Of a stretch of 64,000 nucleotides of DNA, positions 1 to 64,000 are shown one piece after another. This stretch comes from Malacoraja senta (taxonomy: Eukaryota). Within the stretch, counting starts at the first letter, position 1. Every line of letters begins with the position of its first letter. The stretch lies in the NCBI GenBank assembly GCA_038087875.1, contig CM075990.1:7814001-7878000 (forward strand), given 5' to 3'. The notes below the pieces were generated by a model. It saw only the letters and a program-made list of their open reading frames with translations. It was not told where the DNA came from and did not search any database. The translations under genes and the position numbers were made by a program.

Positions 1-16
1 GATGTCCTTCTTCTCT

Positions 17-274
17 GGGGCGGTACGGTGGCACAGCGGTAGAGTTGCTGCCTTACAGCACCGAAGACCCGGGGTTCAATGCCAACTGTTTGCGCTGTCT
101 GTATGGTGTTTGTACGTTCTAGCTTGTGACCGCGTGGGTTTTCTCCGAGATCTTCGGTTTCGTCCCACACTCCAAAGACGTACAGGTATGTAGGTCAATT
201 GGCTTGGTATAAATGTAAATTGTCCCTAGTGTGCAGGGATCACTGGTCTCGGTGTTTCTAAACTAAACTAAACT
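17..274 (+). mobile_element. tRNA-derived V-SINE (HE1-like)
   Basis: Head ggtggcacagcggtagagttgctgccttacagc with A/B-box-like motifs; V-domain gtttgtacgttct...gcgtgggttttctcc...cccacactccaaagac; (AAACT)n tail. Confidence 0.85.
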
Positions 275-934
275 TCAGACTGGAAGAAGGGCTGAAGAAA
301 GGTCTTGACCCGAAACGTCACCCATTCCTCCAATCCAGAAATGCTGCCTGTCCCGCTGAGTTACTCCAGCATTTTGTGTCTGTCTTCAGTGTAAACCAGC
401 ACCCGCAGTTCTTTCCTCTACCAGGGAAGCAGTTAAAGCAACAAGGCCACCGCGTCCCGTGACGGATGCAGATTTATTGTTAGACGTTAACGAACCTCCG
501 GAGGGAGATAAAGCCCGGAATCCTGAGGAGGTTAGAAATGTATCGCAACACTGATCTCTCCGAGCAGGAGCCAATGACAATCTCAATAAATTGTGATGGC
601 TTTGTAAGCTTCCAAGGCCTGCGCTCCAACCTCCATTTTATATCTGTGTTTTTAATAGAGCGCAGGAAATACAGGAGCATCGAGTTCTGATCGATGGCTC
701 CGTTTGTTTGGCAATCAAGAAAAGTCTGACTGACTGCTGGAAGATGGCAAGTGGTGGCAACGGGAACAGATGTCACAGTAATAAGCCAAGGTCAGGGCTA
801 TAACTCACACTCATTGCCGTGGTGACGGAGACTGAGACGCACCCTGGTGGATGGCTGCAGCGCAGACCGTGCCTGCTTCTCAGCAGCAGAACGTGGCCCA
901 GCTCTGTACCGGACCCTATCAGCTGTGGCAGCAA

Positions 935-1330
935 ATAACCATTGACGTCCCAGCCTTGCCAACCAGACACACACACACAGGTCTATTAACCATTGACGTC
1001 CCAGCCTTGCCAACCAGAAACACACACACAGGTCTATTAACCATTGACGTCCAAGCCTTCTCAGCCAGACACACAGGTCTATTAACCATTGACGTCCAAG
1101 CCTTGCCAACCAGAAACACACACAGGTCTATTAACCATTGACGTCCCAGCCTTGCCAACCAGAAACACATGCACAGGTCTATTAACCATTGACGTCCCAG
1201 CCTTGCCAACCACCAGACACACAGGTCTATTAACCATTGACGTCCCAGCCTTGCCAACCACCAGACACACAGGTCTATTAATCATTGATGTCCCAGCCTT
1301 GTCAACCAGACATAAGTATTAACCATTGGT
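935..1330. repeat. ~50-bp minisatellite, about 8 copies
   Basis: Unit acacacaggtctattaaccattgacgtcccagccttgccaaccaga; degenerate units continue at 1628-1755 after a SINE insertion. Confidence 0.95.
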
Positions 1331-1346
1331 TAACCATATTGACCTT

Positions 1347-1630
1347 GCGGTAGAGATGCTGCCTTACAGCGCCAGAGACCCGGGTTCGATCCTGACTACG
1401 GGTGCTGCCTGTACGGTTTGCACGATCTCCCTGTGACCACGTGGGTTTTCTCCAGGAGCTCTGATTTCCTCCCACAGTCCAAAGACGTGCAGGTTCGTGG
1501 GTTATTTGGCTTTGGTAACATTGTAAATTGTTCCTTGTGTGTGTGTGTGTGTGGGATGATATTAGTGCATGGGGTTCACTGTTGGTGGGCCGAAGGTCCT
1601 GTTTCCACACTGTATCTCTAAATGAAACTT
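1347..1630 (+). mobile_element. V-SINE (HE1-like)
   Basis: Same head and V-domain; CR1-like 3' end gggccgaaggtcctgtttccacactgtatctcta. Confidence 0.85.
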
Positions 1631-2875
1631 AACATTGAAGTCCCAGACTAGACACAATTATGAACTAGACACAAACAGATCTATTAACCTTTGAGGTTCC
1701 AGCCTTGTTTCGCAGACACAATCAACACTATTAACCATTGAAGTCTCAGCATTAGCAAATGGATATCTCGAATCTGAACTAAACTAACGATACAATCTAT
1801 GGTCAGAGGGTGGTGAATCTGTGGAATTCTTTACCACAGAAGGCTGTGGAGGCAAGGTCAGCGGATATATCGAAGGCAGAGATAGATAGATTCTTGATTA
1901 GTACAGGTGTCAGGGGTTATGGGGAGAAGGAAGGAGAATGGGGTTAGGAGGGAGAGTTAGATCAGCCACGAATAATGGCGGAATAGACTTGAATGGTCTA
2001 ATTCTGCCCCTATCACATGATCTTATGATAATCAGCTTTTTCCGTCACAGAAAGAGAGTGTCTACAGAGAGCTGTTTATTATAAGCGACATCAATTTATT
2101 CATTAGATCGTAGCGATTTACCGTGAAGGTAACGGGGAAGTCGACTTAACCCTTGGGCTGGGGGCTGCTCTACCGTTATCTCTCCACTGGGTCACTTCTC
2201 AGTGTGGACACAGAGAAAAAAACACAACTGATAATAAATGTCTGATTCTACAAATGTGAACTGTTTACCACTTGAATAACAGCTTCTCAATGCAGCAATT
2301 ATGCAATGCAACACCTCAATTCTCAGTTAAATTTCAAGCGGTAGTGTAAAACCTAGCTTTGTAATAGTCCAAATTAAGACCGCAATATCACCCAAAATGT
2401 CACCCATTCCTTCTCTCCAGAGATGCTGGCTGACCCGCTGAGTTAGTCTTGCATTTTGTGTCTATCTTTGGTGTAATCCAGTATCTCTGCCTATCAGTTC
2501 CTTCCTACACATGTAAATCCATCATTTGACCAACTCAATGCTGCAATACCTTGTATAATATTTAACTTTTAACACCACAATGCAAATACTCCGTTACTCT
2601 TTTGTGGAAGATTGAACCTTCTGTAATTCAGTTGCATTAATACTGCAATGCTCATTTTTAACTCCTGTAAAACCTCCAATTAAATCTCTCTCTGTCTTTC
2701 CATCAGATCCAAGCCACTCAGTATTTCTGTATGATCCTGAAGCAATACTGCAATGTTCATTCTTTCAATCTCCAGAATGAACCACTTAAACAATCCCTTT
2801 AAACCTCCAGTGCAGCCGACAAACTCCAACATTGACCATTTAGCTCCACTGTGGTACTGTTTTAATGTTATGTCT

Positions 2876-3119
2876 TTAAGAAGGAACTGCAGATGCTGGA
2901 AAATCGAAGGTAGACAAAAGTGATGGAGAAACTCAGCGGGTGCAGCAGCATCTATGGAGCGAAGGAAATAGGCAACGTTTCGGCCCGAAACCCTTCTGGG
3001 TTTCGTCCCGAAACGTTGCCTATTTCCTTCAGGGTTTCGGCCCGAAACGTTGCCTATTTCCTTCGCTCCATAGATGCTGCTGCACCCGCTGAGTTTCTCC
3101 AGCACTTTTGTCTACCTTG
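2876..3119. mobile_element. Penelope-terminal-repeat palindrome with TSD
   Basis: Head-to-head arms (aaggtagacaaaagtg...gcaacgtttcgg / ccgaaacgttgc...cacttttgtctacctt); 12-bp TSD AATGTTATGTCT at 2864-2875 and 3120-3131. Confidence 0.85.
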
Positions 3120-3420
3120 AATGTTATGTCTGTTACTTAATGTCACACTAAAACCCTTTGATTCTGCTGTAATCATAAAACTATTGAATGGTGCAGCTTG
3201 GAGCGAGGCACTTTGGCCCATTGCGGTTGTACTAGCCCTGCAGCAGTATGTCCAACATGCTCCAGTCCTGTGTAGGCCTCCACCTCCATGGAACTTCTAC
3301 TATTCACTTTAATTGTGCGCCCTGTTCTTTGCAATTCTCCTGGTATCGGAAACCTGGTCCCCACTGCCTCAATTTAATCTCCCCTTAACAATCCTTCTTC
3401 TGCCATCTTCCCACATAAGT

Positions 3421-3730
3421 GGGTGGCGCAGCGGTAGAGTTGCTGCCTTGCAGCGTCAGAGACCCGGATTCGATCCCGACTACGGGTGCTGCCTGTACGG
3501 AGTTTGGACCTTCTCCCCGTGACCTGCGTGGGTTTTCTCCATGCGCTCCGATTTCAACCCAGTTTCCCAAGACGTACAGGTTTATAGGCTAATTGGCTTT
3601 GGTAAAAGTTATAAATTGTACCGCGTGTGTGTGTGGGTCCAATAGTGTTAGTGTACGTGGATCACTGGTCGGAGTGGACTCTGTGGCCCATTGGGCCTGT
3701 TTCCGCACTATATCTCTAAACTAACCTAAA
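3421..3730 (+). mobile_element. V-SINE (HE1-like)
   Basis: Full head, V-domain, CR1-like end and tail. Confidence 0.85.
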
Positions 3731-4599
3731 GTGAAATCCTTCATACCTGGAACCATTCCCTCGCATCCTCTCCAATGAGTTGGTTTCCTTCCGAAAGTTC
3801 ATGTGATTGGAGCAGAATTAGACCATTCGCCAAATCATGTCTCGCTCCCCCATTCAATCATGGCTGATCTATCTTTCCCTCTCAACTGCATTCTCCTGCC
3901 TTCTTCCCAAACCCATGACACCCGTACTAATCAAGTATCTATCTATCTCTATTCATTGACATGTCCTCCACAGCTTTCTGTGGCAAAGAGAGAGCCCAGA
4001 CTCCAGCACAGACTGCAGTTTGTAAAAGGTTAACAGAGTTTCTCTCTTCTGTTGAGAAAGCAAAGGTTTTGTTTGCTTTTCTAACAGCCTGTTAAATACA
4101 GCTTCACATCTTCAAAGAAATCTCCAGAGCCCACGCCTGCATCCGCCTTAAAACTGCATCAATTGTAGAAAGGCAGCAGCCTGATAAAATGGAAATCAAT
4201 GGGCATCAAGAGGTAAACATCCCCCTGGTTTAATTACACTTTACATGGAGATTGGGCAGTCGATCATCTCAGCACCCATGCATTAGAGCAGGCTTTCCTC
4301 GCGATTGTGTCTGAGACCCAACTATCTTCACTTGTTCATCCATGTCCCTCCTTCCATGTGGAGGCCAGGGGTGGGATGCTCCAAGCACCATTCCATTCAC
4401 AACTCCTCAACAAATGAAGCCATCTGTACCCTTCAGTCTGAAGAAGGGTCTCGACCCTTCTATCCAGAGATGCTGCCTGTCCCGCTGAGTTGCTCCAGCA
4501 TTTTGTGTCTACCTTTGGTTTTAACCAGTATCTGCAGTTCCTTCTGACACAAGCCATCTATAACCCCACTTAGTAAGTCCTCAAACATTCATGTCCATA

Positions 4600-5068
4600 A
4601 TACACAGGAGCAGAATGAGGCCATCTGCTGTTCAATCATGGCTGATCTATTTCTCCCTCTCAACCCCATTCTCCCCATAACCTTTGATGCCCTTTCTAGT
4701 CAGGAACAAATCAATCTCACCCTTAAAAATACCCAATGTCTTGGCCTCCACAGCCCTCTGTGGCATTGAATTCACCAGATTTACCACCGTCAGGCTAAAC
4801 AATTCCTCGTCATCTCCTTTTTAAAGGCAGGTCTTTTAATTCTGAGGCCGTATCCTCTGGTCCTAGATTCTCCCATTATTAGAAACATCATCTCCACGTC
4901 CACTCTATCCAGACCATTCACTGTTTGGGAAGTTTCAACGAGATTCCCCCTCATCCTTCTAAACTCCAGCGAGTACAGGCCCAGAGCTTTCAAACGTTCA
5001 TCATACATGGACCCATTCAGAGCCAGGATCATTCTCGTAATCCTCCTGGACCCTTTTCAAAGCCAGCA
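4600..5068 (-). mobile_element. CR1 LINE 3' fragment
   Basis: YDERLKALGLYSLEFRRMRGNLVET...SRTRGYGL (ORF 4790-5032). Confidence 0.85.
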
Positions 5069-5279
5069 TAAAATGTAGAAACAAAGAACTGCAGATGCTG
5101 GTTTGTACCAAAGATAGACACAAAGTGCTGGAGTAACTCAGCGGGACAGGCAGCATCTCTGGGGAGAACTGAATCGCCCATCCTTTTCCCCAGATATGCT
5201 GCCTGAACCACTGAATTCCTCCAGCATTTTGTATCTGTCAAAGCCAACACATTCTTACTCAGAAGGCCACATTTGGAGT

Positions 5280-5545
5280 GGTAAGAAAGAACTGCAGATG
5301 CTGGTAAAATCAAAGATAGACACAAAATGCTGGACAGGAATGGATGACGTTTCAGGTCGAGACCCTTATTCAGACTGATGTCAGGGGAGTGGGCGGGACA
5401 GAGATAGAATGTAGTCGGAGACAGTAGGACTGGTGGGAGAACTGGGAAGGGGGAGGGGGTGGAGAGAGAAAGCAAGGACTATCGGAAGTTCGAGAAGTCA
5501 ATGTTCATACCGCCGGGGTGTCAACTAACCACGCAAAATATGAGT
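5280..5545 (-). mobile_element. Penelope 3' fragment
   Basis: Terminal repeat plus gagaagtcaatgttcataccgc ORF end as at 56183-56204. Confidence 0.75.
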
Positions 5546-5840
5546 ATTGTGAGCACTTTTAGGCCACATATCTGAGTAAGAATGTGTTGGCTTTGACTGA
5601 TACAAAATGCTGGAGTAACTCGGGTACATACAATCAAATTAAGTAAGTGCAAGAGTTAGAGCAAAGGGGAAGAAACAGGGTGCAGAATCTCGTTCTCAGC
5701 ATTGCAGAGCAACAGTTCCCGAGGCAAAGTCCAATGTCCGCAGTGGGGTAGAGGTGAGTCAGACCGCACCCCGGGTTGTGGTGGGACCGTTCATGAGGCC
5801 GAAAACGCAGGGGAAGCAACTGTTGTTGGGTCTGGTGGTG

Positions 5841-6209
5841 TATATGGTGGCACGGTGACGCAGCGGTAGAGTTGCTGCCTTACAGCGCCACTGAAGCTAA
5901 GTATTGTAACATACCTAGTATATGGTGGCACTGTGACGCAGCGGTAGAGTTGCTGCCTTACAGCGCCAGAGCCCCAGGTTGGATCCTGATTATGGGTGCT
6001 GTCTGTACGGAGTTTGTACATTCTCCCCTGACCTGCGTGGGCTTTCCCTGGGGAGCACTAGCTTCCTCCCACACTGCAAAGATGTACAGGTTAGTAGGTT
6101 AATTGGCTTGGTATCATTGTAAATTGTAGGATAGTGTTGGTGTGCGGGGATGGCTGGTTGGCGCGGACTCGGTGGGCAGTTTCTGCGCAGAGGTCTAAAC
6201 TAAACTAAA
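5841..6209 (+). mobile_element. V-SINE (HE1-like) with duplicated 5' head
   Basis: tatggtggcac.gtgacgcagcggtagagttgctgccttacagcgcca occurs at ~5843 and again at ~5921 before the body. Confidence 0.8.
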
Positions 6210-7317
6210 AGTAGCTTCGCTCGCCATCCTGACTTGGAACGGGATCACCTGTCCTTCATGGTCACTGGGTCAGAGTTCTGGACCTTCCTCTCCAGTGTTA
6301 TGGTGGGAGTATCTTCATCACAAAGTCTGCAGCTGCTCAAAAAAGCAGCTCACCCTATCGTCCCAAGGGCATGGAAATAAGTCATAAATGCTGGCTTGGT
6401 GATAACACCAAATCCCTAGAAAAATGAAATAAAAAGTCCTAAAAAATTAATTCATTTTGCCGTGTATCATTCTTCAAACCAATGTATATTGTTCAAGTCC
6501 TGTGAGTTTAAGGCTGAGATAGATAGATTCTTGATTATTACGTCTGTCAGTGGTTATGGGTAGAAGGCAGGAGAATGGGGTTAGGAGAGAGATAGATCAG
6601 CCATGATTGAATGGTGGAGTAGATCTGATGGGCCGAATGGCCTCTCTACTATCACTTATAACCTGATGATCTTATGTCATTCCATTTCATCGTCGGTCTA
6701 TGACGTTCCATGTCCAATATCCTCACCGTTTATTATGTTTCCGAGTCTTGTCATCTTCAGACTGAAACAATGGCCGTTTACTGGATCCTGCTATCCATGA
6801 TGATAGTTTGAAAGATCTGTTTCTTGCTCTATCTATCTGAAGGAAGGAACTGCGGATGTGGATTTAAACCAAAGATAGACACAAAAAGCTGGAGTAACTC
6901 AGCGGGTCAGGCAGCATCTCTGAACCTGCCTTGTTTTCAATTTAGTATTAGTTTAATATATTAATGTCATGTGTACGGAGCTACAGTGAAAAGCTTTTCT
7001 AATCACCACTCTGTGGAATTGTCATTGATCTGACACCTCTCGATGTTGCTCCAAGTAGGGAGGAGATTGGACCTTATTTATTGCCTTCCATTGCAGCGAG
7101 GAACATGGGGAATCCACTGTGGTGGATGTTTATGTTAACTTTTATGTCGTTTTGTGTCTTGTTGCTGGATGGTAATTCGAATTTCACTGCACCTTAATTG
7201 GTACGTGACAATAAACTGACCTTGAAACCTTGAAGAATGCAGAGTTCAGCCAGCCTGACTGGCAGTGAACAACGTGTCATTTCAAGACTCTGACACTCAC
7301 GGACAGGGATGGTATCA

Positions 7318-7872
7318 TAGACGCAGACACACACACAAGCAGGTACGGACACACACACGCACGGACACAAACGCCCAGGCACACACGCACAGACACATAT
7401 GCATGCACGGATACACGCGCACGCACGGACACACATGCACACACACGCACGGACATCACAGACACACGCACGGAGACACACGCACGCACGGAGACACACA
7501 CACGCACGGAGACACACGCATGCACGGACACGCACACATGGACACGCACGGACACACACACGGACACACATGCACACACAGACACACACACACACGGACA
7601 TCACAGACACACACGCACGGACTCACGCACGCACAGACACACACACACACGGAGACACACGCATGCACGGACACACACACACGGACACATGCGCTAGGAC
7701 ACACACACACACACATGCACGGACACACACACACGGACACACACACACACACGGACACACACACACACACGGACACACACACACACGGACACACACACAC
7801 ACGGACACACAACCAGAGACACACATACTCACACAAATTCATATAATGACACACTCGCATATAGACACACTC
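7318..7872. repeat. Compound (CA)n/ACGG microsatellite
   Basis: Direct inspection; source of spurious HT/CV-rich ORFs. Confidence 0.95.
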
Positions 7873-7875
7873 AGT

Positions 7876-8186
7876 GTTTAAGAAGGAACTGCAGATGCTG
7901 GAAAATCGAAGGTACACAAAAATGCTGGAGAAACTCAGCGAGTGCAGCAGCATCTATGGAGCGAAGGAAATAGGCAACGTTTCGGGCCGAAACCCTTCTT
8001 CAGACTGATGGGGGGTGGGGAGAAGAAAGGAAAAAGGCGGAGGAGGAGCCTGAGGGCTGAGGGATGGGAGGAGACAGCCCGAGGGCTGAGGAAGGGGAGG
8101 AGACAGCAAGGGCTAACAGAATTGGGAGAATTCAATGTTCATGCCCCCAGGATGCAGACTCCCCAAGCGGAAAATGAGGTGCTGTT
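7876..8186 (-). mobile_element. Penelope 3' fragment
   Basis: Terminal repeat plus the purine-rich linker and ORF end (ttcaatgttcatgcc...ccccaagcggaaaatgaggtgctg), colinear with 55985-56245. Confidence 0.8.
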
Positions 8187-8592
8187 ACACTCACATGGAG
8201 ACACATACACACATCTACAAATATACATACATGCATATATATACATGTATATATGTATGTACATATGTACATATGTGTATGTGTGTATATATGTGTGTGT
8301 GTATATATATATGTATATATATATATGTGTGTATATATGTGTGTGTGTGTATATGCGTGGGTGTGTGTGTATATATGCTCACTCACTATACATATACACT
8401 ATATATATACACACACTCACATGGAGACACACGCATACACACATCTACATATATACATATATGCCTATATATATATACCCACATATATGCACTCATACAT
8501 ACAGATGCATGACCCACTCAAACATGCACATACTGACAAACTCAAATGCACACACAAGCATATGACACACACGCACACACACACATATATAT
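8187..8592. repeat. Compound (TA)n/(TG)n/(CA)n low-complexity repeat
   Basis: Direct inspection. Confidence 0.9.
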
Positions 8593-8833
8593 AATATCCA
8601 CACAACTCAAAATCATTTTGTACACTCTTCAAGTGCTCTATTCTTGGAAACTTGAATATTTGAATGCCAGGAATATTTTAACTTCACCAAATTTACTTAT
8701 TAATTCTCGATTTGTTGATTTCACAATGCGCCTGCAACACTCAGCTCCTCCACCAGATGGCAATGCTGAGCGGTAATTCTTCCAGCAGCGACACCCGATG
8801 GCGAGAGTGTTATTGGTGCAATCGCAGCAGGTC

Positions 8834-8951
8834 CACAGACACACAGACAGACACACACACACACACACAGACAGACAGACACACAGACACAGACACAAAC
8901 ACACACACACACACAGACAGACAGACACACACAGACAGACACACACAGACA

Positions 8952-8994
<43 letters not shown>

Positions 8995-9196
8995 ACACAC
9001 ACACACAGACAGACACACAGACAGACAGACAGACAGACAGACAACACACACATACACACACACAGACAGACACACACACAGACAAACACACACACAGACA
9101 GACACACACACACACACAGACAGACAGACAGACACACACACACACACACACACCCACAGACAGACACACACACACACACACACACACCCACACACA

Positions 9197-9294
<98 letters not shown>

Positions 9295-9386
9295 GACAAA
9301 CAAACAGATAGACACACAGACAGACACACAATTATATATAGACAGACAGATACACACACACATACACACATACACACACACACACA
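8834..9386. repeat. (CA)n/(GACA)n microsatellite
   Basis: Direct inspection. Confidence 0.95.
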
Positions 9387-9561
9387 GAGCTGGTGTGCAC
9401 CTGACACAACAGTGCATCGGAACAAATAAGACAGCAGGTATGTGCCACTTATAGGAGTACTCCAACCCAGGGGTTCGGAGTATGAAATGGTCAGCCAGCA
9501 TCCTCAGAGACCTACACCACCCCGAACACATTCTCATTTCACTCCTGTCATCAGAAGTATA

Positions 9562-10267
9562 GGGGGGTTGCACGTAAGGTCATCGGGTCAAAGGGCGTGA
9601 CGCACGGAGTAGCTCAATCCATGTGGAGGACATGGCAGCTTCCGGCACACACTGTTAACACACGGAACGCGTACCTTCTTCCCTGTTAAAAAACGGTAAA
9701 ATTGTCATTTTATGTGGTATAAATATTTGTGGGTGCTGTCATTGAAAGCGGGAAGGTTTGCTCTGAACCCGAGCACCAAGGTGTAAGTGGCCGAAGGAGC
9801 GCATCCCTCGGGACAGCCCCCACTTACGCGGGGGTCAGTGCTTTCCGGCCACGGCCGTCCCGTCTCCCTCTGTGGACCGCACTGTCACGGCCACACACGG
9901 GGCCGAGGTCGGAGCGGGGCTGGAGCGGGTGGAGCGGGGCCACGGCTCCGGGCAACGTCAGCTGCAGCAGAGTTGGGGACGGTCTGCTCCCTCCGCCCAC
10001 CCAGAGTCACTGACCGCGCTGCAGCGACACCCCGACCTCTTTCTCCACCCCAACCTCCCCCCAACCTCCTCCTCCCACCCCCGGCCACGGGGATAGACGG
10101 CCTGGGGTCCGCGGGTGTGCAACCAGTCCGGATGCTGGGCTAGTAGGGCCGGCTGTGCTGAGAGCCACAGTAAATGCCTACCTGCAGTTCATCGCGTGTA
10201 CTCCAGTTGGCGTTCCATGGCAACAGCAAGGGTCACGGGTCGTGACCTCGACTGCGTGCAACCTCCC
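9562..10267. mobile_element. Unclassified GC-rich MITE flanked by TATA
   Basis: TATAGGGGGGTTGCACG (9558-9574) and CGTGCAACCTCCCTATA (10255-10271), 16/17 complementary; interrupts a Rex1-like fragment. Confidence 0.7.
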
Positions 10268-10524
10268 TATAGGATCCTGAAAACAGGAGTATTCAGATTC
10301 AGTTGATTCTTCCCAACAATCTCCGGGCCATTAAACATTCCAACCTCAAATTGAGCTCTGAACTGCATCGATTTGAGGGAATTGTTCATGTCTTTGCACT
10401 ATTATTGTTTGATTTTTTTATATCGTGAACTTTGTGTTGTTCATTGTGGTGTTTACAGAGTACTATGTTTCCATATCTATTGTGTTGATGCCACTGTTCC
10501 CTTTCGGGACATATGACTATAAAA

Positions 10525-10775
10525 TGGCACAGTGACACAGCGGAAGAGTTGCTGCCTCACAGCACCAGGGTCCCAGGTTCAATCCTGGCCTCGGGTGCTG
10601 TTTGTCTGTGTGCGGAGTTTGCACATTCTCCCTATCCCTGGGTGCTCCATCCGGTTTCCTCCCACATCCCCAAAACGTGCGGGTTTGTAGGTTAACTGGC
10701 TTCGGGAAATTGTCCATGGGGTGTGGTGGATAACTGTTGTGAACTGTTTCCATGCTGTATCTCTAAACTAAACTA
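10525..10775 (+). mobile_element. V-SINE (HE1-like) whose tail seeds a 15-bp satellite
   Basis: Head, V-domain and ctgtatctctaaactaaact tail. Other degraded or partial copies at ~20200-20490, 40400-40565 and 43121-43276. Confidence 0.8.
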
Positions 10776-11453
10776 AAATTAAACTCAACTAAATTAAACT
10801 CAACAAAATTAAACTCAACTAAATTAAACTCAACTAAATTAAACTCAACTAAATTAAACTCAACTAAATTAAACTCAACAAAATTAAACTCAACTAAATT
10901 AAACTCAACTAAATTAAACTCAACTAAATTAAACTCAACAAAATTAAACTCAACTAAACGATATTCAACTAAAATAAGCTAAATGTAACTAAACTAAACT
11001 CAAGTGAAACACTTCCATTTCACCCTGACTGCAATGACACGTGCGGGTTTGTAGGTTAACTGGCTTCGGGAAATTGTCCATGGGGTGTGGTGGATAACTG
11101 TTGTGAACTGTTTCCATGCTGTATCTCTAAACTAAACTAAAATTAAACTCAACTAAATTAAACTCAACAAAATTAAACTCAACTAAATTAAACTCAACTA
11201 AATTAAACTCAACAAAATTAAACTCAACTAAATTAAACTCAACTAAATTAAACTCAACAAAATTAAACTCAACAAAATTAAACTCAACAAAATTAAACTC
11301 AACTAAATTAAACTCAACTAAATTAAACTCAACTAAATTAAACTCAACAAAATTAAACTCAACTAAACGATATTCAACTAAAATAAGCTAAATGTAACTA
11401 AACTAAACTCAAGTGAAACACTTCCATTGCACCCTGACTGCAATGACACGTGC
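10675..11453. repeat. Tandem duplication (~365 and ~410 bp units), each with a 15-bp (AAATTAAACTCAACW)n array
   Basis: 10677-11040 is repeated from 11041; ACGTGC at all three junction points; arrays at ~10777-10957 and ~11141-11367 differ in copy number. Confidence 0.9.
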
Positions 11454-11482
11454 TCGTCACACCGTGACGCTGACGCCTCCGG

Positions 11483-11896
11483 ACTACAACTCCCAGGGAG
11501 CGCCGCGGCCCCACGTGACGCTACCAATGCCGCACTACATCTCCCAGAGGCCGTTGCGGCAGCGGTTGGGGGGGGGGCGGGGCCGAGAGGCGGGGCCGGG
11601 CTATGACCACGTGGCCCAGGCATGGCCGTCGATTGCTCGGGATGTCTGACGGCCTCTTCCGGCGTGGAGCGGACGGGGGGACCGGAAACAGTCGCTCTCG
11701 TCGCTTTGCCTACATCTCCCAGCAGCCTCTGCTCGCCCAGACTCGGCGTTTGTGCCGCGTTGTGAACGTTTATTCACCGTGTCTCCATCACCGGGCGGAG
11801 ACGTTTATTCACCGTGTCTCCATCACCGGGCGGAGAGCGCCGTCTTCCCGCTTCTTTCATGCCGGATGTGGGAGCGGCGTGGACTACAAGTCCCGG
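11483..11896 (+). promoter_or_regulatory. Cluster of four ZNF143/SBS (ACTACA-nn-TCCCAG type) motifs
   Basis: ACTACAACTCCCAG 11483-11496; ACTACATCTCCCAG 11534-11547; CCTACATCTCCCAG 11709-11722; ACTACAAGTCCCGG 11883-11896; all in the same orientation. Confidence 0.75.
11766..11835. repeat. Perfect 35-bp tandem duplication in the promoter
   Basis: acgtttattcaccgtgtctccatcaccgggcggag x2. Confidence 0.95.
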
Positions 11897-12009
11897 CATG
11901 CCGCGGGGCGTTGGGCCAATCGGGGCTGGCGTCAGTGCGGGGTGGAGCGAGTGAGCGCGGCGGGGATTGGCTGTGGGGCGGGAGCGGGCGGGCGGGAGCG
12001 GGCGGGCGG

Positions 12010-12162
12010 GCGCTCAGGTGACCGGGCTGTGAGTGAGTGAGTGTGAGGGAGGAAAGGAGGGAGGGAGGCGATGGCTGGCACCGTGAGGTGTTGTTCCTGT
12101 TAGGCCCCGAGCGGAGCAGCGAGGCCTCGGGCCGGCCTTTCACACCGAGCCGGGGGACGGCG
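12010..12162 (+). other. wapl: Probable non-coding exon 1 of WAPL (5' boundary approximate)
   Basis: Lies inside the CpG island just downstream of CCAAT/GC boxes and ends at a consensus donor CG|GTGAGT (GT at 12163-12164). Exon 2 starts with an acceptor 22 nt before the ATG, so an upstream exon is required. Confidence 0.6.
12071..12103 (+). other. Upstream ORF 1 in predicted WAPL leader (MAGTVRCCSC*)
   Basis: gcgATGG strong Kozak context; 10 codons then TAG, entirely within predicted exon 1. Depends on the TSS lying upstream of 12071. Confidence 0.5.
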
Positions 12163-13129
12163 GTGAGTGCGGGCGGGCGGGCGGTGAGGGAGGGAAGGGA
12201 GGGGAGGGGAGGGAGGGCCCGACACCGGCACCGGCACCGGCACCGTCTCAGAGCGGCAGCAGCGGGAGGTTGGGAGGGAGGGGGAGGGGGAGGCCCGGCA
12301 CTCGGGCTCGGTGATCTCGGCCTTCCCTCTCCCGGAGCTGCTGCTGCTGCTGCTGCGGACGGACGGACGGAGGGAGGAGGCTGGACCCGGCCCCGGCCCG
12401 GGGGGTGGGAGTTTGTTGACTCCCCCTGGTCGTGGCGGGGCCGTCCCGGAGCGAGCGGCAGGAGGAGGAGGAGGAGGAGGAGGAGGAGGATGATGGGGCC
12501 CGCGGCTGGTGCTCGGTCTGTACCGCCCGTCCACCCCCCCCCCTGACCCACCGGGAGCCCCACACCCAGCGCCAGGCACCCGCTTAGCTCATCAACTCAA
12601 GCCCGGGGTCTGGGCCGAGGATCCCCACCCGGCACTTGGAGCCGTTTGTCCGGGTCGGGGCTCGGCAGGTGGGATCCATGGGCGGCGGCGAACAACAGCT
12701 GGTAAAGTTGCCAAAGGTCGAGCTTCCTGCGTTTGTCACCCCCACTTGTGGTCAAAAACTGGATGGATTTTGGGTTCGGTATTCCGCCGGATCCTTGGGT
12801 GGAGAAGTACTTGCTTTCAGCAACAACCAGCCGATAATATTTATAGCTCAAGAGATTGGGTTGCAAAATATCACACCAGCAAAGTTCTCCGTGCTCAAGA
12901 AGCAAGAGTGTCCGACCGAAATATATCCCAGATGGAACAATGAAATTGTTACTTGCACTGTTGTTGAATCACCATTTCACATCTAATAGACAAATAAGTT
13001 CAGGGGCATTTATTCCTCCCCCCTCTGAACATTTCCAGTTTTGCGTTGTTCTGTCACCTGTGTGGAAGGTTGATTTGGAGGTGGGATACAGAGGGATCTT
13101 AGGGTAGATCCATAACTCCCTGACAGTGG

Positions 13130-13715
13130 AACCTATCAAGTAGATGAAGTGGTAAAGCCATATGTTATACAAGCCTTCATTGGTGGGGACATTGAGTATA
13201 AGAGTTAAGACGTCATTATGCAGCTTTATACAACTTTGGTTAGGCTGCATTTGAAGTATTGTGTGCCGTTCTGGTCACCATATTACAGACAGGATGTGGA
13301 AGCTTTGAAATGGGTGCAGAAGAGGTTTGCTAGAATGATACCAAGATTACGGGATATTAGCTACAGGGGGAGGATGGGCAGACATGGATTGTTTTCTCTA
13401 ATGGTGGAGGTTGCAAGGAGAGTGTGGGCAGGTAGACAGTCAGAACCTTTTCCCCCAGGGTGGACATATCAAATACTAAGAGGATAGCTTAATGTGAGAG
13501 GAGGAAAGTTTTAAGGAGATGTGTGGGACAGGTTTCTTAGAGTAGTGAGTGCCTGGAATGTGTTGGCAGGGGTGGTGGTGGAGGTAGATATAATTGTGGC
13601 ATTTAATAGATTTTTGAATATCAATTATGTGCAGGCAGATTAAATTTGGTCGACATCGCGTTCGACACAGGCATTGTGGGCTGAAGGGCCTGTTTCTGTG
13701 CTGTACTGTGCTATG
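13130..13715 (+). mobile_element. CR1 LINE 3' fragment in WAPL intron 1
   Basis: MQLYTTLVRLHLKYCVPFWSPYYRQDVEALKWVQKRFARMIP; 3' end gggctgaagggcctgtttctgtgctgta. Confidence 0.85.
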
Positions 13716-13984
13716 AAACTGTTATACAGCTAAGTGATCTTCCGATGGATACTTACAATTAGTGCTACTCTGCATTAAATTCCCTTGTCCCCGTAATATG
13801 ATTCATGTGTCAAGAGTGCCACAGTTACAGTCACAGGGACACTCCAGTCCCATAAAAAAAAAAATACCGGAGATTTGCAATCATTGTAACAGCGGCATGT
13901 TAAATGTCACTCTTGTACAACATGGCATAACAAGCAAAGGTGCCTGAAGAACCAGGGCAAGTCATTCGCAGTGAATGGCAAGGC

Positions 13985-14475
13985 CCTGAAGAGTGTTGTA
14001 GAGAACAAGGTTTTGGTACATTGGTCTACATCAGTCAGGGTATTGAGAATAGAAGTTAGGATGTCGCGTTGCAATCAAACAAACTGTTGTTGAGGCTGTA
14101 TTTGGAGTATTGCGATTGGTTTGGGTCACCCTGATAGAGGAAGCCTGTTGGTTTGCTGGGAAATGTGCAGAGAGGATTTACGAGGCTATTGACAGAACGT
14201 AAGGGGCTGAGCTGCAGGGAGAGGATGGGCAGGCAGGGACTTTATTCCTTGGAACACAGGAGGCTGAGATATTCTTACAGAGGCATCCAGGATCATGAGG
14301 GCAATAGATTGGATGAATGCAGTCTTTTCCCAGAGTAGGGGTATCAATTTGGACAGGTTCGTGGATAGGAAAGGTTTAGAGGCATATGGACCAAATGCAG
14401 GCAGGTGGGACGTATAGATGGGGCATGTTGGCGTGGGCAAGTTAGGCCGAAGGGCCTGTTTCCATTTTGTGTGAC
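13985..14475 (+). mobile_element. CR1 LINE 3' fragment in WAPL intron 1
   Basis: VQRGFTRLL..KGLSCRERMGRQGLYSLEHRRLR; 3' end ggccgaagggcctgtttcc. Confidence 0.8.
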
Positions 14476-14719
14476 ACTAGTTAAATCACAGCTCTCTGTA
14501 CCTGCATATCGGGAGGTGAGATATTTCACTCATAGAACTGGTTATGATTTAGTGCAGGAACTATGGATTAACATTTTGTGTAGAAATGGGTGAATATTGC
14601 ATGGACACACCTTCATTTAAAATCAGAGTGAAAAAGTGACAAAAAAATGTACAAACCTGGCCATTGAGGCCAGAGATGAAGCGATGTGTTACTGATTTTG
14701 TGTTCTTTTTACAGGGAAT

Positions 14720-14740
14720 ATGAAAGAAGTGCCAACATGA
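14720..14740 (+). other. Upstream ORF 2 (MKEVPT*) whose TGA overlaps the WAPL ATG (ATGA)
   Basis: ATG AAA GAA GTG CCA ACA TGA; out of frame with the main ORF; A at -3; inside exon 2. Confidence 0.6.
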
Positions 14741-15241
14741 CATCAAGATATGGGAAAACCTACAGCAAGAAGGGAAGTACTGGCAACTCGAAATTTGATG
14801 AGGTGTTCTCTGGTAAGCGTGCGAAGATAAGCACGAAATGGGGGGAGACCACCTTTAAGGCTCAGCTGACCCAGAAGAGACCGAATGTCAAGCCAGAGCC
14901 AGTGGAGCAGCCCAAGCGGCAGAAGGTTGAAGACCAGCTGACCGAGGACCCGTTTGGGTTTGACAGCGACGATGATTCTCTCCCTGTGTCGTCGCGGAAT
15001 CCAACCCTGGCCAAGGCGCCGCAGTCCGCAGAGCCCCCGAGACCGTCCGATGGCGATGGTGTGACCTCCCTGCTGGAGGTGAACAGTAGGATGAGTCGGC
15101 CTGTTGGCGGCGAGGCCCTTGTGTGCAGCAGTTTTGCCGTCTTGGCTGATACAGTCCAGGAGAACAGTTTGGGTCGAAGTGTTGCCTTGTGTTCAGAGAC
15201 CAAAGAAGCCCAAGTCTCTGCCAACAGGTTGAACTCGTTGG
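14737..15241 (+). CDS. wapl: WAPL (wings apart-like, cohesin release factor), first coding exon; exon spans 14715-15241, CDS partial
   Basis: Translation MTSRYGKTYSKKGSTGNSKFDEVFSGKRAKISTKWGETTFKAQLTQKRPN...EDPFGFDSDDDSLPVSS matches the vertebrate WAPL N-terminus as I recall it (MTSRFGKTYSRKGG...KFDEVFS...STKWGETTF...DPFGFDSDDESLPVSS), including an FGF motif. Acceptor ttctttttacag ends at 14714; ATG context gccaacATG; consensus donor G|GTGAGT at 15241/15242 (phase 1, 505 coding nt). Confidence 0.93.
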
Positions 15242-16849
15242 GTGAGTCCTCATTTCTACGTCATAATGACCAGTTCTCTGGGAACGGGCTGTGCCAATGA
15301 TGGTAAAGGTCACCAGTGGGGTGCTGACTCCATTCTGCAGTTTGGCGGGTGGAGAAATGTGACCAGTTGGGCCGGGCATTTGGTGAGGTCACTCGGAGGT
15401 TTGGGGAGAGGAGGGATGGAGGTGTAGGTGTCGTGGTGCCTTGGACTTGGGGCAATGATTACAGGGCCACGCAATGCTGAGGGTCGGTGTGGAGTGAGCT
15501 TTGACCTGGGGCTTGTACACAAAACAACAGCAAGTCTCTCTGTGTAACAGAAGAAACATGTCTCCTGCAAAGGGAGGCATAACATGCACCAACATTAAAG
15601 GTGTGAGTGACAACAACAATAATTGGGATCTGCCATTTATCCTAAAATCCGACTACATTTTTAAAAGCACTGGAATCCTCAATATATGCTATTCAGAGGT
15701 AAACCTAAAACTTAAAACTCCAGTCCTTGTATCAGTACCTAAACACTAAGTATTATCTCTTCAGAATCTTAACTGTTTATTTCAAAGGGCAATGATTTCC
15801 CACACTGCGTTAGATACTTAGAGGCCATCTCTTTGGCATTAACTGCGTTGAGATGCTTAGTGCTATATCACCCAGTGTTACAGGGTGATAGAACTGTGCC
15901 CATCAGTACAGCAATGTAGTGCTAAACATCGACCACTGTCCTTCAGCAGAATACTCCAGGGTCTGGAGTTGGATACAGACCATGACTTGGCATTGGCCCT
16001 CTCGGTCAGACGACCCACTGGGTGGCTGGTGCCGGGCAGCTGGGAGAGTTTGGATCATTGGCCACAGTCTTCCTGGTGCAGGGCTGGGCGGATGATCAGA
16101 AGGCTGGAGATAAAATCTCACAGAGAGAGCTGCACAATTTGCACATGGTCAGTTGTTACAAGATTTTTATTCCAGTAATTAGTACCATGAAACTACAAGA
16201 TTGTCATAAAGCCTCCTCTGGTTCTCTAGTCTCCTTCAGGTGTGAAAATATGTTGCCCTTGCCTATGTGTGCAACCTGTCCAACAGCAATACTTGGTCAA
16301 GATTGAAGTCTGCAGCCTCTGCGCATTGTGTGGTTGTAACTATCGTGCAAAATGGTGGAGTTTGAGCCGTTAAAATTCGCATAACACCCATGAAATATTG
16401 AACTATCATCTAGAGCAGAATTGCATTCCTGTCTAATCTTATCAGAAAGTCAGCATGTCCACATTGTGTCCATGCCATCAAACTAGTTGTTCACCCCTGC
16501 TTCTGTGAGTTGTAGAAAGACAGGTCATGAGTGGAACCAAGTGAAGCTCCAATCATTAACCCTCATGCCCTTTCTTTGGACAGAACTCCTTGCCTGCCCT
16601 CCCTCTGTTTCTAGAACTCCCAATGCAATCAGAACTTTCTCGCTGGCATCACCAGGCCAAACTGATCGCTCTGAAGAAGGGTCTCAACCTGAAACGTCAC
16701 CTATTCATTTTCTACAGAGATGCTGCCTGACCCGCGGAGTTTACTCCAGCATTTTGAGTCTATCTTGGCTCTCACACGTCTCCTGATTACTCCTATCATT
16801 GATCATCAGGTCCTTGTCTCCCATGCAATCATTGATCTTATTCCTTTGA

Positions 16850-17530
16850 GCAATCTTCCCTTCCCAGCCTTTAGCGAGTGGTTCCTCCAACTTGTGTAGC
16901 CAGCTTCTACCTCCTTTGCATGCAGGACTATCTGGGAATGGATTGTATGTAATGTCCCTTTCTTGTTGTTTCCAACTCGGGGAGGATTTCAACTCCATCA
17001 TGTCATGGCTCCATTTCATTTTTCTTGTTTCTCTGTTGTATCTGCTGATGAGACTTTTCACACCAGTGCCTTTAAGATGTTCTTTCAACTAACCCTGGCT
17101 CTTTCTCTGTCCTAATTGATAGGGAAGTCAACCATGTCTCCTCTGTTTCCGACACATCTATGCTCACCCTTCCTGTTAAAACGCAGGTAGGCTTCCTATT
17201 GCATTTCAGCCCACCTGTCTCAGTGTTCAATGAATCATCTTATACAATTTCTGCCACTTTCAACACGATTCACCACCTGAAACATCTTCCCCTCCCTATT
17301 CTCATTCTGACACCTTGGTCCATTCTTTAATCTCCACCAACCTCAGCCATTTTTGCAGCACTCTCCCATGCACTTTTGGCCTCTTCCCAACATCCAGGGA
17401 CCCGAGCAATCCTTCGGATGAAGCAATGAATCGCTTGTATTGTTCCCATTTAATTATTTGCATTCTGTGCTCGTGTTATTTTGGAGAAACCAAATGCAAT
17501 TTGGGTGATTGGTTTGTAGAATGCTTCAGA
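16850..17530 (+). mobile_element. Old degraded Penelope-like fragment
   Basis: HLIICILCSCYFGETKCNLGDWFVECF (ORF 17315-17536) is a decayed version of the GIY-YIG segment at 56.4 kb; left boundary approximate. Confidence 0.6.
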
Positions 17531-20500
17531 CTGTAAGAGTGACTCACACCTCTTCAACGAAGGTATGTTGATGACCTTAGGGTTAATTTTGAAATGAATC
17601 ATTTTAGGTGTCCATTCCATTGTTCTAGGAGACGAGACTGCAGATGCTGGAATCACAGGCAAAAATTAACCTGAAGGAACTTTGCAGACCAGGGAGTATC
17701 TGTGGAGGGAAATGGACAGGTTTTTACAAATTCCCTCTGGTCTCTCCACCCATTCCTCTCTGTGCTGTACTTGTTTTCTCATAATAGAAAGTCCTTTGCC
17801 TGAAATGGTCCCTCTCCCAACTGCTACTGCTTCACCCGTGCTTCCAGCATTCTGCTTTGGTTGGGATTAGCGTTGTTTTTTAATTTGCTGTTGAAGCCGC
17901 AACCACGCTGAGCAGTACTGATAGAAAGCGAAGTGATCCATGACCAAAAAGTTCTCTGCAGTCCCATCACATCCAGTCGTGAATGGTGGTGAGGATTTAA
18001 GCCTAACTGGAGCAGTAGGCTCTGAATATATCCACCTTACCAGAGTAAATGGCAAAAGCAAGGTTAAGCATTTACACTCATCACTGGGTTTCTTCAGACT
18101 CCATACTTGACAGAAGCCAGTCCCAGAGTACATCAATTCACTGCAAGTGAAGCTGGGCATTTCATGCAGCAAAGAGATTCTGCCAGCATCCAGCTATGGT
18201 GCTGACGGGTTTTGTTTGCTTGGATTTAGCCAAGTTGTTCAATATGAGCATCGAGGCAGCTGTGGAAAACTGCTGAGGTATGTACAGTCTACAAATAAGA
18301 CACATACCACGTTGTCATTTGTCAACAGGGTGACAGCAAATATTGTCAACAGTGCCATCAAGCTGTCATTGGGAATTTGTGCTTACGGCTCGGTTTAGTT
18401 CCTGACAGGACCTCCTCAGGACAATTCATCTTAAACACTCATTCCCTGCACCATTCCCTGCTCCCTGGTATAACATGTACGATCTGCAAACAGCAACTCT
18501 ACAATGTCACCCACAGCACTTTTCTGAGCTGTGATGAACCACATAGGAAGTTGTGCATAACAAGCACAGGAACACCGCCTGTGATTTTTTTTAAATCCCA
18601 TTTGGTGCAGTATACCAACTTCGCCATTTTGTCTGATTACATTTGAAACATCTGAAGAGGCTGAGGAAAATTGCATAATGCTTTTAAGGGGCAACCAGAA
18701 AAGTGAGGGTAAAATGAATAAAAGAAAGTTGAACATGCCCTATGGAGCATAAACAGTGGCTTACAACATTAAATTGACTTGCTCGTTTTTGTGAGTTTCA
18801 GCTTCCTCTTTCTGGCTAAGATTTTTTTATGAATTACTCTAATTTAATTATTTTTCTTAGATTTGATCTCTTCCACAAGTAGAAACCTTTTCACTTTCCT
18901 CTTTTCAAACCTTTTATTTTAAATAACTACCTGGTATAATTTTATACACCTTAATTATATCCTCTTTACTTCTATTCTGAACAATGCTCAACTTTCAGTT
19001 TTTCCAGCCCTGGCAACATTTTGTAGATCATTTCCTGAAATATAGCTGTTTTGATAGTCCATTTTGCTTCATATAAACATGAATGTTATTAGAATGAGAG
19101 TGGAATTCCAACTGCTGGATGCAGATGTGGGTAGCTGCTTCACCCCCATGTGGGATGAGTGCTATTGGACAGAACTGAGCCTACAGTTGTTGTAGCCATT
19201 GGTTCCAGACTGACTTGATGCTTTACTGATTTTTGAAGATGCCAATTGCTGACCCAATTAAATGCTGCTTGGACAGAGTCCACGTTAAGTGTAATGTTAG
19301 CTGATGGTGCTCTGTGACATCTATAGTTCAAGTTTTGTTAGGAATTATATTACCTGCAAAGTTGACTCGGTACAATGAGCCGTCTAACAAAATGTGGTTG
19401 AGCTACCAGAATACAACTCTTGGAATTTCATGGGTGACATGTCAAAATTCTGATGATGGATATTCTTGAATCTTTATCACACAGTTTTGAGTATGCTTTT
19501 GCTCCCTCCCCTATGGTACTAATGTCCACATGCTCATCAGAATAGATCTTAAAGCTCACACGTCCTGCCGTGAGCTTGTGCAATCACTGGAGGAATTCGG
19601 TTTCAGTTTCTCCCTGCTTAAGACAAGTAAAGAGGACGATACAGGAAGTGAATCAAACTTGTTCCGCCCCATCAAATGGACCAAACCTTGCATACCCCTT
19701 GTTTGTTTACCCTTACACTTGTTTATCCAATCTAATCCTCAAGACATTGCATACTGTTCTTAAGCACATTCCACTACTGCACAGCCCTTGTCGTTCATGT
19801 AGTATTATTCCTCCATTTAATCTGTGGTACTGAGTTCTTGATTCTGTTGTTTCTCTCTGTGTGCTTTCCTCTTTATAACACCATTCTGTACTGATGGAAT
19901 GCATTTACATACAACTACTTTTGTCGACTTTAATGTCCCAGAAGAGTAGGAAACAACTGACCACTAAACAGTTATTTGCATTATTTTTTTGCAAATATAC
20001 TTGTTCTAAAGTACAAGCATGTCGTGATCCCTCTTTCAAAGATTAACATTATCCTCTGGTAGTCTTGTACCTAACAAGCTGTTGCCCAAGAGTATCTACT
20101 ATTTATTGCCATCCAGGATAATATTCAAGTGCAATGTGGAGGGTGCGCTTCAATTAATTGCTGCCATCTTTTGATTGAGTTGTCAGATGGGTTAGGGTCA
20201 CCAGAGGATCGCACAGTTGTCCAACTGCCGTGCTTCAATCCTAATCTCTGCTGACCGTGCGGAGTTTGCACATTCCTCTTGTGATCTCATAGGTTTCTTC
20301 CACACCCAAAATGTGTGGGTTGGTAAGTTAATTGGCCATCTTAAATTGCCCCTTGTGTGTAGGTAGAATCTAGGGAGAGTAGATGGGAATTTGATAAGAA
20401 TTTTTAAATGAAATAGTGTAGGATCAATTTAATGTAAATAGATAGTTGATGGTCGACAAAGACTCGAGATGAAACGGCTGTTTCATTGCTGCACGGCCTT

Positions 20501-22162
20501 AACTTCATGTACACAACATAACAGTGACCAAGTAGAAACGCACTGTCCTCGTTAACTGTTGTTTGAGGATTAAAAAGTGACACATTTTGAAAAATACTTT
20601 ATTGACCATGAAGTACTTTGGAATATCCTCAGATTATGAAACCCACCAAAGATGATTTGTAGTACAATTTATGACCAAAGCAAGTTACTCAGAGCTTGTT
20701 GAGATCTCCAGCCACTGGTCCATATTTTAAACTGGAAGGTGAGGTCCATCTGTAAATAAATCAAAATACTGAAGCTTTTCTCATCTGAGAGTGAATGCTA
20801 TCTGCTCTATCCCACAGCAGCACAAAGCCTCGGTAATTTGACCAAACTGGGAAACCTGAAGCTTTGGATTCAGGGGTGACGATTATAGAGTGTGACTGGT
20901 GATGCACTGTAATTTTACTCATCTGAGAAAAGTTGAGGGCATTGTTAATGATGGGGAAGTAGTTTGTCTTCACTCTTGTTTGCACCACCCTTGGTGCTCT
21001 TGGGTAGCCGAGCGGGTCTCATACTGCTACCTACTTAATTTCCCACGGTGTTAATACAGTGTGATGGAGATTGGGCACTACACATATCATGGGCTGCCCT
21101 CCGCAAATTGCCAATAATCTATTCCTCTAGAATAGATCAATCACCATCAATCTACTTGGGTATGATTAATCCTTTCTATCATAGAGAACATGCATGAGCT
21201 TTTCTATCAATGGAATACTTTCAAAGTTCCAGTCTTTGGACATGGGGTTAAATAATTGGTATCTCAATGCACAATACAAGGTCCCTGCTCAGTCAAACAT
21301 TAACATTAGCATTTGCTGTTTACTTAGCTTGTCGAAGCAGTTCTGTACTGTAACCTGGTTAAGTTTATGATGCCTGGTTTTGAGTGATGTGCTAATCCAG
21401 TAACATGCTGAGTAATCTATTACAAATAAGTTTGAAATAGCATTGTGCCTTTAAGTGGGACCATGGCATTGAGTCTTTATGCATGCTTTTGAATAATTTT
21501 CTTTCGACATGCTAGTAAGCTCTAACTTGATTTTGGCAGAGCTTTTATGAGAAAAGTATCTTATCATATGCATTAGCAGTTAAGGAAATGTGTATGTTGA
21601 GCATAGTATTTAAAAGTTAATGAGACTACTTCTTGATTGAAGATGGTATTTGGTCAGTGATGGATTGCTATTGGTAGTGAGCCCTTAAATACAGTATCTC
21701 GGTGTTGAAATATTTTTTAAGTACATTAGCAAAGTAAGTTGAGATAGATGCTGGTGGACCTATTAGTTTTCAGATAAATGTCAGTTTTTTCAGTTTGATT
21801 TGAAAAGGGACTTTAAAAGGATGAGGATTTGTATTCCATTGCTAACTGCCCATGAGAAGGTGATGAGCTATTGCTGTTCTTTTGAAGGTAGGCACAAAAT
21901 GCTCGAGTAACTCAGCAGGACTTGCAGCATCTCTGGAGAAGGAATGGGTGACATTTTGGGTCAAGTCTCTTCTTCATACACAGTTGTTCTTTTAAAGCTG
22001 TCCACATTGTTGTTGAGTGGCTAGTTCCAAGATTTGAACTAAGTGATGGAAAAGCAGTAATATGTTTTCAAGTTGGGTGTTATGGTTGTGCCATGGAGGA
22101 GAACCTGACATCCTTGTTAAAAGTCTTAAGTTTAGGAGTTGCATTATGAGTAGCCCTGGCAG

Positions 22163-22675
22163 GTAGCTTTTGTTGCATGCTAGCCAGTCAACAGAATGAC
22201 TACACAAGATTACAATTGAGCCATCCACATTGTACAGATACGTGATGGAGGGAATAACATTTAGTGCAAGGTAAAGTCCAATTAAAGATAATCCGAAGGT
22301 CTCCAATGAGGTAGATAGTAGCTCGGGCCGCTCTCTAGTTGTTGATAATGCTTAGGTGCCTGATAACAGCTGGGGGAAAAACTGTCCCTGAATCCGGAGG
22401 TGTGTGTTTTCACACTTGGTGTACCACTTACTTGATGGGAGAGGAGAGAAGAGACTCGTCCTTGATTATGCTGGTGGCCTTGCTGAGGCAGCGTGAGGTG
22501 TCAATGGAGGGAGGTTGGTTTGTGTGACGATCCATAAACTCTCTTGTGTGGAGCTGTTCCCAAACCATGCAGTGGTGCATTCTGATGAAATGATTTCTAC
22601 AATACATCTGTAGAAGTTGGTGAGAGTTGTTGGGGACATGCCAAATTTCCTAAGCCTTCTAAGTAGAGGCATGTA
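22163..22675 (-). mobile_element. Rex1/Babar-type LINE 3' fragment
   Basis: LRRLRKFGMSPTTLTNFYRCIVEIISSECTTAWFGNSS (ORF 22466-22699). Confidence 0.8.
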
Positions 22676-22835
22676 TATTGTTTGCGGCATTGACGTCACT
22701 TCGTTCTGAAATTAATTTCAGTGTCTGTATTTGAACCAAGCCGTTCATGGGTTTCATGCTGAATGTTACTGACTAAACCCAAATAATACTTTGACAGAGA
22801 GGGGCTTAGGATCCATCTGTGAGCTGACGACAAGC

Positions 22836-23465
22836 GAGTTTGGTATTCCGACTGTGCATGCCCAGGTCATAGGTCACTGGAGATAAACATACTCATACAC
22901 ACAAAATGCTGCTGTAACTCAGCGGGTCAGGCAACATCTCTGGAGAAGGGTCTCGACCCGAAATGTCACCTATTCCTTTTCTCCAAAGATGCTGCCTGTC
23001 CCGCTGAGTTACTGTAGCATTTTGTGTGTATCCCCCGTTGATGACTGGTGCTCGGCTTTCGCCGGCCACTGAGGGGGTTAACCGATAGCCACTGGATAAG
23101 GCGAGAGGTACAGCTGAAGGTCCACGGCCCGTCGGGGAACGGGTTCCACGGAAGTTTGAGCTGGAGTTAGCACTTCTTCTCCGTGCTGGCTGTAAGCCTG
23201 GGGGCCGCAACTGCTCCGGACCGGTGTCCCGTTAGTCCAGGGTCACCCCGGACATCTCCAGCCTCCCCCGGACAGGGATGGGGCACTCGGGAGGGGACGG
23301 GGACGGTCCAGTTGTAATTCAACAGCGCTTGCAGCGCCGGAGAACCGGGTTCGATCCTGACTACGGATGAAACGCAGATCTGTATACATGCAGCAGCTGA
23401 ACAGCCGAGAATGTTTATCTCCAGTGACCTATGACCTGGGCATACGCAGCCGGAATACCGAACTC
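22836..23465. mobile_element. Non-autonomous TIR element, superfamily unassigned, with mosaic interior
   Basis: 55-bp TIRs 22836-22890 and 23411-23465 (51/55 identical); interior holds a Penelope-derived palindrome (22895-23030), GC-rich sequence and a SINE-head-like piece (23325-23365). No TSD identified. Confidence 0.75.
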
Positions 23466-24178
23466 AGTGAGTTATAGGACAGTGAGCCCATCCTTGCTGT
23501 GTTCATTGAGGTTGGCTGATATACACACTGGGGGAATTACTGTAATTTTAAGAGATATTGGGGCCTTTTCCCTACTTAACAAGAATGATGAGACAACGGT
23601 TTTGGGGAAGGGAAGACGTTTCTAGCTTTGACAACGTTTTTTCTCTTTTTCCCTTAAGATGTCATGATTGCTTATTTACAATGCTGAAGGCATGAATTAT
23701 CAACAATTTCATATTATTTTACTTGCTGCAAATTAGAGAGCCCTAGGATTCAGCCTGGGCTTTAAGTAGTTGAAGACATGGGAGCTGGTATATGGCTGGG
23801 GAAATGGAAACTAATTTCAGAAATAATTATTTCAGTGAGAGAGTTGTCAGTTTATGGACAGGCACCCCAGAGAGATGGAGGGAACAGAAAGCATAAATTC
23901 AATTAAATGTTAATGTCATTATTTTGGGATCCAGTTTGAGTAATTTGATGTCACACGTTTGGAGGAGCGGAGATTTTGGATCCTCTGAATCTTTAAGCTC
24001 TGGCACTACTATTTTCATCCATTGTTTAGGTCTGATGGAGTTTGATCACCGCCAGCTTGAAGCAGCGACACAACCTCTTTGATGTAGGATGAATGTCCCA
24101 AAGCTTTTTCAAAGGAACTATAACCCAAATATTAACATTTGTCACGGGTTTGCAATTCCCCGATTTCCTTTAATGAAA

Positions 24179-24530
24179 AGGACCTGTCCCACTTTCCTCA
24201 GCTATTCACGAATTCTCCCGAGTTTTTCAAACTCGCAGAATGTTCGTAACGAGCCCGTAGGAGTCCGTGGATATATCGTAGCGGCTCGTTATGCCAGCCA
24301 TAGGTACTCGGGGCATCAGGTAAGTCGGGACGTTTTTTCAGCCCGATGAAAAATGTCCACGAGTTTTAAAAAAAGCCCCGAGTACCTACGGCTGGCGTAA
24401 CGAGCCGCTACGATATATCCACGGCCTCCTACGGACTCGTTACGAACATTCTGCAAGTTTGAAAATTCGGAAGAATTCGTGAATAACTCAGGAGAATTTG
24501 TGAATAACTCGGGAAAATGGGACAGGCCCG
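24179..24530. mobile_element. Near-fully palindromic MITE, same TIR family
   Basis: Ends cctgtcccac / tgggacaggccc; arms complementary over most of the length (gaatgttcgtaacgagcccgtagga vs cctacggactcgttacgaacattc). Confidence 0.75.
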
Positions 24531-25815
24531 AAACTCTTCTTGATGTATGGTTCAAGTTTCAAGAAGCGTCTCAATGAAGGTAGGTGATAGAGGTTTGTAG
24601 AGGGAATTGCAAAACCTTGTTAACTGAAGGAAAGCCTGCGATGGGGAGCTAACATCTCGAAATGGAAGTGCTGGTGAGTGGTGAATTGGATTTGGTGGCT
24701 GAAGGAGATGAGATATGGGGAGGGTGTGCTTTGGATGGATACAGACGCTTTAAAAGATCTAATAGAGTTTTGCATGCTAATGTTAACAAACCCATGTGCA
24801 GTGAAAAGAGGAACAGAAAGCGTTGCTGCCTGGCCCGTTGAATTTCCTCACACCTTTGCTCAAGATCCTAGCATCTGCAGTCTCCTGTTTCTCCGTACAT
24901 GGCATAACTATCTCTGGTATGCTTGGTGGCGGACTGGTGGATTTTCCAAACTATTTGATATTATTACTTTTTATACCTCAAGATGTTTTCAATAATAAAT
25001 ACTGACACAGTGTTTATTAATTTTCCAGTCAACTCGGCAAGTTTCAGGGAAACAAGAGTTAGTTTCCTGGGAGAATGAAAAAGCTTACCCGATGGACTAA
25101 GTGCACAACCATTGGGACTTCCCAATAGTGAAATGGTGGATTGCAGTGGAGGGGTAAAAGGCACAGTATATGGATCTTGGTCTTTTTGGATTGAGGCTTC
25201 AAGCTGCAGGCAATGAGCCATGAAGTATACACAGATTTGGTATCTTATCTTCGTCCCTGATTGGGCAAAGTTTGGGCATCTCTACTCTGAGTTTTGCTAA
25301 ACAGCCAAGTGGTTGTCGTGGATCTCAGCAAAGGAAAACCTCCAAACTTTCCTGGATTGATGACTCAATCTGTATGTTGAAATGTTCATTAACTATTCAA
25401 GTAGAAACTTTCTCTGTCATTTTTCAATTCTTATGGTTATAATGCAATTTTACCCTCATCTCACAGAGCCATTTAAATGTAATGAAAGGTTCACATGGGT
25501 TAAACATCATTAGTAAAAACTCAGGTGTTTTAAAATAATTGTCATTTTTCTAACATAAATAAGTTGTGCGCATGTCATTATCAGGTTGGCTGATTGGTAT
25601 AATAGGATAAATTACTGATAATGTATTTGCTAAAGTGATAGATTTAAAAAAAAAAGTGAATTGAGAGTATCATAAAGGAAAATAGGCTTTGGAGCAATAT
25701 TGTTCAAAAACATCAGTAGCCAGGCTGAAAATATCAGGCTGCAAGGAAGGCTTGAAAATAAAGTTCAGAACTTTCTCATCAGAATAATTTATTAGGCCAG
25801 AAAGAAAGTCATCTT

Positions 25816-27969
25816 ACATAGAAACATAGAAAATAGGTGCAGGAGTAGGCCATTCGGCCCTTCGAGCCTGCACAGCCATTCGATATGATCATGGCTGATC
25901 ATCCAACTCGGTATCCCATCCCTGCCTTCTCTCCATACCCCCTGATCCCTTTAGCCACAAGGGCCACATCTAACTCCCTCTTAAATATAGCCAATGAACT
26001 GGCCTCAACTACCTTCTGTGGCAGAGAATTCCACAGATTCACCACTCTCTGTGTAAAAAATGATTTTCTCATCTCGGTCCTAAAAGACTTCCCCCTTATC
26101 CTTAAACTGTGACCCCTAGTTCTGGACTTCCCCAACATCGGGAATAATCTTCCTGCATCTAGCCTGTCGAACCACTTAAGAATTTTGTAAGTTTCTATAA
26201 AATCCCCCCTCAATCTTCTAAATTCTAGCGTGTACAAGCCGAGTCTATCCAGTCTTTCTTCATATGAAAGTCCTGCCATCCCAGGAATCTGTCTGGTGAA
26301 CCTTCTCTGTACTCCCTCTATGGCAAGAATGTCTTTCCTCAGATTAGGAGACCAAAACTGTACGCAATATTCCAGGTGTGGTCTCACCAAGACCCTGTAC
26401 AACTGCAGTAGAACCTCCCTGCTCTTATACTCAAATCCTTTTGCTATGAATGCTAACATACCATTTGCTTTCTTCACTGCCTGCTGCACCTGCATCCCTA
26501 CTTTCAATGACTGGTGTACCATGACACCCAGGTCTCGTTGCATCTCCCCTTTTCCTAATCGGCCACCATTCAGATAATAGTCTACTTTCCTGTTTTTGCC
26601 ACCAAAATGGATAACCTCACATTTATCCACATTATACTGCATCTACCATGCATTTGCCCACTCACCCAACCTATTCAAGTCACCTTGCAGCCTCCTAGCA
26701 TCCTCCTCACAGCTAACACTGCCCCCCCAGCTTCGTGTCATCCGCAAACTTGGAGATGTTGCATTCAATTTCCTCATCCAGATCATTAATATATATTGTA
26801 AATAGCTGGGGTCCCAGCACTGAGCCTTGCGGTACCCCACTAGTCACTGCCTGCCATTCTGAAAAGGACCCGTTTACTCCTACTCTTTGCTTCCTGTCTG
26901 CCAGCCAGTTCTCTATCCACATCAATACTGAACCCCCAATACCGTGTGCTTTAAGTTTGCATACTAATCTCTTATGTGGGACCTTGTCGAAAGCCTTCTG
27001 AAAGTCCAGATATAACACATCCACTGGTTCTCCCTTATCCACTCGACTAGTTACATCCTCGAAAAATTCTATAAGATTCGTCAGACATGATTTACCTTTC
27101 ATAAATCCATGCTGACTTTGTCCAATGAATTCACCACTTTCCAAATGTGCTGCTATCCCATCTTTAATAACTGACTCCAGAATTTTCCCCACCACCGATG
27201 TTAGACTAACTGGTCTGTAATTCCCCGTTTTCTCTCTCCCTCCCTTTTTAAAAAGTGGGGTTACATTAGCTACCCTCCAGTCCTCAGGAACTACTCCAGA
27301 ATCTAAAGAGTTTTGAAAAATTATCACTAATGCATCCACTATTTCTGCGGCTACTTCCTTAAGTACTCTGGGATGCAACTTATCTGGCCCTGGGGATTTA
27401 TCGGCCTTTAATCCATTCAATTTACCTAACACCAGTTCCCGGCTAACCTGGATTTCACTCAGTTCCTCCATCTCATTTAACCCCCATTCCCTTGCTATTT
27501 CCGGCAGATTATTTATGTCTTCCTTAGTGAAGACAGAACCAAAGTAGTTATTCAATTGGTCTGCCATGTCCTTGTTCCCCATGATCAATTCGCCTGTTTC
27601 TGACTGCAAGGGACCTACATTTGTTTTAACTAATCTTTTCCTCTTCACATATCTATAAAAACTTTTGGAGTCAGTTTTTATGTTCCCTGCCAGTTTTCTT
27701 TCATAATCTATTTTCCCTTTCCTAATTAAGCCTTTTGTCCTCCTCTGCTGGACTCTAAATTTCTCCCAGTCCTCTGGTAGGCTGCTTTTTCTGGCTAATT
27801 TGTACGCTTCATCTTTTGTTTTGATACTATCCCTGATTTCCCTTGTTATCCACGGATGCACTACCTTCCCCGATTCATTCTTTTGCCAAACTAGGATGAA
27901 CAATTGTTGTAGTTCATCCCTGCAGTTTTTAAATGCCTTCCATTGCATATCCACCGTCAACCCTTTCAG
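25816..27969 (-). mobile_element. 5'-truncated CR1-clade LINE (ORF2 reverse transcriptase and 3' end), frameshifted
   Basis: ORFs 26713-27972 and 25899-26642 contain [62 protein letters not shown]; 3' tail (TATGTTTC)n; frameshifts near 26720 and 26642. Confidence 0.95.
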
Positions 27970-28689
27970 CACTCCACGGATCAGGCAGCATCTCTGGAGA
28001 ATAGGAACGTGACGTTTCCTGTCGGCGTCGCCGGCTGTATTCCTCTAGTATCTTTGATTGCGCGGCAAAGATACTAGGTGCAGGGTGACGAACAGCGGCA
28101 GCAGCGGCTCCACCGCCTCCTCCTCCCGCACCCCGCCCAGCGGAAGGAGGCCTCCCTCTCCCTCCATCCCTCCTCCCGGCCTCGGCGTGCGAGAGGGGTT
28201 GTTTTGAAAGCGGCATTAGTGGATTTGCAGGCAGCGGCCGCTATCGCCCTGATAACGGCAGCTGCCTGCAAATCCGCCAACGGCGCTTTCAAAACAACCC
28301 CTCCCGCACGCCGAGGCCGGTAGGAGGGAGGGGGAGGCCTCCTTCTGCCATCTGAAGCAGCTGCACCAAAGATCCTATAGTAGGAGGGAGGAGGGGAGGC
28401 GGTGGCACTTTGGCGTTGGACAGGGACGGCCAAGGCAGCGGGGCGATGTTGTCCGAGGAGCGCTGACCTTCCTTCCTCCCCACCTCCTCTGCCCCTTCCC
28501 CCCTCTCTTTCTCTCTCTTGTACGCCCCCCTCCACCCCTCTTATCCTGGGACCCCTCCTCTCCATCCCGCACTGATCCCCATTCCCTCTATTCAGTCCTC
28601 ACTGACATCCCCTGTGCTCCCCTCCCCAACTACCCCCCCCAATCTATTCATCACCATACCCACCTCGCATTGATTCTCCTGCCATACCC

Positions 28690-29350
28690 ACCCCCCCCCC
28701 CCCATCCATCCTACATTGGTCCCCCAATTCATCCTGTACTGACCCCCCTTCCCATCCATCCTGCACTTCTCCCCCCCATTCATACTGCACTGATCCTCCC
28801 ATTCATCGCGTACTGACCCACCCTCCATTTACCCTGCACCAATCCCCCCATCCATCCTGTAGTGATCTACCCATTCATCTTTTACTGATCCCCCATTCAT
28901 CCTGTACTGATCCCCTCATGCATCCTGTACTGTGTCCCCCATTCATCCTGTACTGATCTCCCATTCATCCTAAACTGATCCCCTAATTCATCCTGTAGTG
29001 ATCCCCTCATTCATCCTGTAGTGATCTTCCATTCATCCTGCACAGACCCTCCGATCCACACTGTCCTGACCCCTCCCCCATTCATCCTGTACTGATTTCC
29101 CCCCATTCATCCTGGGCTGACCCCCCCCCATCTATCCTGCACTGAACCACCATTCAAGAAGAATGGGGGGAACAGTCTGAAGAATGGTCTCGACCCAAAA
29201 TGTTGCCTATTTCCTTTGCTCCATAGATGCTGCCTCACCTGCTGAATTTCTCCAACATTTTTGTCTACCCCCATTCATCCTGTACTGAACCCCCCATTCA
29301 TCCTGTACTGATCCCCCCCCCAACCATCCCGTACTGATCCCCCCCATTCA
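28690..29350. repeat. ~21-bp degenerate minisatellite inside hAT-like copy A
   Basis: (cccccattcatcctgtactgat)n; complementary array at ~31720-32170 in copy B. Confidence 0.85.
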
Positions 29351-30140
29351 ACACCACTGACATCCCCCGTGCTCTCCCCTCACAATTTTACTTACTCCAA
29401 CCAACACGTACTAATTCACCTGCCTCAATCCATCCATTCCGCACCGATTGCCTTCTCAACCCCCGCCATCTATCCACCCCGCACTGATTCACACATCCCC
29501 TGACCCTATTGTGCTTCATGGTCTTCAGAGTGAACATTGACTATGTTTGATAACGAAATGCAATCAAATGTGTTTTTATTCCCAATGTTATTATTTGTTT
29601 TGACACCTTTAAACATATTACTAAAAGAACATTTGCTGCAGTTATGTCCTTTGGCCATCTCTTGTCAGTTAGTGTAATGTTTAACCTGTCAGATGGGTAT
29701 AGTCGGCTTTAACAGCTATTATCATAAAATGCCTTTAGAAATTTCCTTGCAACCTGTATATTTTGTTATGGATAAATTATGTGGGAAGCCAGAGTGTTTC
29801 TGTGTCAATAGCAATAACGACCCATGCTATGACCATGTCATGGTAATTTTCAGTCCTTCACAGAAAACATGCTTGCATCAATCTGTAGTGTGTATGGTTA
29901 AGCATATATGTTACCATGGTTCAGGATTTATTGACACGGGTTGATCATATGCTGAATAATCAACCACATTTTTGTTTGGAAGTGGAAAGAACTAATAGAA
30001 ATTGCATTAATTGCAATGTGTAAAAAGAGTTGAGATATTGTATTATAATTTTGCTGCATGTCATTGTGGTATATATCATGTCTTGATTGGTGAATATGTT
30101 TAGTTTGTGAGTTATTTGAAGCAGAAATAATATGTGAATG

Positions 30141-30357
30141 TAGACAAAAGTGCTGGAGAAACTCAGCAGATGCGGCAGCATCTATGGAGCGAAGGAAATA
30201 GGCAACGTTTCGGGCCGAAACCCTTCTTCAGACTGATGGGTTTCGGCCTGAAACGTTGCCTATTTCCTTCGCTCCATAGATGCTGCTGCACCCGCTGAGT
30301 TTCTCCAGCACTTTTGTCTACCATCGATTTTCCAGCATTTGCATTTCCTTCTTGAAC
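30141..30357. mobile_element. Penelope-terminal-repeat palindrome inserted in hAT-like copy A
   Basis: Head-to-head arms; 14-bp duplication ATAATATGTGAATG (30127-30140; second copy split by element B). Confidence 0.8.
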
Positions 30358-30365
30358 ATAATATG

Positions 30366-33047
30366 CAGGGCTCTCGCTTAACTTTTTTCCTGTTGCCAGC
30401 CGGGCAACCTTGGCAGCTTTTTAGGGTTGCCAAATGACAGTTTAGGTGGTCATTTAAGATGGCTTGCATAACGCGTGCGATAATGTGCTCGGACGAAGTG
30501 CGTAGTTACCAGTCGGAATTATACTCAATGAAGCATTCACATATTATTTCTGCTTCAAATAAAATCACAAACTAAACATATTCACCAATCAAGACATGAT
30601 ATATCCCACAATGACATGCAGCAAAATTATAAGACAGTATGTCAACTCTTTTTACACATTAATACAATTTCTATTAGTTCTTTCGACTTCTAAACAAACA
30701 TGTGGTTGGATTATTCAGCGTATGATCAACCTGTGTCAATAAATCCTGGACCATGGTAACATATATGCTTAACCATGCACACTACAGATTGATGCAAGCA
30801 TGTTTTCTGTGAAGGACCGAAAATTATAACATGGCCATAGCATGGGTCGTTAATGCTATTGGTACAGAAACACTCTCGCTTCCCACATAATTTATCCACA
30901 ACAAAATATACAGGTTGCAAGGAAATTTCTATGATATTTTTATGATAATTGCTGTTAAAACCGACTATACCCATCTGACAGGTTAAACATTACACTAGTT
31001 GACGAGATGGCCAAAGGACATAACTGTTCTTTTGGTAATATATTTAAGGGTGTCAAGGCGCCACATTACCGGACATTCAGATTAAATGTACGTGTTGTGA
31101 ACAGCAATGAAGATACCCAGTTTGTAAGCACCAGATTTAAAAAAAATTATTGATAAACGCTGTTTCCATCATTCCCACTTCAGAATTAACGTTAAAATTT
31201 CAACTGAAATATCTCCTGACCAAATATGTGATGTATATGATTGACTGTAGAAGTAAAACATGGATAAATCCAATGTATAGTTGTGAATGTTGCTCATTAA
31301 GTAACTACAGTACTGATACACCATATTAAGAGCATTAATTTGCCGTTAAAATGAATTCTGTAATAACGTGTCAACGGCAGCAGTGACAATCGAACACTGC
31401 GGTTTTAATGTTTCACGTGTTCACAATTTAATTAATCCATCTTTATGGATTAAAACAAATTATAACATTGGGAATTAAAACACATTTGATTGCATTCCGA
31501 TATGTTCAGAATGTTCGCTCTGAAGACATTTCCAGCACAATAGGGTCAGGGAGGGGGGTGTGTGTGAATCAGTGGGGGGTGGATAGATGGCAGGGGTGGG
31601 GGGGGGGGGGATTAAAAGACAGTCGGTGCAGAATGGATGGATTGAGGCAGGTGAATTAGTACGTGTTGGTTGGAGTAGGTAAAATTGTGAGGGGAGAGCA
31701 CGGGGGATGTCAGTGGTGTTGAATGGGGGTTCAGTACGGGATGGATGGGGGTAGATAAAAGTGCTGGAGAAACTCAGCGGGTGAGGCAGCATCTATGGAG
31801 CGAAGGAAATAGGCAACGTTTCGGGTCGAGACCCTTCTTCAGACTGTTCCCCTCATTCTTCTTGAATGGGAGGATCAGTATAGAATGGATGGGGGGGAGA
31901 TCAGCGCAGGATGAACGGGGGGGGGGGGGGGTCAGTACAGTGTGGATCGGAGGGTCTGTGCAGGATGAATGGGGGATCACTACAGGATGAATAAGGGGAA
32001 GGTGCAGGGTAAATGGAGGGTGGGTCAGTACGGGATGAATGCGTGGATTAGTACAGGATGGATGGGGGATCAGTACAGGATGGATGGAGGAGAAGTGCAG
32101 GATGGATGGGAAGGGGGGTAAGTACAGGATGAATTGGGGGGGACCAGTGTAGGATGGATGGGGGGGGTGGCAGGAGAATCAATGCGAGGTGGATACGGTG
32201 ATCAGCACAGGATGAATAGATGGGGGGGGGGGGGTGGTTGATGGGGAGGGGAGCACAGGGATGTCAGTGAGGACTGAATAGAGGAGGGAATGGGGATCAG
32301 TGTGGGATGATGAGGAGGGGTCCCAGGATAAAGGGGGGCGTACAAGAGAGAGAGAGAGGGGGGGGGCGGGGAGAGGTGGGGAGGAAGGAAGGTCAGCTGA
32401 CAACATCGCCCCGCTGCCTTGGCCATTGGGGACTCCTCGCCACCGCCTCCCTCCTCCGCCAGCCAACAGCAAGGTGCGAGGCCGAGCGGTGCAGCTCAAA
32501 GATCCTATAGCTATAAGATCTTTGGTGCAGCTGCTTCAGAAAGGTCGGAGCGAATGACGGACCCCGAACCGCGGCAGCAGCAGCTCCATCTCCTCCTCCC
32601 GCCCCCCGCCCGCCCTGATAAGGGCCTCTGCTTGCAAACCCGATAACGGTGCTTTTAAAACAAACTCTCCCGCACGCCGAGGCCTCCCTCTGCGTGCGAG
32701 ACGGTTTGTTTTCAAAGCGCCGTTAGCGGGTTTGCAAGCAGAGGTGTGCGGGGGGAGGAGGAGATGGAGCCGCTGCTGCTGCTGTTCGGGGCCCGTCATT
32801 CGCTCCGACCCTTCCTCACCCTGCACTGTGTATCTTTGCCCCGCACGGCCGTCGCCGCCGACACAAAACGTCACGTTCCTTTTCTCCAGAGATGCTGCCT
32901 GACCCGCGGAGTTACTCCAGTTTTTTGTGTCTACGGTACAAACCAGTATCTGGTTGCCAAGCCGGGCAAAATGACTCGGTGTTTTGGTTGCCCGGCGGTG
33001 CTTTGACTGGTCTGGGGCACCCGGGCAACCGCTAATTTCGAGCTCTG
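30366..33047. mobile_element. Inner, apparently complete copy (B) of the same non-autonomous hAT-like element, inverted relative to A
   Basis: Imperfect TIRs CAGGGCTCTCGCTTAAC / GCTAATTTCGAGCTCTG; subterminal GGTTGCC/GGCAACC repeats at both ends; flanks ATATG (30361-30365) and TTATG (33048-33052); no transposase ORF. hAT assignment rests on the CAGGG end and subterminal repeats only. Confidence 0.75.
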
Positions 33048-36000
33048 TTATGTGAATGCTTCATTGAGCATAATTCCGACTGGAAACTACGCACTTCGTC
33101 CGAGCACATTATCGCACGCGTCATGCAAACCGTCTTAAATGACCACCTAAACTGTCATTTGGCAACCTAAAAAGCTGTCAAGGTTGCCCGGCTAGCAACA
33201 GGGGAAAAAAGTTAAGCACGAGCCCTTGCCTGTCCCGCTGAATTACTCCAGCATTTTGTGTCTACGTTTGATTTAAACCAGCATCGACAGGTCTTTCCTA
33301 CCTAGAGTACATTCTTTGCTCATCTTTATATTTCCCGTTTGTTTCAACTTTTCCCTGCCCCTGAAATTTCCTCCTACTTTATGCTCCCCACTGTCAATGA
33401 GCTTATTTTTGTTATTCCTTCATTTCTTTAACAGCTTTGCCCTCGTTCTTTCACTTTCATCTCTTAAGGTTACATATTGATCCATTGACTCCTTTTCACT
33501 TTCCAATTCTTTTTTCCTTTGCCCCACTGTTGCATGTACCACAGACATGAAAATACAGCGTTTGCATACATCATGTAGAACTATATTAGAATCAAGTTGT
33601 GTTTCATGAGCCTCCATGATCATATTGAGTGGGAAAGCTAATTGGGGAAAGTTTGTGTTTACAGAGAATTAGAAAAGATTTGTTGTATTCCTTTAGATTC
33701 TGTTCAGTATCTCACAGGCATTTTACTACTAATGAAGCTCTAATCAAATACAGCCATTGTTATAATGTAGGAAATGAGCAAAAATGTGTACAGTAAGCTC
33801 CCGCAAAGTAATAATCAGAAAGGTTTTGTTTGTGGGAGGGTGATTGTGACTTTCTCAATGCCCCGAGGTTGTTGGTTGTGCTCGCCCAAAAAGTTTCTTC
33901 CAGCGGGACCCAGTCTTGTGCCTAAAGCCCATCACTTACGTTCTCATTGCCATGCAAACTCTAGTTATCTCAACAGAGGTGGGCTACTGCATTAGAATTT
34001 TTTTTGGCAGCCAATTGGGTTCTGCACCCATGCTCTGGAAAGCATTTTTGGGTTATCTGCAATGCCAACTTTGCGCTACCATTTGGGGTTGTCCATTTTT
34101 GTAAAAGACAGAAAATGTATAAATATATACTTATTTTAGACAAACTGCACTAAAACAATTTTTTAAATAAAAACAGATAAAAAACTACTGGTCTGTCTTG
34201 CAGTAACTAATGGTTCCTATAGATTTCAATGTGATCTGCTAAGCTTGCCCAGGTTAAGTCTGACAAAGGATGTGCGGACAAAATTTTAAACCTGAGAACT
34301 GTGAAATCTGTTGGAGTCTGACTGCTTCTCTTTTTGGCCTCAGTGACGGTTTGAAATTTCAAAACCATTTTTATATTTGGGGTAATAACAAAAATCAACT
34401 GAGCAAGTAGAATTCCACAGTAGTTGTCCGTAATATATTCTCGATCAGGTCAGTTAGCCAACATATTTCTCAACATACAACAGTTCAAGGAAATGACTCG
34501 TGATTTCCTGATCATAGGTGGTAAAAAAAAAATTCAGTAGTGCCAGTAGCACTCAGATACTATAAAGCGATAAGGAAAAATGTTGTCTCCAACTTTTTTT
34601 TGCTCAGTTGCCCATTCTAGTCTGCGGGATCTATCTGGCCAATATTCAAATGTAGCTGGCCTGAAATTGATTGACAAAACGGAGCTTTAGCTATGCAGTT
34701 TCATAATAGGTGTGATTTTTTTTCTTTAATTGAATTTTTAATCTGAATGGACTCTTGTCATTCTTAAGGAACAAGATGCACATTCTTTCAGTAGGCAAGA
34801 CTGATACTTTTAATACAGTTTCAAGTGTTAAGACTTCAGACTCCTGTTTCCAATAATGAAAGCTTGGTTTTAATCCCCTCTTCTACGCTGTGACATTTCC
34901 AAGCACGGTTGTGCCCTGATATAGTTCTCATTATGTAAGGCGCATCCTGAGTTGGTTCATTCAATTAAAAAAAAATCATATGTAGTTACAAGCATCAATT
35001 TTCCTGCAAACAGTGTATGTGTGTGGAATGAAGCATGTTGAAAGGACAATGGGTTCTTTTATCGACCATAGCAGACCTTCGTCAGATCCTGCTGTTGATG
35101 GTGTGACCATTCAGCCATTGGTGCCTGTACCTTCTCCAATCATTCATCGCATTTGGTTCCAGTATCAGGTACATAAGATATAAAAGCAGACGTAAACCAT
35201 TTGTCACTTTAAAGGAGCTCCACCATTCGATAAGATCATGCCTGGTCATCACTTACATTCCTGGATTTCTCCCAAATTGCTTTGTCTTTGGTATTCAAAA
35301 ATCTATTTATATGTTTTCGATATTGTCAGTAACTTTGGTTAGAAGTATTTTGAAGGGACACTCCCAGTTAAGTTAAACAACATCCAACTTGTCAAGCCCC
35401 ATAAATATTTTGTATGTTTCTATTAGTTACCTCTCGTTCTCCCATCGATCCAGTATCCCCACGGGCAATCCTGTTATTTCAGTTATCAATCAAGTAAGCG
35501 CTTGTTGCACTCTTAGTCACAAGTATATTTTTCCTTCGATCGGGAAACCTGACCATTAGCTAGTGTTCCAGTTGCTGTACTCTCGAGCGAGTTGCTTGGA
35601 ATAAATACCTGAACTTTACCTGAATTTAGTGATGAACAATGCGCCATTTGCCTTTTAATGATTTATTGTATTTGCACGTTAACGTTTAGTGATTTCTTTT
35701 GTGTTCCTAAATCTCTCGACCTTAAAAACAAATTATTCTTTTCCTGCATCAAAATGGACAGCTTTGCCTATTTCCATGTTGTTTCATCTACCATGACATT
35801 GCTGGTTATTTTAATCTCTGTAACCCCTTGAAGTTTCTCTGCATTCTCGTCACAACCTTCACTGCTACCCAGATTTGTAACATCAGCTGGATATATTACA
35901 CACTGTCCACCTCATCCAGATATTGTGAACAGTTCTAAGAAAATCACTCTCCCCACAGTGATCAAAACGCTAGTTGGTCACGTTGCCCCCTTCTGTCCTG

Positions 36001-38707
36001 AAAATACTGCATCTCCTTTAAGAGCCTTCTTTCAACACATTGGAGAAATGTCCTTTCACAAGGAATTTATGCTATTTAAAAGTAAAATCTTTAGATATGA
36101 AAAGGCAAACGTGAGGATATCTTTATCCATCCATTAACAATCAGCCAGACAGAAGGTTGTTGGATTTGTATGGCAGATCTCTCCCTTTGTAAATTTTATC
36201 GGACAGCGCCTTTAATGGAGATATTTCTGGCATCTGGTTCGAAACCACTTGCCTTGAAGTGGTAACAGGGAACTTCAGATTCTGGTTTGCAAAACAAGAT
36301 ACACAGTGCTGGAGTAATTCAGTGGGTCAGGCAGCATCACTGGAGAACATGTTCTCCAGCAATGCTGCCTGACCCGCTGAGTTATTCCTGCACTTGTGTC
36401 CACTTGCGTTGATATCAGTTTTATAATCTACCATGGTTTGGCCTTGACTCGAGTTAGATCCTTGTCATAGCTACTATACCTTTGATGGAATGTGCTACAT
36501 AAACTTACTAGTGCATCTTTCTGAATGTTGCTATGAATGAGACACTGCTGGGAGCTTGGAATTCTTGTAAGTTCCCACATTCTCACTTTGATCATCTCAA
36601 ACCCTGGATAATGCAGTGCTGAATCAAGACCATTTCATAGCACCTGATTGTTCTTCCATCTGCAACATTGGTCAGATCAAAAATCTTCAGGACACTTTGA
36701 AGGGAAAACACTGTACTAGTCCTCCGCAGGTTACAAGCACCCGACTGAAATACAGCCCATACATGCGAGCAGTTCACAGGAGCAAACCTGGGGATGACCT
36801 GTAGCTCACCAATGCATAAGATGCATTATTTTCTGCATCTAGGTCTTAAAGTATTGCAGTTTCTTTGTTTTTTTAGCAATGTATTGAAATTCAATTGGTG
36901 ATTACACAAAACTCAATGTGGCGATAACATTTACTGAGGGTGTTGTATGAACAATTTGCATGTCTTTTTTGGGGGCTGATTGTATTATTTCCCAGCAATA
37001 TTAGATAACTGATATTCTCACAGTCTAATGAATTTGTATCCTTTAGTTGGATGGGCAGAGGTATTGACTTAAGCTAATATCGTGCTCAATTTCAAAATTA
37101 GGTCTGTTGGCAGTGGGAAGTGCTTTTACTGATGCAATTGGAAGGTAAATAAAAATGTTAGCTATTTCCTCTATTTTGTAAAAGGAACAGATTGCTTCCT
37201 TAATTTTGTACATCATACAAAGTAACAGGCTCTGCTGTGAAGAGCTTGGTCACTCTGACCTGTCATTCATGTCATGTCATTCCAGTAGTGCACAACCGTT
37301 GTTTCTAGAGAGGAGCAGATTAACAAATGAGTCATTAAAGAGAGCCCCCTTGTGCGATCATAGAAGTTCTGAATGTCTTGACAGGCCCTAATAGCTATCT
37401 CTCTTGGGCAACACAGAAGTGATCCACTACATGTATGCTGATATTTTCCATCTATACCAAACCCATTTGCCCATATCCTTTTACGCTTTCCCTATCTGAG
37501 TGTGTGTCTAAAAGTCTCTTAAATGTAGTGATTGTATCTGGTTCTGTCACCACCTCTGGTGATAAGTTCCATCTATCAACCACAAAACAGCTATCTTAAG
37601 ACAGATGACATGTATTGGAGCAAAGGGCACTTTCTTTATTTAAAACAAGCCCTGTAAAACTCTTTCCTCTCCAACATTTCTCCTCTTGTATTTTCTGTCC
37701 ATGAAAAATTCTATATATTTCTATCAGGTCACCCCTCGGACTACTTGGTCCAAGGAAATCAATCCCAGCCGATTCAATGCTTTCCGTCACAGTGAGGAAT
37801 GTGGAGGAGCCGCTGTGATAGATTTATGTGTTAAATTATTATGTGGTTGCGTGTTTTGTTGCTGTTTTGGTATGACTTGTATGGCAAAGCAAATTCCTCG
37901 TATGATTTACATACTTGTTTTGTTTTCATACTTGGCTAATAAAATCAATAAAATAAATAAATATACTACTGAAGTCCTCCAATCTGACAACATCCTGGTA
38001 AATCTCATCTGCACTCTCCCCATTGCAACAACATCCTTCCTATAATGTGGTGGCTTGAACTGCACGCTGCTTCAATTTTTGAATGAATTATGCTAAATGT
38101 GTTTGCTGATAAAACAATTAAATACACATGATTTCCCTGTTGTCTTGTTTTATTGAGTAATAGTCAGATAGGCATAGAAACAGGCCCTATGGCCCAACTT
38201 CCTTTCGCCGACCAACATGCCCCATTTATACTAGTCCCATCTGTCCGTGCTTGGCTCATAACCCTCTAAACATATCTTATCCATGTACCTGGTCAAACAT
38301 CTCTTAATATTATGATAGTGCCTGCCTCCTCTGGCAGCTCATTCCATATACCCACCAACTTTTGGGTAAAAAAAGTTACCCTCGGGTTCCTATTAAATCT
38401 TTTCCCCCTCTCCTTAATTTTATAAAAATCTTCTTTTTTTTAATTAATATTGAAATAATTTTAATGTTTGAATGTTAGGTATTCACTGGAATTTCAATGT
38501 CTTTGAGGGCTTTCATGGTAAGAATATCTGGGAATATTTTTGGGAGTGGCATGTTTCCCTAATATAAACCTTTTGCTTTACAATGTCTAGTTGTTAATAT
38601 GTTGTATTTAAAGATGGAGTTGCCCTTGTGGATGGGAAAGAAAAGAGCAAGGGTGGCTCAACACGGTGGCGGACAGATCAGATTGATCGCAACCATCCTG
38701 GTGGACT

Positions 38708-38835
38708 ATACACGCACACGCAGGCACACACACAGGCACATACACATATACACACAGACATCGACGCACAGAGACACACATACACACACACAGACAGACA
38801 GAGAGACAGACAGACAGACACACACACACTTACAC
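38708..38835. repeat. (CA)n/(GACA)n microsatellite
   Basis: Direct inspection. Confidence 0.9.
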
Positions 38836-40239
38836 TTAATCTCTCCTTTGGATGCTCGGTTGAAGATGAGACATTATTAATCAAGAATTACCAGGTGTGA
38901 TGTCAGGATGACATAAATTTGCTTTTCTATGTTTGGAAGTAGGCCCTATGCATAAGCTGTCTGTTAGACTAAGGTACTCTGGTACATTGTGTGAAGAACA
39001 AAATGTTCAAAGTTAGACCTTTAAGCAAATGACTTCTTCTGCGGCTTTGACAGGCAACATTCAGTTGAATATTTGCAGTATGTGATGAAAACTAGTGGAA
39101 AAGAAACCAGTGGTCCAATCTGCATTTATAAAGGGTGACGCGTTGTTAGTTCAGCGTCTTTTTAGTGCAGGTTTGGATGGAGCTCTTTGCAAAGAATTTA
39201 CAATGGGCATTTAGCCTCGCCAGAGTTAGTCATCCAGGCAAAAGGAGGCAAAATAACTCACTCCTGAATTCTGCCTTTTGGATGTGTTTCAAGAAGAGGA
39301 TTGTTTGCCTTTGTCTCTGTCCTACCCCATATAATCATAGTATTTCTAACTATCAGTTGCTTTTCTGGTCAATGGAGTTTGATGTAAGGTAGTTTGATGG
39401 TTGTGCCATTGAATATCGGGGGTAGTTGGATAACTGTTCCCTTATTAAAGGTGACCATTGTCTGACACTTTTGTAGCATGAAAATTAATTATCACTTACT
39501 GGGTTGTTATCCAGTTCTTGCACTATGCTGGTGTAAGTTTGATGAAGATTTGTGCTCAGTTCGTTTGCAGAGGATTTGTGAATTGAATGTGTAAAACCTT
39601 TCATTTTATTCCATAATAAAGTCTAATGAGGAAGGGAAGTCACTGAAGCAAATTTGGCTGGTTGAGCATGGGAGGCTGCTATAAGGAACTTCTGCCATGA
39701 TTTGCTGTGATGATCCTCCAATGACCAGAGCCACCTTACCTTTTGGGAAGTATGACTCCAACCATTGGTGTTTTGACCTATGGTCAGTTTTGCAGGGCTT
39801 CCAGATGCCGCTCTTATTCAAATACAATCTTGATGTCAAGGATTAGTCAATCTCACCTCTGGAATTCAGCTCTTTGGTCCTCATTGGTATTAATGCTATG
39901 AAGTCTGATGAGGAGTAGCCCTGGTGAAATCTGCTCACCAACTCTCACTAAGGGTTGTTGAATGTTGCTGTTGATTGTAAAAGAAACACGGGGTGGTACT
40001 GACTGGGATGTATCCTTTGCTTTTGAATTTTGGTTCCTGGTTAATTTTCCAATTGTCTGGTAGATGCGTTATTACTGTAATGGAACAACTTGTTCAGAGA
40101 TGCAGCTAAGACTTGAGCATATATCTTTATTACTACAGCCAGGGCATTGGCTGGTCCTGTAAACATTGGTATATCCACTGCTTTCAATAATTTCTTTATT
40201 GCCTGGTGAATCTATTGGACTGAATATGTCTGTGTTGGT

Positions 40240-40345
40240 GTAGGAGAGAACTCTGAAGAAGGGTCTCGACCCAAAACGTCACCCATTCCTTCTCTCCGGA
40301 GATGCTGCCTGACCCGCTGAGTTACTCCAGCATTTTGTGTCTACC
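40240..40345 (+). mobile_element. Solo Penelope terminal repeat with TSD
   Basis: 14-bp TSD ATGTCTGTGTTGGT at 40226-40239 and 40346-40359. Confidence 0.8.
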
Positions 40346-41393
40346 ATGTCTGTGTTGGTCGTGGCTCAATGTAACTGAAGGTGTATTTGACAATGCTGCT
40401 GAAAGGCATACGGTTTCCCCATGCATCACAAAGACAAGTGGATTTGTAGGTTAATTGGACTTAAAATTGTGAATGCGTAAATGCAATAACAGAACTTGTG
40501 TGACTGGGTGATCAGTGGTCGGCATGTCACTGCTGGGCCAAAGTTTCCATGCTGTATCTCAAAATTAATCCATGTCCACAGGAGGGTGACCCAATTGGTC
40601 TGCAGGGTGGGTAAAATCACGAGGGGATTGTTCTTACTCAGGTTCTGTTACTTTACACATTGCTATCTTTACTAAACATTGCTACGCTTGCCTGGCTTTC
40701 CATAAAATCGTATAGTCAGTCCATGGAGATTTCAAATGCAAGTTTATAATTAAGTGTCCAATTGGATGAAAGGAAGTGGGTTGGTAGCACAGCATATTGT
40801 TACTCCTTTGATACATGCAATTTTTCAGTGAAGTCTGTCATCTTGTAATTGACGTTTACAAAACCTAAAAAGCTAAGAAGTTCAGACCAGATTTCAATTG
40901 ATAAAAGAGTGAGCTCTGACATTTTTTATAAATGTAGTGATTATAGCTGAGGGATGATTTGTGTAAATACAGAATTTACATCATACAGTTCTTCTCTTGA
41001 ACCGAAAGATGACTAATTAAAGTGTAATGTCTGCTTTGTTTCCTTGCTCAGATGAGGAAATTTGAAATAATGTGTAAAACACGGTTGGTGTTTTACCTCC
41101 GTGCTACTTTCTGTGCTGGGATCATACCTCAATTTCATTAATGTTTCAAAATTTATCCTAGTCATACAGCATGAAAACGGGCCCATCGGGGGTTGGGGGG
41201 GGGGGGGCGGGAGGAGACCTGGCGGGGGGAAGACCCGCAAACGCTGCCGAACCGCCACTGGACCGTCACCGGTTCTCTCCCCCCCCCCCCACTCGAGAGG
41301 TCTGGACCGACGGGACACCGGCCCCCAGGCCTAGCGCTGAGAAGCACTAACCCCAACACCAGCAGCCCCAGACCCATAGAACCCACAGCCAGC

Positions 41394-41888
41394 GTCAACT
41401 CCAGCCCAACCCCGCTCCAGCTCTAGAGGAACCCGCTCCCTGGTGGGCAGCTACGGCGGCAAGTGCCAGTTCGCCCACAGCCTTAGCAGCTACCCCAAGT
41501 ACAAGCCGTACCTTGCACACCACCGGCTTCTGCCCTTATGGTACCCACTGCCACTTCATCCACAGCCCCGAGGATGTGCGAGGGCCCTGGCCTCATCTGC
41601 GCCAGAGCGCCAGCCTGGGCTCAGCCTCCTCCGGTCTGGGCTAGACTGGGCCGAGCTGCGGGCTGCCTTCAGCCATGACCTGGCGTTAGAGCTGGCCCTG
41701 ACTCTGGGCTTGGAGCTGGGCAAGGGAGGGAGAGGAGGTTGCTGCTGCCGGCAGCACCACCATCGCCAACAGTACCAGCAGCTCCAGCAGGTGGCCATAT
41801 GCAGACTCTCTCTCCAACCAGGACGACTCCGGTGGCTCCGAGTCACCTGCGGCTGCCCATCTTCAGCACGATCTCGGTGTCGGACTGA
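41394..41888 (+). pseudogene. Deleted, frameshifted ZFP36/TTP-family (tandem CCCH zinc finger) coding relic
   Basis: Colinear motifs across frames: VNSS (41394), YGGKCQFAH-SLSSYPKYK (41452-41505), RTLHTTGFCPYGTHCHFIHSPE..LRQSASLG (from 41507), DSLSNQDDSGGSESP (41804-41848) and terminal RLPIFSTISVSD* (41850-41888; CNOT1-binding motif of the family). KTELC leaders missing from both fingers. Paralog not assignable by eye. Confidence 0.88.
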
Positions 41889-41934
41889 GGGGAGGGGGGT
41901 GGAGGTGGAGGGAACCCAGCGGGGCAGGCAGAGC

Positions 41935-42196
41935 CGAGCTGGAGCCAGTGGCTGCATATCCGGGGCCGCACCGCCAGCCCAGGGCCACCTCAGACACCTC
42001 TGGACAGGGACGGGCCACTGGGGAGGGGACGCAGACGGCCTAACAGCAACTCAACATAACCGGCAGCGAGGAGAGCCGACTCCGACTATGGACGAAACGC
42101 AAGCCTGCGCACAATGCAGCACCACCGTTGCCAAAACTGTTTTATAGCTAGTGATCTATGACCTGGGCATGCACAGTCGGAATACCGAACTCGCTT
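41935..42196. mobile_element. Right part and TIR of a relative of the 22836-23465 element, fused to the ZFP36 relic
   Basis: 42150-42192 agtgatctatgacctgggcatgcacagtcggaataccgaactc matches the TIR; colinear interior similarity to 23155-23410 (e.g. ggacagggacgggccactgggaggggacg vs ggacagggatggggcactcgggaggggacg; gactatggacgaaacgca vs gactacggatgaaacgca). Left TIR not found. Confidence 0.7.
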
Positions 42197-43319
42197 ATTT
42201 CATTGGTCACCTACAGTTAACGCAGCAGCTGTGTTATTGAGGGACAATGGTGTCTAATAACTACAAGGGTGCTATATGGAAACTTTTTTCCCCTCTTCCG
42301 TTTAATCCAAGATAGCATATTTCTGCTTGTCGAGTTTCCAAGGTAACTTCTAAATATTCTCTAGTTCCCGATCGATAGCACATTCTAACAAATTTGGCCA
42401 ATGTGATGCAAAATGAATTCCCTAATTCATCACATGTATCCAATTCATGTTATGGAAACACGTTATAGCAGAACTATCTGTATTAAGTACCAGTTTCTTA
42501 AGACTTTAAGACTCGATCCCTGAAATCTAGGTTTTGATTATGTACTTTTTAAGCATTGCAGTTGGCAATGGAACTTTAATTAACCTGTCCATCCAAAGCC
42601 TTGATAACTGAAGAGTGAAAAGAAAGCTTTTAAATGTGATGTACCAAGATTGAATCTGTGAATTCAAATTTCTGAAGGTTGCTGCCTCCTTTGTAGTTAG
42701 TTTTTATTGCCTTTCGTACAAGCAAATAATCACTGACCTGCCCTTTATTTGTTCAGTAGGCGGGATCTGAAACTACACAATGTTTTAAATTGTACAAGGG
42801 TTTGTCACGGGAAGCAGTTTGACATTTTACCTACCAATTATCTTGAGTGGGTGTTTCCCTCTGGAATTTAGTATTGATTTATTTTGGTTTTATTCAACCC
42901 AAAAGCAGTATTTTGGGTGAGGATGACTAGGAATTATGTTCCACTCTTCTAAAAATATTATAGGTGATGAAATTAGAGTAACACATAAATATCAAATTGA
43001 TCTTTTACCATTGAATGGCACCAAAAACATGATATCGAGAGTAAGAGAGGTTGGATATGCTGAATGAAACATTTGTCTTCAAATTGGCTCCAGCCTTTAG
43101 AGTATTGGCTGTACAGATGTACTCCAAAGACGTACAGGTATGTAGGTTAATTGGCTTGGTGTATGTGTAAATTGTCCCTGGTGTGTGCAGGATAGTGTTA
43201 ATTTGCAGGTATTGCTGGTTGGCATGGACTCAGCGGGCCGAAGGGCCTGTTTCTACACTATTTCCAAACTAAACTATAGTTAGTAATGTGTGAAATATCC
43301 ATATGTCTGGAGCTGTGTC

Positions 43320-43543
43320 ATAGGAGCTGCAGATGCTGGTTTAAACCGAAGATAGACACAAAAAGCTGGAATAACTCAGCGGGTCAGACAGCATCTCTGG
43401 AGAAAAGGAATAGGTGATGTTTTGGGTTGAGGCTCTTCTTCAGTCCCAGAGGCTGAAGAAGGGCCTCGACCCGAAACGTCACCTATTCATTTGCTCCAGA
43501 GATGCTGCCTGACCTGAGTTACTCCAGCTTTTTTTGTCTATCT
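43320..43543. mobile_element. Penelope-terminal-repeat palindrome
   Basis: Head-to-head arms with CTGAAGAAGGGCCTCGACCCGAAACGTC at 43453-43480; degenerate flanking duplication tgtctggagctgtg / tgcctggaactgtg. Confidence 0.8.
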
Positions 43544-43710
43544 GCCTGGAACTGTGCACAGAACAATGCAGAGCAAAGCAGGCTTTGATTAGCACCAATC
43601 CATTTAACATATTTATTCCCTCCTGATCATGCATTCACTCCACCCTCTTCAGGCATCAGGGTACATTATCTGCAATATGCATCATCTAAAAAATGAACTG
43701 CAGCAACTCG

Positions 43711-44210
43711 CATAGATACATAGACAATAGGTGCAGGAGTGGGCCATTCAGCCCTTCGGGTCAGCACCGCCATTCCATGTGATCATGGCTGATCATCTAC
43801 AATCAGTACCCCGTTCCTGCCTTCTCCCCACATCCCAAGATTCCGCTAGCCCTAAGAGCTCTATCTTAACTCTTTTGAATGCATCCAGTGAATCGGCGTC
43901 CACTGCCTTCTGAGGCAGAGAATTCCACAAATTCACAACTCTGTGTGAAAAAGTTTTTCCTCGTCTCAGTACTAAATGGCCTACCCCTTATTCTTAAACT
44001 GTGGCCCCTGGTTCTGGACTCCCCCAACATCGGGAACATGTTCTACATTTAGCGTGTCCAATCCCTTATTAATTTTATATGTTTCTATAAGATGCCCTCT
44101 CATCCTTCTAAATTCCAGTGAATACAAGCCCAGTCACTCCATTCTTTCATCATATGACAGTCCCACCATCCCGGGAATTAATCTCGTGAACCTACGCTGC
44201 ACTCCCTCAA
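43711..44210 (-). mobile_element. CR1 LINE 3' fragment
   Basis: Colinear with 25816-26320. Other CR1-type pieces at ~1801-2030, 6507-6670, 35170-35930, 37390-38410, 48490-48735, 51400-51545, 51840-52050, 59050-59320 and 60682-60906. Confidence 0.85.
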
Positions 44211-45909
44211 CTCACCTCGGATAGTTCAGCAGTATCGTAGATACTTACAAATTTTAGCACTGGAAGGAAAGGACAAGAAGAATGATCACATGATGTCAGC
44301 ACCATCTGTATACTCCCTTTCAAGATGTGTGCCATCCTCTCTTTAAAATATATTGTCTTTGTAAGGAAAGTATTCTTGAAATCACTGAACAACCGCTTCA
44401 TTGGAATATCTTCAGAACATGATCTGAAGTGGATCTGTACGGCCATGCAACTGAGGGCTATTCAGAATGTAAGATCTTTGCATCTTGTTAATGAAATAAT
44501 TAAAACTATAACTTTGGTAGTATTGGGTGAGGTTCTCTGTGGACCACTTAACAGGTTTGATTGGAGGAGGATAGAAGTCATGTACTGTAAGACCTCAGTT
44601 ATTTTTAAATGAGTCGGCTTTTCTCATTTTTTGTTTGTCGTTTCTGGCATTATTGCCTTGTTAAGCTGTTATTTTCAGAATTGTGTAATCTGGAGTTCAG
44701 TTGAGTGCTGGTACTGATGCCTGTGAGGTGAGATTAGGGCCCAGTTCCGTTTTTTTCATTGTCCGTGCAAGGTCTGAATGTTATGGAGCGGTTTTAATGC
44801 TTCATGCTTTAGATTAGATCGTGCTGCGGACAGTGACTTTAAACATTTCACTGCTAATTAAATAAGAGGAATGCATGATGGACTAGTGTGGGAATCTGGT
44901 TTTGCCACTTCCAAATGCTAATAGATGTAACAAATGGCATGGTGTTACTTGGCATTCATGCAGGTCTGAGAGCTGTAAACACACAACGCGGTGGGGGGTG
45001 GGGGGGGGTGTAGAGGTTAAAAGGTATTCTGCAAAAGTGTTGGTAAAATAAATGAGCAAATCTCCCACAGAGATGTTGTTGCCAAATAAATTCATATTTA
45101 ATTTGGTACATCAGTTGAATTACAAATGATGACCTTGTGTAGGTTTATGTTGGGGCTTTCATTTGCTGTGCTGGAGTAAATAAAACCCCAGGTGTTTTAA
45201 GTGTAAATTGCAGAACTTGAGTTTTTGGCCCAATTCTCAAAACTCGCTCTGCTAATTAAGGTTAATTTATAAACCTTCAGCGAGGTCTCAAAATTAAGCT
45301 GTATCTTTTCAAAGCAAGGGTGTTAGTGGAAAGATTTCAGATTTTGACATCTTAAATGTAATTGGAACTGACCACTGTACCCAAACCAAGGTATAAAAAA
45401 GTAAGAAATGTGCACAATTACAAATATTGGAAATGTTAAGTAAAAATACAACAAAGTGAATTACCTTGCTCGCTAATCATACTCCGGTTGTGAACCTGCG
45501 ATGTTTTTCACCAATCTTGTCTAACCTGCTGAGTGTTTCCTGCATTTGTTAATATTTTGAACCAATGTTTCAAGGTCATCTCCAGTAATTTAAAATTGTG
45601 TTTTTTTGCAGATTAATTGACAGATTTCATGTTGATTTTTAAATAAAATCAGAGTTTCACATGTTGATTTTTTTCTATATTAAAAGATACCATGTAAAGC
45701 ATAATTCAGAGAACTTTTAAAACAGTATCTGATTTGTGTTGCTTTCATGGTAGATTTTGCACAAGCATAAGAATATTTGAATTCGGGACAAAAGTAGGTG
45801 ACCTGCAGTTCAGTAAGATGTGGGATGATTTTTTATCTCAACTCTGCATTCCTGCTTATCTCTGCTGTTCTTTCACCTCTTTCTTATCAAGAATCTACCT
45901 CTAATAGTA

Positions 45910-46658
45910 TCATATCATATACTTATTAAAACTCTGCTCTAGTTAGAGTGTGTGTACGTGGTTGTCATTACATCTTCACAAAAACACTAAATGGTGACGA
46001 TTACATTTTTACATATTCTGATTGACATTTTTCGCGTCGAGGACGGGATCACCTTATCTGAACATTTCATGCTTTATTTCTCGACGTATTCTCGACTCAT
46101 TACTGATTAAAAGTCTAGAAGGTCAAAAGACTTTGAAATTAAAACCACCAGCTTCAAATGATGATGGATCAGCTAGCAGTGCTAAGCCTCAGTGAGGATT
46201 TTATCCTATATTTGACATGTTATTCGCAATTAAAGCTTTAAAAATGCCAACTTTCACAAGATTTTTACATATTCAGGCACATTTTTCCCCTTCAGGCAGA
46301 GATCACTTTCACTGAACATGTTATACTTAATTTCTCAGTTTATTACTGATTAAAGCTTAAAAACATCAAAATACCTTCAATTTCTAACCGACCAGCTTCA
46401 ACTGATGACGTCACAAAGGCAGCTTCAACTGATGACATCACAATGGATAGACTAGCAGGGGGAGGGTGAATTGCTATTGCATCACGCAGGGCAAGTGCAA
46501 TTGGATTTTTTTTAAAGATCACTGCTGAGGGAGGCAAGGGGAGTGCTGGAATCTTACGTTCGCGAACACTTGAGTTGGAGGACCACGCCTCCCGGGGGCT
46601 ATGGGTAGGGAACGGGTGCGTTGGGGGAGCAGACCCAACGGGTCTGCACTTGGTCTAG
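45910..46658 (+). mobile_element. Non-autonomous Helitron-like element
   Basis: 3' hairpin GCAGACCC-AAC-GGGTCTGC (46629-46647) followed 7 nt later by CTAG|T; candidate A|TC 5' start at 45910 or 45915; no TIR or TSD; interrupts an old CR1-like fragment. Confidence 0.7.
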
Positions 46659-49179
46659 TCTTATTTAAAAACATTCAAAGATTCTACTTCCAACATTCTT
46701 TAAGAAGTTCCAGAGAGTTTTGATCATCAAAAATGTTTTGCTACATCCGTCTTAAATCCCAATTTTTTTTAATTTTGACTCATTCCAGACTTGTCCACGG
46801 ATCTTGTTTAAACCAAGTCCCCTCTCGTTTTAAGCCGTTCAATCTTTCAAGACATCTTGCCCTTTTATATAAATAAAATCTATTATTATTATTATTTTGG
46901 CTGGACAGAGAATGGTATGGTGTTGGGTTACTGTGTGGTTGATGAAGGACCTTTTTGCTCTAAATATTACTCTTTCCACATCGTCCTGGGCTTGGTGGAT
47001 GAAATCAGTGAAGATTCGAAGTTGAGCATGTGTGCGTGTCCAAGTGACATACCAATGTAACTTTAGATGGTAGCCACACAATCTGTCATCTCACTGGTTT
47101 GAACCAGTGACGTACTTTCAAATTGTATTAACCGTAGCAAGATCTTGGATCAATAATAATTATGAAAATTGCTGTGGTGAATTTCAAAACTAGTTAATGA
47201 GATCTTTAACGTTACCTGATTGATGGATTCTTAGTTTAAGTCTTGCTGTTTGGTGAAGTGATGGATAGTCTGCGGATTTTACTTTTGCTTTGGCAGGCAT
47301 GTGATTTGCTGACCAGGACCTTTCCCAATTCCACCTACTAGATGGTATAATCATAAGACAATCTTTGGATTGTTTTCTGTGCGAAGCTGCTACCTGAAGC
47401 AGCACTTCAGTGCTTAATATGCTGTGATTTCACTTCCTTCAAATAAAGGAGCCTTTGCTCTTGCTGTACTTAATCTCATGTGATGCCTTGTGACCCTTGA
47501 TGTTGTTCAGTGTTTTATGAGCCGTGAGACTGTTTGTATCCTGTCGATAAAGCTGTATTAAGAAACAGCCTAACCTGAAAATGAGTCCTCAAACGTCTGC
47601 TTCCTCATACGCACTATCATGACTTATGACATGGTTCATACAGTATGAGATAGCCTTAACATTTATCGAAGTGCAACTAGCATTTTGACCTGTGAGAAAT
47701 AGCCTTGTTAAGCACTTATAGAAGTGATTTGAGCATTAAACCAGATTTCTTTTAACCTAATATTAAGACGGCTTGAGAGAGCTAACTAGGTTCAATGTGA
47801 TGCCTGCAACATTGTACAATATCCAAGGGCGAAAATAACCAATGAAGAAGAAAATGTACTGTGATAATTTATTGGCGGCCCTAACCTTGTACATGTAGCA
47901 GATAGCATTACTGACCTTCAAAGCTATATCACAAACAAAGCTAAGAATATTTGCTGATTCAGTGGTAAAGGATGTTGCTCTCCAATTAATTCACTAATTT
48001 TCTACTGTGTGCAAGTCTAAAGCCTTTGTTTAGAACTAACCCCTTGATGGGCATGGACCACGGTGTTATTTAGGTCAAAATTGCTGGAACGCACTCTGTA
48101 TATTGAAATCCTGCTCGCAGCTAGACTACGAGTGAGAGGGCAAAAATTTGTATTGTTCCAAAGTCTTTCCTTTCTAGGTTACCAGACTAGAAAAAACGTC
48201 TGCACTAAAAATCCAGAGACTCGTGTTGAAAACCCACCATTGCAGTTGTGTTATTTAAATTTGGCTACTAATCTGCAGTTCAAAAGACTAAATTCAGCAA
48301 AAAAAAGTTGCTCTCAAAAACATCTGATTCGTTAAATCTTTTGGAGACGTATGTCTGCCAACCTTGCCTGGTCGAACCTATATGGGTTCAAAATTGTCTT
48401 CACCACAGAAGGCATAGGGTAGTTCTGGAGGTGCTATTTAGATCTGTAGTCTATGAGCAGTGGCTTTCTGCAAGGATCAGCGTGTGACTGTTGTTTGTGT
48501 TATAAATACATGATTTGGACAAAAATATAGGTGGGCTGATTATAAATTTGCAGACAACACAAAAATTAGTTGTGACTAGTGAAGGAAGATGTCAAAGGAT
48601 TTGGCAGGAAATAGATCATTTGAAAGATCCTGTGAAAAATGACAGATGGGGTTAATGCAGACAGGGGTGGCCACTGGTTGGTGTGGGCCAGTTTCGATGA
48701 ATGACCCGATTTCATGCTGTATGATTCTATGACTCTACCACATGTGTTAAAAGGGATAGATTCGGAACAGATCTGGGCATCCACGATGCACAATGAATCA
48801 TCAGTTGCAGCAGAAATTTATACTGCCACAATCTAACCATGACCTGGCCAATCCCTCTGGCCTTGTTATCAAGCCCAGCTATAAACGTTGGTTCCATGAG
48901 GAATTAGGAACAGTATGCTGAGAACAGCATCAGGCATACCTGAAAATCAGTGAGACTGCAACATGAGCACATGCATGCCAAACAGCATGCAGTGAACAGC
49001 TAAATAATCTCAGAAGCAGGCTAACACATGATAGAGGCTCTGGGAATATTCTCAATGATCAACCATGATCGTATAGAATCGCATCCTTCTGTTAGCATAG
49101 TGTCCATGATGGGCCGAATGGCCTAATTCTGCTCCTATCACTTATGACCTTATGGCAAAGCAACCTCAAGCAGATTTAA

Positions 49180-49286
49180 TGGCTTACATAGCTAATATGT
49201 CTCAAGTCTAACTTAACAACACTGTGGAACTAGGTAGTTCCACAGTGTTGATAACTTGCAGACTTGAGGCGTAGCTATGTGAGCCA
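49180..49286. repeat. Isolated ~107-bp imperfect palindrome
   Basis: Perfect 16-bp arms CAACACTGTGGAACTA-gg-TAGTTCCACAGTGTTG (49217-49250); outer arms ctcaagtct/agacttgag and tggcttacatagcta/tagctatgtgagcca. Confidence 0.85.
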
Positions 49287-50392
49287 CCTCGAGGAGGATA
49301 TTATTAGATAATAATTGCTAACCTGACCAGCAACCTAAGCCCTGAGCTTTTACTAAGACTGATGAGACTGCTGGCTGTGATTTTGGATCCAAAAGAGCCA
49401 TTTGGGTCAGGATTATACTGAGCACAGATTGTGTACCTGATCACAACTTCTGTGTTTGGGACTAGCTATTTCTCTGGATCCAAGACATATCAAGCTTGTA
49501 CCCTATGTTTGAGTAACATTTGACGCGTCAAACCCGTTCTAACCTTAAATGCTCAGTAATGCTCCTGCACAGGCAAACCAGTTTGATATTGGAAATCAGT
49601 TTAACTGTCAAAACTAATACATTTTAAAAAGTAGAAAAGGGCTTTATTTCCATAAATGGAATTGAGAAGTGCTGTGGAATTTGAAGCATAAATTATCCTT
49701 TTGGTCGATGCTTGTGTTTACACTCCATGAGCTCTCTCATTCCTATTCCTTTCTGTCAGAATAATATACTGACTTTTATGGCACAATGGGAGGGATGCCA
49801 TTGGTCTCATTAACGTCCCTGCCAAGCAATAAAATGGCTGTTTAGGCTCTTTGTGCATCCCCGCTGCAGGTTTGTGACCTTATAGACCACTGCACATTAA
49901 TTGCTCATCTACATTTTTATTGGCTTGTGTTCCTGCCTTCACTACCCTTTCAAGCGATGAGTTCCAGACACCCACCACTAGGTGAAAACTAGATTTTCAT
50001 TTAATCTTTTTAAGTCACCTTAAATTTACGCTCCCTGGGATTTTGCCTAAAGAATATAGGTCCTTTTCGCCATGTTCAGACCGCAATTTTCATTTTCCTT
50101 TCTCCCTCTTTTGTACTTGGTCAGTTTCTGCTCTTTGCCGACCTACAGAGAAAATATTCCCTTTCTCGGCCAAGTGAAGTAACTTATCTGCATGCTTATA
50201 CTGACTTAGTTGGTTCCAATGTCTTATGCATAAGCTGTTGAAGCTTGTTTCCATTTCTACTCTTCAGTGGGTAAGTTATTGAAGTGTGATTCATGTCCAT
50301 TTGAAGGTAGACAAAGATGCTGGAGAAACTCAGCGGGTGAGGCAGCAGCTATGGAGCGAAGGACTAGGTGACGTTTCGGGTCAAGACCCTTC

Positions 50393-51130
50393 AGGTCTGT
50401 CCCACTTAGGCAACTGCAGGAGATTATGCACATGTCGCCACATGTTCGCAGGTAGTTGCCGGGGAGTCGCCTTCATGGTCGCGAGGAGTTCCCGCATTCT
50501 GGGAACTAGTCGCAGCCTCATTATGGTCGCCACAAATTTTTCAACATGTTGAAGAATTAGCGCCGACTAGAATGAAGCCGCCATGAAGAGTAGCGATAAT
50601 TCTCGAGCCATAGGTGGGTCGCCAGGAGGTCCTAATGGGTTGCCAGGAGGTCGGAGGTTCTCGTACGTTGGAGCCGGTGCTGACCGGTGAATTTCATTGG
50701 GGGGGGGGGAAAGTAAGCAGTAGTTTTCAGAACCAAGGAACCGACCGGTAATGTTAAATATCCGCCGAACTTCACAGCCGTGTAGCTCTGGCTTCTTAAA
50801 AGTTGTCTCCATTCCTTCTTCCCCCCCCTCTTTTAAAGGACTCACCGTACACTATGCTTCAGCCGTCTTAATTACAGTGCCAACCTTCCTGTTCATCGCG
50901 GTGTGTGTCTGTATCACCTTGAGTTTGCACCGTGGTAATATTTAGACAGCGCTCCCCCGCTTGCCCTGTCCCCCGCCTGCATAACGGGCTGGTGAAGGAA
51001 GCGATGTGTTGTGTGTGTGTGTGTTCCACTCTGACAGTCGCCGTTCCAGTTGCTGTTTTTTCAGGTGACTTCCGGCAACTTGACAGTCGCCGGCAGTCTG
51101 CTGAAAAATCGCCTAAGTGGGACAGGCCCA
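50393..51130. mobile_element. PIF/Harbinger-like MITE, related subfamily
   Basis: Ends ctgtcccacttaggc / gcctaagtgggacaggccca followed by TTA. Confidence 0.7.
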
Positions 51131-53167
51131 TTAGTGTGCAAATCTAACATAATACAGAACTAAATTATCCATAACAACGCCTACAGGCTTAACCTGGCAA
51201 ACTGAGGCTGAAAGAAAAAGTGATTGCGATAAAAATGGAAATTTCTCAATTTAAGAATTGGTAGAAAATGAAGAACAACAGATCATTTAGCTGAACATCA
51301 ATAGTAAAAAAAATGCTTGAACTTCTAAAGGTGTATGTAATAACATAATGCCTTGAAAGGAATAATAGGATTGAGCAGAATTAGCATGGAATTGTGAAAG
51401 GTATTTAATTAATCTGGAGGGTTGATAAGGGGGCGTCAGTGGATGTGATGTGCTTGAATTTTTGGAAGGCTTTCAATAATGTCCCTCCCGAAGATTGATC
51501 TGTAAGGTTAGTACATGGGCAATTGGGGATAACATACTGACATTGAAAACAAATTTTCAGACAAACTTGTCTTGCCAAAATTGACGCTGGGCATGATTTT
51601 GAACCATTTGAAGGGGGAGAGGGGTTTCAGAAATTGACCCTCAGGCAAAATAGATTTCTGCCTCAGTTCCGTGAAAGACGGCAATTTGATATTCAACGAC
51701 TTCAATGGTTATATTACTGACTCATAATATTTTGTGATTTAGCCTCTTTTTTTGAGGAACTCTTACAGAGAGTCATGAACTTGCTTCTATCTCATTTTTT
51801 TCATTTTGTGGATGGTTTTACTTTTTATTCCATCTGCCATGTCCTCGCTCATTTACTCAACCTGACTATATCCTGACAAAGTATCTTTGCTGCATCCTCC
51901 ATACATGCAACTGTGCCTAGTTTAGTATCAACAACAATCTTGGATGCTGGCATCTTGATTTCCCTCAGCCAAATCATTGATATAGATTGCGATGAGTTAG
52001 AGCTCAAATGCCAGATCCCACTGTACCCCACTAATCAGTCTGCTAATCTGATAAGGATCCCGACACAGCTTTCAGTCTGAAGAAGGGTCTAGACCCAAAA
52101 TGTCGCTTTTTCCTTGGCTCCACAGATTCTGCCTCACCTGCTGAGTTTCTTCAGCATTTTTATCTACCTTCCAGCTGTCTGTCGGATAACCATTTTTGGC
52201 TGAATAGAGAGGAGAACTTGAAGGTTGATGGTAGAATTGAGTGTGTTAACTTTCCAATGATTATAAAGGGAAATTATATTTGTGACCCCCAATTGGGCTT
52301 GGCTGACTAGTTCTTTACCGTTTACTGGCCTGCTGGTATTAAATTGACTAAGAAAGGACCCTGTATATCTGCGGGATTGACAGTATTGTAGATAGACCAG
52401 ACTTGTTGCAAAATTCTGGACCAATAATCCAGCATTATGATTATGAATCTCTGTAGCAACTGGGGAACTTGAATTGATTGCAAAATCTAGAACACTTAAA
52501 ACATCCATCTGTTTTCAAGAAGTTTCTTATGCAGGCACTTAATTAATAGAAACACAGAACTGCAGATACTGGTTAATACACAAAACGACACTAAGTGCTG
52601 AAGTAACAGCTAGTCAGGCTGGAGAACATGGATAGGTGAATTTTCGGGTCAAGACCCTTGATCAGCTGAGTTGCTCCAGCAGCGTGTGTCCTTTCAAGCA
52701 CTTAAGTTGCGTGTAGCAAATGTTTGCGTTTGAATGTTATTGAACTGTTATGGTGGCTTTCGTGTCTTTAGTGGACCACTGATTTTCAAAGTGTGTACTT
52801 CTGCAGAGCAATTGCCACGTGGTTCTTTCTGTCAGGACTCATCATTGCGACAACATTCATTGCTGCATGCTTAGTCAGGCAGTTTGACTTTGAGTGACAT
52901 TTGGGTATGTGAGATACTGTCTCGATAATGGCTGTGGATATTTTTACCATGGTGGTCAAAATGATTAACAGTAGAAGGTTAAGGCAGGCAGCTGTTCCCC
53001 CTATTCCAAGCTCGGCTGGCAATGTAAATTAAGGTGATATAACAGATAGCACCCTGAGTTGTGGAAATAGTTGTGGAAAACCCCAGCCAATGGATCAATG
53101 AGTTTATTGGCTTTGTGTAATTTCAAACAAAGTTTTTTGTGGTTTACCTCGTGAAATGTCATCAATT

Positions 53168-53590
53168 GAATGAATGAATATGGTTATTGGCCATGTATTC
53201 ACATACAAGAAGTTTGCTTTGGTGCTCCGCCCACAAGTTTCAACATGACATACAGCGACAGTTAGGAATGACACATAAAACATTAAACATTAATAATAAA
53301 ACATTATTGATTAAACATATCAATTAAATAAAATACCAGAGCTAAAGGAGGCTACAAATTTTGGGTTATTGAGTAGAGCTACGATTCGTGGGGAAAAGCT
53401 GTTTTTATGTCTGCTTATGGCAGCTTTGACAGTCCGGATTCACCTTCCAGAAGGAAGTGATTCAAAGAATTTGTGGCCAGGGTGAGAGGGGTCAGAGATG
53501 ATCTTAGCTGCTCGCTTTCTGGCCCTTGCAGTGTACATTTCGTCAATGGAGGGAAGGTTGCAGTCAATAACCTTCTCAACTGATTTGCTG
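53168..53590 (-). mobile_element. Rex1/Babar-type LINE 3' fragment
   Basis: EKVIDCNLPSIDEMYTARARKRAAKIISDPSHPGHKFFESLPSGR; (ATTC)n-type tail. Confidence 0.8.
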
Positions 53591-55415
53591 CAGCCTTTGA
53601 TACTTTGGTACCGATATACCGCTGCCGAACAGTATAATGTTTTGTTCATTACAGAACTCCAATGATTCTAATTGGAAATTGTATTTATGATGCACGATTG
53701 AGTTTAGTTGAGATGCTCTTCTGGATTAAGCTGCCTTCTGGTATTAAATGGACTAGATGAAGGGACCCAGTATGTCGGCTTAGTGTAGCAGTGCAGTGGT
53801 AACTGGATCAGCAGCAGAATATGAGCCATTGATGTGGTGTTAGGAGTTTGAATCCCACTGTAGCAACTGGGGAATACAAATTTCAGGATTTAGATAATTA
53901 TAGAACTATTGCAAAAAAAAAATACAGCTGTTGTTTTATTCAGGTGCGAATTTGTATCCTGAATGGAGTGTTGCATGAGTGCAATTCTATTGCCCAATAT
54001 TGCCTTCAGGGTCAATGGAATCGTATTGTAGTGGTTGGTTACTAAGTAACTGGCTTCCATGTGATCCAACCACAATTGCAGGGCAAATTGTCAACCTGAC
54101 CTGTTAGAATGGCCCACCTTCTTGGCTACCAAAGAAACAAACTTGTTCAATAGATGAGAAATCTGTTTATGACAATTGAAGTGTATTATTGTGGTCTTTG
54201 TTTTGATATAGTGGCATTGCTTTATGGAGAGTGACATGTCTGACTTAATAGAAACTGGGTCTGTGTCTCCCAGCATCACCCGAGAGACTTTGCGTATGCT
54301 GCCGTTTTGCCTTTTAAGGTCCATCCTCTTCTCCATGACTTCCCTCTCCAGGTGGGTTCCCGGTTCTGCCTAGGACGAGCCAAGCCTGCTGTTGTGATAC
54401 AGCCACGGCCCTCTGGGATTCCTTTCACCATTTATGGCTCACTGGGATTCCAAACATTGTATAGAGAAAACGTTCCCATGTCAGGAGTACACAGTTAAGA
54501 ACAATAACAGCATTTTGGAGGTGTCACCAGTTTAAATTATTGTCACCTTGCTGATCCATGCTGAGCTGCTTGACGTTGTAAATGTCAATGGGAGATTTCA
54601 CATTTTCTATACATTTTAAAATTGAAATAGTGAATCCAGATTTGCACGTTAAAATTTGAGCATGATCTGTTGCCAAAGGTGAACAATTTTGACAGTGATT
54701 CTGAGGGGAAATAATTTCCCTTTAAAACTCATGAGAAGGTGTGTGTATATGTGCACATACATGAAAACATGGCATAGCCCTTATCAGTGTAGCATAAGAT
54801 TGACTATGTTAGCTACAGTATTTGGTATATAAAGCTGGAATAAGTTAATGAAATGAGCTAGAAGTCGTGAATCTGCTTGTCTATTATTGGGTAGAGCAGA
54901 ATCTTGTGGGAGCAAGAGATTCGTGTTCTCATTGTGCCATTAATGCATAAAGTGTAATTGGGTGAAAAGTTTAGAAAGTTGATTATTTGGACGAGAAAGG
55001 ACAACTCGTGTAAGGGCCAGCAAAGTAATATGTTTTATTTAGACGCTTAAAAAACAGTGCCCTCCATAATGTTTGGGACAAAGATCCATAATTTGTTTAT
55101 TTGCCTCTGTACTCCACAATTTGAGATATATAATAGAAAAAATCACATGTGATTAAAGTGCACATTGTCAGATTTTGTTAAAGGCCATTTTTATACATTT
55201 TGGTTTCACCATCCAGAAATTACATAGTCCCCCAATTTCAGGGCACCATAATGTTTGGGACACATGGCTTCACAGGTGTTTGTAATTGCTCAGGTGTGTT
55301 TAATTGCCTCCTTAATGCAGGTATAAGAGAGCTCTCAGCACCTAGTCTTTTCTCCAGTCTTTTCATCACCGTTGGAAACTTTTATTGCTGTTTATCAACA
55401 TGAGGACCAGAGTTG

Positions 55416-55551
55416 GGGTGGGAGATTGCAACCTTCACGTGGTCCGCCCTGTTTCGACTAATGCAATCAACTCGACGTGCACAAGCGGAAGATCAAATAG
55501 AACAAGTTGTCCTACAACTTTAGGCTGTGCACGCCACACGAAAAAGGAAGA
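55416..55551 (+). mobile_element. 136-bp retroposed insertion in the Tc1 transposase start (probable LINE 3' end)
   Basis: 13-bp TSD AGGACCAGAGTTG at 55403-55415 and 55552-55564; purine-rich AAG-type tail. Confidence 0.75.
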
Positions 55552-55984
55552 AGGACCAGAGTTGTGCCAAGGAAAGTCAAAGCCATTATGAGACTGAGAA
55601 ACAAGAATATAACTGTTAGAGACATCAGCCAAACCTTAGGCTTACCAAAAGCAACTGTTTGGAACATCATTAAGAAGAAAGAGAGCACTGATGAGCTTAC
55701 TATTCGCAAAGGGACTGGCAGGTCAAGAAAGACCTCCACAGCTGATTACAAAATAATTCTCTCTATAATAAAGAAAAATCCCCAAATACCTGTCCGACAG
55801 ATCAGAAACACTCTTCAGGAGTCAGGTGTGGATTTGTCAATGACCACTGTCCGCAGAAGACTTTGTGAACAAAAATACAGAGGCTACATTGCAAGATGCA
55901 AACCACTGGTTAGCTGCAAAAATAGGATGGCCAGGTTAGTTTGCTAAGAAATACTTAAAAGAGCAATGACAGTTCTGGAAAAAG

Positions 55985-56624
55985 GTAGACAGAAATGCTG
56001 GAGAAACTCAGCGGGTGAGGCAGCATCTATGGAGCGAAGGAAATAGGCAACGTTTAGGGTCGAAATCCTTCTTCAGACTGATGTGAGGGTGGGGGAGACA
56101 GGAGGAAGAAAGGAAGAGGTGGGGCCAGAGGGTTGAGGGAGAGCTGAGAAGGGTAGGAGAAAGTAAGGAGTACCTGAAGTTAGAGAAGTCAATGTTCATA
56201 CCGCTACGGTGCAAACTGCCCAAGCGAAATATGAGGTGCTGCTCCTCCAATTTACGGTGGTCTTCACTCTGGCCATGGAGGAGGCCCAGGACAGAAAGGT
56301 CGGATTCGGAATGGGAGGGGGGGTTGAAGTCCTGAGCCACCGAGAGATCTGGTTGGTTATTGCAAACCGAGCGGAGGTGTTCGGCGAAGCGATCGCCAAG
56401 CCTACGCTTGGTCTCACCGATGTAATCTGGCATCTAGAGCAGCGGATGCAATAGATGAGGTTGGAGGAGGTGCAGGTGAACCTCTGCTGCACCTGGAAAG
56501 ACTGCTTGAGTCCTTGAATGGAGCCAAGGTGGGAGGTAAAGCGACAAGTGTAGCAATTCTTGTGGTTGCAAGGGAAAGTGCCCGGAGAGGGGGTGGTTCG
56601 GGTTGGAAGGGACGAATTGACCAG
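55985..56624 (-). mobile_element. Penelope-like retroelement 3' fragment (GIY-YIG endonuclease plus terminal repeat)
   Basis: FTCTSSNLIYCIRCSRC and YIGETKRRLGDRFAEHLRSV...RKLEEQHLIFRLGSL...GMNIDF (frameshifted), followed by the ~130-bp terminal repeat found throughout the window; GGAAAAAG duplicated at 55977-55984 and 56625-56632. Confidence 0.9.
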
Positions 56625-57216
56625 GGAAAAAGATATTGTGGACAGATGAGATTAAAACACTGTAGTGGGGGTGTTATGGCCAGGGTATGTATGGGACATT
56701 ATGGTGCCATGGGGGGGGGGGGGCTATGTATAAGTAAACACTGCTGTAATTTCTACATAGTGAAATTAAAATGTATAAAAATGGCCTTTATTAAAATCTG
56801 ACAATGTGCACTTTAACTACGTGCGATTTTTGTTCTATTACAAATCTCAAATTGTGGATTACAGAGGCAAATAAATGAATTATGGGTCTTTGTCCCAAAC
56901 ATTATGGAGGGCACTGTAATTTAATCTGGTTTTAAAAGAATTCCTTCTCAATCCTTGTAGAAAAGTTACATAATCTCTGAAAATTCTGCACAGTTGCTTC
57001 CTATCCCTGTACCCTATCTGGCTGCAGGATCTCTTGGGCACTTGCATTGTTTTGCCTGAATCAATTAAACTCAAGTTTATAACTTGGATTTTGAGTTAAC
57101 CTGTATTGTGATTTAGAGTGATTAATTCTATCAACATTTCTCCATTTTATTCATCTGCTCCTTTGGTTTCCTGTCTCCTGTATACCAATTTATTGCTGAT
57201 CTCCAACAGAAGCTTA

Positions 57217-57425
57217 AGGAAGAACTGCAGATGCTGGAAAAATTGAAGGTAGACAAACATGCTGGAAAAACTCAGCAGGTGAGGCAGCATCTATGGAGCG
57301 AAGGAAAAGGCAATGTTTTGGGTCGAGACCCTTCTTCAGACCTGTCCCGACCCAAAACGTCGCCTATTCCTTCGCTCCATAGATGCTGCCTCACCTGCTG
57401 AGTTTCTCCAACATTTTTGTCTACC
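57217..57425. mobile_element. Penelope-terminal-repeat palindrome
   Basis: Head-to-head arms as at 2876-3119. Further single or palindromic copies at ~275-418, 2390-2510, 4430-4545, 5080-5236, 6840-6922, 16668-16765, 21884-21976, 33227-33302, 36268-36400, 50303-50392, 52072-52170, 52555-52695. Confidence 0.8.
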
Positions 57426-58091
57426 TCCAACAAGATACAAGATACATTTATTGGTCACATGTGCCAGTTGGCACAGTGAAATGTGTGTTCACCATACAGC
57501 CATACAATAAAAATAAAGAACACCACACACGATAGAGTTCAACATAAAAACATCCCCACACAGCAGAATCAAAAGTTTCCCACTGTGAGGGAAGGCAGCA
57601 AAGTCAGTCCTCTTCCTCTAATGTCTAATGTTCACCCGTAGTCGGGGCCTCCCCGAGCCCTCCGCAGTCGCCGCTACGGGCGGCCCCATCAACAGAAGCT
57701 TATAATACTTGATTGGCAGTCTTTAAATAGCACTTTCTCATAAGTGATCACAAAGAAGGAATAGTGAAGTTTCCTCAACTAAAATCGATCTCCATCTCCG
57801 TTAGGGCAGGTTTATAAAATATTTAAAACATGAATTAAAATAACTCTTTTAACTATGTAAATTATTTATTCATCCTACCATATCAAAGATAGCCTGATTG
57901 GTTTTGTAGTGAACTCTTTAATTGTGACTTTTTATGCTGACAATGAAGTGAAGTCTGAACATTGGGCTGGAGTTGGTATCTTGAATTGTCAACAATATAG
58001 TTTCCCCAATTCCTTTGCATTTCAGCCTCATCAGTGGGAAGGGCCTTGGTTGGAAACAGCTGAGTGGGTGGCATTTTGTCATGCTTCCTTA

Positions 58092-58587
58092 AGGGGCTGT
58101 CCCACTTGGGCGACCTAATCCGCGAGTTTGCCCTTGACTCGTACTCGCAGCATGGACGACACGAGGTCGTAGGAGGTCTTTGTAACTCTCTTTCATGCTC
58201 GAGAGTAGTCCCCGTGTACTCGAGGCCTCAGCTAGGTCGCGGCGTATTTTTCAACATGTTGAAAAATGCCCGCGAGTACAAAAAGGTCGTCATGGAAAAA
58301 ATCGATACTTTTTTTACTCGTAGGTTTAGTCGTAGTAGGTCGGCATGTTAGTCGTAGGTAATCGAGGGTAGTCGAAGGTAGTCTTCATCATAGTCGAAGG
58401 GTCAAAAGGAGATCAAAGGAGGTCGTCTTCACTCTCCACTATGTCCAATTTTCCCGAAGTTAGCTAGTCTTCAACATAGTCGAAGGTCGAAGGAGGTCTT
58501 CTATATAGTCGAAGGAGGTCTTCAACATGACATTTTTTCAAACTCTTCTAAACTCGCCAATTAGGTCGTCCAAGTGGGACAGCCCCT
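58092..58587. mobile_element. PIF/Harbinger-like MITE
   Basis: TIRs AGGGGCTGTCCCACTTGG..GACCTAAT; TTA on both sides (58089-58091, 58588-58590); internal gtcgaagg-type repeats. Confidence 0.85.
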
Positions 58588-61023
58588 TTACCTGGAGCAA
58601 GTTGTTCCAATTCATTCATTATTTATACACATAGTATAACTTTAGACGAGGAGCATTGAACCTCCAGTGAAATGGGGTGATCGGTATCTCCATTCCATGC
58701 TCACCGAAATGAACATTAGCTGCCCATGCAGCTGGTCCTGAAAACCATATTGTAAATGCCAAATACTGGAGAAAGACTGCGGATGCTGGGTTAACCTAGA
58801 AAATGTTCGGATTGTAGGAATAAGTTATCCAAGTCTCTTTAGTAAATAAGCAAAGTAGAAAGAATCTTTGAAATACAAGGATTGAAATGAAGACTTATGC
58901 AAGTTGTGGTCCTTATTTAACCTTTGGGCTCAGGGATGACAGCAGTGAGGTGCCTGGCAGTGAGAATATGGAACGGTAAATAGTATCATGTAGCATTCTC
59001 TGGGTGTCAACTTGTCGGCTCAAGTTGGAACTGTTGAATACTGAAGAGAAGAACCTTAAGGCGAGAGAGGCAAAGTTTAAAGGAGACAATATTTTGTTTA
59101 TGCAGAGTGGTAGGTGTCTAGAACGCATCATCTGGGGAGATGGTAGAAGCTCGTATGATAGCAAAATTTACAAGATATTTAGACAGGCATCTGAACAGGC
59201 AAAGAAGGAACAGATTCTAGATAGTGTGCATGCAGATTTATATTTTAAACTGAGTTCATGATTGGTGCAGACACCATGGGCCTAAACACCTGTTCCCATG
59301 CTGCACTGTGCTGTGTTCTGCTCCCGCCCCCACTCCATCTCTTCCACCGGCATTTTTCTGGTTTACGGGATGCATGGTGTTTACTGGAAGCATTGATTGT
59401 ATCTCTAGTCCATGGAGTCAGGATGTAGGAATATCCTTTGACAATATTAATGATAATGTATTTATTACATAATACTCCATCTGGTTTTTGCCAGTTATTG
59501 ATTTTGTTCTCTGTTTAAGTTATCGTTTGACGCTCAACTGTGAATAGCAGGCAGAAAATCAGCTGTTATTATGGTTTGCTTTCACTTTAGATCTGTGTTT
59601 TTCTACCCCAATTTGATCTTGAACCGGCAGTTATCAAGTGAGCATTGGACATAAAGTGGGAGAGACTATTAGTGTTAAAAAGTACATGCTTGTTATTGTG
59701 TTCTGTAATTCCTGAACTGAATCTGTTATTTTGCACGTCTTCCAGTTTTTTCCCACATGCAGTCATTTTATTTATCGGATCCTGAGCGTTGTGGATTTGG
59801 TTTGTTTCTGGTCTGTGGTGTTCTGTTGGGAATTGGGGTGAAGGAAGAGGCACCATTTTGATGTGCAGTAGGAAAACAAAACAAAGTGCTGGAGTGCTCA
59901 GCCAGTCGGGCAATATTTGTTGACGAAAGGGGCAGCATGAGAAATCATTGACCATTTCTGATTAATTCCTGGACTAAAACCTCGCCTCCGTTTCTCTACA
60001 CAGATGTTGATTGATCTTTGAAGTATTCCCGTTGCGTCAGACTTCCAGGATCTGCAGGTTTTGGCTTTGAAATGTATGGGTCGAGTTAGTTAAGCTTTGC
60101 AAAGGCTGGGAATGCAAGTTGTAAGGAGAGATATTGAGTCTATTTGAACTGAATCTGCATTTTAATTATGTAAGTGTCTTAATGGGTTTTATAAGGAAAC
60201 CCATTTCCTCTCTTCCTGGACTTGGAGGTGGGAGTGGAAATCAACAAAGTCAGAACCGAGTTAGGAGATAAATTTCGCTGGGATGTTGTATTGTGAATGC
60301 TTAGCTTTAAATTGAATGGTCGTGAGCCAGCACTTTGAATTGCTGCAAACAATATCAAAGTGCCTCTTTATTGCTGCTGGGTAGGGAGTTGTGCAACTTG
60401 AATGGGGACTTGAGTTACTGTTGCTGAACAAAATGCTGTTCCTGACGTTCCAATTAGTGGAGATCACGGATTTTGGGAGTTGATCCAATTTGCTTCATTT
60501 CATCTTGTACATGTTACACACTGCAGTCACACTGTGCTTATAGATGTGGGGGTGAATATTACAGATGTATTTTGATCAAGACACCTGCTTTGATTTGGGT
60601 GGTAACAAGCTGCTTGTGTTCTGCAGCTATTGACGCAGTCTAAGTAATTGGTGTTCTTTGCATTTCTTGATTTATCTTTAGTCAGAGGGTTGTGAATCTG
60701 GAATTCTTTGCCACAGAAGGCTGTGGAGGCAGTCAATGGATATCTTTAAGGCAGAGATAGATAGATTCTTGATTAGTGCGGGTGTCAGGGGTTATGGGGA
60801 GATGGCAGGAGAATGGGGTTAGGATGGAGAGGTAGATCAGCCATGATTGAATGGCAGAGTAGACATGATGGGCAAAATGGTCTAATTCTGCTCCTATCAC
60901 TTATGAATTGAAGACCTTATAATGGTGGTATGGCTTTAAGGAGTTGAAAAGGGAGTCATGGTGCAGATCATCCAATCTCTTGCCTGCTGCAGGATCCATA
61001 GCTGTGTTTGGATCAGTCAAATT

Positions 61024-61995
61024 TAGAGATTAGAGAGATTAGAGATTCCTTTATTTGTCATTCAGACCTTTCGGTCTGAACGAAATTTCGTTGCCTGCAG
61101 TCATACATATAATAATAAATGACAAAACACACAATAAACACAAATTAACATCCACCACAGTGAGTTCACCAGGCACCTCCTCACTGTGATGGAGGCAAAA
61201 GTCTTAAAGTCTCTGTCTCTTCCCGCTTTGTTCTCCCTCTGCGCTGAGGCGATCCAGGCTTCTGATGCTGTGGCCCCGCCGGGCGACGGTAAGCCAGTCC
61301 CGCGGCCGAATCCGTGCTCCGCGACGGGCCGGCTCAAACTCCGCGGCCCGGGGTGGTCGAAGCTGCCGAAGCTGCCGCCCTCCAGTCCAGCGGACGCAGC
61401 TGTAGTTGCGGGAGCCCCAGAAAAACAGGTCACCAACCTGTGACCTGCGCGCTCCCGACGATGTCGTCCACTGGGCCAGCCGTGGCCGAGCCTCCGGATT
61501 CAGGTCGCCACCAGTGTCCTCGGTCACCACTGCCGGAACGCCACCGCAGCCCCGAAGTTGGCCAGCCTCGCGCTCCCGAAGATGTCGTCCACTGGGCCAG
61601 CTGCGGCCGAGCTTCCGGATTCAGGTCGCCACCAGTGTCCTCGGTCGCCACCGCCGGAACGCCACCGCAGCCCCGAAGTTGGCCAGCCCCGCGCCGGTAA
61701 GTCCTGGCTCTGCCTCCGGAGCCTCGAGGTCGATCGGTCGCTCGCAGTTGGAGTTGGAGGCCGGCAGCTCCGCCATTTTGGCCTCAGCGCAGACGGAGGC
61801 AGAGAAGGGGAATACGACAAGAAAAAGTCGCATTCCCCCGAAGGAAGAGACAAAAATCATGTTTCACCCCCCACCCCACACATACACAACCCAATAAACT
61901 AAATTTTAACTAAAACAGGACAAAAGAAAACAACAAAAAAAGTAAAAACAGACGGACTGCAGGCGAGCCGCTGCTGTACGACAGCGCCGCCACTT
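61024..61995 (-). mobile_element. ~1-kb non-coding GC-rich retroposon with LINE-like 3' end and internal 121-bp tandem duplication
   Basis: On the minus strand ends ...ttcagaccgaaaggtctgaatgacaaataaagg(aatctct)n; duplication units start at 61448 and 61569; related 3' ends at ~7090-7235, 37788-37965 and 57432-57600. Confidence 0.6.
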
Positions 61996-62589
61996 CCATT
62001 TATATGCAAAGATAGATTCCATGATGACTTGCAGTAATGTCATGAAGAGATGATTATGCTTGTTGGAAAAGATCACTGTCTGATTTGTGTGGCATGAGTG
62101 TAACTTGAGCGTTTTGTATTTGATATTGATGGAGGGGAAGTAGGAGTTGCTGGTGGGAGTTGACAGGATAGATGGGATTGGGTGTGAGTTGACGAGACTG
62201 TCATAGACCAATTTTCCCTGCTTCCTAACATTATTACAAATGCAAGATAAATCATGAGCCTGCCGTTAGCTGACTAGCTTTTATGGTGTTAACAGATACT
62301 AAATAACTTTACTTAGAAACAAAACAAATGTTGCCTCTGTTTGATCTTGAAATATTTCGACTTTTGACCTTGTTATTTAAATAAAGTCCGGTAGAAATTA
62401 TGCAGCAATTTGATAGAAAGCTAAGAAGCATTTTGAACTTTTGTGCAACGCAATGCATTATTCTTGAGATGCAAGCATTATGGTGGCATAGCCACTAATC
62501 ATTATCCAGCTGCCTTTGGGAAGGTGGTGAACTGCTCCTTTGAATTGTTGTGATCTGAATGGAAACTAACCCTAACATTATTACAAATC

Positions 62590-63040
62590 CTCTACACTCA
62601 CAACTGCATGGGCCAATTCGGCTCCATTTCCATCTACAAGTTTGCAGACGACAACACTCTGATGAGCCAAATCATGAATAATGATGAGATAGACTACAGG
62701 AAGGAGATAGAAAACTTCCGGACATGGTGTCAGGAGAATAACCACTCCCTCAATGTCAGCAAGACAAAGGAGTTAGTTACTAAATTCAGGAAGTATGGTG
62801 GAGGGCATGACCAATCAGCATCAATGGCGCAGATGTGAAAAAGATTGAGGACATCAAATTCCTTGGTGTTAATATTGCCAATGATCTGACATGAATCATC
62901 CACGTTGATGCGACAGTGAAGAAGGCACAACAAACCCTCTACTTCCTGCGGAGGCTGGGGAAATTTGGCATATCTCCAGTGACCCATAGAAAGCGTACTG
63001 TCACAGTCTGGATTGGGAACAGCTCTGCCCAAGAAGGGCA
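62590..63040 (+). mobile_element. Rex1/Babar-type LINE RT fragment
   Basis: IYKFADDNTL...DYRKEIENFRTWCQENNHSLNVSKTKELV..FRK and LYFLRRLGKFG. Confidence 0.8.
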
Positions 63041-63051
63041 AATTTTCATTA

Positions 63052-63230
63052 CCAGCATGTTGAAAAATACTCCACGACCTAGCTGAGGCCTCGAGTACGC
63101 GGGGACTACTCGAGCATGAAGGAGAGTTACAAAGACCTCCTAGGACCTCGTGTCGTCCATGCTGCGAGTACGAGTCGAGTGCAAACTCTTTTAAACTCGC
63201 CAATTAGGTCGCCACAGTGGGACAGCCCCT
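63052..63230. mobile_element. Partial copy of the 58092-58587 MITE
   Basis: Reverse complement of ~58092-58270; ends gtgggacagcccct followed by TAA. Confidence 0.75.
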
Positions 63231-64000
63231 TAATGCAGGCATTGTCTGTACTAATTAGCACTCGGTGAAGATATGGATTTCTTTCTTGGACAGTTCTTCA
63301 GTCAGATGTGAGTTTGTCTAACTCAAGAACTGAGCACCTAACTTGAGGTGTTCTGGGGGTTCATTATTGTTGGGAAGCTGCTGTGTTGTTGATGTTAAAT
63401 TGAGCTTTTGGCAGTCCTCTCTAATAAATTGCCACTCTTCCATGTACCCAATATTCATATTATCTTATTTAAATACTTCTGTTTTGGAATGTCATGGGAT
63501 CAGGAGAGTTGCTATATGAATGTAACTTTTTTTTCCACATTTGTTGTTGCCAAATTCCAATTGCCTCTTTCACTTGTACGAGGATGAACTATTACTGATT
63601 TCTAGGTAAGTACAGACATTGAAAGTAGCTTTGCTTTCGAAAGGGCATTGAACATGCAATATTCTCGCATGAATAAAGTTGAGCACAAGAGTGAAGTACT
63701 GTTCAGCCAGTTTTAGACATAAAAAGCCTAGTTGTTTGTTTAGATTTTTCTGCGCCGTGGCCTTGTGAATCAGTGAACAGTATATCTATGTTGTAATCTT
63801 GAAGGGTTTACCACAAGGACCAATGAGAAATTTGTTTTATCAAGTTGTGAAGCATTGGAATTCTCCATGTGGCTGATCTGATTGATATTCAAGGCTGGGG
63901 TAGATAAGACGGAAATCTAAGTGATATGCTGATCAAGTGGGAAGGAGTACAAGCCACAGGAGATCAAGCATGATATTGAATCCAAAGTGGGCTTTAAGAT

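What the first reader, a model, noticed from the sequence alone, without database searches (positions are those of the whole stretch)
41170..42196. ZFP36/TTP-family coding relic apparently carried as cargo of a non-autonomous TIR element (Pack-type gene capture)
Seen: a GC-rich island in AT-rich WAPL intron 2 holds colinear pieces of a tandem-CCCH ZFP36-family CDS, from VNSS through both finger remnants to the terminal RLPIFSTISVSD* stop. About 45 bp after the stop it runs into ~260 bp homologous to the right part and TIR of the element at 22836-23465. No poly(A) tail, AU-rich 3' UTR or TSD was seen. Known: ZFP36 proteins bind AU-rich elements and recruit CCR4-NOT via the C-terminal RLPIF motif; gene capture by DNA transposons is well described in plants (Pack-MULEs) and less so in vertebrates. 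Inference: this is captured cargo rather than an ordinary retrocopy. The many short internal deletions (both KTELC leaders, the GxxELR linker) fit repeated gap repair during transposition. If the family is multicopy, the genome would hold many ZFP36-homologous sequences able to make sense/antisense RNA.
Basis: partly seen in the sequence, partly recalled or inferred. Interest (0 to 1): 0.75.

Follow-up and report, generated by a model that had tools for sequence, protein, structure and literature searches.

The report
Skate transposon carrying a ZFP36 fragment
In skates, a piece of the mRNA-decay gene ZFP36 sits between the inverted arms of a repeat that is likely a DNA transposon, recurs on several chromosomes and likely in a hundred or more copies per genome, which would be an unusually large case of gene capture by a cut-and-paste transposon in a vertebrate.

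Summary
The window is from a rajid skate. Bases 41452-41888 are a dead copy of codons 122-299 plus stop of a skate ZFP36-family gene (117/143 aa identical, 8 deletions, 4 frameshifts). Both sides, not only the right, derive from the repeat at 22828-23477: the left 210 bp are an inverted copy of its arm, and 'VNSS' belongs to that arm. Two Leucoraja erinacea gene models (XP_055493223.1, XP_055505784.1) carry the same arm-ZFP36 start point on 88-Mb and 140-Mb chromosomes, unlike WAPL (20 Mb) or the parent (12 Mb). In contigs of three skate DNA-like runs the cargo has about 35-370 times flank depth, 30-66 contigs per run cover the junction base, and the right end opens into 142-232 unrelated flanks. 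The deletions are private decay, not family marks. Best reading: a decayed copy of an old, multicopy, cargo-bearing non-autonomous TIR element (Pack-TIR-like). Left terminus, TSD, superfamily, exact copy number and any function are not established. Nearly all other copies have an arm-supplied ATG in frame with the cargo.

The parts
14737..15241 (+). WAPL first coding exon (host gene; the relic lies in the following intron, same strand)
   Evidence: tblastn 92% to skate WAPL; GTGAGT donor at 15242 and no later exon in the window
22828..23477 (+). Cargo-free relative: left TIR tip (22828-22894), inserted common skate palindromic repeat (22895-23032), one long arm with right TIR (23033-23477); outer limits approximate
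   Evidence: TIR pair 91.5% over 59 bp and many window copies of the insert; ends read
41158..41186 (+). Short remnant of another interspersed repeat abutting the broken left end
   Evidence: 20-bp 95% match at 48705-48724; multicopy depth in bin 41092-41173; its label as a SINE/LINE tail is recalled
41187..41236 (.). G-rich stretch of unclear origin where the left terminus should be; left TIR absent
   Evidence: sequence; no TIR motif here
41237..41445 (-). Left arm remnant: inverted copy of the element arm 23061-23332; inner ~40 bp (41407-41445) family-shared but of uncertain origin
   Evidence: 152/202 aligned matches, score 92 against shuffled max 50, 0/500; matches N-terminus of XP_055505784.1, E 1e-5; multicopy depth
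41443..41445 (+). GTG here; ATG in nearly all other copies, in frame with the cargo
   Evidence: G>A in 30/66/34/4 contigs holding 403 of 403, 4531 of 4569, 3275 of 3279, 69 of 69 depth units; start Met of P0002 and P0021
41452..41888 (+). Cargo: decayed ZFP36-family CDS, parent residues Y122-D299 plus TGA; finger 1 lacks its first two Cys, finger 2 lacks its first Cys
   Evidence: 117/143 aa identical to XP_055519735.1, 8 gaps, frameshifts near 41506, 41636, 41788, 41849
41889..42140 (+). Right arm (41889-41933 unassigned but shared with XP_055493223.1; homology to the 22.8-kb element from about 41934)
   Evidence: P0002 residues 167-243, E 1e-13
42141..42199 (+). Right terminal inverted repeat and conserved end (last 2-5 bases may be TSD or target preference)
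   Evidence: 91% over 56 bp to the left TIR at 22832-22887; loose ends behind 42199 in 142/232/144/16 contigs, agreement 0.33-0.40

Best explanation
This is a decayed, left-truncated copy of a multicopy skate repeat in which the 3' 60% of a ZFP36-family coding sequence sits between long inverted arms, most likely a non-autonomous DNA transposon that captured the piece once and was then likely spread by a transposase supplied in trans. Shown: the parent gene, inverted arms on both sides, the same start point at loci on three chromosomes, high multiplicity and a sharp right end. Inferred: a single DNA-level capture (template switch or gap filling into an element), cut-and-paste amplification, an age older than the split of several skates, and neutral decay of this copy.
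For: Parent found and cargo limits mapped. Left part is an inverted arm. XP_055493223.1 (87.98-Mb chromosome) starts at the same point and continues into the same right arm; XP_055505784.1 (139.68-Mb) has the left arm and the same junction; L. erinacea WAPL is on 19.86 Mb and the parent on 12.36 Mb. Depth over the six cargo bins relative to flank: X1 35-162, X3 92-369, X4 78-312 apart from two outlier bins of 4386 and 5257; six single sites 26-312; TIR bin 1750-2630. Hundreds of unrelated flanks behind 42199. A cargo-free relative with both TIRs lies in the same window. A single-copy-depth contig of organism B joins 37 letters of the TIR to the same right flank, so this insertion predates that split; organism C shows the same with only 26 letters.
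Against: This copy has no left TIR and no TSD, and no full-length cargo-bearing copy was seen end to end (no genome held). The two arms of this copy are only weakly alike when compared directly (13/500 shuffles reach the score). No transposase was linked. The tool states that summed contig depth is no copy number. Only 2 of 302 fetched proteins carry arm sequence at E below 1e-3, and a search with the right-arm peptide returned only itself among 30 candidates. No empty site was seen in any run.
Confidence: 0.85

Rival explanations
1. Composite origin: two copies of the element inserted head-to-head, one inside finger 1 and one just past the stop codon of the parent, and moved together by their outer ends. 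It would still be a mobile cargo element; only the capture step differs.
For: Both sides of the cargo are the same arm of the 22.8-kb element in opposite orientation.
Against: No inner TIRs at either junction (one search finds only 3 TIR motifs in the window); the parent CDS is intact in three skates.
Confidence: 0.15
2. The family is a retroelement derivative with inverted ends (Penelope- or DIRS-like), amplified through RNA.
For: The arm holds a 42-bp piece shared with three other window repeats, recalled as SINE-like; the superfamily is unresolved; a GIY-YIG-like relic lies in the window (label recalled).
Against: One sharp end with unrelated flanks in four runs; matching 59-bp TIRs on both ends of the relative; no poly(A) tail.
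Confidence: 0.07
3. Copies spread by segmental duplication or tandem amplification of one chance juxtaposition.
For: Two X4 bins have outlier depth (46053, 55197), so some local array may exist.
Against: Flank depth falls to single-copy within about 100 bp left and directly right of the element, and flanks behind 42199 are unrelated; loci lie on different chromosomes.
Confidence: 0.03
4. An ordinary processed pseudogene that happens to lie beside an independent transposon end.
For: The cargo has no intron, but the vertebrate intron lies 5' of the finger domain (PMC3546996, passages), so this says nothing.
Against: Same junctions at other loci, arms on both sides, no tail or AU-rich UTR.
Confidence: 0.01

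Closest known systems
Multicopy Pack-TIRs of animals (Tan et al. 2021, PMC8277862; e.g. Pack-hAT-N8_XT in frog, Ssk-FB4 in Drosophila)
   Same: Host sequence between TIR-element arms, same chimeric structure at distant loci, GC-rich parent; Ssk-FB4 also has long inverted arms and coding cargo
   Different: That screen found four multicopy cases among 281 unique Pack-TIRs in 100 genomes, with examples of 3-4 copies; elephant shark had 0 and 'skate' and 'ZFP36' do not occur in its 12 text supplements. Here the signal is two orders of magnitude higher, old and shared by several species. Their pipeline needed 90% identity and a unique hit, so it would tend to miss such a family.
Pack-MULEs / Pack-TYPE elements of plants
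   Same: Non-autonomous TIR elements that carry and amplify gene fragments (search listing and abstracts only)
   Different: Vertebrate host; superfamily not shown to be MULE; no 9-bp TSD seen
Gene-capturing Helitrons of vesper bats (Thomas et al. 2014, PMC4224331)
   Same: High-copy amplification of captured gene pieces in a vertebrate: 110 elements, 12,382 copies (section 13)
   Different: Rolling-circle elements without TIRs; high-copy cargo there is mostly 5' gene regions, here it is the 3' coding part
Skate ZFP36-family gene XP_055519735.1 / XP_032870229.1 / XP_078287002.1 (NCBI label ZFP36L1-like or L2-A-like)
   Same: Source of the cargo, 82% aa identity over the aligned part
   Different: The relic lacks the N-terminal 121 residues, has no intact finger and four frameshifts; orthology of the parent to human paralogs was not tested

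Membership tests
Pack-TIR (Tan 2021) | Both terminal TIRs of one element flank the cargo | tested here: not met
   This copy has the right TIR and an inverted left arm but no left terminus. It therefore works like a Pack-TIR relic; the family's status needs a full-length copy.
Pack-TIR (Tan 2021) | Internal host sequence of 100-5000 bp with an identifiable parent | tested here: met
   437 bp; parent found at protein level; 19 differences in 171 bases to the deepest X23 contig
Pack-TIR (Tan 2021) | Multicopy: same chimeric structure at unlinked loci | tested here: met
Pack-TIR (Tan 2021) | Distinct TSDs at different copies | not testable with these tools
   no genome held; flanks of other copies are not returned
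Pack-TIR (Tan 2021) | Parent locus not itself flanked by the element | tested here: inconclusive
   Parent protein is uninterrupted at the 5' junction in three skates; its 3' UTR DNA was not seen
Tc1/mariner | TA target duplication at both ends | tested here: inconclusive
   TA at 42196-42197 with conserved T behind it fits; the 22.8-kb element has CA left and TA right. TcMar is expanded in skates, 3.28% (PMC12361510, passages). TSD rule recalled.
PIF/Harbinger | 3-bp TWA target duplication | tested here: inconclusive
   TTA at 42195-42197 fits; the 22.8-kb element has CAA against TTA. TSD rule recalled.
hAT or P superfamily | CA...TG-type termini with 7-8-bp TSD | tested here: inconclusive
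   First loose letter behind 42199 is G in 4 of 4 runs; one 8-mer pair with 1 mismatch lies 2-3 bases outside the inferred ends of the 22.8-kb element, at a level chance could give. Rule recalled.
any TIR superfamily | Autonomous partner with a transposase and the same TIR | not testable with these tools
   no skate DNA collection; TIR patterns gave 0 hits in viral, metagenome (twice) and prokaryote contigs
Processed pseudogene | 3' UTR and poly(A) tail after the stop | tested here: not met
   0 ATTTA, 0 AATAAA, longest A-run 4 in 41889-42400; arm homology begins about 45 bp after the stop
Processed pseudogene | Loss of the parent's intron | not testable with these tools
   The cargo lies wholly within what is exon 2 in vertebrate ZFP36 genes (PMC3546996)
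Functional ZFP36 protein | Two intact CCCH fingers in one open frame | tested here: not met

The most novel reading that the evidence does not exclude
The family consensus supplies an ATG in frame with the cargo, giving an approximately 180-residue product with one intact finger and the C-terminal RLPIF motif but half of finger 1 missing. Some copies may remain open and transcribed, giving skates a transposon-borne, dispersed family of truncated ZFP36 proteins or of ZFP36 sense/antisense RNAs that dampen AU-rich mRNA decay. A title seen in a reference list (Lai 2002, PMID 11782475; paper not read) reports that non-binding TTP mutants inhibit such decay. Support is thin: ATG in nearly all copies, junction-crossing contigs in one run guessed to be RNA, and one open 180-aa record (P0021) that may be an assembly chimera.
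Probability: 0.1. Interest if true: 0.85.

Novelty: new variant of a known kind. Interest (0 to 1): 0.62.

Why it matters
The one systematic animal screen I read found multicopy Pack-TIRs rare and small. A family that carried most of a regulator's coding sequence into likely hundreds of sites, and persists across several skates, would give a vertebrate system in which capture breakpoints, amplification and decay can be followed across species. It has a practical effect already: NCBI lists at least two copies as 'ZFP36-like' and 'ZFP36L3-like' protein-coding genes in little skate, which can inflate ZFP36 family counts and confound read mapping, probes and knock-down of the real gene.

Tried and rejected
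No genome held, so no BLASTN copy count. Rfam: 0 matches in the window. TIR patterns: 0 hits in viral, metagenome (twice) and prokaryote contigs, as expected for collections without skate DNA. Right-arm peptide search: only itself, 1 of 30 candidates, lengths 133-426 only. Representatives search: best 150 of 4666 listed, 7 read, 1 chimeric; five WAPL proteins gave 19-aa hits at E 0.001 to the arm and were set aside as chance. No RNA holder listed. In X23 the deep parent-like contig (depth 1255) covers 41548-41718 only and depth is 0-7 at 41830-42075; a part without cover proves nothing, so this is not used against an element in the parent's 3' UTR. X3 joints 41262>41928 and 41264>41919 first looked like cargo-free elements, but may arise from repeats within the arms; not used. 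Rejected: VNSS as ZFP36; shared deletions as family marks; left part as a direct repeat of the arm (97/300 shuffles); P0021 as proof of an intact young copy (family-type GLAEL start, but GARP and SPIFEQ as in the L. erinacea parent). Earlier scan findings: none in four look-ups. PMC3212892 (Crypton, passages) and PMC9605692 (little skate genome, passages; 'ZFP36' 0, 'transposon' 0) were not informative. Seven paper searches listed no description of this family; subscription papers, Repbase/Dfam entries and bioRxiv supplements were not searchable and may hold it.

Full report
Host. The only WAPL exon in the window is the first coding exon, 14737-15241. Its 169 residues differ at 5-11 positions from Amblyraja radiata, Leucoraja erinacea and Rhinoraja longicauda, and at far more from other rays, so the window is from another skate, most likely a rajid. 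No genome was held.

The relic is real. The GC island (62-67% against 36%) gives a zf-CCCH match above the curated cut-off and a best solved match to ZFP36L2. A search with the frame read through with X at stops found skate proteins first. The parent is a 299-aa ZFP36-family protein ending RRLPIFSRISVSD, on 12-17-Mb chromosomes in three skates. A frameshift-aware alignment gives 117 of 143 identical residues from Y122 (41452) to D299 (41885), with 8 gaps and 4 frameshifts; upstream of Y122 identity falls to 12 of 45. The parent reads PSPSARYKTELC, not VNSS. This copy cannot encode a working protein.

Both flanks belong to the element. The right side, 41934-42192, matches 23181-23465 (0/300 shuffles) and ends in a TIR found three times in the window against none expected. 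The left side, 41237-41448, matches the reverse complement of 23061-23332 (152/202, 0/500 shuffles), though the two decayed arms of this copy resemble each other only weakly (13/500). So the cargo sits between inverted arms of 200-300 bp or more, and the outer left end, with its TIR and any TSD, has been lost next to a G-rich run and a remnant of another repeat. The inner 40 bp of the left side are shared with other copies but of uncertain origin, so the 5' breakpoint is placed at 41407-41452.

It is a family. XP_055493223.1 of L. erinacea starts MGRYSDKCQFAH, at the position of the window's 41443, and its C-terminal part matches the right arm (E 1e-13) and the 22.8-kb element. XP_055505784.1 has the left arm (13 of 15 residues identical to the minus strand of the 22.8-kb element) and the same junction peptide. 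They lie on 87.98-Mb and 139.68-Mb chromosomes, while L. erinacea WAPL is on 19.86 Mb and the parent on 12.36 Mb; neither can be the ortholog of this locus. These were the only 2 of 302 fetched proteins with arm sequence at E below 1e-3. A Logan record, P0021, starts at the same point but is parent-like afterwards and may be a chimera.

Contigs of public runs. I laid 4 of 24 listed runs on 40600-43050 at 80% likeness. X1 holds the window's own sequence without differences in four pieces and may be its source sample. Flank depth is about 5.6, 31 and 10 in X1, X3, X4. The six cargo bins are 35-162, 92-369 and 78-312 times deeper (two X4 bins, 4386 and 5257 times, are outliers), six single sites 26-312 times, and the TIR bin 1750-2630 times. 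The tool warns that summed depth is no copy number; independent of depth, 30, 66 and 34 contigs carry the family letter at 41443 and 33, 66 and 35 at 41536. A few true paralogs cannot give this. I read it as on the order of a hundred or more cargo-bearing copies within a family of a thousand or more; that figure is an inference. Behind 42199, 142, 232, 144 and 16 contigs continue in unrelated sequence (agreement 0.33-0.40), the mark of a defined end at many sites. A single-copy-depth contig of organism B joins 37 TIR letters to the same right flank (organism C: 26 letters, below the tool's 31-letter bar), so this insertion is older than that split. No empty site was seen. In X23, only guessed to be RNA, contigs cross the 5' junction (records 9, 10) and the stop (record 14); this is a hint, not shown expression.

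Deletions. The linker and KTEPC deletions are absent from P0002, P0173 and P0021, and loose ends at 41482-41484 spell the retained linker in X4 and X23. They are private decay. The family does show many internal rearrangements (151 joints, 54 with letters between), compatible with abortive gap repair, but some may come from repeats within the arms.

Mechanism. Most likely one DNA-level capture placed the 3' part of the large coding exon between long inverted arms, and a transposase in trans then spread the chimera, as proposed for multicopy Pack-TIRs (PMC8277862; abstract, Results part 1 of 4, sections 9 and 14 read, supplements searched). Capture from RNA cannot be excluded by introns, because the finger domain is always in exon 2 (PMC3546996, passages), but the cargo stops near the stop codon with no tail. 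A composite origin from two inverted copies remains possible. Copies share GLAEL with the Rhinoraja parent where Leucoraja and Amblyraja have GLSEL, a weak sign that capture preceded that change. The superfamily is open: the end reads CTCGCTTATT followed mostly by G, which fits a TA target (Tc1/mariner, expanded in skates per PMC12361510, passages), a TWA target, or a CA...TG terminus; these rules are recalled.

Comparison and verdict. It works like a multicopy Pack-TIR. This copy fails the two-TIR test, so formal membership waits for a full-length copy. Tan et al. found four multicopy cases among 281, with examples of 3-4 copies; bat Helitrons reach thousands (PMC4224331, abstract and section 13) but by another mechanism. 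Seven searches listed no account of this family; repeat databases and subscription papers could not be checked. Nearly all other copies have ATG at 41443 in frame with the cargo, which leaves a small chance of truncated products; the role of the RLPIF motif in CCR4-NOT binding is recalled, not tested. New variant of a known kind; interest 0.62.

Noticed in passing
window 28428-32424: Large degenerate palindrome centred near 30340: arms 28428-30140 and 30534-32424, 75-90% complementary, with GC-rich outer parts. A second long-inverted-repeat structure in the same WAPL intron.
   Followed up: partly
window 15242-64000: No further WAPL exon found, so this intron exceeds 48 kb.
   Followed up: partly
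window 41219-41849 (run X3): A contig at single-copy depth (31) joins 41219 to 41849 with 4 letters between; it could be the orthologous copy in organism B with most of the cargo deleted, or any other copy.
   Followed up: no
window 23328-23369: 42-bp piece within the element arm shared with repeats at 1363, 3447 and 5957; recalled as a tRNA-type SINE head, suggesting the arm is itself composite.
   Followed up: no
window 25899-28044 (-): Two long ORFs (443 and 247 aa) that read like LINE reverse transcriptase (label recalled).
   Followed up: no
window 55501-55947 (-) and 56008-56651 (-): ORFs that read like a Tc1 transposase N-terminus and a Penelope-type GIY-YIG endonuclease relic (labels recalled, not scanned).
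   Followed up: no
window 61100-61900: GC-rich island (57%) with several tandem units of about 100 bp and open frames on both strands.
   Followed up: no
window 42404-42485: Small multicopy bump (about 15-25 times flank depth) in the right flank in three runs, a short repeat not seen elsewhere in the window.
   Followed up: no
P0002, P0173: NCBI gene models XP_055493223.1 and XP_055505784.1, named ZFP36-like and ZFP36L3-like, are element chimeras and likely not real paralogs.
   Followed up: yes
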